Positions 1 through 64,000 of a stretch of DNA of 64,000 bases are shown piece by piece; within the stretch, counting starts at the first letter, position 1; every line of letters starts with the position of its first letter. Source of the stretch: Eutreptiella sp. 'Long Island Sound 2002'. Lineage: Eukaryota; Protista; Euglenida. The position numbers were made by a program, and so were the translations under genes. The stretch covers positions 165,292,001 through 165,356,000 of the forward strand of contig OZ038378.1 of the NCBI GenBank assembly GCA_964036045.1, in the 5' to 3' direction. Below the pieces are notes generated by a model. It was not told the origin of the DNA. It made no database searches and worked only from the letters and a program-made list of their open reading frames with translations.

Positions 1-214
1 GGACATGTGCGTGTAAAAAGGCCCAGAGGCGTTGGGAAGTGGGAGGCGAGGGAAAACTGGTACCCTAGCCCAGGACCGTGCCGGTGCGCTACATTAGGAA
101 AGGTTATGGCACAGTGTTCAAAGTAGTGGACATCTGTCAGCCGACAGCTATTGGCGGACCGCCAACAGCATTTGGCCAGTAGCCGACAGCGGTTGGCAGT
201 TGACCGGTTGACTG

Positions 215-282
215 GAGCGGGTAGCTCAGTGATTAGGAACCTTGGTTTCAGGAACATTCAGGTCCGAATCCAGCAACCTGCA
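215..282 (+). repeat. Degenerate tRNA-like (SINE-head-like) sequence
   Basis: A-box-like TAGCTCAGTG at 222-231 and B-box-like GGTCCGAATCC at 261-271 at tRNA-like spacing. The stems do not pair well, so this is not a functional tRNA. Confidence 0.4.
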
Positions 283-2164
283 AATGACCCTCCACTACTG
301 AAGTGTATGCATTTATCCCTCCTGGTAGTGTGCTACAAGGACGGCAGGCACAAGGATCCCACATCGGCGTCCGTCACCCCGCTCATAAGTGCCAACCGCC
401 GTCGGTCGACCGCCAACCGCCCCGGTGCTGGGGTTGCGCGGCCCCTCCGGGTTCGAACACGACGCTTCTCAGGGCCTCCTCTGCGTGTCACTCAGAGGGG
501 TAGGCTGGGAATCGAACCCGTGGCGAGACACCCACGATTTTATGCCTCTGCCCACTGAACTACGGGAGTACCCCCCGGCAGTTTGCGGCTAACGGACGAG
601 GATTGGCTGGTAATCGCTGGCGGTTCGAGGTAACTGCCGGTCAGGGGTCAACTGTTGTTTAAGAGGGGGGGTGGGGCAGGATGAAATTTTTCCAGTTCAA
701 GGCACAACAGAGTACGACAGAGGGTATGATCACAGGGGGGTCAGAAATGACCAGAGCCCCAGGTGTCGGTATCTGGGGGGGAGGGGGGGGGCTTGGTCAA
801 CGTAAGGTGCCCATGTTGGCAGTCCGGGGGGGAGGGGGGCTGGCTGCCTTAAATTGCCCACCATAAGCTGAGCCTAAGGCCTTGGGTCGGTAATTAACGG
901 AAACTCATTAAGCGCTTGCTGACAGGGACCGTGAGCAATCAGAGCCTCAGTGCCTGTGTTCCAGGGAGCTACCCACCGCAGGCTCGCACCGTCCATCCAT
1001 CCAGAGCCCTGGGAGGGAGACGGGGGGGGGGGGGGTTCACCCTTTTCCTCATTTTCCAATTCACCGTTGGATTCTGAGCATTTTGACTTCACACCAAAGT
1101 GCGGCGGGGGGGCAAACATTGTGCCCACTGCCATGCGAACAAAATGTTTTCTCAGTGGCTTTGGCGCAGCAATTTTAGCCCATTCCCGCACAACTGTGCC
1201 CAATGAAACACCGGCATGTTGGAACCATTTCCGCGTTTCTCCACAGCCCCCAGTACGGGGGTAGGTGGGTTTTCAATATGGGGGTTCAGTAGAGCCCCCT
1301 GGCCGGACCTCCCCACCACCAACACCACCACCAAAATGCTCAAGTGACAGGTCCCCAAAATCCAACCGGAACCAACCCCGCCTCCGGCCCCGGAGGTGAC
1401 CCAGACCCAAATTTCGGAAGAAAATGAAAACGGCAGTTTTGGAATCAGCACATCGAGGGGGTTCAGAAAAGTCATCGTTTGCTACATATTTAGTGCAAAA
1501 AAAAAAACATTTCTAACGCCAAAAAAAAAATATTTATTCTATCTCTCATCACCTTACATGCTTGAACCAATGACCAACATTTGGCCAGCTTAGCCTTCTT
1601 CGTCCTTCGTAACTAAAATAATATGCAGTACAGGAATATTAACCTGTTATCCATCGACTACGCGGTTCATCATGACTGACCAATGGCCTTGACAATTGAG
1701 CCCTTTTTCCAGAGCCCCCCACAGTTTTCGGGGGCTTCAGTGTGCTGCATGGTCCGGTCGTGGCTGTCAACTGCAATCAAATGATCATCAAACGCCGTCA
1801 GCAGGCCATTCATCGGCCTCGCTTGGCCGCGATCCCCGTGGGGTCTTTCACAAGTGGTCTTCATTGATCATTTACCCTTTTATTAAGGAATGTCCTCCGA
1901 AAATGACCAGTTCGTACCTGAAAGGAATGGCTCCCAAAACGACGTGGAAGTCTTGTGCAGTGGTAATGATGGGGGCCTGGGACGCGCGGTGAGCAGAGGG
2001 GAGAAGGGGTTAGTGTTGTAGTTGAATCCTGTGGGAAGGAGGACAAAATGCGCCATTTTCGGGAGATATGCCTTTTTTTGGGAGAAAACACGAGCTATTC
2101 CTTTTCTTTTGGTAGAAAAACCAGGACGAACACACAATTTGAGAAACACAGCACAACAATAATC

Positions 2165-2169
<5 letters not shown>

Positions 2170-2205
<36 letters not shown>
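2170..2205. repeat. (CA)n microsatellite
   Basis: About 18 uninterrupted CA units. Confidence 0.95.
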
Positions 2206-2207
<2 letters not shown>

Positions 2208-2339
2208 AAAACGCTCGCCAACGCACACCGACCCTGAGGGGAAAGGACGACCTCTTTGCAGCAAAGTTCGTCCTTTTCAACGCAGAAAAGGCACAAGAGC
2301 CCTCCCGTCCCGCCTCATCAGACACCCTTTCGTGCACAC

Positions 2340-2662
2340 CTGCAATGGGCTGTCCCTGTGCATCCCACTGGCTCACAGAGACCAGGGCCAGGCCTTGCAG
2401 GTCCGGTTCCGGGGGGTTCACAGCCACTCCGACCGTGGCATTGCTGAGCGCCGGGTCTGTGAGCACCACCGCGATCCTCTTCGCGTCGGAGGCGTTGGAC
2501 TGCACGCGGAGGGCGGCTTTATCATTGGAAACCGGGGGAAATGGCTTCTCTGCCTCCGCCGACCAGAACCCTACGGCTTGGGTGTCGTAAATGAGGGCCT
2601 TGGTTTCCGTGAAAGTGACTGCAGACGGGGACGTAGGCTCAGGTACGGTCGAGAAGTGTGAC
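2340..2662 (-). CDS. Internal exon of a minus-strand surface/secreted protein (SHFSTVPEPTSPSAVTFTETKALIYDTQ...LVSVSQWDAQGQPIA)
   Basis: GC3-rich open frame bounded by acceptor GCAACAG|G (AG at 2664-2663) and donor GCAG|GTGTGC (GT at 2339-2338). Microsatellites flank both sides. Confidence 0.75.
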
Positions 2663-2681
2663 CTGTTGCTATGTATTGCAT

Positions 2682-2795
2682 CGTGTCGTGTCGTGTGGCG
2701 TGGCGTGGCATGTCGTGGGCTGTCCTGTCGAGTCGTTTCGGGCCGTATCGTGTCGTGTCGTGTCGTGTCGTGTCGTGTCGTGTCGTATCGTGCCG
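2682..2795. repeat. (GTCGT)n pentanucleotide microsatellite, degenerate at the edges
   Basis: Runs of tcgtgtcgtg visible directly. Confidence 0.9.
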
Positions 2796-5700
2796 TGCTG
2801 CGTTCCCCTACTCCCATCCCTTGGTCGCAACCAGAGCAGCATGCGGTCAAAAGGGTTTGCAAACGCGTGTAATCACGCACCAAGCGGTGTATGCGTCAGT
2901 TGGGCACGAATCTGCAGTGAATGTGTGCAGACAAATGTCTACAGCGTCGGATGACCGTGAAACGATCATGTGCAACACATTTTCAACGGCTGGCAGTCAG
3001 TCGCCGGCAGTGACTGACTGCAGATGGCGCATCAGTTGATCAAAAGCTGCCGGTGGTTAAGTGTCAACTCGCCGCGGCTACTTTGCACCGGGTGACCACT
3101 AACCAGCGCCAGTTGACCACCGCCTGCTGTTGTTTAAGCGCCAACTATCGATGGAAGTTGAACCCGACCACAGAGTTTGTTTTCTGTAATTCAAAACCGT
3201 TGGGAGCACGCACTTCAATACTTGAGACACACTGCACACCCTCGTATTCGCACCCACATTGCGTTGCATCAATGACTTTGATGTATGTGCATCTGCTTGT
3301 CTATGCCAAAAAGCTGCTGTATGTGTTTTACTGCTCCGGGGAAAGGGCGCTCCTTTATCGCTCCCTTCTGTTTCGATGCTTTTGCACTGGGGACCGCCAT
3401 CAGGGAGGGCTGCGAACCGCTCATCACCGCCAAACACCGTCGGTGAACCGCCGTCCAATGTCACCACCGTCAATGAAAACCGCTGTCGGGCAGTAGCCAG
3501 TCGCCGTTGTTTAACTGCCAACCGCTGGCGGTTGATCACCGACCCTTGTTCCTTTCTCTGCCCTGCATAACAATTTTGTACGTCCTCTCCGAATGGCTGC
3601 ATTGTCACAGGGACCCTTTCTGCTTTTTTGTCGCTGAATTATGGAGCCCTGACTTGAGACGCTTTTTTTTAGATAGCTGTCCCTGAAAACGGTCCTGAGC
3701 AAAGCGGTGTGCAGTGCTGCCGTCAGGTCAGTCAAGGCAACGGACGTGAAGACCGACACGCGGAGCAGTCACCTTTGGGGCATACCATTGGCTTGAACTC
3801 GACCGAAATCAACTCCAAAATTCTGCACCGCACTAACAAATGACTCGGGGTCCACTGCATGGATCACCTCTGCAGAGACAGAATGCAGGGGCTCAAACAG
3901 AGCCTGGAAGGATAGTAGGGGGCGGGGAGGTGGGGGCGGGAAGGGAGGGTTCTCCAGAAAGATATAAATAAATCCGGTTGATACGTCCGATGTAACGCAC
4001 TTGTTCGAGTTTTGTCAAGGAAATCCTCCATTTGACCATGGAAGTCCATTGCTATGCGAGACAGCACATTGGCTGTCCGGTGTGCATCGCATCACAGTTC
4101 TTTCCTGTGCTGACGGGACTTGCGGGCAGACATTCCGGTGTGCCGCTGTTGCCATATGTCAGCTTGTGTTTTGTAAACGGGAGGTGCAGGAAATGCGTTT
4201 TGGTAGGCGAGAGTGCGACAGTTGTCCCTCTGCTCGCAGGTGCTGCTACTGTCCCCATGGCGTGGATGGGGGGAGTGGGGCAACCAACCCACCCTTTACC
4301 TGGTACTCCAAGGCATCTGCTAAGAACAGGGCATGTGGACACCAAATCAGGGATTTGCTTCCTGAATCTGACCACAGACCAAGAAACATTCGATAAACCG
4401 GGCACAAACTCAAGGCAACATTCGGCTCTGGAGTAGCGTGACTCAGTTCGTTGAGGAACACAGCCCATCCAGCATTCTGGTTGGACTCGGGCAATTCAGT
4501 GAATTGTTCATGGCCATGTTGTCAGACAACTATTACCGGTCCAAAAGCCCCGACTGACCACGGGGTGCTCGTTGGACAGGTCCGTACATTCCCCATGTAC
4601 GCACGAAACTTTTTCTCCGGTGGGTTGTGCTGGATATATGTTCCGTCAAACCCTGCTACTTGAGTTTAGACGACAGCACTGTCTCAGCATGAAGACAATA
4701 TCAAGGAGTTTGCAGCTGCATGCGTGCTCAGGTGCTTTCTGGATGAGGATCGCCGATGATATATTGGGGGTGGACTCTGCACCACAAAGGACTGCATGCT
4801 CAGCTGAGCTGTGCGTGAAAAGAGGACACATTCATCCATCCAAAAGGCACCATAGTATCTGTTACACAGCAACATGCAGCAAAGCAGGGACATAAGCCGT
4901 GCAGATGCATCACACATGCATCAACTCTCGTCCGTCCAAGGGGACAGCGTGCTGGACTGCGCAAGAGGTTTGGTGGCTTATAAAGGTCCTAACACTCTCG
5001 GATTTGGTGCAGGGAATTGCTTAATGGCCGGTCAAAACTACACCTGGGGGAGGGGTCTGAGGGTGGGTGGATGGGTTTGTCTGAGTGTCCCCTCATTTTG
5101 GGAAAAGTGCAGAAGGGGGGGGGGGGTAGCTCTTTGGGTGGGTGGGTGGGTGGGTTGCGTGTGGCCTGGCGTCCCTCCTCCGTACTACAGATCAAGGGCC
5201 TTCATTGTGTCCAGGTGTCTGTTGTCTATAGGTACGTTTGGCGGTAGAACAGGCTCTGTGACCCCCCCCACCCTGTGTATACGGGTGGGTGTGTGCGTGG
5301 GTGGGTCCAGATGGAGCAATGGGTGGGTGAGTGGGCCGGCCAAAAATCCTGGGAAGGCCAATGTAGCCCCCCCCCCCCCCCCCCCCCCAAGTATCACTCT
5401 AACCATAGCAGTATGGGTTCGCTCCGGCCCTCTTTTGAGGAGGTCTAACGGCCCAGGGCCACGAAGCAACGGAAACTCAGCTACCGAAAAGCCCCCGGCC
5501 CAGGGGGGGGGGGGGGTTGGACGGGGGAACATTGCTGGTTGTCGCACAAAGCGGGTGGGGGTGGGGTGTGTGGGGGGGGGGGGGGGCAGTAATTGGCATG
5601 TGCTAGCCCTGGCGCAGCACTTTTTTCATGCTCCCTTCCCGCCACAAGTGCCAGGTCCAGCCACAGGGGTACAGCTGAGTGGGTCCTGCTGGACGCCTTC

Positions 5701-6304
5701 GTTGGCAGCCCCAGAGGCACAGGAGTCGCAACGGCGGCAGCAACCGGATGAGTTACGGACAGGGCAGGAGGACAAAGGGCATGGCAATGACAAAGGAGAG
5801 AAGAAACCAACAATGGTTGAGCGAGACGACGGAGGTCTATCAGGGACACCGCTAGGACAATCACCCTCAGAGGGTGCACACGGTGCGCACGCGGTTGAAA
5901 TACGCCGAGTCATGCGCTGGCGTGCCGACGGGTGGTCCTCACCACACGACTCATGCCCCGGAATACCCTCCAACCTCCGCCCGCCTTTCGGATGGTTCTT
6001 AGTAAAGCGTAAAATTGAAGAACAATGGGGGGGGGGGTTTGCACTGCGCGCACGCACTGTGACAGTAGGAACTGCCGCCACGCGAAATAGGACTTGTGGC
6101 CAAACTTTGCGGATTTCCAGCCCATGAGTCGGTAAAAAGATCGCGATTTCCGAGGTCGAATTTTCGTGGGGCTGCGCTTCACTACTACAGCACTCGCACG
6201 CGGTGCAGACTCTCGCACGCGGTTCCTCAACGATGGGCGTGCCCGGGGCCTAGTGGGCAGAGGGAGGAGGCACCTCGGCCCGCATTGCAACGGATGGACA
6301 TGAC

Positions 6305-6540
6305 CCCCGGATGTTGGCCGGAGGTGGCATTCGGCGAATCAAGGCCCGCGGTGTCCATGGGATAACAGCGGCCGTCGGCGTGCACGGCCTGCTCGCAGGA
6401 GGCGTTCTTGCCGCAGGCGAGGAAGCAGAGGTAGAAATCCGCCGGGGCGCCGTAGGCGATGTCCTGCAGGTTCATCTCCACGTGGGGCCCGAGTTTCGCG
6501 TACCGCAGGTCACGCACGGGCGGATCGCAATTGGGGTACA
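6305..6540 (-). CDS. Exon encoding a PAN/apple-like Cys module (YPNCDPPVRDLRYAKLGPHVEMNLQDIAYGAPADFYLCFLACGKNASCEQAVHADGRCYPM)
   Basis: Strong GC3 bias. Acceptor CCTTCCCCAG|TG (AG at 6542-6541). The C-x3-C-x5-C-x8-C spacing resembles the PAN/apple core. The 3' boundary (GGG|GTCATG at 6304) is tentative. Confidence 0.65.
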
Positions 6541-7993
6541 CTGGGGAAGGACGGTGCGTAGTGCAGGGCACGCGCACGTGGCAGGACGCAACCAATGGAC
6601 TTCAACGGGAATTGGGCTGGGCTGGCCTTGGGGGATCTTGTGCTGTGGTTTCCACTATTTGTGTGCTAGAGTCCTCCATGCTACAATGGCAGATCTCAAT
6701 ATTCCCCGTACATTTCTCTATTTTCTGGCACCCATTGAACAATTATGAGCACTTTTGGAATGCTGAGCATTTACATGTTGTTTTGGTGTATGCATGCTCC
6801 TCTAGACCGTGACCATTGTAATGCCCTGGTCCAAGAGCGCTGGGGAGCTAAAGGAGGAGGTCACTGTCTTGATGGGGGATTAGCAAGTCAGCAACAATGC
6901 AACCCGACTGGTGGCCTTGGACATGTTGTATGCAAACCATACCAAAATGGGGGGGAGGAGGAGGAGGAGCTGCCGGCTCTCGGCGCGGACCCCATGCCAG
7001 CGGGTAGCCGGGAAAGGGTGTCCACTCCCCGTGTCTCCACCACACGGTCTCTGAGCAGTTCACTGGCTGGGAGGGCGCAACCACTGGACTTCAACGGGAA
7101 TTGGCCATGAAGCAACGGATACTCAGCTCTCGATCATCCCCGTGTCACAGACGATCGGTCATCGCTCAGAATGTTCTGCTGCACTGCAGCACTGCCATAT
7201 CAACGGGAATTGGGGGGGGGGGGGTGCCATCAAGGCTGAATATGCCGGTTGGTAGTTCCGCTGTACGTACTCGTTCACATTTTGAGGAGGAAATCCTCCG
7301 CGTGGCTAACCCCAACAGCCGGGGAAACGTATTTCACTCGGTGAGAGTGGGACAGTTGTCCCTCTGCTGCTTCTGCCCCTTGGCGTCCCTCCCATTCCGG
7401 CGCCGGCGATGCTCCACACAAAGCCTTTCCCAAGACGGGGGGGTGGGGGGTAATGCCCCTTTCTCGGACAGTATGTCAGGGTTCTGGCGAACGGTGCCCC
7501 TGATAGGCATCAGTCTTCACGCCCAAGGCTCTGCCTGACCCGTGTTGGGCGGGCGTAAAAGTGCATCCTCTGCAGCCTTCACTCCACGTCCTGTTGACAG
7601 CTCCTCTCTTCTTTCCGCACTCCGTTCGCTGGCTGTGTTGTGGGGGACCTTTGCACTCACCTCGGACACGCAAAGGGGCGGAGTGGAGCTGACGCACGTG
7701 ACGTTACATGTTGAAAGTCCCCCTGCCAACGCGCTGCCCAGACAACACTTGATGTTGTTTGCGCGACTTTTGGAACTGTGGATTTTGCGGCCTCATTTTT
7801 TCATTCGAATAGAAATGGGATTCTGATGGGCCAAGGGGGGTCAGGGCTCGCCGTATTGTTCAGTGAAACAAAACAAACGTCACGTAGCTTGCAGCAAAGA
7901 AGGGCCTCAGAACTCAGCCAGGGTGCTTGAAGGTATGGCACCCCTCCCTCTCCTCATGCTGGCCCCGTACCCTAAAAGAGCTGCCATACTTAC

Positions 7994-9171
7994 TCTCGTC
8001 GCTGAAGACGTCATTGTGGGCGTTGTTGTAGGGACCAGTGACGGTGTTATTGTTGCAGTAGGCGATGGTGTCAATGATGGTGTTGATGTTGGTGATGGTG
8101 ATGGTGATGATGTTGGGCTGGCGGTAGATGTGGCTGATGGAGTGGAGCTCGCTGTGGGTGTTGGTGTTGGTGTTGGTGTTGGTGTTGATGTCAGTGTTAT
8201 TGAGGGTGTTGAAGTAGGGCTTATGGTAGGTGTCGATGTTGGTGTCAATGATGGTGTTGATGTTGGTGTTTGTGATGGTGTTAGTGATGGTGTTGATGTT
8301 GGTGTTTGTGATGGTGTTGATGTTGGTGTGGGTGATGGTGATGATGTTGGAGTAGGGCTTGTGGTAGGTGTTGATGTTGGTGTCAATGATGGTGTTGATG
8401 TTGGTGATGGTGATGGCGTTAGTGATGGTGTTGGTGTTGGTGTCAATGATGGTGTTGATGTTGGTGTTTGTGATGGTGTTTGTGATGGTGTTGATGTTGG
8501 TGTTTGTGATGGTGTTAGTGATGGCGTTGATGTTGGTGTTTGTGATGGTGTTGATGTTGGTGTGGGTGATGGTGATGACGTTGGAGTAGGGCTTGTGGTA
8601 GGTGTTGGCGTTGGTGTTTGTGATGGCGTTTGTGATGGTGTTGATGTTGGTGTTTGTGATGGCGTTGATGTTGGTGTGGGTGATGGTGTTGATGTTGATG
8701 TGGGTGATGGTGATGACGTTGGAGTAGGGCTTGTGGTGGGTGTTGGTGTTGGTGTCACTGATGGTGTTGATGTTGGTGATGGTGATGGTGTTAATGATGG
8801 TGTTGGTGTTGGTGTCAATGATGGTGTTGATGTTGGTGTTTGTGATGGCGTTAGTGATGCTGTTGATGTTGGTGTTTGTGATGGTGTTGATGTTGGTGTG
8901 GGTGATGGTGATGACGTTGGAGTAGAGCTTGTGGTAGGTGTTGGTGTTGGTGTCAATGATGGTGTTGATGATGGTGATAGTGATGGCGTTAGTGATGGTG
9001 TTGATGTTGGCGTTAGTGATGGTGTTGATGTTGGTGAAGATGATGGTGATGATGTTGGACTGAGGGTAGATGTGGGTGATGGAGTGGGGCTCGCCGTAGG
9101 TGTTGTCGTTGGTGTTACTGATGGTGTCGGCGTTGGTGTGAGTGTGAGACTCGACGTTGATGTGGTGGTTC
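7994..9171 (-). CDS. Mucin-like Thr/Pro/Ser-rich stalk exon (about 390 aa of [13 protein letters not shown] repeats)
   Basis: Acceptor CTCTTTCCTCTGTAG|GA (AG at 9173-9172) and consensus donor AGA|GTAAGT (GT at 7993-7992) bracket the T/P/S repeat region exactly. Confidence 0.85.
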
Positions 9172-10729
9172 CTACAGAGGAAAGAGCCCATGCAAGTGGA
9201 ACAGAAGGACCATTTTGGCAACTTGCCCGATACTGCACATCAGAAGGACCCCTGCCAAGCGGCACATACGAACAGCCAAGCAAAATGAGCATGCATGGCA
9301 TGCCGCAGGGGAGTCGGACCGGTACTGCTGCTGTGCACATCACTGTGAGGGTAGAGTGGCCAGGCGATCTCCGGCCTCCAGAGAACCATTATTCTGTTCC
9401 CTCCCTGTAGGCCAATTCCTTCCGGCTTGCGGGGTCACAGTGGACACCCCAACACCTGGGACAAGCCTATCGTTTCCTGCCTTAGGGTTCGAACTGGGGG
9501 CCGTTGATCAGCAGCCCATAACTACTGACCCATATACTGGAAGGAGGGGCAGGATGTGTGAAGAAGGTCCTCAGATGTAGGATCCACTAAAAAACAGCAG
9601 TCTGAGCGAATCTTGGGGCCCATTTTGTATACATGTTGGTAGACCCCAGACCCACCTCCCAATGCCCTCCCAGACATTGTTGGCCCCCTTGACATCTGAG
9701 CCCTGAAGAAGGGGGATCTGGAAAGGGGTGCAAACGACCCCCACCCCCGTTAACCTTTTCCCCAATTCCCAGACCACGAGCCAAGATGCAGCCCTGGAGG
9801 GGCAAGGGGAGCTGTTGAAAACCCCAAAACCTGGGGAGAACCTGATACCGGTTTGGGCTGTAGGGAGGACATGGCACGCAGCTGTGGACTTTGGGATTGG
9901 GGGAGCACTCCATATTGTGTTCCCGAGTTGGTGATGGTGGTGGTGTGATGGTTGGGACAGTTTTTCAGGTCACAACACATCAGTTTGAGTCTGCCCCACT
10001 TGTGAACTTGAACTAGCTATATGGACACAAAGGAACAACGGAGGAAGAGAGAAGTTCTGCAACACATCCAACCCACAAATTTTGTTCACGCCACCGTTGT
10101 TGTTAACAGTCCAATGTCTGGGCCGGTTGATTTTTTGGTCAACAGTGACAAAAAGTGGGGGATGAGGTGAATAAATAGGCATCACACCATGTGTTCTTTT
10201 GCTGGTGTTCAAGCTCATTCACCATGTGTTGCTGCACTATTGAATGAGCAATGCAAACGGGTTTATCAAGGCGCTATGAGAGGGGCAGCCCACTCACATC
10301 CCTTGGACCCAGATAAAGCTTTGTCACCCATGATGCGTTGGCCTTATCCATGTTTATGGTGTAACCGCCCCCTCCCCACTTCGGTGTAACACCCCCTTTT
10401 GTTAACACCAGTTTTTGTAAACACTTTGGTGCATTGACCAATCGGCCCACAATTTGTTAAATTTGTCTAGGCCTAGGGGATGTGGGTGGGTTTGCCCTCT
10501 GGTAGGAGCTTTGTCTGGGGTCCAAAGAGTGTGGATGGGTTGTCCCTCTGGTGGGAACTTTGTGTGGGGTCTGGGGTGTGTGGGAATTCATGGCCCATGG
10601 TAAGCATACAAATGGGCAAGAAAAATCAACCATGAATATGGGAATATGGGGATATGCGCCTTAAAAAGTATCGTTAGAATTGTCCCATATGCCTAAGAAA
10701 TGAACTACACACGCACTGTGTCTCTCTAG

Positions 10730-11060
10730 GGCCCTTGTGCCCCTCCCTCGGTAGTAAGTAGCCCTGCCCCTCCCTCGCGCCCCTGTGCCCCTCCCCCAGT
10801 GCCCTTGTACCCCTCCGTGGCCCTGTCCTCCTTCCTCCGTGCCCCTGTGCTCAGTGCCCCTGCGCTCCTCCCTCACTGTCCCTATGCCCCTCCATCAGTG
10901 CTCCTGTGCCCCTCCCTATCAGCCTCCCTCGGTGCCCCTGTGCCCTCAGTGCCCTTGTGCCCCTCCCTCCATGCCAATGTGCCTTTCCCTCAGTGCCCTG
11001 TGCCCCTTGAGCCATTGTGCCCCTCTGCCCCGTCCTCAGTGCCCCTGTGCGCAGCCTCCA
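10730..11060. repeat. Degenerate GTGCCCCT-based low-complexity tandem repeat
   Basis: Many imperfect gtgcccct / gtgccctc units. Confidence 0.7.
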
Positions 11061-13275
11061 GCACTAGATCCTTTCGAAAATGAGTCCAAGAGGTGGTAGA
11101 GAGGTGCTCGTCTACAACGGTGTTGACAGGTATCCGGTCCACTTGATGTCGGAGTACGCATTGCAATGGCAACGGGGCGCCACGGCCCCCTGATCCCAGC
11201 CCTACAACTGACATACCTGACATCGGTGCGCTGAATAGCATGACCACCAACAAAAGCCGCAGGGCCATTGTGTGCCGAGCATCCAGAGGTCTGCGTGCAA
11301 GAGCACAGGCAATGCGCCATCTTTCCACTTTTTGAGTTCCCAAAAAAAAATGCCAACTAAAAGAAATTCACGCATCCCAGCGCCCTTATACCCACAGTGC
11401 CTTAGACACGGCCATCCCTTGGGCATGCGGTGTGGAAAAGCAAACATAGAGTGGAACACATGCATGTTTCTCTCCATCCCCCTCAGCTCAACCCACGCAG
11501 CACAGCTCTCTCCTCCTTAAGAGGCCTTAAGAGGACTCAAATATGGAGTAAAAGCACATAAAATTGCCATAAAAATAGGAACAAATAATACTAACAATGA
11601 ATTTCAAGCTTCCAAATGTTTAGATTGATAAATATTTCAAATTCTTTTTAAACAAAATGTCCGCTTTAATGCAGCTTGTGTGTCATGCAATGTGGTGGCA
11701 TATGCTCTTCACTTTGACCCGAAACAATACTCCCTTGGGCATCAATGGTTTCTGTGGCAACTGACCGTCCACCCGGGCCAAAGGTCAACTTGACGTCAAA
11801 TGTCCACTGGAGTACACTTTACCATAGTTCCAATCACCCATCCAATCAATGCACCCACCCAGGCACATCATGTACCTGGGGGTATTGTATTTTAGCCCCC
11901 CTCCCAATTTGCCCCCCCCCCCTATCCTTGGGGCATAACCGCCCACAGCCAAATGGAGGATTTCCTCCACAAAACTTGAACAGCTGGATCCCGTGTAATC
12001 AAATTGAATCGGAACAAGTGGATTATCCACCGGATTACTTTTCACCTTTATGGATCACCCCCCTCCTGCTGCATTCCACTGAAATCCAACTAGAGCACAA
12101 GATGGTGCCAAAAAAAAGCGCCATGTGGGACTACTGTGGTTCTTGTGGTTCTTCTGTGAGGCGGCAATTGGAAGGTTGGGTGGGGCTAGACAGGGGGACA
12201 GGATAAAGGTGGGAAAGGGTACGCATGAGCGTGTAAGGGAGAGGCACAGACACACGCTAGCCAAAACATCCCAAACGAAGTCAAGTACATTTTCATGGGT
12301 TTTGATTTGTAGTTGATGCCTGTCCTGTCCCTCATTCAGCGACAACATCGGGTGCAGGCGCCTTTCTCTACACCAAACAACTTGGCTGCCTGGTGTGTGC
12401 GCACCTCAGGTGGGGTCTTCACGATCTGGCACCCCGAGTCACTACCCCATAGGCCCACTCTCATTGGGTCTATGGCGGGTGAGGGGGTTCCTCTATTAAG
12501 GCTAGATGTTATGGTAGAGCAACTGCATGGGTGGGGGGGTTGAGGGGGTTTGGCTCCTCTCTGAGAGGCTTCTAGTAGACAGGACCCATTATCCTTTGTG
12601 GGCGGTGCCAATTTCACACTACTTCCTATGGAACACACCTCCAATGTGGTACATAGTGACACGCAGGTACTCGTCACGCAACACTCCTTGGAAGTAGAGG
12701 GGGTTCGATCGCTGTGGAATCCTATGACCGATTGCTTGTGCGGCACCATGCACACGATGTGTTACTTGTCCACTCCAAAAGGATGGCTCGCCGGGTGGCA
12801 CGTTCGATACGATTGTTGGACATACCGGCTGTCGTACCAAAGGGCAGGTGCTGGACTTCTTCTTTGGGTTTCAGCACCACACAATGCAAAGCAAGCGAGC
12901 AGGGCTCAACAGCTCAAAACATGGAACCTGCCAGTGCCTTTGTGTGGGGTCCTTGGTGAGATCAAAAGTCAGAGCTCAGCTGTGGCTGTCAACTGTGAGT
13001 TCCGTGGTGTGCCTGCGGTTGTCTTTTTCCCCTTTTCATGACAAAATGTATCTATCAACACGTTTCTCTTGCAAGAAAAAGGGGGGCGTGGGGCACGAAA
13101 ACGAGATGGGATAATATGGCCCTTTGGGCGGGGGGGGGGGGGGACCTCGGAAACAAATTAACCAAGCTAACGATAAGGGACCTGAAACTACATCCAAATG
13201 TTGATTGGTCCAAAGTTGGTGCCATTGAATCAATGAAAGGTGATGGGCTAGGGGACACATTGTGCGATACATGCA

Positions 13276-13832
13276 TACCCCCCCCCCCGACAGTAGACCC
13301 GGTTCTCTTAATTTTTTCACCCGGAGCCAAAGCCCTGGGTCTCTTAAATGGTACTAGGTCTCTTATATTTGAATGCCGGAACATGTTGTAACCTGTTTTC
13401 AAACCCACCGAAACAAGCCGCACACAACAAGCCCACTCTTGTTGATTTTCATTTTTTAACTGATGACAACATCATTTGGTGACATCATGACATCATCGCA
13501 TTACGCGTCGCAACTGGTTGATATAGTACTTGAACTATCATATGTGCGGGGCACTTTGTGTTGTCCCATGACATTTTTACTGAGGCTATGTCATTTGAAG
13601 GCCCATTTCTTGGAGTTGTTTGAGACAATACCCTCACCATTGAATGTTGGAGCATCCGGTTACGGCCTTTGGTTGAGGTTCGACTTTGTCTAGTTTTACG
13701 GGTGGGTCTCTTAAAGTGTACTTTTCCAAGTGGGTCTCTTATCACTTTGGTCGGGGAACGGCTCCGAAATGGGGGTGGGTCTCTTAAATGGTCATTTGCT
13801 AGTGGGTCTACTGTCGGGGGGGGGGGGGAGTA
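13276..13832. mobile_element. MITE-like element with about 22-bp inverted ends and internal GGGTCTCTTA repeats
   Basis: Left poly-C-GACAGTAGACCC (about 13278-13300) is the reverse complement of right GGGTCTACTGTC-poly-G (about 13804-13828). Several internal ggtctctta copies. No clear TSD. Confidence 0.65.
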
Positions 13833-14417
13833 CTTACTGTTGTTTTGCAAGTATTTGAACTAGTTTTGGCGAATATCGATCGCATTGCCTATGTTTCTAT
13901 TTATGCTTTTTAGCTGTTGAGCCTCTGTTGTGTGTGCTTGCATTGTGTTTGACACAACCATGACACATAACATTCTACTAAAGTTCGTGTCATCGTCCAC
14001 GTTTTGTGTGCGAATTTACTACCAACATGTCAATGCTGAACGATGCCGATTTCGAAAGACTTCAGAAGTCCATGTGCAACACAATGCAAAGCAAGCGAGC
14101 ACGGCTCAACAGCTCAAAAACATGGAACTCGTCAACCACAACAAACGGGTTTGGTGTATCGTTGTGTTCGACATTGGGTTTCGCCGCGACTCGTATCCTA
14201 CCAAGCTCTGTGCTAGAAGTTCAGTGTAGTGTCCCTCCCTGCCCTGCCCATTGTTGTCCCTGTGTGTACCAGCGTTTTGCCACGTGTAGGGGCACCTCCG
14301 GTAGTATCAAGAGAAGAGGCACCTCATCCATGAAGCAAGTGGTCAAGGAATGGAAAGGACAAGGCGATGGTGGGATGCGTTCTCTATTCAGGGAAAAATC
14401 CCAAAAATCAAGCAAGT

Positions 14418-15379
14418 GGGGGTGCCCACAGTCGCAAGCGGTCGCAGGCGGTCGCAGGCGGTCGCAAGCGCTTGAGATGCCCTTTTTTGGCCAGAAACCC
14501 CCTTTTGAGGGCTCCATGCAGTAGTACTGCGGCTTGTGACCCGTCTACGCACATATTTTCTTGTGCTCTTTGCCATGAAAGTAGTTTTCACCAAAATTTT
14601 ATTTTAACCGAAAAAAACGGTTTTGTACCCGAAAGTAACAATTGCACAGGCAAATGACGTCATGGCTATAAAAAAAAGTGACGATGGGGTCTAAAGGACC
14701 AAATTTTGCTGCCGTGGCAAATCGGTTCCTATTCCCATTATTGATGTTTGTCGTCGTGCACGTAAGGCCCAAAAAGTACTTCGTGACCTTCATGCAAAAG
14801 CTTGGCGCAAAAATGGGTATCCCCCAGTGGCGTCACAATTTGATGTGCCACCGATGGTTGCCTGCGTCTTGCGTTCTTTTCATAGCCATCGTCTAGCACC
14901 CGAGGAAGAGGGGTACAATGACCACTAGGCCGTCTCAAGGTCGCCGGCGTTGCAAGGCATCTTAAATGTTCGAAAAGATAGGAATGAGCGCACGCGCAAT
15001 GCCCTACAAAAGGCGGACAAACAAAAGGGGCAAGCGACAGATCCAATGGAAGCTAACAATTAAAGGTGCGTGTTGATTGTGCCAAGTGGCAAAAAGCCAA
15101 GGCTCCTTGCATCCAACCGCTTGAGTTGACAATGAGGCAGGCAACAAGCCATTGGCAATGCTACTATTTAGTGCAAGAGACAATTGTGATATGTCTTTCC
15201 TTCAATGGGTTAATGCATTGCACACTTGGAGGGACGGAGGGAGGGAGGCAGGGCGGGTTGGAGGGATTGGGGGAGTGAGTGTATGGGTTATGCCATCTGT
15301 AGACGTGTACGAAAATTTTCTTAAGCGGTCGCAGGCAGTCGCGGGCGGTCGCAGGCGGTCGCAGGCGGTGGGCACCCCC
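14418..15379. mobile_element. Non-autonomous TIR element, 12-bp TIR GGGGGTGCCCAC, candidate 3-bp TSD AGT
   Basis: GGGGGTGCCCAC at 14418-14429 and GTGGGCACCCCC at 15368-15379. AGT at 14415-14417 and 15380-15382. GTCGCAGGCG 10-mers lie just inside both ends. Confidence 0.65.
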
Positions 15380-15419
15380 AGTCAAGTTCTTCGGACTAGA
15401 ATAGAGGGAGATCGGCTTG

Positions 15420-16247
15420 GGCGCGCCCTTGCTATTGGTGCGCACGGTTCGGTCACAAAGCCCAAGATTATGGCATTCCGTACCTATATGAAGACGAGCC
15501 GGAGTGCCAATACAAACTTAATCAGAAAGACAAGCTTATCATCCTCAAACATCTCCTACTGACTTGTACTTCGCTCTCAAACATGCAGAATCAATCGACG
15601 GTGACCCTGTTGATTGGGAAGATGTCGCAAAGGAGATCCGGGTGGATACAACGGGTTGGCCAAATATGCCACACAAGAAAGGTCCTGCTCAAGTCCTACA
15701 TGCTGCTAAAGTCGGTCTAGACCCTTGGACTACATTGGACGATGTGGGCACGGATGGTTCGCTTTCGCAGTGTTATACACCGGAAGAGTTTGCACCCAAG
15801 GAGGACATTTCTTCTCAGGAGTCTGCGGTTGCTACAGTGGGAAATGCACTGAATGACTTGGGTTTTACCCCCGAGTGGAAGAAAAGCATTGACAACAAAC
15901 TGGTGAACCTTGCGGGTAATGTATCCAACTTGCAGAAATCGCAGAATGCCTCCCTGGGAATGATGCGAATTATGCTTCAGACACAAGGTGTCCCGAACCA
16001 TCTCATTGAGCAACAAATGGCCGCTGCTGGTTTTATGCATCCACCGCCACAAGATCGCTCACCCCAGAACTGTAAGGCACCGGCACCACTTTCATCCCCC
16101 GCATCTTCATCTACGGCACCAGCTTTGGCACGAAATGCTGTACCACGGGATAGGACTAAACTATGGTGGGATCAAACGACGATCTTTTTGAAGGAGATGA
16201 GCATGATCCAAAGCTATCATGGGGAGAAGACACCAACCCAGTCATGA
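15420..16247 (+). pseudogene. Decayed protein-coding segment of unknown, probably mobile-element, origin
   Basis: Protein-like reading (LGRALAIGAHGSVTKPK...YFALKHAESIDGDPVDWEDVAKEI...) with an in-frame TGA near 15560. No family recognised. Confidence 0.35.
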
Positions 16248-19091
16248 CCACGTCGATCAACATCGTGAAGCACAGGTCCCCGGCGCGCTTGTTCTGTTGA
16301 GAAAGTGACCAACTTCATCCTCAAAACATGGTCGAAGTCGGTGGGGCTACTTAGCCATGTGTGTGAGAACGGAAATCTATGTGATCCTCCCGGACGACCA
16401 GGCCACTCACTGGAAGCTGCCCGTCTCACACGCCAATTTTGGCTTCAGCATCGTGTAAGTACGTGTTGCTTGCAAGAGCAGCACCGATGGCCATGTGGTG
16501 GTGAATGCTTGCGCACCCAGAGGTGAATCCATTCCACTGAAAGCATTCAAGGGTGGCATTGGCATTGAAGTACCTTTCAGCAATGTCTATGGCTGCCGAA
16601 GGGGCACGCCTTACTTTGGAAAAATTGTCATCTTCTCAAAACCACCGCCTACAGGCCGACAAGCCGTCCAAGCATTGAGCGTTTGATCTATGAACCTCCC
16701 TGATGATATTAAAAGTTCGCTACCACTGGTACAGCGGCAAGCTGTAATCCATTCCATTCAGCGAACTGCTTTGATTTTTTGCAAACTTCTTAAAAAAAAG
16801 ACTCCCTCCTCCTTGATGCTTGCGCTGTTGTGAGGTGCATGCTTTGTGTGGAAAGAAGATGTAATTGTAAGAAAATGTAGGGCAAAAACATGTCTGGCCG
16901 CCATGTGATAAGTCATGCATCATTCAATACCTCACCACATGGTTGCGTATCCACGGCGTTTGGCAATATACTGCCTGCACCTCTTAGCATCTGCCATGAG
17001 TGTGACTCCCATTGTGTTGTCTGGTGTCTTGATTACCCCCTCCTCAAGCAAATGTGTAGCTTGGCCCCACACAGCCAGGAGTGGGAGTGGCAAATCCAAT
17101 GCATATGCCGTTCCCGCAAAATTGAGGCATAGGTGGCGGATTCACATTGATAGCTTCGCGACCACCTCGATGTTTGCGACCGCATTATGTGGAACGGTTG
17201 TCTTTGAATGGGTACAGCTTGGGTCTCGGGTTATGATGAGTGACCCGCGCGCCAGATCCTCTGCTCTGCACATTGCCTCCCTATCACACCGAAAGGCGGC
17301 TATGCACATATATGAGTTCCGAGTCTTTCCCTGTGCTTTTGCTTGCTGGCGTGCTCCACCTCAATTCACTGCGCAACAATCCTAAGGGGGCAGGTGTTGG
17401 CCGCATGGGGTAGTAATCATGAAGTTGCAGAGCAATATGGGGTATGGCTTTAAGCGAAACTTCCTCCGTGGCGTCAAATGCCTGAGGTGCTAATGTTGCA
17501 CGACAATGCGGCGGTAGTGCACGGCACCCTTAACCTTATAAGCCGTGTGCGGCATTTTGCAAGCAAAACAGAATTCTAAAAGTTTTCCTTCCGCATTCGA
17601 GGTCTTGAAGTTTGATCCTACACTTTGCTTATGTAGTGTCCAGTTCTCAAGCGGCGGATCCGGTGTCTTGCATCAAGTTTTTTTTGCTGCTGACTTGGCT
17701 ACCTAGTGGTGGTAGGTGTGGAGGGCCTAGATGCTGTTTCTTGGTTATGAAGGGATGACTTCTCTTGTAGTTTGATGGATATTGCTTTTAAGCGGATGCT
17801 ACTCCAATAAGTTTGCAACTTGCTGTGTGTCATGTTACTTCACATCCGCCACTGCGTTGTAGAACCCATAGTGCTGACAGCCGTAGACGTGAAGAGGTTG
17901 CATAGACAATTCTGTGCTATTGTATTGGGGTTTGTGGAGTCGTGCCTATGTATTTGCAAAAATACCCCTTCAAGCTTTGCTGAAAGGGGTGCCTTACCAA
18001 TTTTGTGACCCTTAAATTCTAAGTTTGTACTTCCAATGATACCCGATTTTTGACATATCTCATTTTTTATTGGACGATTAAACTTCACCACGACCACAGT
18101 GTCTCCTCAGTATCTGTTCTCCCACAATGGACCCGCACGGCACAGTACAACAGCGCTAGCACAACTCCATCATGAAAGATAAAAGCCTGAAGAGTATAGG
18201 TGTAATACAACTTGCCATTGACAGGCCCACCCGAGGGGGTGGGCCGGTAGTTGGGGTTGTGTTTGGCTTTTCGTCACGTGTGGTACATACATGGGGAATC
18301 CAGAAATTCTGGGCACAATGTGCATTTGCACCTCACTGAAAGATCAGGAGCATCTGTCTGTAAAAAGCAGTGTGTCACCCGTGTGTCAACCTGAGAGTGC
18401 CGTGCTGACAATATGGTTTACAGTGCATGGGCGGAAGCCTTGGCTAGTAAGGCGTCCTCGCAGCGTGGGGAGCCACCATTGTTGTGGGTAACCTTTGCTG
18501 TTGAGTTCCTGCACTAGGTGGATGCAATTTATATGAGTGGCTTGCACATCGTGCGCGTAGTATAAACATTTCCCTACCATGCTGGGCACCATGCCCTTCA
18601 GGACCGTGCGGCAGTTTATGGAGCAGGCGTCTACAAACCGAGTTTGCCTGCTAGCACTACCTTTCATTGACAACATCTTCCCTTGGGCACATGTGGTTGT
18701 TTCCTATCGCATTCAATTTTGTAAGGTTGTGCCTACGTCTGTGCCAAAACCACAACGCTCCAACCCATGTAGCTTATGTGGTGGTTTCGTATCACGGAAC
18801 CCTTCTACCACCGAAACCAGTAGGCCAATAGTTCACTGAATTTCTGATTTCAATGCATCCTTTTGTCGCAGCGAACCTACCTAAGTTTATCCCTCTCATC
18901 TCTGATTTCCTTTGCAACCACATCGAAAAAACCACACTCCTGAAAGCACAGTTTGAACAAAGCGGCTCACACATCAGTTTTCTGGAAGTGGACCTTAACT
19001 GCACCTGCAGTTGGGGCCCCGTGTCACTGAAACAACCCCAGCTCCAATCCACAGACCGCTCCCCAGCTACCCCCTCCAGGTGGTTGGATGA

Positions 19092-19721
19092 TTGGCCCCA
19101 AATGTCCCGCCTATGCTTCGCTCTATGGTTCCCAATGTGGTGAAGAAAGCACAGCATTTGCGTACCAACCACCGTGCTGTTTTTCGGAGTTTTGCCGTGC
19201 TAGTCCTCAGCCTGCTACTGAAATACCCACCATCACTGTGGAAAAGTACACTTTTCCGCAGCGCCAATAAATGGGACCTTTTGCATGTCGCCTCACCGGC
19301 TTACTCCCTTTGTAAGCAGGTTTTTGATACCAACCCATCCACGCCAGCGCTTGAAAGATTTCTCAATGATATCAACCCCAATATCCCCGTCGCTTTGACT
19401 GGTTCCTGTTTTAGTCCGCCTGTATCTCCCCAGCCCACCAACGTGCCGTCCCGTGATTTTGTTTGCCGGTTCCCCGCTGAAGTGTGGCGACTCATTGCTT
19501 TTCATTTACCTACACCTTCCCTCATTGCATGTTGCTGTACCTCTTTCACTTTCATGTGCACTTTGTTGGAGGCTGGCAAGTACCACCAGGTATGGATTGA
19601 GCATTTTGAACCGGTTCTCTATTTTGTTCCCAAAGTGCTTCATAAGCTAAATTCCAATTTTCACACACTCCTACTCCAAGGTGGTTTCTCCCTGCCCTCG
19701 TCGGATGTCCTTGAGGTCTGA
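19092..19721 (+). CDS. Intronless 209-aa ORF with an F-box-like motif, possibly a pseudogene
   Basis: RFPAEVWRLIAFHLPTPSLIACCCTSFTF resembles the F-box consensus LPxEIxxxIxxxLxxxDLxxxxxVxxxW. AT-richer than host exons. Confidence 0.35.
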   Translation: MAPNVPPMLRSMVPNVVKKAQHLRTNHRAVFRSFAVLVLSLLLKYPPSLWKSTLFRSANKWDLLHVASPAYSLCKQVFDTNPSTPALERFLNDINPNIPVALTGSCFSPPVSPQPTNVPSRDFVCRFPAEVWRLIAFHLPTPSLIACCCTSFTFMCTLLEAGKYHQVWIEHFEPVLYFVPKVLHKLNSNFHTLLLQGGFSLPSSDVLEV

Positions 19722-22589
19722 AATACGCTGTATTTATTTGCTGTTTTTCCAATTTGCGCCTATGTTCACCCGTGCTTTGACGTACACTTGTGGAACATCA
19801 CGCCCCACATTTGCCTGTCACTCGCTCTTTCCAGAAAGGTCCTTGTGGCACTTTTTCTTGTGTCGTGCAAGTCCACCTGACGACGGTTGGGCGTGTTGCA
19901 TTTCGGGTGCTTTGCTCGGTTGTTTTGTGCCCAATTGCAATGCATCGCCAAGCAATGAGTTGCTAGATAGAGTGGTGGCCTAGCTTGGGGCCAAAGGAAC
20001 CCATGTTTTTGACCCAAAGCCGATTGTGCACTTGAAAGTGGGTTGCATGGTTGTGTGCATTTCATGCCGTTTATAAACACGGGTGCCCAGCGGTCAAGAT
20101 GACATATATTTTCCTCAACTATGGTATCAAATAGTGCATGAAATTAATGTGTGATGAGCAACCATAACGCTGCGGAGCAGCAGTGTTGTCACTTTTGCGG
20201 GCCCCAACATATTTGCACCCGTCAATTTGGGTTGGTTTCTGGGAAAGAATCGGGTGCTGATTTGGTAACCTCAAGCGACTTTATGATAAAGTGTAGGGGT
20301 TTTCTGGTACATGGTACGGGTTTCTTTTTGAACGTACCACCTAACCAGTGGTGGGGGTCCCAAGTCTCAAGTTCAATTTTGCTATTAGTGTGTCATGCAT
20401 TACGAACACAAATAAACATCTATAGTTGTTCCGTAGATCCGCATTTTTAAATTAAATTGTGGACACGCCATCTACTGGGGTAATAATCTTGGACAAGCAG
20501 TAGTCTCAAAACACCACTCAGGCACCCTTGTGTGCGGAAATGGCCTCGTTTAGATGCTAGTGACCATGGGAGGGCCACTCAAAGGGCAAGTTGAGATATC
20601 TGCCCGTGGGCCGGGGTAACATGGCCTTTTTTGGACTTGGGGCTTTGTTGCGGTGACTTCATGAACGGGGCCCCCTAGACGTGGGGGGTGCCCTCACCGG
20701 CTAACCGAAGTGGATTTCAATTTTTGTGGTTGATTTGTGTGGGGTTGCTCTTTGATTTGTGTTGGGTTTCTCGGGTTTCCGTTTTATGTTGCTATTGTTG
20801 TTTTCGCTGCGCGGATTGGCGATTCCTACTCTTTCTTGGATTGGGTACTATTCTATGTGGGCACTAATTTCTCACCATTCGTGTTTGGTTGCCTTAATGC
20901 CGAACTTCTCTCTTTTCTATGGATTCCAATATTATCCATTGCGTGCCTCCGTGCCCCAGAGCAGCCCCATGGTCTCCTTGCCAGGTCTTTTCTTGTGCCA
21001 CAAATTCGTTCCATTTTTCTAGCAAGTCCTCTTGGATCAAGGTCCACTCGCCACGTCCCCTTCAGTGGCGAGTAATTCATTCATTAATTGATTGTTGTGC
21101 TCTTGCTTGGTTGATATCATCCACTCGTGGGTTGTCTCGGAAATGGGGTACCTAACCCGAGACAAGTCTAAGACACATGAATGCCCTCACAAGAGGGCCA
21201 ACTATGGCATCAATGTGTAATCACTCATATATCATGTAATATATATTATATATTATTATCACTCATATATAATTTGAGCAGTCCAAGAGAGCTCGGCTAC
21301 AAACTAAAAGCAGAGCCAAGAGAGTTAGCGAGCCCGTTCATGAAGTCGCTACAACGAACCCCCAACCCAAGACTTCATGAATTTGGAGCCGATGAGCAAG
21401 GCCATTTTGCCCCTTGGATGTCACGGAGACGGGTTGGCTACCTGGGAAAGGTTGCTTGTCAGTGGGTACAAGGGAAGTTCTTGTTCTTGTTGCTGGTCTC
21501 AAATGCAGCCGAACATCAATGAAGCGCACACAGCAGCAACGAACACACAGAAGCCGTTAGGCGTTAGGTGTTAGACCGCTAGGCACCTGTCAGGTCTGCA
21601 AAGTTAAAAGGGGCTTCGGTGCAAAGACGACACGGGATGATGCAGCTTGGTGTTCGGTGGCCGGCAAGCTATGATAGCATGGAGCAAGAGTAGTTTCATG
21701 GAACCGCTTAATCGACCCAACACATTTATGAGAGTTGGGTGCTTGAGTGGGTGGAGGTGTTCCCATGGGGACATGTTTGGCAGCAACAGTCTGCTACTTG
21801 GATGCAAATCTGTAGCAAGTTGGGGTGGGAAAGAGGGGGCACAAGGGAAGAAGGAGACAGCGATAGGACGAGTCCATTGTGTTAGTTGTTTTCATGGGCA
21901 CCTTGGGATTCAACTTGTGGTTTCTACACCGTGGTTACCCCGCTTTTGTTCGCCATCCCATTGTGATGCAGTACAACCGATGGTGGAAGTAAGATAAAAG
22001 TTGGTTGGGGAGGGGAAAAGGAGGGAGGAGGAAGGGAGGTAAGGCGTCATTTTACATGCTGAAATGTGGTTGACACCTTCGAAGTACTACGCACGTGAAG
22101 CTGCAGCCATGAAATTCTACAATTATGTACCATCTTCAAATCGCATCATGTGCAACACACTTGCACAATATGTAGCACACATGCACCCCGTCATTAAAAC
22201 AAAAAGCAACCCCCTACCCTCTACCCACATGGTAATGAGGTGCTTAAAGCTTATTCGGCGGTTGGTCGTTTTGGGTAATTGTGTGGGGTACTCGAACTTG
22301 ATCCAAAACCTTAAAAATATTCAACTACGGTGCAAATGACACCACGCGACCTTCAACGCATGGAATATGGGGTTGTGGATTTTCCTCATTCACAAAACAC
22401 CTCTCACCCAAACTTGCTCCAAACTTGCATTAAAGCCAACAAATTGTAGGCAACACCCTGGCAGTGAGTGATCAGGGATCATGCATTGAGTGGGATGGGA
22501 GAAGCCAAGGGTAGAACTAGGTGGTGACCTGATGGGCTACATCATGTGTTAGGACAACACTGCAACAAGTAGGGGCCGCAATAGCCATG

Positions 22590-22760
22590 AGGTACAACCA
22601 CACACACATGTCAGGTTGTTGTTGTTCGAGATTTGGTACGATCCCATACTGAGATGCATCCACATGTAGGGCAAATTCGCCATCGGGGTTGGGGATATAG
22701 AGCTCGCATGTATCAACAATGGAGCTCTTTATCTTTTCAAAGTTCTCGTACATGAGGGGG
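22590..22760 (-). pseudogene. Ty3/Gypsy-type RT-RNase H fragment
   Basis: LYIPNPDGEFALHVDASQYGI...LEQ resembles the LxxPDxxxxFxLxTDASxxGIGAVLxQ start of Gypsy RNase H. The flanks are decayed. Confidence 0.65.
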
Positions 22761-24252
22761 GTCCGGTCAACGAAATTGTTCTCTCGTTGAACTTTGTTTC
22801 GTCAATGGGTTGTGGGAGAAGCCGACTTTGCGGAGGCGGTGACGTGGGGTACAAGCTAGGGAGGGACACCCGTCCAGGACAAGAGCCGGTTTTGTCCGCC
22901 TTGGATGTTTGCACTGCAAACATAATCGGGCCAAACACTATGGTCAATGATGTCGACGCGATGCCCAAAACTAAGGAAAAAATGAATAAAGGCCTCTTCA
23001 ATCATTGAAGGCTTGCCATAGTGACACGATGCCTACAACGGCCGCCCGAAAAACCCAGAGTCACAAGAGTGTGCCGCATGCAAAACTCATTTTTTGCTTT
23101 AAGAACAAATGGTTTGCGAAATGCGATAACATCCCAAGGCATTCTGAATGTCCAAATGTTGCCCATTCGTGCCTATTGGGAGATGCCCGGGAGTCCAGGA
23201 CGCGCGGTAGCGCGACATTACCCATGTGTTCCATGCCATCTACCATGCCATCTAGAATGTTGTTTTATCCCGTCCGAGGCCAGGAGGGGCGGGGCTGGTT
23301 TGATTCAGCCTGGATCGCTACGAATGACGATTGGCGCATCCGCAAGGACGGGCATTGTGCGGCCCAGCCTTTTCGACCACCATTGTGGCTATCTTGACCC
23401 CTTTCACAATGGACAATCCTAATCAACCACCATTGTGGGATTTGTGCCATCAATTATGGCCATCATGATCAACTACCAAACTGGCCATCATGTGGCTTGT
23501 AATGATCAACTATCCCAGCCACCATCATGCCTCCGCGAAGGCATGCTCAATAAATTCAACAAGGATCAGAATAGGCATCATGATACCCATCATGGCAATA
23601 TGCCAGTCATCATTAGGATTAGGATTGATGATGGTGACCATCAAGGGGGGTTGTCATGAGAGCAAAGTGCTGCATCCTCAAGGTTGCCTACCGCATCTCT
23701 TCATATTCCTTTGGCTACCAGACCGGACGGAGGACCGGTCTGGTCTTGTGGGGAAAATCATCGCTTTCTGGCTAAGGATTGGGTCAAGGGTTTTTGAACG
23801 TGGCGGAAATGATGGTTTTGGTGGTTTTCTTAGACTCAATAGTATTTTAGAGAAAAACAGTAAGACCAGTTTCAGAGACCGGTGGGACCGGTCTTTGCAA
23901 ACCGAACGGACCGGACCACTTCGGTACACTTTGGAGCACTTTGTTACACTTGCCTCCCAAACCTACCTTTGCGCGCTCGTTGCAGCATGCACGCCACCAC
24001 ACACCATGCACAAACCACACACACATACACAGACTTTGCTTCCCATGTCCTCTTGGGTGTTTCAACGATGCATGATGGGTGGGATGCACCATTAGCATGA
24101 AAATAGATCGGTTCAAACAGTTTCATGCAGACCGGTCAGACCGGTCTTCCGAACCTCGCTCCTGGTCCCCTACTTCTTGCTGCCTTTTCACAGGACCGGT
24201 CAGACCGCTCTTCCCCGCTTTGTTGCTTAGTCTTCTTTAATGCCGATTTCAG

Positions 24253-24863
24253 GCCCCGGCACCAAGATCCCCGGCGTGAAGGATGCCGAGACGCCCGTGC
24301 CCACGGCCTTCAAGAAGGTCCGGGCCGGCGACCGGGTGGTGCTGCTGCTGAAGGGCTCGCACGGCGGCCGCTACACCGGCACGTGCGAGTCGCAGGCGTC
24401 CGGTAAAATGTCCCTATCCGGGACAATCTACTTCACGGAGGACCAGAAGACCGGGGGCTTGAAGCGCAGCATCAGCAAGGGCGAGCTTGACTTCGTCACC
24501 GAGGACGTGCTCGGATGTTGGGTGATCGCGGAGGCGAAGACATCTACTCCGGGCCAGAGGATTGCGGCCCGAGCAGCGCAGTCCCGCAAAAGTGTGTTCT
24601 CCAAGACGCGTCTTATGGCTCCGGCTCCAACCCAAGAGCAGGTGATGCACGGGATCACGCGATTGATCGCCCTCGATTCCGCGCGCTTCGTTCTGCGCTC
24701 ACAAATTCAGACGCGCGTTTGCGCCAAGAATGGGTGGTCCATGCGGGACGTGACGGCCAGGATCATCACCCTTGCCGTGAGTCGGATGGTTAGGGCCAAT
24801 GAAGTGGCCATTGGGAATGGAGACGTCTTTCAAGGTTCCATGCTTGTATTCAGACATTGTTAG
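24253..24863 (+). CDS. Terminal exon (or retrocopy) of a hypothetical protein
   Basis: Acceptor GATTTCAG|GC (AG 24251-24252). GC3-rich frame PGTKIPGVKDAETPVPTAFKKVRAGDRVVLLLKG... runs to TAG at 24861-24863. The C-terminus is loosely winged-helix-like (inference). Confidence 0.6.
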
Positions 24864-25046
24864 ATGCAGGCCCAGCGCAGGTGGCAAATACCCCCCCTTT
24901 TTGGGGGGGGTCCGTTGCTTGTCATACCCCCATGGGTGATTTCGCATGTCTTACGGTGTGATATCATAATTTGGGGGTAGGAAACGCCCCTGTAGTTTAT
25001 TTTTCATGATTGACCACTCCACATCCCCCGTACCGGGGGGTTCCGG

Positions 25047-25813
25047 GGGCAACGTCTCCGGTGGTTTGGCGGCGGCGGTCGTTGGGGCAACGTCTCCGGT
25101 GGTTTGGCGGAGGTTGTTGTTGGGGCAACATCTCCGGTGGTTTGGCGGCGGCGGTCGTTGGGGCAACGTCTCCGGTGGTTTGGCGGCGGTTGTTGTTGGG
25201 GCAACATCTCCGGTGGTTTGGCGGCGGCGGTCGTTGGGGCAACGTCTCCGGTGGTTTGGCTGTGGCGGTTGTTGGGACAACGTCGCCGGTGGTTTGGCGG
25301 TGGCGGTTGTTGGGGCAACATCTCCGGTGGTTTGGCGGTGGCGGTGGTTCGGGCAACGTCTCCGGTGGTTTGGCGGCGGCGGTTGTTGTTGGGGCAACGT
25401 CCCCGGTGGTTTGGCGGTGGTGGTTGTTGGGGCAACTTCCCCGGTGGTTTGGCGGCGGTTGTTGTTGGGGCAACGTGTCCGGTGGTTTGGCGGTGGTGGT
25501 CGTTGGGGCAACGTCCCCGGTGGTTTGGCGGCGGCGGTTGTTGGGGCAACGTCTCCGGTGGTTTGGCGGCGGCGGTTGTTGGGGCAACGTCTCGGGTGGT
25601 TTGGCTATAGCGGTTCGTGGGTCAACGTCTCCGGTGGTTTGGTGGTGGCGGTTGTTGGGGCAACGTCTCCCGTGGTTTGGTGGTGGCGGTTGTTGGGGCA
25701 ACGTTGCCGCCGTTTTGGCGGCGGTTGTTGTTGGGGCAACGTCCCCAGTGGTTTGGGTGCGGTGGTTGTTGGGGCAACCTCTCGGGTGGTTTGGCGGCGG
25801 TTGTTAGGGCAAC
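25047..25813. repeat. 38-bp GC-rich minisatellite, left part (about 20 units)
   Basis: Unit TTGGGGCAACGTCTCCGGTGGTTTGGCGGYGGCGGTYG, with occasional 41-bp variants. No spacers. Confidence 0.95.
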
Positions 25814-25991
25814 TGGGATGCAGCGTTCTAGGGCGTGGTGCGGAACCCCCCCAATTTTGGGTGTTGTTAATATGGTTGGAACCCGGAATTTCACATGTTA
25901 CAAGGGTGCACTATGATGCAACAATGTGCCTTCCATGTATTGTTTGCTCGATATTGCCCGTTTTGCACTTTTTGCGATTTGATCTTTGTGT

Positions 25992-26141
25992 GCTCTAACT
26001 AGTTATCGCGGGGTTAGAACGGGGTTAGAGCACTAGTTATCGCGTGGGTTATCGCGCGATAACCTAGTTATCGCGGGGGTTATCGCGGGGGTTATCGCGC
26101 GATAACTAGTTATCGCGTGGGTTATCGCGTGGGTTATCGCG
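25992..26141 (+). repeat. Left TTATCGCG array (9 copies) with CTAACTAG elements
   Basis: Counted directly. Includes the palindromes GGTTATCGCGCGATAACC (26047-26064) and GTTATCGCGCGATAAC (26091-26106). Confidence 0.9.
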
Positions 26142-26199
26142 CTTCATTTTATGTTTCCCCTTTTCGCTTTAGCTCTCAAAGCCTTCGTATTCTTTGATA

Positions 26200-28329
26200 A
26201 TGGCCCTTGCTGCTGCCCACGCTTGGTGCGAGCACCATCAAAAGCTCCTTGGGGTCCGTCGCCTTGGCGGTCCTGAGGGGTTTACGATGGGTGATGCCAA
26301 TGTGAGGCGCCCTGTGGCGACCCGCTTTGAACATGGTGTGGACTTTGGACTCCTTGTCCATAAGTCCCCCTTCATGGCGGACGACCGAGACCCCCTGGTT
26401 CTCAGCAACTACATCTTCGAGTTGCTAGAGGTAAATCCAGGGGTTGCTGGATTTTTGATCCAGCTTCATCCGGACGATGTGGACGCGGTGGTGGAGTCCG
26501 TCACCGCCCATGCCGAGAAGGGTGCGGGGACGAAGACGACCCTCTATGTGGGTCAGGAGGAGGAGGAAGTGGAGGAAGTGGAGGAGGAGGAGGAGGATGC
26601 GGGGGGGGTGGGGGCTGGGGGGAGGAAGGAGAAGCCCCACAACCCCCTCATGATTAGTGTCCAGAAGGTAAGGATCCGACCGGGTAAGGGGAAGGGGCAG
26701 TCGGATGGTTGGTTCCCCCAACCCCTCACCCACAACACCCGCCGGGTCTGCACTGACGACCCCGAAAACAAGCTCCCCATGCACTCCCTTTGCCCCACAA
26801 GGGAGTGGGAGCGTGAGTGGTATGGGGTCACCACTCCCAACATTGTTTCGGGGCAGGGGGTGATTCTTTTTCCATTTGGGGCAACACCCCCCCTTATTGG
26901 GGAGGCGGAGGAGGTGGTTGCCGCCGAGCCCTTGGGGGCCTTTAATAGGGACCCCAATGACCTTGTGCTCACGGTGGGGGGGAAGCTGGTGGTCAACCAC
27001 CTCCTGGAGCACGATTTTTTGAGTGCTGTGCAGCTCCAAAGTCTTTTGGATGATTTGGATAGGGTGCCTCTCTCAGAGAAGGCACCCATTTTCAATGAGA
27101 ACCCCCCCATTGTCGGCAGGCCCCAAGATTCTGGGACCCGCCGTACATTGTACGGCAACTATGGGGGTGCCAACCACCACAGGCACAACCCCCACAAGCT
27201 CCATGATCTGCCAGTCCTCAAAAGGGTGGCAGATCGTGTGCTTGAGACGGCGAAGAAGACTGTGGTGGGGGGGGTTGGATGGAGCTGCACCATCCTTGAC
27301 ATGGCCGAAATTTCGAGCTATGACCACACCCCCCAGCACCTCCATCGCGACGCCCCCCCCTACACCATTCCTGAAGGCACATTGATTGTCAATTGCCTTA
27401 TTATGCTAACCCATAATCATGAGGAGGAGGATGGGTCACATTTTCTTTTTGTGCCCTCCAGCAGTTCGGGGTTCCCTGACCCTTGGGTGGAGAGGGCTGT
27501 GCCATTCAAGAGGGGCACTGCCTTTTTTTTTAATGCCCTTGATGTCCACAGGGGGTCGGGGATTCCCAAGGCCTCCCCCACGGGGGTGTCCCACCCCCGC
27601 CTCATGGCATTTTTTGCCATTGAGCTTACCGTGGGGGGGAATCTTCGATTCCCCAACCTGCACGTGACCCAGTCCATTAAGAGGCCCCAGCTGGGGGCAC
27701 CTGGTGGCCGGGTGGCCAGGACAGTCCAGTGTGATGGGGCGGTTAGGTGTAGGGGGAAGGTGGTAGCCAATTGCTACGGATGCAATCGGCTGATTTTGTG
27801 CACCGCCCACAAAGATGGCCTTTGTGTGCCATGCCAGGAGGGGGAGGAGGTGGAGGGGGGGGAGGAGGAGGAGGTGGTGGTGGACCCCAATGGGGTCAGC
27901 ATTGAGCAATCTGCTCAGTGCTTGCTCCCGGTGGGAACAACCACAGGGCATTTTTTGTTGTCGGGGTGGGGGGTTGGGAGGGAGGTGATTGCCCCCCTCA
28001 CTAATGAGGAGGCGGGGGCGGTCGCAGGCCACCCCGATCAGTGCCCCTTGGCCAAGGTGTGCCATGGGGAGGCACTGCCCTGGCCCACCCTGCAAGGGCA
28101 TGTTGGGATGAAGGTGCCGGCGGGCACCATTTTGGTGGTGAGGAGGGGGTTGTATGGGGGAGTGGCAAGGGTGGCCCCTGAGGCGGAGGGGGTGGCCCAG
28201 GTGGTGGAGTGGCGGCAGGTGGGGGAGTATGCGGCCGTCACGGACTTCGTGTGGCTGCGGAGGCTGGGCCTGGTGCTGGACGACGCCAAGAAGGAGGGCC
28301 AAGGCATGTGTCCATGTCACCAGGTGTGA
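26200..28329 (+). CDS. Intronless 709-aa protein: acidic linker, 2OG-Fe(II) dioxygenase-like domain, C7H zinc-finger-like cluster, C-terminal beta-rich domain
   Basis: First ATG at 26200, TGA at 28327-28329. QHLHRD (HxD at 27343-27351), FKRGTAFFFNALDVHRGSG (His at 27547), RLMAFFAI (Arg at 27598). C-x5-C-x7-C-x2-C-x5-C-x2-H-x4-C-x2-C at 27730-27834. Confidence 0.88.
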   Translation: MALAAAHAWCEHHQKLLGVRRLGGPEGFTMGDANVRRPVATRFEHGVDFGLLVHKSPFMADDRDPLVLSNYIFELLEVNPGVAGFLIQLHPDDVDAVVESVTAHAEKGAGTKTTLYVGQEEEEVEEVEEEEEDAGGVGAGGRKEKPHNPLMISVQKVRIRPGKGKGQSDGWFPQPLTHNTRRVCTDDPENKLPMHSLCPTREWEREWYGVTTPNIVSGQGVILFPFGATPPLIGEAEEVVAAEPLGAFNRDPNDLVLTVGGKLVVNHLLEHDFLSAVQLQSLLDDLDRVPLSEKAPIFNENPPIVGRPQDSGTRRTLYGNYGGANHHRHNPHKLHDLPVLKRVADRVLETAKKTVVGGVGWSCTILDMAEISSYDHTPQHLHRDAPPYTIPEGTLIVNCLIMLTHNHEEEDGSHFLFVPSSSSGFPDPWVERAVPFKRGTAFFFNALDVHRGSGIPKASPTGVSHPRLMAFFAIELTVGGNLRFPNLHVTQSIKRPQLGAPGGRVARTVQCDGAVRCRGKVVANCYGCNRLILCTAHKDGLCVPCQEGEEVEGGEEEEVVVDPNGVSIEQSAQCLLPVGTTTGHFLLSGWGVGREVIAPLTNEEAGAVAGHPDQCPLAKVCHGEALPWPTLQGHVGMKVPAGTILVVRRGLYGGVARVAPEAEGVAQVVEWRQVGEYAAVTDFVWLRRLGLVLDDAKKEGQGMCPCHQV

Positions 28330-28347
28330 AAACCTCCCACAACACCC

Positions 28348-28533
28348 TGCTCTAACCCCTGCTCTAACTAGTTATCGCGCTAGGTTATCGCGTTCTAACT
28401 AGGTGCTCTAACTAGTTATCGCGCTAGGTTATCGCGTTCTAACTAGTTATCGCGGGGTTATCGCGGGGGGTTATCGCGGGGGTTATCGCGCGATAACCTA
28501 GTTATCGCGGGGGTTATCGCGCGGGTTATCGCG
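28348..28533 (+). repeat. Right TTATCGCG array (11 copies), same orientation as the left array
   Basis: Counted directly. Palindrome GGTTATCGCGCGATAACC at 28481-28498. Followed by a T-rich tract ending in CAG (28564-28566). Confidence 0.9.
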
Positions 28534-28833
28534 TGTTTTTTTTTTTGTTTCTTTTGTTTTTTTCAGGCCACCATCTTGCAGCTGCCTAGTTAGAGCAAGG
28601 TGCTCTAACTGCGTTCTAACTCTGTTCTAACTGTGCTCTAACTCTTTGACCCCCCCCCCAAAAACCACCCCCATGATGCGGGTTATGTGGGGAAAGAAAG
28701 GGGATGGGGGGTTTTTGAGGGTGCTGAATCCATTTTTTTAGGTGGTTTGCCCCAAAATTGAGGGTAGGTGGGTGTTCCAGAAATTGCGTTCTAACTAGGG
28801 GTTCCGCACCACGCCCTAGAACGCTGCATCCCA

Positions 28834-29465
28834 ACGTCTCCGGTGGTTTGACGGTGGCGGTCGTTGCGTCAATGTCTCCGCTGGTTTGGCGGTGGCGGTT
28901 GTTGGGGCAACGTCTCCGGTGGTTTGGCGGTGGCGGTTGTTGGGGCAACATCTCCGGTGGTTTGGCGATGGCGGTTGTTGGGGCAACGTGTCCGGTGGTT
29001 TGGCGGTGGCGGTTGTTGGGGCAACGTCTCTGGTGGTTTGGCGGCCGCGGTTGTTGGGGCAACGTGTCCGGTGGTTTGGCGGTGGCGGTTGTTGGGGCAA
29101 CGTCTCTGGTGGTTTGGCGGCCGCGATTGTTGGGGCAACGTGTCCGGTGGTTTGGCGGTGGCGGTCGTTGGGGCAACGTCGCCGGTGGTTTGGCGGCCGC
29201 GGTTGTTGGGTCAACGTCTCTTGTGGTTTGGCGGCCGCGGTTGTTGGGGCAACGTGTCCGGTGGTTTGGCGGTGGCGCTTGTTGGGGCAACGTCTCTGGT
29301 GGTTTGGCAGCCGCGGTTGTTGGGGTAACGTCTCCGGTGGTTTGGCGGTGGCGGTCGTTGGGGCAACGTCGCCGGTGGTTTGGCGGTGGCGGTTGTTGGG
29401 GCAACGTCTCCGGTGGTTTGGGGGTGGCGGTTGTTGGGGCAACGTCTCCGGTGGTTTGGCAGTGG
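28834..29465. repeat. 38-bp minisatellite, right part (about 16-17 units)
   Basis: Same unit and orientation as 25047-25813, resuming immediately after the right TIR. Confidence 0.95.
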
Positions 29466-32400
29466 CTACCGGTCATCCTATGCCAACACAAGAAACTATC
29501 ATGCGCGGACGCGCTCGGCAGTTTGCGCCGCGGGGACGTGGGCTAGTACACACAAGTGGCCCCACTTGCACCTTCTCCAACACCACCAAACCAACCCATC
29601 CCCACCCATTACCATACACCACGCACCACTTGCCACACTAGATGGCACCCATGTCAGCATTGGTAACGAGGACAAAATACACGTACCACGGACACATGGC
29701 GGGGGTTAAGATGATGCGCTCGCCACAAGCGGCACTTGGCGTCAAAATGGAGCAGAAGGTTCTTCCCTTGTTGGGACCCCTTGTGACCCCGCAAGTGAAC
29801 ATACGAGGGCCTAACAACTGCCGCTGGGGAGGGGTTTCCTAGCGCAAGGGCCGTGTGAGAACCCGACATGGTGTAGCGACACAGGGAAAGTCCCAGGGCT
29901 CCGTTGGCACAACCTACCAAGGGAAAGGTAGGGTGCGAGAAGAGGGCCTCGGAGACCAAGGAGGGAGGGGGAGGACCCAAGGTGGTGAGAGGCCCATGGG
30001 CGCCATGCATATGAAACGTGTCAAGGAAAGGTGAGCATGTGGCGATTGTCCAATAGGTGCTGCTGGTAGCAAAGGACAACACGAGAGCTGGGCGTCATGG
30101 CCAATCTCCCTATGGGCCCCTGCTAGTGAGTACTTTGTTCTTTAGATTGGCATGGGTCGGCTGAAAGTTTTTGAAAATTTGACGCTTTCCCAAATCCCTA
30201 CACAGTGGCTACTAGGCCCATGTAGCCGTGCCTTGGACCACCCCAAAGGCCCCAAACTGCTGTTATTTCTCGGCTACTTAATGGCACCTTTTTTGGAAAA
30301 TTTTCGAAAACTTGTTTTTTTCGGACTCATTTGGTCGCTTTTGGCATGCGTTCGGGTGGTCATTTGGCGACAATTCAGGTGTTATAGCACCCATGGGGTC
30401 CCACATAGGGGCAACTAAGCCCATGTGGCCTCAGGCATGGGCACCCCAAAAGCCCTAAAATTGCTGCTTTTTTGTTACTTGGTTGGCTTGTACCCGTCAC
30501 TGTGTGTCAATTTCGCAGAGACAGGGCATGGGGGACAGGCTCAGGCTGATCAGGCTGTATGCGGCCGCCAGGGGTGAAGTCAATGACTCAGGGGGGGGGG
30601 GGATCCACTGTGTACTGGCCTTCAGAGCAGGGCAGCGCAATGCAAGGATCAAATCAGGACGTGGACACAGAGTGCAAACAGTGTGGGTCGCCTGCGATCT
30701 GTACGTTCCACAATTTCCCTCTATATAGACCCCCTGAACCATTGATGGGTGTCGCAAGCATTAACAACCATCAACAACCAGTAGCAATCATTAGCGACCA
30801 TGGTCAACCATTGGCGACCATTTGCGTGCATCTCAGGGACTCCGTTTCGAAAGCAATTCGTGTATGTATACCTCCGCGCTGTTAAGCCGGACATCAGGCA
30901 CACAACCGGCCATTCCTGGAACAGCCGCGATTTCAACACTCGCTTGATTTCGGCCGCCACCCTGCTGGGGTTGGGATTGATTAATTCGACGGATGCACAC
31001 TGGATCGACGTGGCCGGGTCATTCAACATTCAAATCTTGTTCACCCGAGCCGCAGAACGAAGGTCTTTCTTTCTCGGAACCTCTCATGTAAGATATAAGA
31101 TTTCCATGTAAGCCCCATGATGCTCGCTAGAATTGCCGTCGGAACTTGACGTGGATACATGCACGTGGACCTGCTTGGTGCATATGTTGACTCCCACCTT
31201 GCTTGTGATTGGTTTCCAAATAAAGTATCCTTGACATGGTGGCGTGGTTGAGTTGTAATCAAGTTCAGTCATCAGTATATATTACCCAATCCGCTTGTTG
31301 AAGGTGCAAATTGGAACGGTGCTTTTGGTGCACTCCGCCTGTCACGCCCAATAGAAATGGTCAATAGCTTCCTACAATGGTTGACATGGGATTGCATTCT
31401 AGTGCTGTCCACTACGACGGTGTTTAACTACTATAACATCCTTGTGTAAGTACCATGCACAATCTTTGCTTGACGCTTCAAAGTACATGTATTAGCCATC
31501 CACATCCATCATTCACAATGGTTGCATGCATGGGGGAGATTCATTTGAGTTGACATTGGTTTGGATACCCCATGATTCGTTCGTTTATCTCTTGTGCATT
31601 TCGCAGCTTTCTTGAGGATCTATCAGATGGAATGGACTCAACTTGTTCTGTGCAATGTAGAACTATAAATGTAATTGCAAACTGCACATTGGGATCTGCA
31701 AAGCGTAAGTTGAACCTCTAAACGTGTGAAATGCAAGTTCCACGGGTACACAACATGCAACAAACATCCGCACAGCGTGCATGCATGACGTAGTTGCCTG
31801 GTGAGAGGTTGTGAAAAGTGTTTGCTCAGTGTTTGCACCCGATTTCCTCAGCTGCCCCCGCCCCCAACCCAACCCTATTAGTTTGTTACTACTTCTCCCC
31901 GAACCAAACACATCCTAAACCCTCCCCACAGGAACGCACCTAAACTCGCTCGTTTGGCCAAGTAGTGCCAGCGAAAGCAAGATGAAACGGTAAAGGTACG
32001 AGCCCTTTGGGCGCCCAGCCTGTACTGTACCATGTAAACACACCATTGTTGACAAAACATGACTAGTGCGGGCCATGTGCCAAGTGCCACCTGTGGCTCC
32101 GGCACAGAGCTTTGCTGAAGGTGGGGTACACTGCAGTGTTCTTTTTTTTTTTTGGGAGGGGGGTGTTTGGGTGTTCTGGGGCCTGGGGGTGGGTTGGTGG
32201 GTTTGGTTGGGTTGCTTCTGGGTTGCTGCTGGCGGCCCCCGAATGCGGTGGGTACCAAACTATTTTGATCTGGGTACACGGTCTGTGGTTTGAGATCCGT
32301 GCCACGGGTGGTCCCCTGTCCAAATCCTTGACCCCCAACACCCATGCCCGCCACCAACCCCTCCGGGCCTCCGGCCCTGACCATCATTTGCCGGAGAAGG

Positions 32401-34718
32401 ATTTTTTGCACACGACCGAGAGGAAATCTTCTTAGTTCACCGCGTCCCATCTTACCCACTGTTTTGCTTTTCTTTGTGTGGGCAATTGTCTCCCCCCCCC
32501 CTCTGGGGCCTTGGCCTACCAGAGCCCTGTTGGGGTCTAGTATTTCAACAGGCGACCCCCCGCGTACCGTGCTAACGGCGCTGTTTGACGGGGAACAACC
32601 TTTGCGTCGCCACTTCAGGTCGCGGCGAGTCTTGTTTGTCGCAAGCGGTGTTGTACCTGTGGAGCGCTATAGCAGAGTGGCAGGCCCATAGCCCCCCCCC
32701 CCCTCCGCTCTGAGGCCCGGGGAGGGGGGGGGGGTTCCGGGTGTCCATGTTTTGTCACCCCCCCCCCCCTGGGTAAGAGACACAGGGGGCGCACCGCGCG
32801 CTGTGTGAAAAGTACGCTCTTTGGGGCCAGTTTTCCCCCCATGGGGCCGGTGACCGCAGGCCCCCGGGTTCCCACACACAAGGCTGCTTCACATTCTTCC
32901 TCAGCCCAAACACTCAGATAAGAAGTTCAACACGGGAAATGCCAGATCGCTTTCAGTTTCCCATTCAACTCTGCTGTCATTGCCCCGTGGGCGTATGCTC
33001 CCCCGCTAGTGGGTGGCGTGCAGGGTGGTCAGGGGGGAGCTCACTGGCTATCAGGCGCTGTGCGGTGAAAGGCGCCTATGACACGTCCCTTATGATCCCC
33101 TCTTTCTTGGCATGTGCTGTGTGACCCACCAACGCCCACATCCCCTTGTGCCGCACAGTCGATGCACGCGCACCCGTTTCTCGTAGCGCATGCCGGGGGG
33201 GGGTGGGCACAAGGCCTCGGTATCAGCACGGCCGGGGGGGGTGGGGGGCTGGCACAAGGCTTCGGTATCAGCCCGGCGGCGGGGGGGGGGGGGGGGGCAC
33301 AAGGCCTCGGTATCAGCACCGCGGGGGGTGGGGAGGGTCAATGGACTCCCGAACCATGAGAAAACATCAAAGGCAGTCCTCTGCAGTAGATCACCATCCA
33401 TCTTGAGCACTGAGTGAAACGCAACCGCGCGTCAACACCATCACAGAGCTCCTACAGGCCATCTGCCAAGCCAAAGGCAGAACTGTGGTCACAGCCGTAC
33501 ACAAGCATCAAGCCCAGACGTACGGGCGTGGCAGTCTCCCACTGCATCACCTGGTTTCAGACTCAGCTAATCCTCTCACTACGTGTCAGATCCGCTACCA
33601 CGGCCATTGTGGGATCATTGTAGCACTGGACAGCCCTGAACCTTGATTCCGAGAAGTTATCTCGAGTACTGTGATGTGAGCGGGCTACGCCCTCGGTGTT
33701 TTCGTGAAAAAACCTTGTTGCAGATCTCAATCACGGCACCGGGTGCAGCACGGGCACAATGGATGATAAATGGAAGGCTCATTACGTGTGTGCCACTGTG
33801 TACGGCTCATCATTAAGGGGCACAGGTCGACGGTGCCCCTTATTTACTATGTATGGCGACAGGCGGCTACATGTGGCTACACTAGAGAGCTGCGGACGGC
33901 TGTGTACGTCTGGGCTTGTGTTTTGTTCTTTTGTTTTTTGGGGGGTTTGGGGGGTTTGGGGGGACGATTGGGGTGGGGGGTGAAACTGCCGCGGGGAAAT
34001 CATACACTTCAGGTGCAAACAGGCCCAAAACGGCGCTTTCGGGGGACAAAAAGCACCACGAGGGGCGCCTAGTTGGTGGCTGGACTCCACTCGAGTTTAT
34101 ATGTAACCCAGAGGGGGGGAGAAAATGCGGTCGCTGGGATTGGCAAAAAATGCGGGAAAATGCGGAAAAAATGTTGAAAATGCGGCAAAAAATGCGATAG
34201 AAAATGCGGTTTTGTTGCCCCTCGAAACCCCTATGTTTCATCCATTTTTGAATTCTCCACAAAATTCTCAGTATTTTGAGCATAGACAAATAGGGTCAAA
34301 CAAAAAAACTTCCCGCTGCCTAAAAAAAAATTCTCCGGCGCCTCTGGCGCCCGCAAAACCTATTGTTCCTCACAACTAACTGACTACAATACAATGCCAC
34401 TAGAATGTTTCCTCTTGCACATTACACTAACGGACCTGCCCGGAAAATGCGAAAAAAATGCGGAAAATGCGGGAAAATGCGGACCGCATCCCCCCCCCCC
34501 CCCTCTGTGTACCCCCACCGTCACCGAATGATCACCCAAATTGCCAAGGGTCCTTAGGGGGTTGTCAGAGGTCACCCAAGAATTGCGATTTTTCAACCAA
34601 CCCATGCAGTCCTCAAACCAGCTCCTCACCGGTGGGGCCCCAGGGGGGGGCCAATCTTGCAAACCCTGATAACGTGACAACCAGATAGCACCCCAAAAGC
34701 CCCCCATCATTGGTTAGG

Positions 34719-35912
34719 GTCAGGCATCAGGTATTTGAGTCAGGCATCAGGTATTTGAGTCACACATCAGGTATTTGAGTCACGAATGAGGTACTTGAGT
34801 CACACATCATTTATTTGAGTCACACATCAGGTATTTGAGTGACACATCAGGTATTCGAGTCAGACATCAGGTATTTGAGTCACAGATCAGGTATTTGAGT
34901 CACACATCAGGTATGTGAGTCACACGCCAGGTATTTGAGTCAGGCATCAGATATTTGAATCCGGCATCCAGTATTTGAGTCAGGTATCAGGTATTTGAGT
35001 CACACATCAGGTATTTGAGTCACAGATCAGGTATTTGAATCACACATCTGCCATTTGAGTCACACATCAGGTATTTGAGTCACTTATCAGGTATTTGAGT
35101 CACACATCAGGTATTTGAGTCACACATCAGGTATGTGAGTCACACATCAGGTATTTGAGTCAGGCATCAGGTATTTGAATCTGGCATCCAGTATTTGAGT
35201 CAGGCATCAGGTATTTGAGTCACACATCAGGTATTTGAGTCACACATCAGGTATTTGAATCACACATCAGGCATTTGAGTCAGGCATCAGGTATTTGAGT
35301 CAGGCATCCGGCATTTGAGTCACACATCAGGTATTTGAGTCAGGCATCACGTATTTGAGTCACACATCACGTATTTGAGTCACACATGAGGTACTTGAGT
35401 CACACATCAGTTATTTGAGTCACACATCAGGTATTCGAGTCACTTATCAGGTATTTGACTCACACATCAGGTATTTGACTCACCCATCTGGTATCTGAGT
35501 CACACATCAGGTATTTGAGTCAGGCATCAGGTATTTGAATCCGGCATCAAGTATTTGAGTCAGGCATCAGGTATTTGAGTCACACATCAGGTATTTGAGT
35601 CACACATGAGGTACTTGAGTTAGGCGTCAGGTATTTGAGTCAGGCATCAGGTATTTGAGTCAGGCATCAGGTATTTGAGTCACACATCAGGTATTTGAGT
35701 CACACATGAGGTACTTGAGTTAGGCGTCAGGTATTTGAGTCAGGCATCAGGTATTTGAGGCACACATCAGGTATTTGGGTCATACATCAGGTACTTGAGT
35801 CACACATCAGGTATTTTTGAGTCACACATCAGGTATTTGAGTCAAGCATCAGGTATTCCAGTCATACATCAGGTATTTGAGTCAGACATTAGGTATTTCA
35901 GTCACACATCAG
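34719..35912. repeat. 20-bp satellite CAGGTATTTGAGTCACACAT, left block (about 60 units)
   Basis: Contiguous 20-bp units with ACAC/AGGC variants. Confidence 0.97.
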
Positions 35913-37351
35913 CCAAACGACCCCGGCCGAACAAGTATACCTGGGGGGGATGCGCCGGCGAAGAAGGGGGGTCTGGGCCGGGGGCCACAGGCCACCCCCC
36001 CGGAGGAGGGAGGTGGGGAACCACGGCGCGACCCCTCCGGCCCGGGGGCCACGGGGGCGCCGGCCCTCCACCCCCCCCAAGGCAGAGGGGACGTCCCCCC
36101 TCCCCCCGAAAGGGCCGCGGCGCCCGGGGGGGGGGACGCAGCTGAGCCCGTACGCCACGCGCCCCCACGCCCCCACCTGCCTGCTCCCACGGGGGCCGCA
36201 ACAGGCAAGCGAACCCGCGCCAGCGCACAAGGACGCCACACGGGCCACGCCCGGGGACAACACGCGAACACGAACCGGAGCAGTATGGGGGCCACGCCCT
36301 CCATGACCAGAGCGACGCCAGTGACACCCGCTTTGTTGCCTGCCCAGGGAAGGCAGAGGGACGGACCGAGGTAGGGCGACCCCCCGCCCCTCGGGGCCCC
36401 CCGGCCGCACCTCCGGGGAGGACGGCACACAGGCCGCCCCCCCCCCCCGCCCCCCCGGCACGGGCCCGCCCCAAGGGGGGCACACCACCCCAAGCCAGGC
36501 AGGGGGGGAACGGGACCGCCCCCCCCCCCCCCCCCAAGCAAGCCAAACGCAGCACGGGACCGAGGCAGGACACACGGAGGGGCACGGACCGCGTGGAACG
36601 GCCCTACCGGCGCCCAGCACCGGGACCGCGCGAGGTGCGCGCGCCACACCCACCCAGGGAGGGGGGGGGGGCGCGGACGCCGCGAGAGCGCGAGCGCACA
36701 CACACGCAAAGGACACGCGGGGAATACCAGAAGGGCAACCGGACCGAGCCCGCGGAACGCACAGACCGCATGGAATGGCGTACCAGCGAGCGAGGATAAG
36801 GGACACCCGGACGGGACGGCCCGCCACACACAGCGCGGGAAACGCGGGGCGGGAAGGGGGAAACGGGGAAGACACAAAACCCGGCACCGGCCCCAACCCC
36901 CCCGAACCGGCCGCGAGCGCCGCGCACACACGACCAGGGCACTGCACCCGCCAAGGCAGTAGTGGCGCACCGCGCCACGCACCAGCCCCACGGCTAGGCA
37001 GCCTCCGCGCCAGCCCAAGGGGGTCCCACTGGCGACAAGCCAGTAGCACGGGCCCGGCGGCGCCGGCAGCCCGGGCGACCACGCATTAGGGGGGCGACGC
37101 GGTGGGTAAGCGCCTGCAGCTACGGCTGCTAAGTGATGCACTGACCGGGGAGTGGCGAGAAGGGGAAGCCGGAGAGGGACAGGGCTCCGAACCCCGTGAA
37201 CCCGGGGGACTCCGCCACCAGGCAGGAGGTGTGTCATGAAGGGCCCCCCACTAGGACCCGGTGGGGAGGATATCACCTGGCCCGACCAGGTGGCCCCCCG
37301 GGGCCGAAAGTCGTCTAGTACCCGCAAAATCAAACCTCAAACCTCAAACCT
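35913..37351 (+). mobile_element. 1.44-kb GC-rich insertion with a (CAAACCT)3 tail, probably a 5'-truncated non-LTR retroelement copy
   Basis: CACATCAG on both sides (35905-35912 and 37352-37359). The 3' end has hairpins (CACCTGG...CCAGGTG) followed by TCAAACCTCAAACCTCAAACCT. No RT motif seen. Confidence 0.7.
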
Positions 37352-39072
37352 CACATCAGGTATTGGAGTCCCACAGCAGGTATTTGAGTCACACATCAGG
37401 TATTTAAGTCATACATCAGGTATTTGAGTCAGACATCAGGTGTTTGAGTCAGGCATCAGGTATTTGAGTCAGACATCAGGTATTTGAGTTAGGCATCAGG
37501 TATTTGAGTCAGGCATCAGGTATTTGAGTCAGACATCAGGTATTTGAGTTAGGCATCAAGTATTTGAGTCACACATCGGGTAGTTGAGTCAAACATCAGG
37601 TATTTGAGTCAGGCATCAGGTACTTGAGTCACACATCAGGTATTTGAGTCAAAAATCAGGTATTTGAGTCACACATCAGGTATTTGAGTCACACATCAGG
37701 TATTTGAGTCACACATCAGGTATTTGAGTCAGGCATCAGGTATTTTAGTCAGGCATCAGGTACTTGAGTCACACATCAGGTATTTGATTTACAAATCAGG
37801 TATGTGAGTCGGGCATCAGGTATTCCAGTCATGCATCAGGTATTTGAGTCAGGCATCAGGTATTTGAGTCAGGCATCAGGTATTTGAGTGAGGCATCAAG
37901 TATGTGAGTCACACATCAGGTATTTGAGTCACACCTCAGGTATTTGTATCACACATCTGGTATCTGAGTCACACATCGGGTATTTGAGTCACTTATCAGG
38001 TATTTGAGTCACACATCAGGTATTTGAGTCACACACCAGGTATTTGAGTCACACCTCAGGTATTGGTATCACACATCTGGTATCTGAGTCACACATCGGG
38101 TATTTGAGTCACTTATCAGGTATTTGAGTCACACATCAGGTATTTGAATCACACATCAGGTATTTGAGTCACACATGAGGTATTTGAGTCACACATCAGG
38201 TATGTGAGTCAGGCATCAGGTATTTGAGTCGGGCATCAGGTATTTGAGTCGGGCATCAGGTATTTGAGTCAGGCATCAGGTACTTGAGTCACACATCAGG
38301 TATTTGAGTCAAAAATCAGGTATTTGAGTCACACCTCAGGTATTTGAGTCACACATCAGGTATTTGAGTCACACATCAGGTATTCGAGCCAGGCATCAGG
38401 TATTTGAGTCGGGCATCAGGTATTTGAGTCACACATCAGGTATTTGATTTACAAATCAGGTATGTGAGTCAGGCATCAGGTATTCCAGTCATGCATCAGG
38501 TATTTGAGTCAGGCATCAGGTATTTGAGTCAGGCATCAAGTATGTGAGTCACACATCAGGTATTTGAGTCACACCTCAGGTATTTGTATCACACATCTGG
38601 TATCTGAGTCACACATCGGGTATTTGAGTCACTTATCAGGTATTTGAGTCACACATCAGGTATTTGAGTCACACATTAGGTATTTGAGTCACACACCAGG
38701 TATTTGAGTCACACCTCAGGTATTGGTATCACACATCTGGTATCTGAGTCACACATCGGGTATTTGAGTCACTTATCAGGTATTTGAGTCACACATCAGG
38801 TATTTGAATCACACATCAGGTATTTGAGTCACACATCGGGTATTTGAGTCAGGCATCAGGTATTCGAGTCACACACCAGGTATTTGAGTCAGGCATCAGG
38901 TATTTGAGTCAGGCATCAGGCATTTGAGTCAGGCATCAGGTATTTCAGTCAGGCATCAGGTATTTGAGTCAGGCATCACGTATTTGAGTGAGGCATCAGG
39001 TATTTGAGTCAGGCATCAGGTATTTCAGTCAGGCATCAGGTATTTGAGTCAGGCATCAGGTATTTGAGTCAC
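37352..39072. repeat. 20-bp satellite, right block (about 86 units)
   Basis: Same unit and orientation as the left block. Confidence 0.97.
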
Positions 39073-40372
39073 CTATAATTTTAGCAGCTTTTTGTTTCCA
39101 AAATTCAAAATCATGCATTTTCAGAACTGTGATATCAAATTGTACACAGTAGTACTGTTGTTTTTGTGTCTTCTCAAATTTTTAACAAAATTATGCTGTC
39201 GCTGGAGCTGGAGCCGCAGATAAACTGTCACCAACTGCCGCGTACGCGAGTTTCAGATTCCCGACCGCCGTGCGCAATAGGAAATTGCGAAAAAGTCCAC
39301 TTTTTTGCGCAGTTGGAAGCAAAATAAAGGCATCAGCGTTTTCTGAGATCAACACCTTGCTGCTGACGTACAAAAATACAGATTGGCAGGCACATATTTT
39401 GAGAAATTCACACTATTCTAGCCAAACACGACTTTTTGTCATGGTTCTAGGGTCTATGGAGGCCATGTAGAGGGCCTTACAGGGCTGTAAGAGGTGGTAT
39501 AGAGGTGATATATGATCAAATTGTCATCACCGTTGGTAGAGGCCTACATGACAAGCAATCGTTTGCCTTTATTCGAGGCCATTCATCCCTTTCTCCTGCA
39601 CCATGGGGCCCAATATCCATATGGTTCATAGGTAGGGTTTTGATCACCTATCACCGTCCACACACATGTTTGGGGCTTGGGTTGGTATTGTATGCATTTG
39701 AATGAAAGGAACTACATAAAATATGATAGTATGTGCATAAGAATGGGATGAAAGATGAACATTTGAGGTGTTTTTGGCCCTATTTTGCACCGTTTGTGGT
39801 CCATTTCCATATGGTTCATAGGCAGGCTTTTGCGTGCCTTTATGGTTGGAACTTGGTGTGGACACATTGAGATCACAACAAACTGTTGACCTTGACTTTG
39901 ACAGCCCAACTCAACCTGTAGAGCTAATATTCATCCTAGAGTTGACTTGCATGTTGACTTGCATGTTGCCCGGAAAATAGCTTTGTGTTTATGGGCAGAT
40001 CCAGAACACTGCGCACCGCATGGCAACCATGCAAACCTTAGCACCCACTTCTGTCTTATGCAGAACATTCTTTGTCTTTGTCTGCTCATCAATCCTCACC
40101 AATCCTGAACTACCCTGCAAACTCACCCACCCACCTCTTAACAACTCTTCTTTGCCCTAGTGACCTAGATTGAAAGTGATGATTTATTAATTAGATGAAA
40201 AATTAAAAAAACAAAAAGTAATGTCGAGTGTCATTTTATACATTGGTGCTGGTAACCCTCCCCCAAATCCCAGAGGGAAAATGAAAGCCAAACCCATATT
40301 CACCTTGCTCATCAGTCCTCACCACTCCTTAACTACGCTGCAGAACCTCACCCACCTCTTAACTCTTTGCAG

Positions 40373-40589
40373 GCGCTCAGCGTCTCCCGGCCGCGCGGTG
40401 CCGCGCAACGTGCCCACGTGCCGGATCCCGGGCTGTCCCCGCGTGGGATGGCCGTACTGCGCATTCCACCAGTGCCCCGGCTGCGAACAGCGGAAACGCT
40501 CGTTCGCCCCTACGTGTGGTGCCCCAGCGTGTCGGCGGCGCCTGAGCGATTGTTACAGGCTGCTGGACTTTGGCACCCAGACCGATTAG
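40373..40589 (+). CDS. Terminal exon encoding a Cys/His-rich zinc-binding-like motif (CRIPGCPRVGWPYCAFHQCPGC...CGAPAC)
   Basis: Acceptor CTCTTTGCAG|G (AG 40371-40372). High GC3 in this frame. TAG at 40587-40589. Confidence 0.6.
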
Positions 40590-40937
40590 GTATCCCACCA
40601 GTGATAGGCAAACACGGCATCTGTCCCACTATTTTTTTTTGGCCTTGTTTTTTTATTTGTGAAAGATGAACCCGAGCAGACCCATCTAGCCGTTGGCCCA
40701 TGGTGGTCTCATTTGAAGTGATGCACTGGGGACACACACAGTGTCAGAGAAATGCCGGGAGAACCCAGAGAACCCAGTATTTTCGTGTGAAAGTGTTTGA
40801 AGGGTGAATAGGACAGCGGTCAAGGGCAAACTGGGGAGCCTTAGTGTCAGACTCGCCTGTTGTTCCAGGGCATCAACTACCCCATTCCCTGCATTAACTG
40901 CAATCTGCCACCGAATCCTTGACCTCTGTGACAACCC

Positions 40938-41340
40938 AGGCAGTTTGTGGCAATGAACAGGCAATCTGTGGCAATGAACAGGCAGTCTGTGGCAATGAAC
41001 ACGCAGTTTGTGGCAATGAGGCAGTCTGTGGCAATGAACAGGCAGTCTGTGGCAATGAACAGGCAGTCTGTGGTAATGAACAGGCAGTCTGTGGCAATGA
41101 ACAGGCAGTCTGTGGCAATGAACAGGCAGTCTGTGGCCATGAACAGGCAGTTTGTGGCAATGAACAGGCAATCTGTGGCAATGAACAGGCAGTCTGTGGT
41201 AATGAACAGGCAGTCTGTGGCAATGAACAGGCAGTCTGTGGCAATGAACAAGCAATCTGTGGCAATGAACAGGCAGTTTGTGGCAATGAACAGGCAGTTT
41301 GTGGCAATGAACAGGCAGTCTGTGGCAATGAACAAGCAGT
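40938..41340. repeat. 21-bp tandem repeat TGTGGCAATGAACAGGCAGTC (about 19 units), possibly coding CGNEQAV heptads
   Basis: Units read directly. One unit has a 3-nt deletion. Confidence 0.9.
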
Positions 41341-42549
41341 GGCACGATGCCAAATGAGGTTAGAAGCAGGACCCCTGGGTTGGGTATGCGCGGCTGGGCA
41401 GCAGCAGTGAAACAACCCACCAACAGCGCCAAGCAGACAACGTGAAAACCTACATGGCCATTTGCGATCCATATGGATGCATGTCAACGTTTTACCCACT
41501 TATGCCACCCATTGACCATATAGACCGCCAGAAGGGAGTGCTGGCTGGTCGCGGGCATGGTCGTGTGGGCAATGGTTGGGTGTGTCGGGTGGCTGCCTGC
41601 GTGGGATACGCCGTGGGGGTTCACACCCACCGTCGTGTGGCTCGACGTGTGCTGCCTGTATTGAGGTGGGGCTTACCCAGGGCTTCTTTAGAAACCAAGG
41701 GGGGGGGGGGGGCTCCCCCAAAACCCCCTCCCCCCCTCCCCAGACCAAAGTGACCATCGTGGGAAAAAACGAAATTTACAATCGGGAAAATCTGATCGGG
41801 CCATTTTTGGTACACCAAGTTTTGGGTCCAAAACCCCCCCCCCCCCTCCCCCCCCCTGCTCAAAAGAAGCCCTGGGCTTACCTCACCTTAATCCAGTCTC
41901 ATCCCCCTCCTCTTCCATTGCATCCCCGGGTGTGTGGCTCACCAAGTCCGGACCCAGCAGCATGAGCCTGTCATGGGGGGAGTATTAGCGCGCCAGGCAT
42001 GTTTTTTTGACACCACCCGTGCCTGTGTTTTTGCCCCCCCTCACAGCGAGAGCAGAGATGTGTGCGACGCATTCCTGCACCACATCTCCTCCCTGGCGCC
42101 CAACGGGGGTGAGCTGCCACAATGGGGCGTGCTCCGCGATGACCCCCGAAAAACCGGGGCGTATGGCGCTTGATCCACCAGACCTCTCCTCGAGGTAGTG
42201 CTCTGTTCACATGCGGTCCAGGCCTCATTCCAATGCATCAGCAGGGGTCCCTGGGGTTTTGCAGTCCAACGTGAACGAACCACACATGGGCATCACCGTT
42301 ACAAACCACGTGAGTCTCAAACAACACGGATCCCAGGGAGTGGTACCCCCCCGCCGCCTTTGCAACCCCCCCCCCCCAATATCAGGCCAGAACCCCCCTT
42401 GGGGATCAATGGTCGATTCTGATAGACTGAATGTCCCCGCCATAGACAATTTCAGGCATTAGTCTAGCATTTGGGGGATCAGTGGTCGGTAACGATTGAC
42501 TGAATGTCCCCGCCATAGACGAAACAATCTGAAGAACCTTCTCGCCGTG

Positions 42550-42799
42550 TCTAGGAACCTGGCCCATCCTCTGCACCCAGTTTATGATGATGGCAAGGGT
42601 GGTGGTTGGAAGTGGTGGGGGTGACATTTTGTGTTGTTGAACTCTCATATTTCGGCTGATGCAACGTGCTTTGCCCGGAAGGTTTGCGGTCTAGTGTGGT
42701 CTACTTGGGGGACTTCCCTCGGTGAGGATGAACTTGGGGCTAGAGCCAGGATGCTTAATACAAAGGTAGGGCACTGGGCGCGCGCCGGGCAAACGTTCC
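42550..42799 (+). repeat. About 250-bp interspersed repeat, copy 1
   Basis: Closely similar to 54531-54779 (GGCCCATCCT...TTTATGATGATGGCAAGGGTGGTGGTTGGAAGTGG...CCGGGCAAAC). A similar 3' piece lies at about 60720-60775. Confidence 0.85.
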
Positions 42800-42994
42800 C
42801 ATGCCGTCCCTCTTCACCTCAACAGAAGCCCCAGTGCACACTGCGCCCTGGGACCGCTGCGCGGGTTGCCGCGCGTTCCCTCGGCCTGGGCACACCGCCG
42901 GGACAGCGCCTGCGTCTTCGACGCACTCCCTGGCCCCTGCCTTCGCTGTTGCCGCAACGCCGTACCATTCCCGTGCACCCCCGCATTGCAGGCC

Positions 42995-43308
42995 GCAGCA
43001 CCTTCTCCCGTACCTCGAAGAGGCCGGGTGGCGCATCACCCGCACGGCGCCGGATGGATACCCGTGGATGGCCTCGGAGGTGGTGGCGGCTCTGCCGCCT
43101 CAGCGTGCGAGTGGCCGTGATGACGCGGCGGCCCCGGTCTCGGATATGAAGGCAGCACCTTCTCCCGTATCTCGAAGAGGCCGGGTGGCGCATCACCCGC
43201 ACGGCGCCGTATGGATACCCGTGGATGGCCTCGGAGGTGGTGGCGGCTCTGCCACCTCGGCGTGCGAGTGGCCGTGATGACGCGGCGGCCCCGGTCTCGG
43301 ATATGAAG
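42995..43308. repeat. 157-bp tandem duplication
   Basis: GCAGCACCTTCTCCCGTA... starts at 42995 and again at 43152, with only a few mismatches. Confidence 0.9.
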
Positions 43309-44313
43309 GCAACCGACACGGGCTGAGGCTCATCGTACACGGGTCTGGCAGCGCCCTCCACCACGGGATGAGACGACGCGGTGAAGCCGAGCCTCTTGCG
43401 CATTGAACGCATCCGACCCTCTATTCCCTGCAGCGTCCTTCCAGCTCGCGGGGTGAACGACACCCTGGCGCTCAGGACAAGTGTGCGTTCCTGCTAACCC
43501 GGGTTCGAACTGGGTACCGCCAATTCAGGCGTCAGATCCATGACGGCTGAGTTATGTGTCCTTTTGTTCACAACACTTTGTTGGGGAAGCGCTGAGGGGA
43601 GGGAGGAAGCCCCCCACCTCACCTCACCTCACCAACAGCGCCTCGTGCACATCGCATCTCGGGGGAGTTTCCGACCCGTGGACCCTGCTGACCCATTTGG
43701 TTTGTTGTAAATAGAAACGGCTTTTCTTGTGGTGACCTGATCTGAGCCGACTGCAGTCGGGAGACAAGGGCTGGGGCACAAACGTGGGGGGAACGGGGGC
43801 TGCAGTTGTGAGGGTCCGAGTGGAACGTTCGCCCCACTCAGTGCAGGCGGCGTCCACTGCCTTGCAGGCGTGGGCAGTCTTCGCGTTCAGTTATTCCGAA
43901 ACAATTGTCGTGGGGATACGGGGGGATCGGTCTGGGAAACTTGGCTTCAGTAAATTCGTTCTCCCGGACTATAAAGTGTTGGTTGGGGGGGGTGGGGGGG
44001 GGCAGTGGGGGCTCTGAGGAAGAGGGGGCGGCGGCAAAGACAAACCCCTCGTCCAAGAAGTGCTGCAGCCAGCGGACATTCATGGAGCCCCCTCCCAGTG
44101 TCACTTGCACCGTCGCCCCTGTGCCGCAACTTGCACACTTCATGTTGCCACATTTGCAGTGCATCATATCCGATACTGCTCCACACATCACGTGGACAGT
44201 GAACGAATCAGCCGTGAGAACTGCCGAACGTTGCTGCACAGGCATACCAGGACGTGCATGCGTGGAGCGCTCTTTGACCTGCGTGCGGCCCCCGTAAGAG
44301 CCCCCCCTCCCCC

Positions 44314-44585
44314 CAGTGATGTATTAGAACGGCCGTAGGAGGAAGGGGGGCTACCCCCCCTCCTGGAGCCCCCCCCGCCCCCTTCCGTTCCAATGTTTGA
44401 GGCGGACAGCCAAATTTTTGCTTCGGCGCCTTCGGTGCCAAGAGGATTTAAGCTTCGAAATTGTTCGGCCCGCGTTCGGCGGGGACCACAGGGGGACCCT
44501 GGGAGGAGGGGGGGTCCCAGCCAACCCGCCCCCCCCCCTTCACAGCCCACCCGCCCCCCCCTCCCCCCCTTCTAATGCATCCCTG
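44314..44585. mobile_element. MITE-like element with about 16-bp imperfect TIR (CAGGGATGCATTAGAA type)
   Basis: Left CAGTGATGTATTAGAA versus right TTCTAATGCATCCCTG. Flanks are poly-C, so the TSD is unresolved. Confidence 0.65.
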
Positions 44586-44978
44586 CCCCCTCCCCTCCTG
44601 TAAGGGATCCGGGATGGGACGCCCCCCCCCCCCCCCGGTTGACAGCGTGAGCAGGAGACCCCGGCTTGAAATCCGGGTGGTCCGGTGTCGTTGAGGAAAA
44701 TGCCCGAGGGGACGTGTTCCTCTTTGCGACCGGTACACATTGCTCTGGAGCTCTGGACGTGAAACCTGCCCCAAACGCTGCCCTTTGCGTGCCCCGTGCG
44801 GGACGACTCTGCCCAGGGGGAGTGGTCGTGCGGAATGCAAGTCTGGACCCTCACGTGTGCATCCTGCTGAAACACTGATGCGGAAACGTTCCATGAAAAG
44901 TAAAGTACTCTGCAGCCACATTTGTGTGTACTGCCCCAAATGCCTACGCATGTGGCGGTGAGAGCGTGGGGGCCCCAG

Positions 44979-45264
44979 CTGAGTTTTTCTTAACAACTCA
45001 GCATCTCCTGGAAGGGGGGGGGGAATCTGACACCACCCACCCACCCCCCTCGGACCCCCCCCCACCCCCACCCCCCTCTTAAGTGATTGGGCAAATTTTT
45101 CTCCGGGTCTTCGGGCAATCACAAATTGTCTCTGGCGCCTTCGGCGCAAGTCAGTTTAGGCCAAAAAACTTCTTCGGCCCCTCTAACAACTCAGGGTCTT
45201 CTGAGGGGGGGGCTCCCCCCCACAGCCCCCCTTGGACCCCCCCCCCCTTTTAAGCAAAACTCTG
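44979..45264. mobile_element. hAT-like MITE (286 bp) with 8-bp TSD GGCCCCAG
   Basis: TSD at 44971-44978 and 45265-45272. 15-bp imperfect TIR CTGAGTTTTTCTTAA / TTAAGCAAAACTCTG. Confidence 0.88.
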
Positions 45265-45280
45265 GGCCCCAGTGCTTCAG

Positions 45281-45688
45281 AAATGCGACAAGATGTTGGC
45301 TCTGGTGTCGGCGGAGTACTTTGAGCGCCTGTGGACGGTGTACGAGCTTGCCACGTTTTGCAAGGCGAACCAGCAGCAGCTGAGCTCGAAGCCGCTGGTG
45401 CTCTCGCTGGAGTGGCCCAGCTCGCTCTACCCGTTCAAGCGCAAGGGGCTCAGCAATCGCGAGATTGCGTGGCTGTCCAATTTCCGCTGCCGCAACGCAC
45501 GCTGCTACAAGCCGAGCGACCGCGCACTGCTGCTGGCGGCGATCCGCTCCAAATGGGGATCGGAGGCCGCGTTCGATGATTTCGTGCGGACGGAGCTGCT
45601 GGAGGTGATGCGGGTGTCCAAGGCGCGGTACCAACAGCAGCTGTGGGACACGGCGGGGCGCAACTTCGAGCTTGTTTTCGGGGACTGA
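45281..45688 (+). CDS. Terminal exon of a protein with a TIR-like domain C-terminal half
   Basis: Acceptor GTGCTTCAG|AAA. Strong GC3. KCDKMLALVSAEYFERLWTVYELATF resembles the LVLxSxxYFxRLWCxYEL motif of protist TIR-like proteins, followed by ARCYKPSDRALLLAAIRSKWGSEAAFDDFVR. TGA at 45686-45688. Confidence 0.75.
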   Translation, partial: KCDKMLALVSAEYFERLWTVYELATFCKANQQQLSSKPLVLSLEWPSSLYPFKRKGLSNREIAWLSNFRCRNARCYKPSDRALLLAAIRSKWGSEAAFDDFVRTELLEVMRVSKARYQQQLWDTAGRNFELVFGD

Positions 45689-46569
45689 GTCGACTGGGGG
45701 CCCTGGGCCGTGGAAGGCGGGGCATGTGCATGCGCGTTGCTGTATTCAGCTGCTGCCGCTCCCACTGTGCAATGTCGGAGCTGGTGGCTGTTGTTGTAAC
45801 AACCCCTGCCCCCCCCCCTTCATTCTGCAGCACTTGAGCTCTGTGGTTCTGGTAGTAGTTGTTGTTAGCATCGCATTCTGATTCCCCAGAAAATGTCACA
45901 TATGGCCTTCTGGCCACATATATATGGCCATATGGTCTTATGGCCCTCTGTCCAAAGGCACCTGCTCAATCTCCAACGTCTCAGCACTTTTTTTGCGTAC
46001 GTGACACTCAACAGCTCAAGAGTGTTTCCCGGAGCCCCGGTGGCTCCCACCTCCGCTCCATTTTGCAGTGGTGGTGTGTGCCATGAAGGCTCCATGGAGC
46101 CCTGTATGGCGCCCACCGTCGACACGGCGCTTTCGTAGCAGGCCATCAGACGGACTCGCAGGATCGGGATGACATTCAGCTTCTGCTCTCTCGTCGTCGC
46201 CTTTGACAAGCTCCAGCCCTGTTCTTGGTGGGCCACACATTCCCATACCACATGGTCCGGCTTGCCGTCCCTCAACATGTTTGTTTATCTTCAGTCGGCA
46301 GGTTCTGCTGTCATCCAAATGCATGATTTTCCCCTCCCAAGGTCAATGTACGAACCCTCCCCCCCCACCAAGCCTTTTTTTAGTGGCTTGCACACCCTCC
46401 CCCAGGGGGGGTGCCTGCCTGCCTTTTTGGAAATTCTGGGTGCCCTCAGCGGAATCACCCCCCCCCCCCCCCCGGTGGGGGTAGGCCAAGAGTGGGTTGG
46501 CCTTTTTTGGGGAAAATATTTGTAAGCAAAATTTTCATTCTGCCCCTGAGCAGCAGCCGGTCAGATCTG

Positions 46570-46640
46570 GTCAGTACCCTAGCGGTACTACGTTACACCT
46601 GCGGTCCAGAGGTCGTGGGTTCGAATCCTGGCGCCATGGT
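46570..46640 (+). repeat. tRNA-derived SINE-like head
   Basis: Consensus B-box GGTTCGAATCC at 46618-46628. Degenerate A-box and no full cloverleaf. Confidence 0.5.
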
Positions 46641-47224
46641 GTTAGCGTGCCCGTGTCAGTACGTTGCGCCAGGCTGAGATTTTGTAAGGCAATAGATTCA
46701 AAGTGAAATATCTATACCACTCCTGAGCTGACCTTCACGACTTGATGCATTGCGTGTGGTTTGATATTGGGTAGGTACTGTGGACAAGGCGGTGAGTGGG
46801 TGCCTGCCTCCTTGACTGGACCCCCCCCCCCCCTAGGGTAGGGGTAGGACAAAAGCAGTGCCTGCCCTGAAAAAGTGCCTGCCTCCTCCAAGATTTCACC
46901 CCCCCCCCCCTCCCCCGTATCACAAAAAAGGCTTGCCCCCCACACACACACATCACACACACATTGTGCTTTGCCGCATGTCTAGCCTCCTTCTCCCAAA
47001 AGGGGTGACATCACTGTGTTTAATGCCAGAACGCAAACTCAGGACACCGCTCTGTCTCCTCTGCATCGTGGCCGCTCCTTCTGCGTATCTTTGCTCACAG
47101 CCAACGCCCTAATGCGTTGTGTCAGGCTGATTATCACCACTGGACTGCTGCCAGGGCATTGAGGAGCTGTGACCAAAGATCATTGTGGGACCCAACTCAG
47201 TTTGGGAGGATTCAATGATTGACT

Positions 47225-48215
47225 GACCATGGGACCATGTTCTGCCTCATTTTTGGAAGACGGCTGATGCAAGCGACACACCCCCCACGCAAGATGAGGG
47301 GGGGGATGAGGCTGATGTTTGTGCATTGTGTTGCCAAAAGCGCCCCACCACACTTTGTGGTCAGTGCTATGAGCATTATTGTGCTGATTCTATTCACCTG
47401 CACACTTGTGGGGACAGCACTGTCTGCCAGGGAGGCTTCTCTAGGGGAGGGTAAAACTGGGTAAAACAGGAAGTAGTGCGCAGTCAGATGGCTCCTCGTT
47501 GTCACGTTGTCTTGTTGTCCTGACCGCGCACCCAGGCGCTGTATGCGGGGCCCGGGGGGGGCGACTCCGCGGGTTCCAGGACGCCAACTACCCCTGCCCC
47601 CCCCCCCCCCCCCTAGGGGCCTTCGGCCAACAGTTAGTTGCCAAAGGTGTTGCCCTCAGGCATCCATGGGCGCCAAAGGCGCCTGATGCTCCATGAACAC
47701 CAAAGGTGCCCTAAGGCAAATTTTATCCAATTTGCACCTCAACACTATCCTTAAACCCAAACTTGACTCTAACGCCCACCCCCAACACTCAGCCTACTCC
47801 TATCCCTACACCTAACCCTAACCCTAACCCTAGCTCTCACCCTAGGCTAGGGTCAGAGTGAGTGATGGGGTCCAAAATGGAGAGCAATGATGTGGCAAAA
47901 GCAGCCATGAACGAAATTTGGGGCATCTTGTTCAGCCCAATCAACATGGCTGGCATGGCCAAACTAGCTAGCTGCAAAGGTTAGGGTTAGTTTTATGGTG
48001 ATGGTATGGTTAGAGGGAGGGCAAGGGGAGGTAAGGGGAGCCTGTGCCCCCCCCCCCCCCACACCCCAAATTGCCCCACCTGGATCCCCCCCCCCCCACC
48101 CCAACTTGCCCCACCTGGACACCCCCCCCCCAACGGACCCTCCCGAACCCCCCCCCCCCCCAAGCCCCTCCTAGACCCCCCCCCATTCGCCCCTCCTTGA
48201 CCCACCCCCCTCCCA

Positions 48216-48249
<34 letters not shown>

Positions 48250-48713
48250 GGGGCCTCCGGCCAACAGTTAGTTGGGGGGGTAGTTGGCGTCCAGAACCGA
48301 GGGGTCGCCCCCCCCAGGATGCGGGGGTTTCCAATCCAGCTGCCAAGGGACGTTTTGAGATATGCAGTACAGGCTGTGTGTTTCACTGACACTGCCTTTG
48401 AACGCTGCTGTCATCTGTTGTCGTGTGCTTCTTCGATTCATTACCGCTGCATTGTACACATAATTGTGATGACCAGTTCAAGAAAGGTGCCTGCCTATTT
48501 ATATGCATGTTTTGTGTGCACTGGCGTTATTTGGTTGACGGTCATTTGTGCCTTTGCTGTTTTGTGTTTCATGCCGCACCAACCGTTGTGGCACTGTCGG
48601 AGATGCATTTCTTTCGCAAGTACCCCCCTTGTCCAAAGCCAGGACTGGATGCTGCTGTTCATTGTAGTGGACAGCCATAGTGCAATTGTGCCAGTGGATC
48701 GGTCGGCACATGT
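47225..48713 (+). repeat. Copy A of an about 730-bp duplicated segment, interrupted by a MITE
   Basis: Collinear with 51094-51823 once 47551-48326 is removed. Confidence 0.9.
47551..48318. mobile_element. 768-bp MITE with about 45-bp TIR and 8-bp TSD ATGCGGGG
   Basis: TSD at 47543-47550 and 48319-48326. TIR CC(C/T)GGGGGGGGCGAC...GGACGCCAACTACCCC. The empty site (single ATGCGGGG) is at 51429-51436. Confidence 0.92.
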
Positions 48714-51093
48714 GCTCGGCACATAAGCAAGTTTCGCTTAGTCAAGGCATGGGCCGGAGATGGGCTGGTACTGTGGATTACTTCGCTCGATGACGTGTGG
48801 GTAACATGTGCATGTGTGTGTGCCAACGGCGCCGTTCTGGACAAGTGAGGGGGTGCCTCGTGCGCTGTGCGCAAATTTGGCCCCTTTTTGACACCCGGAC
48901 CTTGAGTTCGGGATATAGACTCATCCGCGCTCTCTGAGGGTTGTTAGCATGATTTCCCCTCCTTTTGGACCATGTTTGAAGCCCATAGCACCGCACATTT
49001 TCAGCTTTTGGCCCAGGCGTGTGGTGGTTTTGGTGAACGGTGGTGTTGGGTCTATGTCCAGTAAAGTCTGCCAAATCATTGGCGCTGTGTGCGCGTGCTG
49101 TGCACAAAATCCCCCTGAGACAGATCGATTGTGCGCCGGCTTGTGCAAACACCGACACCTTGTCTGGCTGTGCTTTTTGTTAGCAATGGATTTCACAGCA
49201 CCAAAATGGAAGTAACATCAATAAGCGCTGTAGATTCCAGATGTCTGTGTTACAATTCTATTCTTCTGATTCTGTTCAGAGGTGTTGTTTGTGTGCCTGC
49301 CCATTGATTTACCTTTTCCCTGATTGTTGCTTTGCCCACAGACATGGATGCGCGGTTCAATCTGGTCGCCATGTTGTGTATCACTGGTGTTCGGGTCAAG
49401 AGGTACCGTGTAAGTTGTGTGCATCTCCTATCGCAACAGGACCGGATTTCCTTACAACTACGCGTTACCCTCGGGGCGAACATGTGACATCCGATGTTCC
49501 TCTCAGCCGAGTTCCATTTCCGATCCTCCTCCGCAATTTCGCCAGACCTGTCACCGCCTCGTGACACACGCGGTTGATGTCAAGAGCGCTCAGGAAGACG
49601 CCAGGCACACTGCCGCGGCCCCTCCTGCAACGCCACCCTCCGCTGGCATTCCACAGGCCCAGACCAAAAGGCACACACAAGACATCTCAGACATCTCATG
49701 ATGCGCATGTGCAGGAGATTCGCATGTGGCGCGACGTGGGAAAGGGCCGAACAGTCGTGCACATTGAAGCTAAACCACACTTCCTCTTTGCCCGTGGTTT
49801 GGAGAGACATGTGTTGTGATGTGCCACAGCGTACGTGCCACAGCACATCCGCTGTGTGGGCGTATGTGCGTGGCACATGCGCACTCCTTCTCCAAAGACG
49901 GACACGCCGTCTGACGGTGCTTTTGCTACACTTTGCTTGTCTCTTGACCAACGAGTGCGAGGGGCGGCAGCAATCCTCTGCCGCCGTCTCTGGTGGCCTG
50001 AGTAGCGCCCAACTCCTTGTCTGGAGTCAGTAGAGGGAGAATGCAACAGTAACAATGGAGAATTGGAGCATTTTGGAGAAGTGTACCGTTTGTGGGTTTG
50101 TGCAACAGCATCTTGATCTCATTCCTCCCAAACCGACACTGCCGCATCAACGCGGGCGGGAAATTCCTGACCATCCGTCTAACCGTCAGCCCTTGTCCAT
50201 GTGTGCATGTGTGCTTGCCCCCGGTGAGGAGGCGTACTACATTGGTCCACTCAACTTCTTTCTCTTTCTCGCTCTGGTCTCATCTCTGCCTTTACCAAAG
50301 CAGTAGGTGATTGCCTTTGCGCTTTCACGCCCGTGTCTCTTGTCATCTCTGACCCCTTCAGGCGACACCAGAGTACACAGGCGGGTTGGGTTTGTGTGCA
50401 GTGCCATGAGTATTGGTCCGGTTTTTGTCGTCTTGTTGGGCAGCCTGACGCTTCCTCTTCCTTTCCCTCCCCAAGGGTCCGTGGAGAAAGACTCCTCCAT
50501 CTGCGGTTTCATACGTCAGCCTGCAGAGCTGCCTGTGCTATATCAGGGGATGGATGAAGGTACTGACCAGTATTGCCTCTCCTTGAGGTCATCGCCGTGT
50601 TGCCTCTTATCCTGAGGAATGACACACGTGGGCGAATATGTCTCCTCCATCCGTCAATCTGACGATTATGTCCAGCCAGCTGTGGTGGATTGAATGCATT
50701 GACTGCTAAAACGCACTCCACAGTGCTTGCATCATAGACACCAGGGATGCAGGCGAGCACGCCGTACAACAGCCTACTGTAGGGGACCGTTGTGTGCGTT
50801 GACCGTCGTGTGACCTGTGTTGTTTTGAAGGCAGCTCCCACGTGCCTGGATGAGAAAGGAATACGGTGCCTGAAAAGGTTGTCTGTCACCAACTCTTGTC
50901 GGGGCCACGTGCTCCCGCCCGTCATGGGGTTGTCCGCTTTGTGCAGTGCCTGTCTGAGGGGAGGCAGGATCAGAGGAATCAGCCAAACCTTTCACATTTT
51001 TCTGCATGCCTCATGAACCCACACTACGAAGTGCAAGGGAATCACGCTGCGTAAATACCTCTGATTCAAAGAAAGAATGTTGCCCCCTTTACA

Positions 51094-51823
51094 GACCATG
51101 GGACCATGTTCTGCCTCATTTTTGGAAGACGACTGATGCAAGCGACGCACCCGCCGCGCAAGATTAGGGGGGTGGATGAGGCTGATGTTTGTGCATTGTG
51201 TTGCCAAAAGCGCCCCACCACACTTTGTGGTCAGTGCTATGAGCATTATTGTGCTGATTCTATTCACCTGCACACTTGTGGGGACAGCACTGTCTACCAG
51301 GGAGGCTTCTCTAGGGGAGGGTAAAACTGGGGCTTGAGTCAGGACACTTCATCAGGAAGTAGTGCGCAGTCAGATGGCTCCACGTTGTCACGCTGTCTTG
51401 TTGTCCTGACCGCACACCCAGGCGCTGTATGCGGGGGTTTCCAATCCAGCTGCCAAGGGACGTTTTGAGATATGCAGTACAGGCTGTGTGTTTCACTGAC
51501 ACTGCCTTTGAACGCTGCTGTCATCTGTTGTCGTGTGCTTCTTCGATTCATTACCGCTGCATTGTACGCATAATTGTGATGACCAGTTTCAGAAAGGTGC
51601 CTGCCTATTTATATGCATGTTTTGTGTGCACTGGCGTTATTTGGTTGACGGTCATTTGTGCCTTTGCTGTTTTGTGTTTCATGCCGCACCAACCGTTGTG
51701 GCACTGTCGGAGATGCATTTCTTTCGCAAGTACCCCCCTTGTCCAAAGCCAGGACTGGATGCTGCTGTTCATTGTAGTGGACAGCCATAGTGCAATTGTG
51801 CCAGTGGATCGGTCGGCACATGT
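51094..51823 (+). repeat. Copy B of the duplicated segment (empty site)
   Basis: Near-identical to the two flanks of the MITE in copy A. Confidence 0.9.
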
Positions 51824-53638
51824 CGCTCATGCCGCACCAACGGTTGTGGCACTGTCCCCCCATTGTCCCCCTTGGCGCATCATCAGCCTCGGTTACATAC
51901 ACTGTAACAAGTAACAATGATGCCTTCCTACCCCCTTGTAATGTTCCCCCCTTGCAAATCCCCCCACCTCCTGGGGGGGAACGGTCATTTGGCCCAAAAA
52001 GCATAGAAAACACGAGGCGCCAAAGGTACCAAAGCTGATTTACACTGTGATACTTTGGTACAGTTTCGTGGTGCAACCCCCCCCCCCCCGTGGGGGGGAA
52101 CCGTCACGACATTGGTGGGAGATTACAAGGGGGGGGAAGGTGCTTATTTCCCTCAATGTGACGTTCCTGGTCCCCCCTTTCTGCTGTTGTGGCAACTCTT
52201 CACTGCATTCCCAACTTGTGTTGAAGTGCTTTTGCCACAAATGCACGGCCATTCAGCGCCAACCATGTTGTATTTTAGCGGATCCACTTTTGCGGCCAGC
52301 ACTTCCACATGTGAACGCGATCTTCAGAAGGACAATTGAGTTTCAGAAAAACAATTGTGGTTGTCCACTGCTGCCATCCTGATTGCTGTGTTGCCACCCA
52401 TTTTAACTAGTTGTTTTCTGGAGGTTGAAGATTGGGGAATCACCTGCTGAGTAGTGCATTCAGGATGCAACAGTCACTGCTTTTCACTGTTCTATGGCCA
52501 AGCAACACCTATGTCCAAGCAACACTAGGTGTTGGTTCCGTCAATTTTTGCACCGTTGATTTTGGCGGTGCGTTTTTCAATTCGTTCTACTGTGTGCCAT
52601 GTGTGCTTCCTGATACCTTGGTTTTGAGAAGCACGAAGTTCATATTTTGTGTCAAGGCAGCTCTGTTGGCCAAGAGGGCATTTGTAGTATGTTTTACCTC
52701 TTGGTTCTCAGAAAAGTACATCATGTCTACACATGCATCACGCAAGTTGCGGCGCGTGAGCAACACCCTTGTCCAAGCAACACCAGGGGCGCCGGATGCA
52801 CCCACACAATCAACAGGGATTGCCTAAGAGGCCGCGAGTGGAACCCGTGTGGGCAGACCTGGGGTTGGAGGAGATGCCCAGTGAAGTGTCGTCATCGGGT
52901 GCCTCCAGTGCCGATCACAGTGAGCTGGAGGGGGGATCGAGTTCCGAGTTGGAAACCACCTCGTGTAGTTCGGAAGAGTCAGGGTCCACGTCAGGAGGGT
53001 CCGTGTTCGACACAGGCTCCAGCCAGTCAGGGGGGTCGGGGTGCAGTACAGAGGTGAGTGACAATCCATATCGGAAGAGACGCCGAGGACTTGGGAGGGA
53101 GGTCTGACATCCGCGGATGGCACTAACCTACCCAGACGCTCAAAGCCCAAATGGAAAAACCGTGGCGGCGCCTCCGGCGCCGTATTCATGGATGAACTGT
53201 GGCGGCGGCTTCGCCGCCGTGCCTGTGACGATGCACTGAATGTGAGGGCATAGGTCTGTCGGTGGGGACCTATCGCTGAACTTTCCACTGTTTATGGCCA
53301 AGCAACACCAGGCGTTGGTTCCGTCAATTTCTGGCCATTTACCGTTGCTTGGACAAGGGGGGGAGGGGGTACAGCTGCCCAGTGGGGCACAGCCTTCTAG
53401 GCGACCAAGGTTCTTGCTCCCAACCCAGTCCGAAAAACATACGATGGCCGAGTTGTCAGCGACTTCGAGGCACCATTCGGAACTGGTGACGAGCAATGAC
53501 CGCATGCCTGTGTCGCGGGGGTACACGGGAGCGATGCATCCTGCGCTTCACTCCCCATCCGCACACTGCACAGTCCCCTCCCACGCCCCATCCCGCCCCC
53601 AATCCCCGCAACAGACGGCGTCGTTGTTCATCCACCGC

Positions 53639-54379
53639 ATGTCTTCGTCGTTCGTGGCGTCCGCCCAGAATGCCATGGGGACGCTGTGGCAGACGTACCG
53701 CTTCAAAGACCCCGAGTACGAGGCGCAGTACCTGCGGCGCCACCGCACGTCCCTCGTGCGCGTGACCCAGGTCTGGTGCGTCTCCCGCCTCGCCTTCGAG
53801 CTGCTGGTGTTCCTCGGGGCCTACTTCCAGGGGCTGCCCCTGCACACGCTCTTCTCCTTCGTCCCGAACATCGCGGTGGTCCTCGGCGGGCTGCTGGCGG
53901 TGTCGCTCCGCTCGAAGTACACCATCCAAATCGTGAGCGTCGTGGTGGCCGCCATGATGGTCTCCGCCAGCGGGGCCATCCACCTCAACGCCCGGGCCGT
54001 CCTCAGCGAGCTGGAGACGAGCTGCGTCCTGCGCGAGGTCTACGCGGCCCTGCAGGACACCCACCCCGAGGTCGTGGCGCGGCTGCATGCCTTCGTGTCC
54101 CGGTACTGCAGCGCGGCCATCATCGGGTCGCAGATCATCCTCTGCATCCCCCAGCTCCTGCTGCTGGTGTACCTGGGCCTGTACAAGAGCACGGCCCTGG
54201 CCACCATGGCGATGCCCGTCATCTTCGCGGTGGGCGTATGCTTTCACCCGGACCTCGCCCTCGACGTGGCCGTCATCCTCGCCGCCCTCTTCTTCTGCAT
54301 CACGATGTTTCTGTTGGGGGTCCTGCCGCGCCAGTCGTGGCTTCTGCGCTGCGCCTTCTTCAGTGAGCGCTCTTTTGAG
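53639..54379 (+). CDS. Sensor histidine kinase, exon 1 (multi-pass TM input domain, 247 codons)
   Basis: ATG at 53639, very high GC3, several hydrophobic helices. Donor GAG|GTCGTT at 54380, phase 0. An additional upstream exon cannot be excluded. Confidence 0.85.
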
Positions 54380-54530
54380 GTCGTTGTCCCCCCGCCTCCA
54401 CAGCCTTCTCTGCCGTTCCTGCTGCCCCAGCCAGTGTACTGCATTCGCTCGCCGAAGGACAGCTGCATCGTCTACGAATTCAGGGCTGCTGCCCCCCTCA
54501 CCAATCAATCTGGAGTACCTTCTGGCCGTG

Positions 54531-54779
54531 TCTAAGAATAGGGCCCATCCTTTGCACCCACTTTATGATGATGGCAAGGGTGGTGGTTGGAAGTGGTGGG
54601 AGTGACATTTTGTGTTGTTGAATTCTCATATTTCGGCTTATGCAACGTGCAGGGAAGGTTTGCGGTCTAGTGCGGTCTACTTAGGGGACTTCCCTAGGTG
54701 GGGATAAACTTGGGGCTAGAGATAAGATACTTAATACAAAGGTAGTGCGCCGGGCATGCGCCGGGCAAACATTCCCCCT
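54531..54779 (+). repeat. About 250-bp interspersed repeat, copy 2 (in HK intron 1)
   Basis: Matches 42550-42799. Confidence 0.85.
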
Positions 54780-55649
54780 GTGACTGACCTGCGGGTGTGT
54801 GGTCGGGTGTGGGTTGCCGCCTTGTCCTTCTCCATCGCCTGTGATTTCGGCTTTCGTTCTCGTGTCGTGCTCGCTCACCTCGTGGTTCCCCTTCGTCTTC
54901 GCCCTCCACCTCCTCTGCCCCCGTTCCTTTCCTCCTCCCCTTCCTCTTCCGCCTCCCCTTCCCCCGCCTCTTCAATCGTGATCGATTCTGCAAAGGCCGG
55001 GCGCATGAAGGTTTTTGCACCGTAAGAACCGCATCCCCGGACACCCTCCATGACCCCCACCGGAGATTCCGCACCATCACCGCCGTCAAGAGCGGCCGTG
55101 GTACCCGTGTTCGGATTGGAGGGTTTATGGTCTGCAGTCCTCCTGTGCCTTGGCCGAGTGAGTCGTTCATGCGGAGGTCGGTCGCACCGTCCACAATGAA
55201 CCCCCCCTGTATGCCATGCCTCCCCTCCCTCTCGCCCCCCCCCCCATTTCCCTGTCCTCTACGGGGCAGTAGGATACATCAGAGCACTTGATCGTCGTGT
55301 ATCAGCCCCAGGCAAGGTGCCCTAATTGACCTACCTAACCGGCGAGCGCCTTACTGCAATGTGCCCTGAAGACACAATGTGTTGACAAAACACGGCTCAT
55401 CAAGCACGGAGAACAATCGGATCAGTGTCCTTCCCCATTATCTCTGGCACTCCCGAACATTGCTGCATATGCATACCAGGTCGTGCATATGTGGAGCGCT
55501 TTGTGACCTGCTTGCGGCCCATTTCCCTCTCTTGAGGCTGCTCTCGGTCCTCCTTCAGTGTACTCCACGCCCCCCCCCCCCCCCTCAGCCCTTGGGGCCC
55601 TTGGGGCGATAGCAGTACAATGGGACATAGATCATTGCGAGGCCTGGAT

Positions 55650-55828
55650 GGCACCTCACCTCCCCTCCCCTCCCTTCCCCTCACCTCACTTTTCCTCACC
55701 CCGCCTCACCTCCGATTACCTCCCCTTACCTCCCCTCCCATCACCTCACCTTCCCTCGCCTCCCGTCCCCTCCCCTCACCTCACCCCACCTCACCCCACC
55801 TCCCCTCACCTCACCCCACCTCACCTCA
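55650..55828. repeat. (CACCT/CCCCT)n pentanucleotide repeat acting as the pyrimidine tract of an HK acceptor
   Basis: Runs directly up to AAG|GCC at 55830. Confidence 0.8.
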
Positions 55829-55830
55829 AG

Positions 55831-56145
55831 GCCGCATTGAACACCGCCCTCCAATCGTCGCGGATGGCGGACAGTATACTGAATCACAAGCTGAAGAACA
55901 CGATGGCGGATGCGACCGGCGATATCGACCTCTTCATCGAGCACGCGGCAAACCCTGAGCATGGGATCGAACCCCCAGTCCTGCAGCCCCTCCACCAAGC
56001 AGGCGCATCGCTCCGGAGGGGCATGCTGTCGTGTCGGCACCGGCAGGCGTACGTGCAGTTGGCGGCCAAGCAGTACACCCCCAACCTCCAGCCCGTGTAC
56101 CTGACGAAGTTCGCGAAGGAGCTCACCGCGGGACGCCAAATGCAG
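55831..56145 (+). CDS. Sensor histidine kinase, exon 2 (H-box DSILNHKLKN, 105 codons)
   Basis: AG at 55829-55830 and CAG|GTGTGG at 56146. Phase 0 at both ends, matching the neighbouring exons. His codon at 55885. Confidence 0.88.
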
Positions 56146-59100
56146 GTGTGGGCACGCGCGCGCCAAGCGGTCGTGATTGTTCTCTCCGCTTCTCGGCGAG
56201 GAAGGCCCCGGTGGCACGGAAGGCACTGCGGTCATAGAGCGGGGGGTGTTTTGGCAGGGGAGAATGTCATTTTTCGGATTGGTGCTGAAGTCTTCCCCAC
56301 GAAGGTTTTCCGCAATCCGGGCCATTTCTTGCTCACAGGGTCGGCAGCAGCATATCCTAAAAGGTTTTTTTGTGTGCCCGCGGTGTATCCCAAGGACTGC
56401 GGTTCTCACAACTGTACACAAGGCACCAAAGTTTTGGGAAATTTTCCCCACCCGAAAATCCACCCCCCCCCCTGTACCGCAAACAGGATGAGGATTTTGA
56501 TTTTTTTTGTCAGAGGCAGAGGAAGCTATTGAAAACCACCAGTCAGATGCTGATTTTAGTACAGCTGTCAGTTCAACACGAAAAAGGAGGTAGTTTGAGT
56601 TGTTTCTCACCACACACAGACACACTTCCCCCCCTCCCCCTGCCTGTGCGTCCCTATGGACTGGAGCCAATGCACAGCAAGTTGGCCAATGAAGTGCCAG
56701 CATCCTGCGAGCTTGAAGTGCAGCATGAAAGTCCTCATCCCCTGATGTAGTATACTATTCAGGCTAGCGGTTTTGGCCGACAAAACACAGCCCAATGAAG
56801 GTACCCTCCCCCCCCCTTGCAATCCCCCCCCCCCTTGCAATCCCCCCCCCCCCCGGGAGACCATCACTTCCATGTTTTTCTAGTTACCATGTATTGTGCT
56901 GGGTTGTGTTGCCCATCTGCTTTAGGCATGGCCTTGCATTGCTTTCCCATTACTTCAAATGAAGCACCTGTGTGTGTTCTGTGATATTCTCGCTCCAAAG
57001 GCCAGCCTCCAAACGGACTGGTCTGGCTGTGCAAGCGGGCGCTAAAGCGGCTGCCTAACCAGCCCCGCACGCTATTGCCTCCTCCTCATCAGCCAGTGCA
57101 ACACACCCCGTGCCTGTCATGCAAACTGAGCACGTGCAACAGTTCAAAGTGTGTTATTCTCTTACCCAGAAGTTCTTTACCGTTCCTTTGGATCCTCAAT
57201 AACATTTGTGTTGCATGAAACACATTTGCACCGCATCAACGCAAAAGTCGCTTCACACGTGTTCTCTTTGCTTGCATCAGTGGAGGGTACCAAAGTTTGC
57301 CTTGAAATACCCTTGCAATCCCCCCCCCCCCCCCGGGAGACCGTCACTTGGCGACCGTCTCCCCCCCCCACCCGGGAGACCGTCGCGCGCTAACCCGGGA
57401 GTTTGCAAGGGGGGGCAGGGTAACAACATGGTCAGGCTTGACAGGCTGTGCATACACCAATGCTTGTGAAGAACTCAGTGTGTCATAGTGGAACTGCCGA
57501 ACATTGCTGCATATTGCACATATGCATACCAGGAGTCCATGTGTGGAGCGCTTTGTTGACCTGCATGCGGCCTGTACCGCGGGGCTCAGCGTTGTGCATC
57601 GGTGTGAAGGGGCCGCCCCCTTTTGTTTCAGCCGATGGCGATCAAGCCGTGCCCCGGGGCTTTTGACTCCGGGTGCGGGGGGTGCGCCATAAAGTCGAAG
57701 TGAATGTCGCGGTTGGTGCTTTCGGGTGTGTGCACGGGTTTTGAGTCGTTGCGCGCTGTGCCCCAAACCAATGGGGAACAGCCGCCTCACCGGGCAAGAG
57801 CGGGACGGTTGTCCCTCTGCGCACAAGTGCCGCTTCTGCCTTGGCGTCCCTCCCACACCGGCGCCGACACTGCTCCGCATTGAACCATTCCCATGACAGT
57901 AAAGGTTGGAGGGCGCTCACCACCACATGTCATGCGTCAAACGTGATACAAAGCCAAGGGTGCTCCGGATCACGAAGTGTTACGCATCATGGGGGGAGCC
58001 CCTGACGCGGTGCCCGCGCGGTGCGTATACCGGGGTTGTTGCATGGACGGTTTCAGCGAAGTTAGAGGCTTCGCGCTGTTGGCGCCCAAGGGTTTGCGCA
58101 AAACTGTGCCTGACGCTGCAGAAGGAGCTTGGGCAGTGTAGCCACATGCAAAATAGGGATTGGTGTGCAATAACGTGTCATCCTTGAGCCTGGTGCTGCA
58201 CTGGTCGCATGTGAGCCCGCCCAAGGGGGCCCTCACACTGCCATAACTCTTCCCCCAGCAACTTCCACCAAGGGACAGTATTTACCAGGGCTTCAAGGGT
58301 AGATCGCTGCCTAGAGAAGTCGGTCAAATACCGCGTGCGCGGTGCACGAACCCCCTCTCAGCGGTGCATTTCCAGGCATTTTGCCATTTGTTTGCGCGTG
58401 CGGGAGCGGGGGGGGGGCGTCTGCATTGCGTGCGCATTACATAAGGCACAAAGAGTGCGTCGCTGCAGCCATTCTACGGGGCTGGTCCACCGCATCGTGC
58501 CCCACATCCGTCCCCGCCACCGTTGGTGCTGTCACATTTTGCACGCCCTCGTGTGGTCGCGGTGCGGTGCGTAGGTACACGCGCCGCACCACCTCATCCG
58601 ACGAACGCCACGTCAGCTCCATCGCTTGCCCCACACCCAAGCGCCCTCCCACCGCCAAGTGGCTCCAAAGGGGGTCACACTTCCACGACGTGGCTGTCCG
58701 TGGGCCCGCATCCTCGAGCCCCGGCTCTTTCCCATTCGTCTGGGTCAGCTCTGCCTTCTGTTCCAATTTAATTGCCAAGCCCTTTGACACTTCACGCTGG
58801 GGCAGATTCAGCCATGACTCTTAGAACTCCTCTTCTTTCATGCAAACACCAACTTCGTTTCGTGTACCCCCACCCCTCATCTCCCCTTGCGAAAAGAACG
58901 CCCCTGTCAAAAGAACACGAGGTGTTGTTTAGACATACCACTAGCGCGTGGCAGGGAAACTTGTGCTCAGTAGCGATCCGCGATACGAAAAGCCACTCAG
59001 TAGTACCCGCCCCCCCCGCACCACCGGAACTCAGTAGGAACGTGCTGTGTTGTGTCCAGCGTGTGGCTCAGTAGGACCCTGCTCCATCTACTCACGTTTG

Positions 59101-59731
59101 AGCGGGCAGACGCTGGTGGCAAGTCTGGTGTTGTCTGCGCAATTTTTCAAAGCCCGGAATTTGGCGGTTCCTTTTTCTGATTGTCTGTGAAGGTTAAGTG
59201 ACCCGGGGCTGGGTCTGGTCTTTCAGGGACGCTGAGTACGGTCCACTGCTTGCCCCTCCCTTCGGTGCGTGATTTTGATGCACCTCCATAGACATGGCCG
59301 TCTGGGCCTTCATGATGCATTGCTTTGCTGCTTGTGTCTTTTCATGGTGCGCGGAAACCAACTCCCCTTGTTGGAACTGGAGGTGTGGTTTCCGTCATTG
59401 GTGGTGGGCGACGACAAGAACTCCGTGCCTCCTTTTCTGTAGTCCCCGATGGTCGGCAGCGCGGTCAGTGGGAATGTATGGCACACCCCTCCCCTTGCTT
59501 GAACATTCATCATGTCCGCCTGCTTGGCATTGAACACGTCGACCAAGTTTTGGAAGCGGTCATGTTGCGTTTTCCTGCAAGCCCGACTTCAGCCACTGAG
59601 TCCACGGGCGGACATGTGAACAAGACTGACACTGTGTTATGCGGGGCGCCAGGCTTGTCGAAGAAGGTCATTGACAGGCGGGAGGGGCGCCCACACCCGC
59701 GCGTCCAGCCATTCCCTCACGCACTCTGCAG

Positions 59732-60094
59732 TTGTTCGTCGAGGACGTCATCGTCTACATCGACCCGATCCTGACCGGCCTCATCCTGGACAACCTCATC
59801 AGCAACGCCTTCCGGCACGGCCGCAGCCCCCACCCAGACGTCGAGCTCCACGTTGATACCAGCGGCCCCGTGTCGCCTCCCGGGAAGACCACGCAGCTGA
59901 GCTTTGCGGTCACCAACGCCGCAAACGCCGCGCGGCCGCCGATCACGCCCGAGTACGTCCAGGAGGTGCTGGCCGGGACGGCCTCGAGGGGGAGGGCCGT
60001 GTCGGCCATGTCCGATCAAATCGGGCTGCAGCACTCGTTCATGGCCGCCAAGGCCCATGGCATGACCCTGTCCCTGCGGCAAGAAGGGGAGCAG
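59732..60094 (+). CDS. Sensor histidine kinase, exon 3 (HATPase_c-like, 121 codons)
   Basis: Acceptor CTCTGCAG|TTG, donor CAG|GTGTGA, phase 0. N-box LILDNLISNAFRHG and G2-like DQIGLQHS. Confidence 0.9.
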
Positions 60095-60939
60095 GTGTGA
60101 TCACTCCTGCTGTCTCGGACTGGGGACCCGGACCCCCCCAGCAGACCCCTTTCCTCCAGGCGAAACAAGGTGAAGCAATCACCACGGTCACTGAACTCAG
60201 TTTCGACTATGGACATGTGCCTAAACCCAAAGAAAGTTGTGTAAGTCTCTTTGGTGCAAAACTGTTCCCACCGTAGCACCAAACGATGAATGGGCACATG
60301 TTTTATGATTCTTCCAGTTTTGGGAGAGATTGAGCTGCTTATGAAGCTGATTCCTGGAGTTATTGATTTTAGGCCCAGGCATCAAAGAAGATAGAGAGGT
60401 GCAATCACTGAGGGGGAGCGTCAGTGCGCCAGGCATCTTTTTGGGCCCTGTTGGGCACCAAAGGGTGTTCAGAGGCAGCTTGGCATCAAAGCGTTGCTTG
60501 TGTTTGCGAATATCTGAACCATGTTGTACAAGAAATTTGCTGGGCTGACAGGTTGAATCCTTTCAACCATTGTCCCCATTTTCCGTTCTTTATGACACGT
60601 TTCACAGACTCCGTGCCCATCCGTTCCATTGGTGGCATATGGAGTGCTGACCTGTGGAATTCTAAGCATGCGTCACATGTTTACAAGGTTACTGTTGCCG
60701 TTGATATGTTGGGATAGTCAATACAAAAGTAGCGCGCCAGGCATGCGCCGAGCGCGCACCGGGCAAACACCCCCCTGAGTTTCTAGCCTACGAGCGCCGT
60801 CCTGTACTGTGCAACAACTCCTTCGGAAAACCACGTTGTAGAACGTGGTCTTTTCATTCCACTTGTCAACCACTTGTCATGGGCGCAATTGTGCCCCGGA
60901 TCTGATTTTGTGGCACAAACCCGGGGGGGGGGGGGTTGG

Positions 60940-61178
60940 GTTGGGTTGGGTCAAGGCCTCATCCGGACCTCCGGGACCACGGACGTCGCCCTTCCCTGCG
61001 CGTCACAACTGGTCCGGTGGGTGCTCGGTTGTCCGGTCTCAAGGCCTACCGGACTGATGACCGCCCCCGTACCAGGGGTGGATATAATAGTGACGACATT
61101 ACCGGGGTGGGGGTGGGGGGGGGGGGGGGGGGGGGCGTTGAGCCGGGAGGCAGTGATGACGGAATGACGATTACGATT
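60940..61178 (+). mobile_element. Short 3'-end relic related to the non-LTR element at 61815-64000, opposite orientation
   Basis: Shares CAGGGGTGGATATA and a GATGAC...GATTACGATT-type tail (about 61155-61176) with the minus-strand element. Confidence 0.45.
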
Positions 61179-61654
61179 GGCACCTTTTTCGCTTTACAGG
61201 TATGTGTGTTCGCAGAGTTGGATGAATCTGCAGCTGCGCTACCACCTGGGTTTTGCACCCCTTTCCTTGCTGTGTCATCACAGATTGTACCCCACAGTCC
61301 CTTGCGCTTTTTCTCCCTTTCCCAGGACATCAAATGCAATTTTGTACCTCCTTGCTGCTTGCAGAAATACCATGGTTTTTCTCCCTTGTTGCGTTCCTGC
61401 TACCAACACAAATGTGGTTGTGAAAACTGTAAACAGTGACAGGGTGCTTTTTTTCCATTTTCGCTTCCGGTGCTGCAGGCCTCTTCCACTTTTTATTTTG
61501 TTCTCTTTGAAATGGAGGAACAAAAGAGAGGCCGCCAAATCTGGACACCGGATAAATGTTCCCATGTGCCCAAGTGTGGAACACGCAACGCCTGCAACAG
61601 TCGCAGGCAGCAGGACAAAAAGTACAGTGTAGTGTTTTGTCAGGGAGGGCAGAT

Positions 61655-61728
61655 CAGTGCAGTAGCACAGTGGTATGATGCCCGGACTTGAGGAATGGGG
61701 GTCCTGGGTTCAATTCCAGCTGGACCCA
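61655..61728 (+). repeat. tRNA-derived SINE-like head
   Basis: A-box TAGCACAGTGG at 61663-61673 and B-box GGTTCAATTCC at 61707-61717. The T and acceptor stems are mispaired. Confidence 0.55.
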
Positions 61729-61814
61729 AACTGCTGGCGCTTTTTTTGGCCATCAGACCTGGCGCTTTTTTTTTGTCAAACTGCCGACAAAACTGCCGTT
61801 CAGTCACACGGGTG

Positions 61815-64000
61815 AATCGTAATCGTAATCGTCATCGCGGGGGGGGGGGGGGGGGCTGGGGGGGGGGGACCACCCCCCCCCACTATATCCACCCCTGCCC
61901 CGTACCCCGCGGTGGCACACGCGGGAGGGAGATGCCGCCGTACCTGTGTGTATGGGGCGCGCGCGCTACCGGTGGGTGTGGGGCGTGGACTGGCTGGGCT
62001 GCGAGGCACGCCGGGCCACACGGCAGTGCCGCGCCTGGCCCGGCCCCGGACCTGTCAGTCACGCGGGGGGGGGGGGGGGGGGGTTCCCTGGGCTGGGCTC
62101 AACCCCTTGCACTGGGCCCTGGGGGGGGGGTCTGGCTTACCTCTGCCTGCCCTACACTGGCACAACACGGGGACGTCACGGAGTTTCGGCGGCTTGTCAC
62201 TGAGTCGCGGCGGCGGGCGCGAGGGCCCACCGATGGGACACACCTGCTGTGGTGTACACCCACAGCGTGCCACAGGCATACGGAGTCATGAGCTGGGGCA
62301 GCGCCAGGGTGCTGTCTCCTGGGGGCACAGCCGTGAGCAAGGCTACGCCAGCCCACAGGGGAGGTACACCAGCCTGGGCAAGCAGGGCAAGGGCCCAATA
62401 TAAAGCCGCCGGCGGCGCGACGATGACGAGCACTGGGGCTCCATGGTGCCACTGGGGCTCTACAGGCAGGGATATATTCAGCTGTGCAGCACAGCGCACT
62501 TGCCAGGACGGCAGACCCCGCACCAGGTAAGCCGTGACCAGGGAGTAGTCCCACGGTAGGTAGCTCTGGTGATCCAGCACGGAGACCGTGGGAGGTTGCG
62601 GCGGGGGCTGGTCCGGCGTGCGGTGAGGATACGGGAGTGAGGCCCAGAGGGCTAGGAGGTCAGAGGGGGTCAGGACAGGCTGGGCCAGGGCACTTACTAC
62701 GTCCTTCGTTATGCGGCGCCGAGTGGCCGCGGTGAGGAAGGCCTCACCCCCATCGGGGGAAGCGTACCATAGGCCGGAGAGAGTGAGGACGTCTCCCATG
62801 CCGGTGTCCTCCGACGTGAAGTGTGAGTCCCATGTACAGCTCAGTACCGGCCGCCCTCGACCGTCGAGTAGGTGTCCGTCCCCCGTGACGGTGGCGGCAG
62901 GAGTGGGGGTCGTGGCGTGGAGGAGGAGGGCTTGGGCACGGCGCAGATGGAGGAAGGCCGCGGGGCACCGGCTGCGGACGTGGCGCCAGAGTTGGTGCTC
63001 GGCGGCGCCGCAGAAGTGGCACTCCATGGGGATGTTTGGCTCCGGGGGCGGTTGCCATTCGAGCACCCGGTATGCAAGGGCGCGCTTGATGGCACGGGTT
63101 GGAATGTTGTCCGCTTCCAGCAATTCGTGGAAAATCGTGCCATCGGGGCGAAGGAGATGAGCTCGACGGCCGGAGAAGTAGGCGGAGGTGGTGGTGGCGG
63201 CGTAGGCCGCGTCTAGACCCAATTGCGGCTCCACGAGCATGCTGCCGCGGTAGTGCAGAACGAGGGGGTCAGGGAGGAGGTGGGGCAGGGGCACTGCCCA
63301 GGGGGTGGGGGCAGCGGCCCCGCGGGCTGCTAACTGATGGGATTCCCGGTTGAGGATCGCCAGGAGGTGAGTGGCGTGGCTGTCATGCTGTGCTGGGACC
63401 CACAGCTCAGTATGGGAGCGGAGACGGAGGAGGGTGGAGGAGAGGCGGCGCCACAGTAGTTCAAGGACAGTGAGTTTTGGGGGGAAGCGCGTGTGGGCAC
63501 GTAGCAGGGCTGAGGTGCTGTCCAGGGCGGTAGTCAAGTGGCCCGACCACCCATCGAGAAGGTACAGACCAACCAGGTGGGCCAGCCACTCCGCGCCCGC
63601 GGGGGTGACCCACATGCGGATGCCGTACCAAGCGCGGAGGATCACACCTTGGTCGGGGGCGTAGAAGACGATGCCGCCGCCGCCGTCGCAGCGGCGGAGT
63701 GAGGCGTCGGTGGAGAGCACCAGGCTGGGACACCTGTGCAGTACTGATGGGTCCGCATCAGTGTGGATTGGCATGGCGCTGATGGCTGGGTCGGGGAAGA
63801 GGGATACCTCAACTGATAGTTGCTGGGCTGCAGCACGGAGGGGGCGTGCGTCACTGCCAGGGAGGTCGTTCTCTGCCAGATACCGCGCGGAGCGGTGCGC
63901 AAGCAGGGACCTGGAGCAGGTGGCCTGGGTGTACGTTACGAGCAGATGGCACGCCGAGCGGAGGGGGGGGTGGGGGCAGCCGGGGCCGCCACTGCTGGGG
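61815..64000 (-). mobile_element. Non-LTR retrotransposon, 3' portion (RNase H-bearing, ingi/I-group-like), truncated by the window edge
   Basis: Long ORF, about 360-bp 3' UTR, then a GATGACGATTACGATTACGATT tail at 61836-61815. Confidence 0.85.
62197..63999 (-). CDS. Non-LTR polyprotein C-terminal part: post-RT region, RNase H, Cys/His knuckle
   Basis: I translated the frame as open from 63999 (GGPGCPHPPLRS...). RNase H motifs STDAS / AE / LDS / WVPAQH / NRESHQLA, then CHFCGAAEHQLWRHVRSRCP. TGA ends at 62197. Confidence 0.85.
   Translation of the reverse strand, partial: PSSGGPGCPHPPLRSACHLLVTYTQATCSRSLLAHRSARYLAENDLPGSDARPLRAAAQQLSVEVSLFPDPAISAMPIHTDADPSVLHRCPSLVLSTDASLRRCDGGGGIVFYAPDQGVILRAWYGIRMWVTPAGAEWLAHLVGLYLLDGWSGHLTTALDSTSALLRAHTRFPPKLTVLELLWRRLSSTLLRLRSHTELWVPAQHDSHATHLLAILNRESHQLAARGAAAPTPWAVPLPHLLPDPLVLHYRGSMLVEPQLGLDAAYAATTTSAYFSGRRAHLLRPDGTIFHELLEADNIPTRAIKRALAYRVLEWQPPPEPNIPMECHFCGAAEHQLWRHVRSRCPAAFLHLRRAQALLLHATTPTPAATVTGDGHLLDGRGRPVLSCTWDSHFTSEDTGMGDVLTLSGLWYASPDGGEAFLTAATRRRITKDVVSALAQPVLTPSDLLALWASLPYPHRTPDQPPPQPPTVSVLDHQSYLPWDYSLVTAYLVRGLPSWQVRCAAQLNISLPVEPQWHHGAPVLVIVAPPAALYWALALLAQAGVPPLWAGVALLTAVPPGDSTLALPQLMTPYACGTLWVYTTAGVSHRWALAPAAATQ

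Follow-up and report, generated by a model that had tools for sequence, protein, structure and literature searches.

DNA transposons that carry a dioxygenase gene have so far been described for fungal TET/JBP enzymes, with ESTA, Plavaka and EnSpm among the CMCT lineages (Kojima 2025, PMC12730594); the family described here carries a different oxygenase in an unrelated protist group. The definition of the CMCT transposases (EnSpm/CACTA, Mirage, Chapaev, Transib and the derived RAG1) includes the residue order D..D..C(2)C..H(4)H..E (PMC12730594). Target site duplications (TSDs) in this clade measure 2-5 bp, and the termini are in most cases 5'-CA..TG-3'. The fungal TET+ transposons resemble the present elements in combining DDE cut-and-paste transposition with a conserved extra 2OG/Fe(II) dioxygenase gene beside the transposase; their TSDs are short too (2 bp in ESTA), and what the oxygenase does in them is likewise unproven. 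Iyer et al. are said to have given an earlier account of TET/JBP genes with KDZ transposons.

The window, by which we mean the whole 64,000-nucleotide stretch of Eutreptiella sp. 'Long Island Sound 2002' DNA analysed here, contains an element that is very probably an internally deleted, transposase-less copy of a cut-and-paste DNA transposon, hereafter the master, which is young, abundant and 7,090 bp long. Taken by itself, the window feature is an ordinary deletion derivative and a convenient natural 'ORF1-only' allele. Like Ds from Ac, dSpm from En/Spm and deleted P elements, it has kept its termini and lost its transposase, the deletions vary from copy to copy and the junction shows microhomology; unlike these, it retains one complete accessory gene, and its mobilisation in trans is presumed. 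That gene, ORF1, belongs to a dioxygenase-carrying transposon family, probably of the CMCT clade. Such transposons are a known kind of element; what is new is the ORF1-only deletion derivative.

Structure and insertion site of the window element

The element and its surroundings comprise the following features.

25030..25813, no strand: host 38-bp minisatellite left of the insertion; 25812-25813 (AC) is the left TSD copy
25814..28833, + strand: whole non-autonomous element, 3,020 bp, corresponding to master 1-2773 plus 6843-7090
25814..25849, + strand: left 36-bp terminal inverted repeat (TIR), 5'-TGGGATGC...GGAACCCC
26003..26141, + strand: 5' TTATCGCG array upstream of ORF1, 9 direct and 2 inverted copies, adjoined by G[CT]TCTAAC motifs
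26287..28329, + strand: ORF1, intact, 680 aa from ATG (711 aa from the TTG at 26194)
28349..28533, + strand: second TTATCGCG / G[CT]TCTAAC array, the ORF1-ORF2 intergenic array of the master
28534..28586, + strand: pyrimidine tract and first ORF2 codons, ending at the deletion junction 28586|28587
28589..28797, + strand: 3' subterminal region with G[CT]TCTAAC repeats
28798..28833, - strand: right 36-bp TIR, perfect reverse complement of the left TIR
28834..29530, no strand: host minisatellite resumes; 28834-28835 (AC) is the right TSD copy

The perfect TIRs, clean insertion into a minisatellite and single uninterrupted ORF described in the first-pass annotation are borne out by coordinates and register. 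The 36-nt inverted repeat occurs at two sites only in the window (0 expected from 100 shuffles), and the TTATCGCG motif was not found in the window's other 61 kb. The insertion lies in register with the minisatellite (unit start 25804 + 38 + 3022 = next start 28864), and taking out the element with one AC restores ..GGGCAAC|GTCTCC... This AC duplication, absent from the first-pass annotation, is one of a variable set: the TSD is 2 bp long in 12 of 12 copies (TA, CA, CA, CA, TT, CT, TA, AT, CA, GA, TA and AC), and the termini are 5'-TGGGATG..CATCCCA-3' in all of them. Contigs from independent sequencing runs part from the element at precisely 25814 and 28833, each site leading into a variety of flanks, and the position of these loose ends confirms both boundaries. 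An Rfam search of the window gave no match.

The full-length family

The master has 36-bp TIRs (5'-TG..CA-3') and four ORFs. The window element matches its positions 1-2773 and 6843-7090 at 99.6-100% identity, in agreement with the young age proposed earlier. It shares the termini and TSD of this longer, coding-competent element and is collinear with it apart from one internal gap. The gap is a 4,069-bp deletion that removed ORF2-4 and joined master 2773 to 6843 at 28586|28587 with 1 bp of microhomology. The first-pass annotation had thus correctly seen a mobile TIR element without a transposase, ORF4 lying in the deleted part, and the autonomous partner with the same termini that it sought is the master, which encodes a CMCT/RAG1-like DDE transposase candidate. 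Its picture of a non-autonomous element spreading an oxygenase as cargo is not supported: the ORF is the first gene of the 7,090-bp autonomous element, and the window copy is probably a one-off deletion derivative, whose sister copies are deleted differently. Since the internal deletion left behind the family's own oxygenase gene, ORF1 is a core family gene and not copy-specific cargo.

Among copies sampled via the ORF1 protein, and so biased towards ORF1-bearing copies, 7 of 11 measure 7,080-7,092 bp; the others carry different internal deletions, some within ORF1 (L002). With full-length copies mutually 99.7-99.96% identical and genes intact, both transposition and the role of the oxygenase are directly testable. 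The gene order 680/413/202/552 aa recurs at six loci, and ORF1 comes first in every full-length copy. The window's exact deletion junction was not found at 17 other loci fetched, and contigs among the matches listed diverge at 28586 into master-type sequence. The family is very abundant and recently active: its protein clusters, all from one assembly, hold 220 and 491 member sequences for ORF1 and 275, 174 and others for ORF4, and element unitigs reach about 100 times the depth of single-copy flank in runs of the same organism.

The ORF1 protein

The predicted functional parts of ORF1 map as follows.

26956..27657, + strand: double-stranded beta-helix 2OG/Fe(II) oxygenase domain, about residues 224-457
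27343..27351, + strand: H353-R354-D355, proposed HxD iron ligands
27547..27549, + strand: H421, proposed distal iron ligand (xxHxGG), invariant
27598..27600, + strand: R438, presumed 2-oxoglutarate C5-carboxylate ligand, invariant
27730..27834, + strand: Cys/His cluster C482, C488, C496, C499, C505, H508, C513, C516

ORF1 of the window differs from the commonest family variant (P0034) at 2 residues, both non-catalytic; numbered in the 680-aa form, its motifs QHLHRD, DVHRGSG and PRLMAFF are at residues 350, 419 and 437. Intact 680-aa variants with 11 and 36 residue differences retain the catalytic residues. Its core has the double-stranded beta-helix fold, and comparison of models and profiles identifies it as a 2OG/Fe(II) oxygenase of the PhyH or prolyl-hydroxylase type, not of the TET/JBP type, in keeping with the earlier description as more PhyH-like than TET/JBP-like. 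By sequence, the best family is PhyH (PF05721), at 15.6-19.4 bits in four members against a Pfam gathering cut-off of 22 bits, and all sequence matches of ORF1 to oxygenases lie below curated thresholds. In structure comparison, prolyl hydroxylases score equal to or above PhyH, for an AlphaFold2 (AF2) model of poor confidence (pLDDT 42). The proposed triad residues align with those that bind iron in FtmOx1, 4nao and 9wyc. TET/JBP (PF12851) gave no match to ORF1 in Pfam, in a PDB profile search, or among the best 50 PDB and best 30 Swiss-Prot structures from Foldseek. Compared with PhyH and P4H/PHD enzymes (FtmOx1, SptF, AsqJ and PHYHD1; P. putida P4H and PHD2), ORF1 is set apart by its 680-aa length, its transposon origin, a 220-residue N-terminal part, the eight-ligand Cys/His cluster and a C-terminal module ending in CxCHQV; in the Atlas search, the C-terminal 210 residues scored an uninformative 0.6 or less.

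H353, R354, H421, R438 and all eight Cys/His residues are invariant among relatives 26-31% identical to ORF1, and D355 is kept in four of five of these, the distant relative P0147 having Q there. The invariant H, H and R, together with D in four of five relatives, argue for retained catalysis, and ORF1 most likely encodes a Fe(II)/2-oxoglutarate-dependent hydroxylase. The zinc finger read from the window corresponds to the conserved cluster, whose eight invariant ligands would probably bind two zinc ions and whose pattern matches, to AN1 zinc fingers and the piggyBac CRD, are weak. Across copies, dN/dS, a comparison proposed at the outset, is 0.33-0.56 for ORF1 and 0.28-0.46 for ORF4. The idea that ORF1 itself is the transposase was rejected in view of its oxygenase fold and of the DDE candidate elsewhere in the master.

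The candidate transposase and the other master genes

ORF2 encodes a 413-aa coiled-coil protein. ORF3 follows it in frame after a TGA codon and encodes a small oxygenase-like protein of 202 aa; Tet_JBP appeared among remote language-model neighbours for ORF3 only, a gene of the master that is absent from the window. ORF4 (552-579 aa) carries the signature D..D..C(2)C..H(4)H..E in the motifs SVDAT, LTGDGK, CWLC, HWCLAH and IPTEYRH. These residues are kept in the L016 paralogs and in two metagenome relatives (L018 and L019, 30-36% identity), which were found when the ORF4 core served as query; their contigs, 1.6-1.8 kb long, are too short to show neighbouring genes. Because the order of the signature matches the CMCT definition, we regard ORF4 as a candidate DDE transposase, probably of the CMCT (EnSpm/Mirage/Chapaev/Transib, RAG1-related) type. 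Language-model features point the same way, to RAG1_RNase_H (score 0.93, recognition below threshold), Plavaka and Transposase_21. Pfam gave no relevant match to ORF4, 13 family members or the two metagenome relatives, sequence and profile searches of the PDB gave none to ORF4, and an AF2 model from a shallow alignment was unusable (pLDDT 33).

ORF4 and all its relatives thus share the CMCT residue order, and the 2-bp TSD lies within the range of the clade, but no CMCT member in Pfam or the PDB is matched significantly by sequence or profile, and the termini are TG..CA rather than CA..TG. The family departs from the fungal TET+ transposons in its PhyH/prolyl-hydroxylase-like oxygenase, its protist host, a TSD that can be any dinucleotide instead of TA, TG..CA termini instead of CA..TG, two additional ORFs and a motif array before each gene. 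The family would add to the clade in which RAG1 arose a divergent branch with TG..CA ends and 2-bp TSDs of any sequence, and suggests that transposases have become coupled with oxidative modifying enzymes more than once. A literature search found nothing linking Transib or RAG1 with Euglena, nor PhyH with DNA transposons.

Mobility of the window copy and role of ORF1

We propose the following history of the window copy. An excision followed by interrupted gap repair would have produced the 4,069-bp deletion, an origin with which the 1-bp microhomology at the junction agrees. Both TIRs and most subterminal motifs were kept while ORF4 was lost, so the copy can be mobile only with the transposase of full-length copies, which presumably mobilised it in trans before it landed in the minisatellite unit. 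Its mobility is uncertain, since the master's inverted TTATCGCG array near the 3' end (master 6780-6835) went with the deletion.

ORF1 would be an accessory factor serving the transposon, its zinc and C-terminal modules tethering the predicted hydroxylase to a target. The role that we favour, as a guess at less than even odds, is that it counters host silencing at the CpG-rich TTATCGCG arrays; the parallel would be with the TET/JBP genes of fungal transposons. With slightly lower probability, ORF1 might instead hydroxylate one of the transposition proteins or a host factor. We know of no PhyH- or P4H-type enzyme that acts on DNA. A fuller version of the silencing model, which we consider improbable, would have a RAG1-related (CMCT-like) transposon lineage of euglenid-like protists independently gain and, across deep divergence, keep a non-TET hydroxylase (ORF1) together with ORF3, the zinc module guiding ORF1 to the arrays to erase or rewrite a silencing mark on DNA or chromatin. 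If true, this would be a convergent and mechanistically new anti-silencing device, and ORF1-only derivatives could supply the hydroxylase in trans.

A different role for ORF1, in the DNA chemistry of transposition itself, is also improbable. EnSpm transposition requires two proteins, and ORF1 could be the second, TnpA-like subunit, its zinc cluster attaching it to the subterminal arrays and its oxygenase fold being structural or inactive; the conserved zinc cluster and C-terminal module, the lineage-specific arrays that flank ORF1 in all lineages, and the missing Asp ligand of P0147 would all suit this. However, the conservation of the H/D/H triad and Arg described above speaks for catalysis, and the arrays that also lie mid-element, upstream of ORF2 and ORF4, suit regulatory sites better than end-binding ones.

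We think it very unlikely that the ORF1-only form is a non-autonomous subfamily in its own right, under selection and multiplied through a benefit that it draws from the oxygenase. Its ORF1 is intact and nearly identical to the family consensus, both TIRs are perfect, and there are no fewer ORF1-bearing protein clusters than ORF4 clusters; against this, the sampled copies differ in their deletions, ORF1 itself included in L002, the junction did not recur at the 17 other loci fetched, listed contigs turn master-type there, and near-identity to the master leaves no time for separate selection.

Origin of ORF1

Distant ORF1 relatives (26-31% identity) occur in three other assemblies, on contigs of only about 3 kb, between motif arrays and just inside similar termini (TG[AG]GGTGCG..AGGAAG..AACCCCCCC), those of L013-L015 likewise starting with TG; on this ground we take ORF1 to be an ancestral accessory gene of the lineage. 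Further ORF1-like sub-lineages occur in transposon chimeras (P0251), and at every locus examined the multi-copy ORF lies inside TIRs, with no copy seen outside them, so that it is not the single-copy host gene that would have undone the earlier interpretation. That ORF1 is a host gene or gene family acquired by transduplication (Pack-type capture), with no role for the transposon, is the least probable reading: oxygenases of the PhyH and P4H types belong to the usual enzymes of cells and the function of ORF1 in the transposon is predicted only, yet its place inside termini in the other assemblies, the sub-lineages within chimeras, its first position in full-length copies and a dN/dS as low as that of the transposase all oppose capture. 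A metagenome scan with ORF1 alignment A4 gave pattern matches and no relatives. Among estuary metatranscriptome contigs we found no spliced-leader or intron joints; these contigs, which cover parts of ORF1, may stem from DNA carried over into the RNA libraries.

Termini, insertion site and coding content

The 3,020-bp element lies on the forward strand at 25814-28833 and comprises the following features:

25814-25849: left TIR, 36 nt
28798-28833: right TIR, 36 nt, a perfect inverted match of the left arm
26194 (TTG) or 26287 (ATG) to 28329, + strand: ORF1, uninterrupted, 711 or 680 aa

The 36-nt sequence is restricted to these two sites in the window, where chance would yield none, and ORF1, which lies between the arms, carries the motifs QHLHRD at 350, DVHRGSG at 419 and PRLMAFF at 437 (680-aa numbering). 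A 38-bp minisatellite hosts the element in register: the unit it interrupts begins at 25804 and the following one at 28864, 38 + 3,022 bp further on, with the dinucleotide AC duplicated on either side. Contigs from public runs of the same organism split into many different sequences precisely at 25814 and 28833. The inverted-repeat, ORF and contig-break evidence thus bears out the first-pass annotation in its perfect TIRs, its insertion into a minisatellite unit and its intact ORF with oxygenase motifs. In the minisatellite (25030-25813 and 28834-29530; about 40 units of 38 bp, some varying to 35 or 41 bp), several reading frames stay open on each strand, and the long ORFs listed within it are most likely repeat artefacts.

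A deletion derivative of a four-gene family

A word-based search with ORF1 returned 33 clusters, each at least 81% identical and all within one ENA assembly; as two of these hold 220 and 491 member sequences, the gene, whose copies the first-pass annotation had left to be counted, is multi-copy and not single-copy. A layout of four genes (ORF1-ORF4; 680, 413, 202 and 552 aa) recurs among ten loci that carry the most frequent variant of ORF1. By TIR mapping, seven of 11 sampled copies are full-length (7,080-7,092 bp), with pairwise identities of 99.7-99.96%. Against one of 7,090 bp (L006:9527-16616, the master), the window element corresponds to positions 1-2773 (99.6% identity) joined to 6843-7090 (100%) and has therefore lost 4,069 bp internally, the junction showing 1 bp of microhomology. 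Other loci are missing 3902-5982 (L001, a 5,002-bp element with identical perfect TIRs), 2129-2597 within ORF1 (L002) or 3156-4949 (L007), and the L004 copy is rearranged. A 2-bp TSD of variable sequence flanks 12 of 12 copies. What the window contributes is a clean, ORF1-only deletion derivative, probably formed when gap repair was interrupted, as happens with other class II elements.

The family resides in TE-rich DNA. In same-organism runs, single-copy flank contigs have a depth of ~47 (X5) or ~7 (X8), single element unitigs reach ~100x flank depth and their summed depth is far higher; depth from run contigs is not itself copy number, and taking it with the sizes of the clusters we estimate that copies number at least in the hundreds.

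Genes for piggyBac-type transposases (PF13843 DDE_Tnp_1_7), at L002:12640-13962, L004:7017-8465 and L007:4174-5517, are each a few kilobases at most from a family copy, and reverse-transcriptase and Helitron-like fragments are close to others. One contig (L008, ctg8357_86x_c, 140,576 bp) has a right TIR at 15702-15737, with no left TIR found within 5 mismatches; its label gives ~2x the usual coverage and ends in '_c', and there is a dUTPase gene nearby.

ORF4 as the probable transposase

The autonomous partner with the same termini that the first-pass annotation proposed to look for was found in the full-length copies, which encode a candidate transposase, ORF4 (P0222, 552 aa, cluster of 275). 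Its motifs run in the order VISVDAT, LTGDGK, CWLC, GDYQHAACR, HWCLAH and, 20 residues on, IPTEYRH, and their positions are kept in two decayed paralogs at L016 (24-36% identity) and in two relatives from other metagenome assemblies (L018, L019; 30-34% identity; E 6e-54 and 4e-61). The CMCT clade is defined by a D..D..C(2)C..H(4)H..E signature, a TSD of 2-5 bp and termini that are mostly 5'-CA..TG-3' (PMC12730594); the family shares the signature and TSD length but ends in TG..CA. Language-model features of ORF4 adjoin the RAG1_RNase_H, Plavaka and Transposase_21 clusters. Counting against membership, sequence and profile searches gave zero Pfam or PDB matches, and the AF2 model was unusable. 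On its motifs, ORF4 is probably the missing transposase, a CMCT/RAG1-like DDE candidate, and the window copy would be mobile only with ORF4 supplied in trans.

The two L016 copies (990-2603 and 6491-8158; 24-40% aa identity), decayed and far more distant but in the same genome, show that several deep sub-lineages of ORF4-like transposase coexist there.

ORF1 as a predicted PhyH-like oxygenase

In Pfam, ORF1 matches PhyH alone, under the cut-off (E 0.0014-0.02, same region in four members). Four full-length relatives, 26-31% identical, emerged from an exhaustive HMMER search; aligned with the window protein, they leave invariant Q350, H353, R354, H421, G423 and R438, among others, and the Cys/His ligands C482, C488, C496, C499, C505, H508, C513 and C516, with D355 kept in four of the five. 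The alignment profile matched 13 PhyH-type oxygenases in the PDB (E 0.016-0.38) and nothing else of note; QHLHRD falls on the iron motif of these enzymes, Q-x-[WF]-H-R-D, and xxHaGG on the distal His. Although the AF2 model is weak (pLDDT 42), strands in its 224-457 core follow a jelly-roll pattern, and Foldseek against the PDB and Swiss-Prot retrieved 2OG oxygenases only (SptF, FtmOx1, AndA, AsqJ, PHYHD1 and prolyl hydroxylases). TET/JBP proteins were absent from the Pfam, PDB-profile and Foldseek matches, and AlkB homologs appeared only far down the lists. These matches place ORF1 among the DSBH oxygenases, its type being that of PhyH or of the prolyl hydroxylases, in agreement with the earlier reading of a 2OG-Fe(II) enzyme more PhyH-like than TET/JBP-like. 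Beyond the core lie an unassigned N-terminal third, a Cys/His cluster of two-zinc type and a C-terminal module that is conserved and ends in CxCHQV. Every catalytic residue is retained in intact 680-aa variants with 11 and 36 residue differences. ORF1 is probably catalytically active.

P0251 (585 aa, on a contig of 851,303 bp) is a chimeric gene call joining ~190 N-terminal residues of ORF4 to a divergent, ORF1-like C-terminal part (WHRD..HRGG.., Cys/His cluster, CxCNQV), which represents an additional ORF1-like sub-lineage in the genome.

A core gene and its possible role

The view of ORF1 as cargo did not hold, since homologs also sit inside TIR-like termini elsewhere. Three contigs from other assemblies with relatives 25-27% identical start in such termini (TG[AG]GGTGCG..AGGAAG..AACCCCCCC), and it is at precisely this point that two of them (L014, L015) cease to match one another. 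Arrays of a short motif, specific to the lineage, flank these distant homologs on both sides (GGAACCCCC in L014, 22 times in two blocks that avoid the coding region; TTCCTGCAC in L013), as TTATCGCG arrays do window ORF1, with 23 copies in the element and 0 in the remaining 61 kb of the window. In the master, ORF1, ORF2 and ORF4 each have a TTATCGCG array ahead of them, and a fourth array, in inverted orientation, is found close to the 3' end; this last is missing from the window copy, whose mobility its loss may lower. Compared pairwise with older copies, ORF1 has a dN/dS of 0.33-0.56 and ORF4 one of 0.28-0.46, values to which both selection on active lineages and neutral decay contribute. By position and conservation, ORF1 is a core gene of the transposon lineage.

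The closest described system is that of the TET+ CMCT transposons of fungi, in which the oxygenase function is likewise unproven (PMC12730594). By analogy with these we favour a role for ORF1 in anti-silencing at CpG-rich arrays; hydroxylation of protein is nearly as likely, because the predicted fold is prolyl-hydroxylase-like. Among the papers searched, none links Transib or RAG1 to Euglena, or PhyH to DNA transposons.

ORF2-ORF3 and environmental occurrence

In the master, the coiled-coil ORF2 of 413 aa and the 202-aa ORF3, neither present in the window, share a frame (L006:12247-14100) with a single TGA between them, retained in L002 and the 86%-identical L017 and replaced by a Cys codon in a decayed L016 copy. 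The peptide right after the TGA, ahead of any Met, appears conserved, and readthrough or splicing could possibly yield a fusion of ~616 aa. ORF3 (L006:13492-14097), with no Pfam or PDB sequence match, scored 0.96 (recognition 2458) against clusters of small proteins labelled 'Fe2OG dioxygenase', which have 2OG-FeII_Oxy_3, Tet_JBP and AlkB-like proteins among their structural neighbours. ORF3 contains GGEFWV and HAP..GERWSVIFY, but its first metal motif is H-L-R-D (HxxD).

Contigs from estuary metatranscriptome libraries (X1-X4) match ORF1 with 0-3 mismatches, one of 812 nt covering 26778-27538, which places the source organism, or one very closely related to it, in estuaries. The element may be transcribed, DNA carry-over being the alternative source of these contigs.
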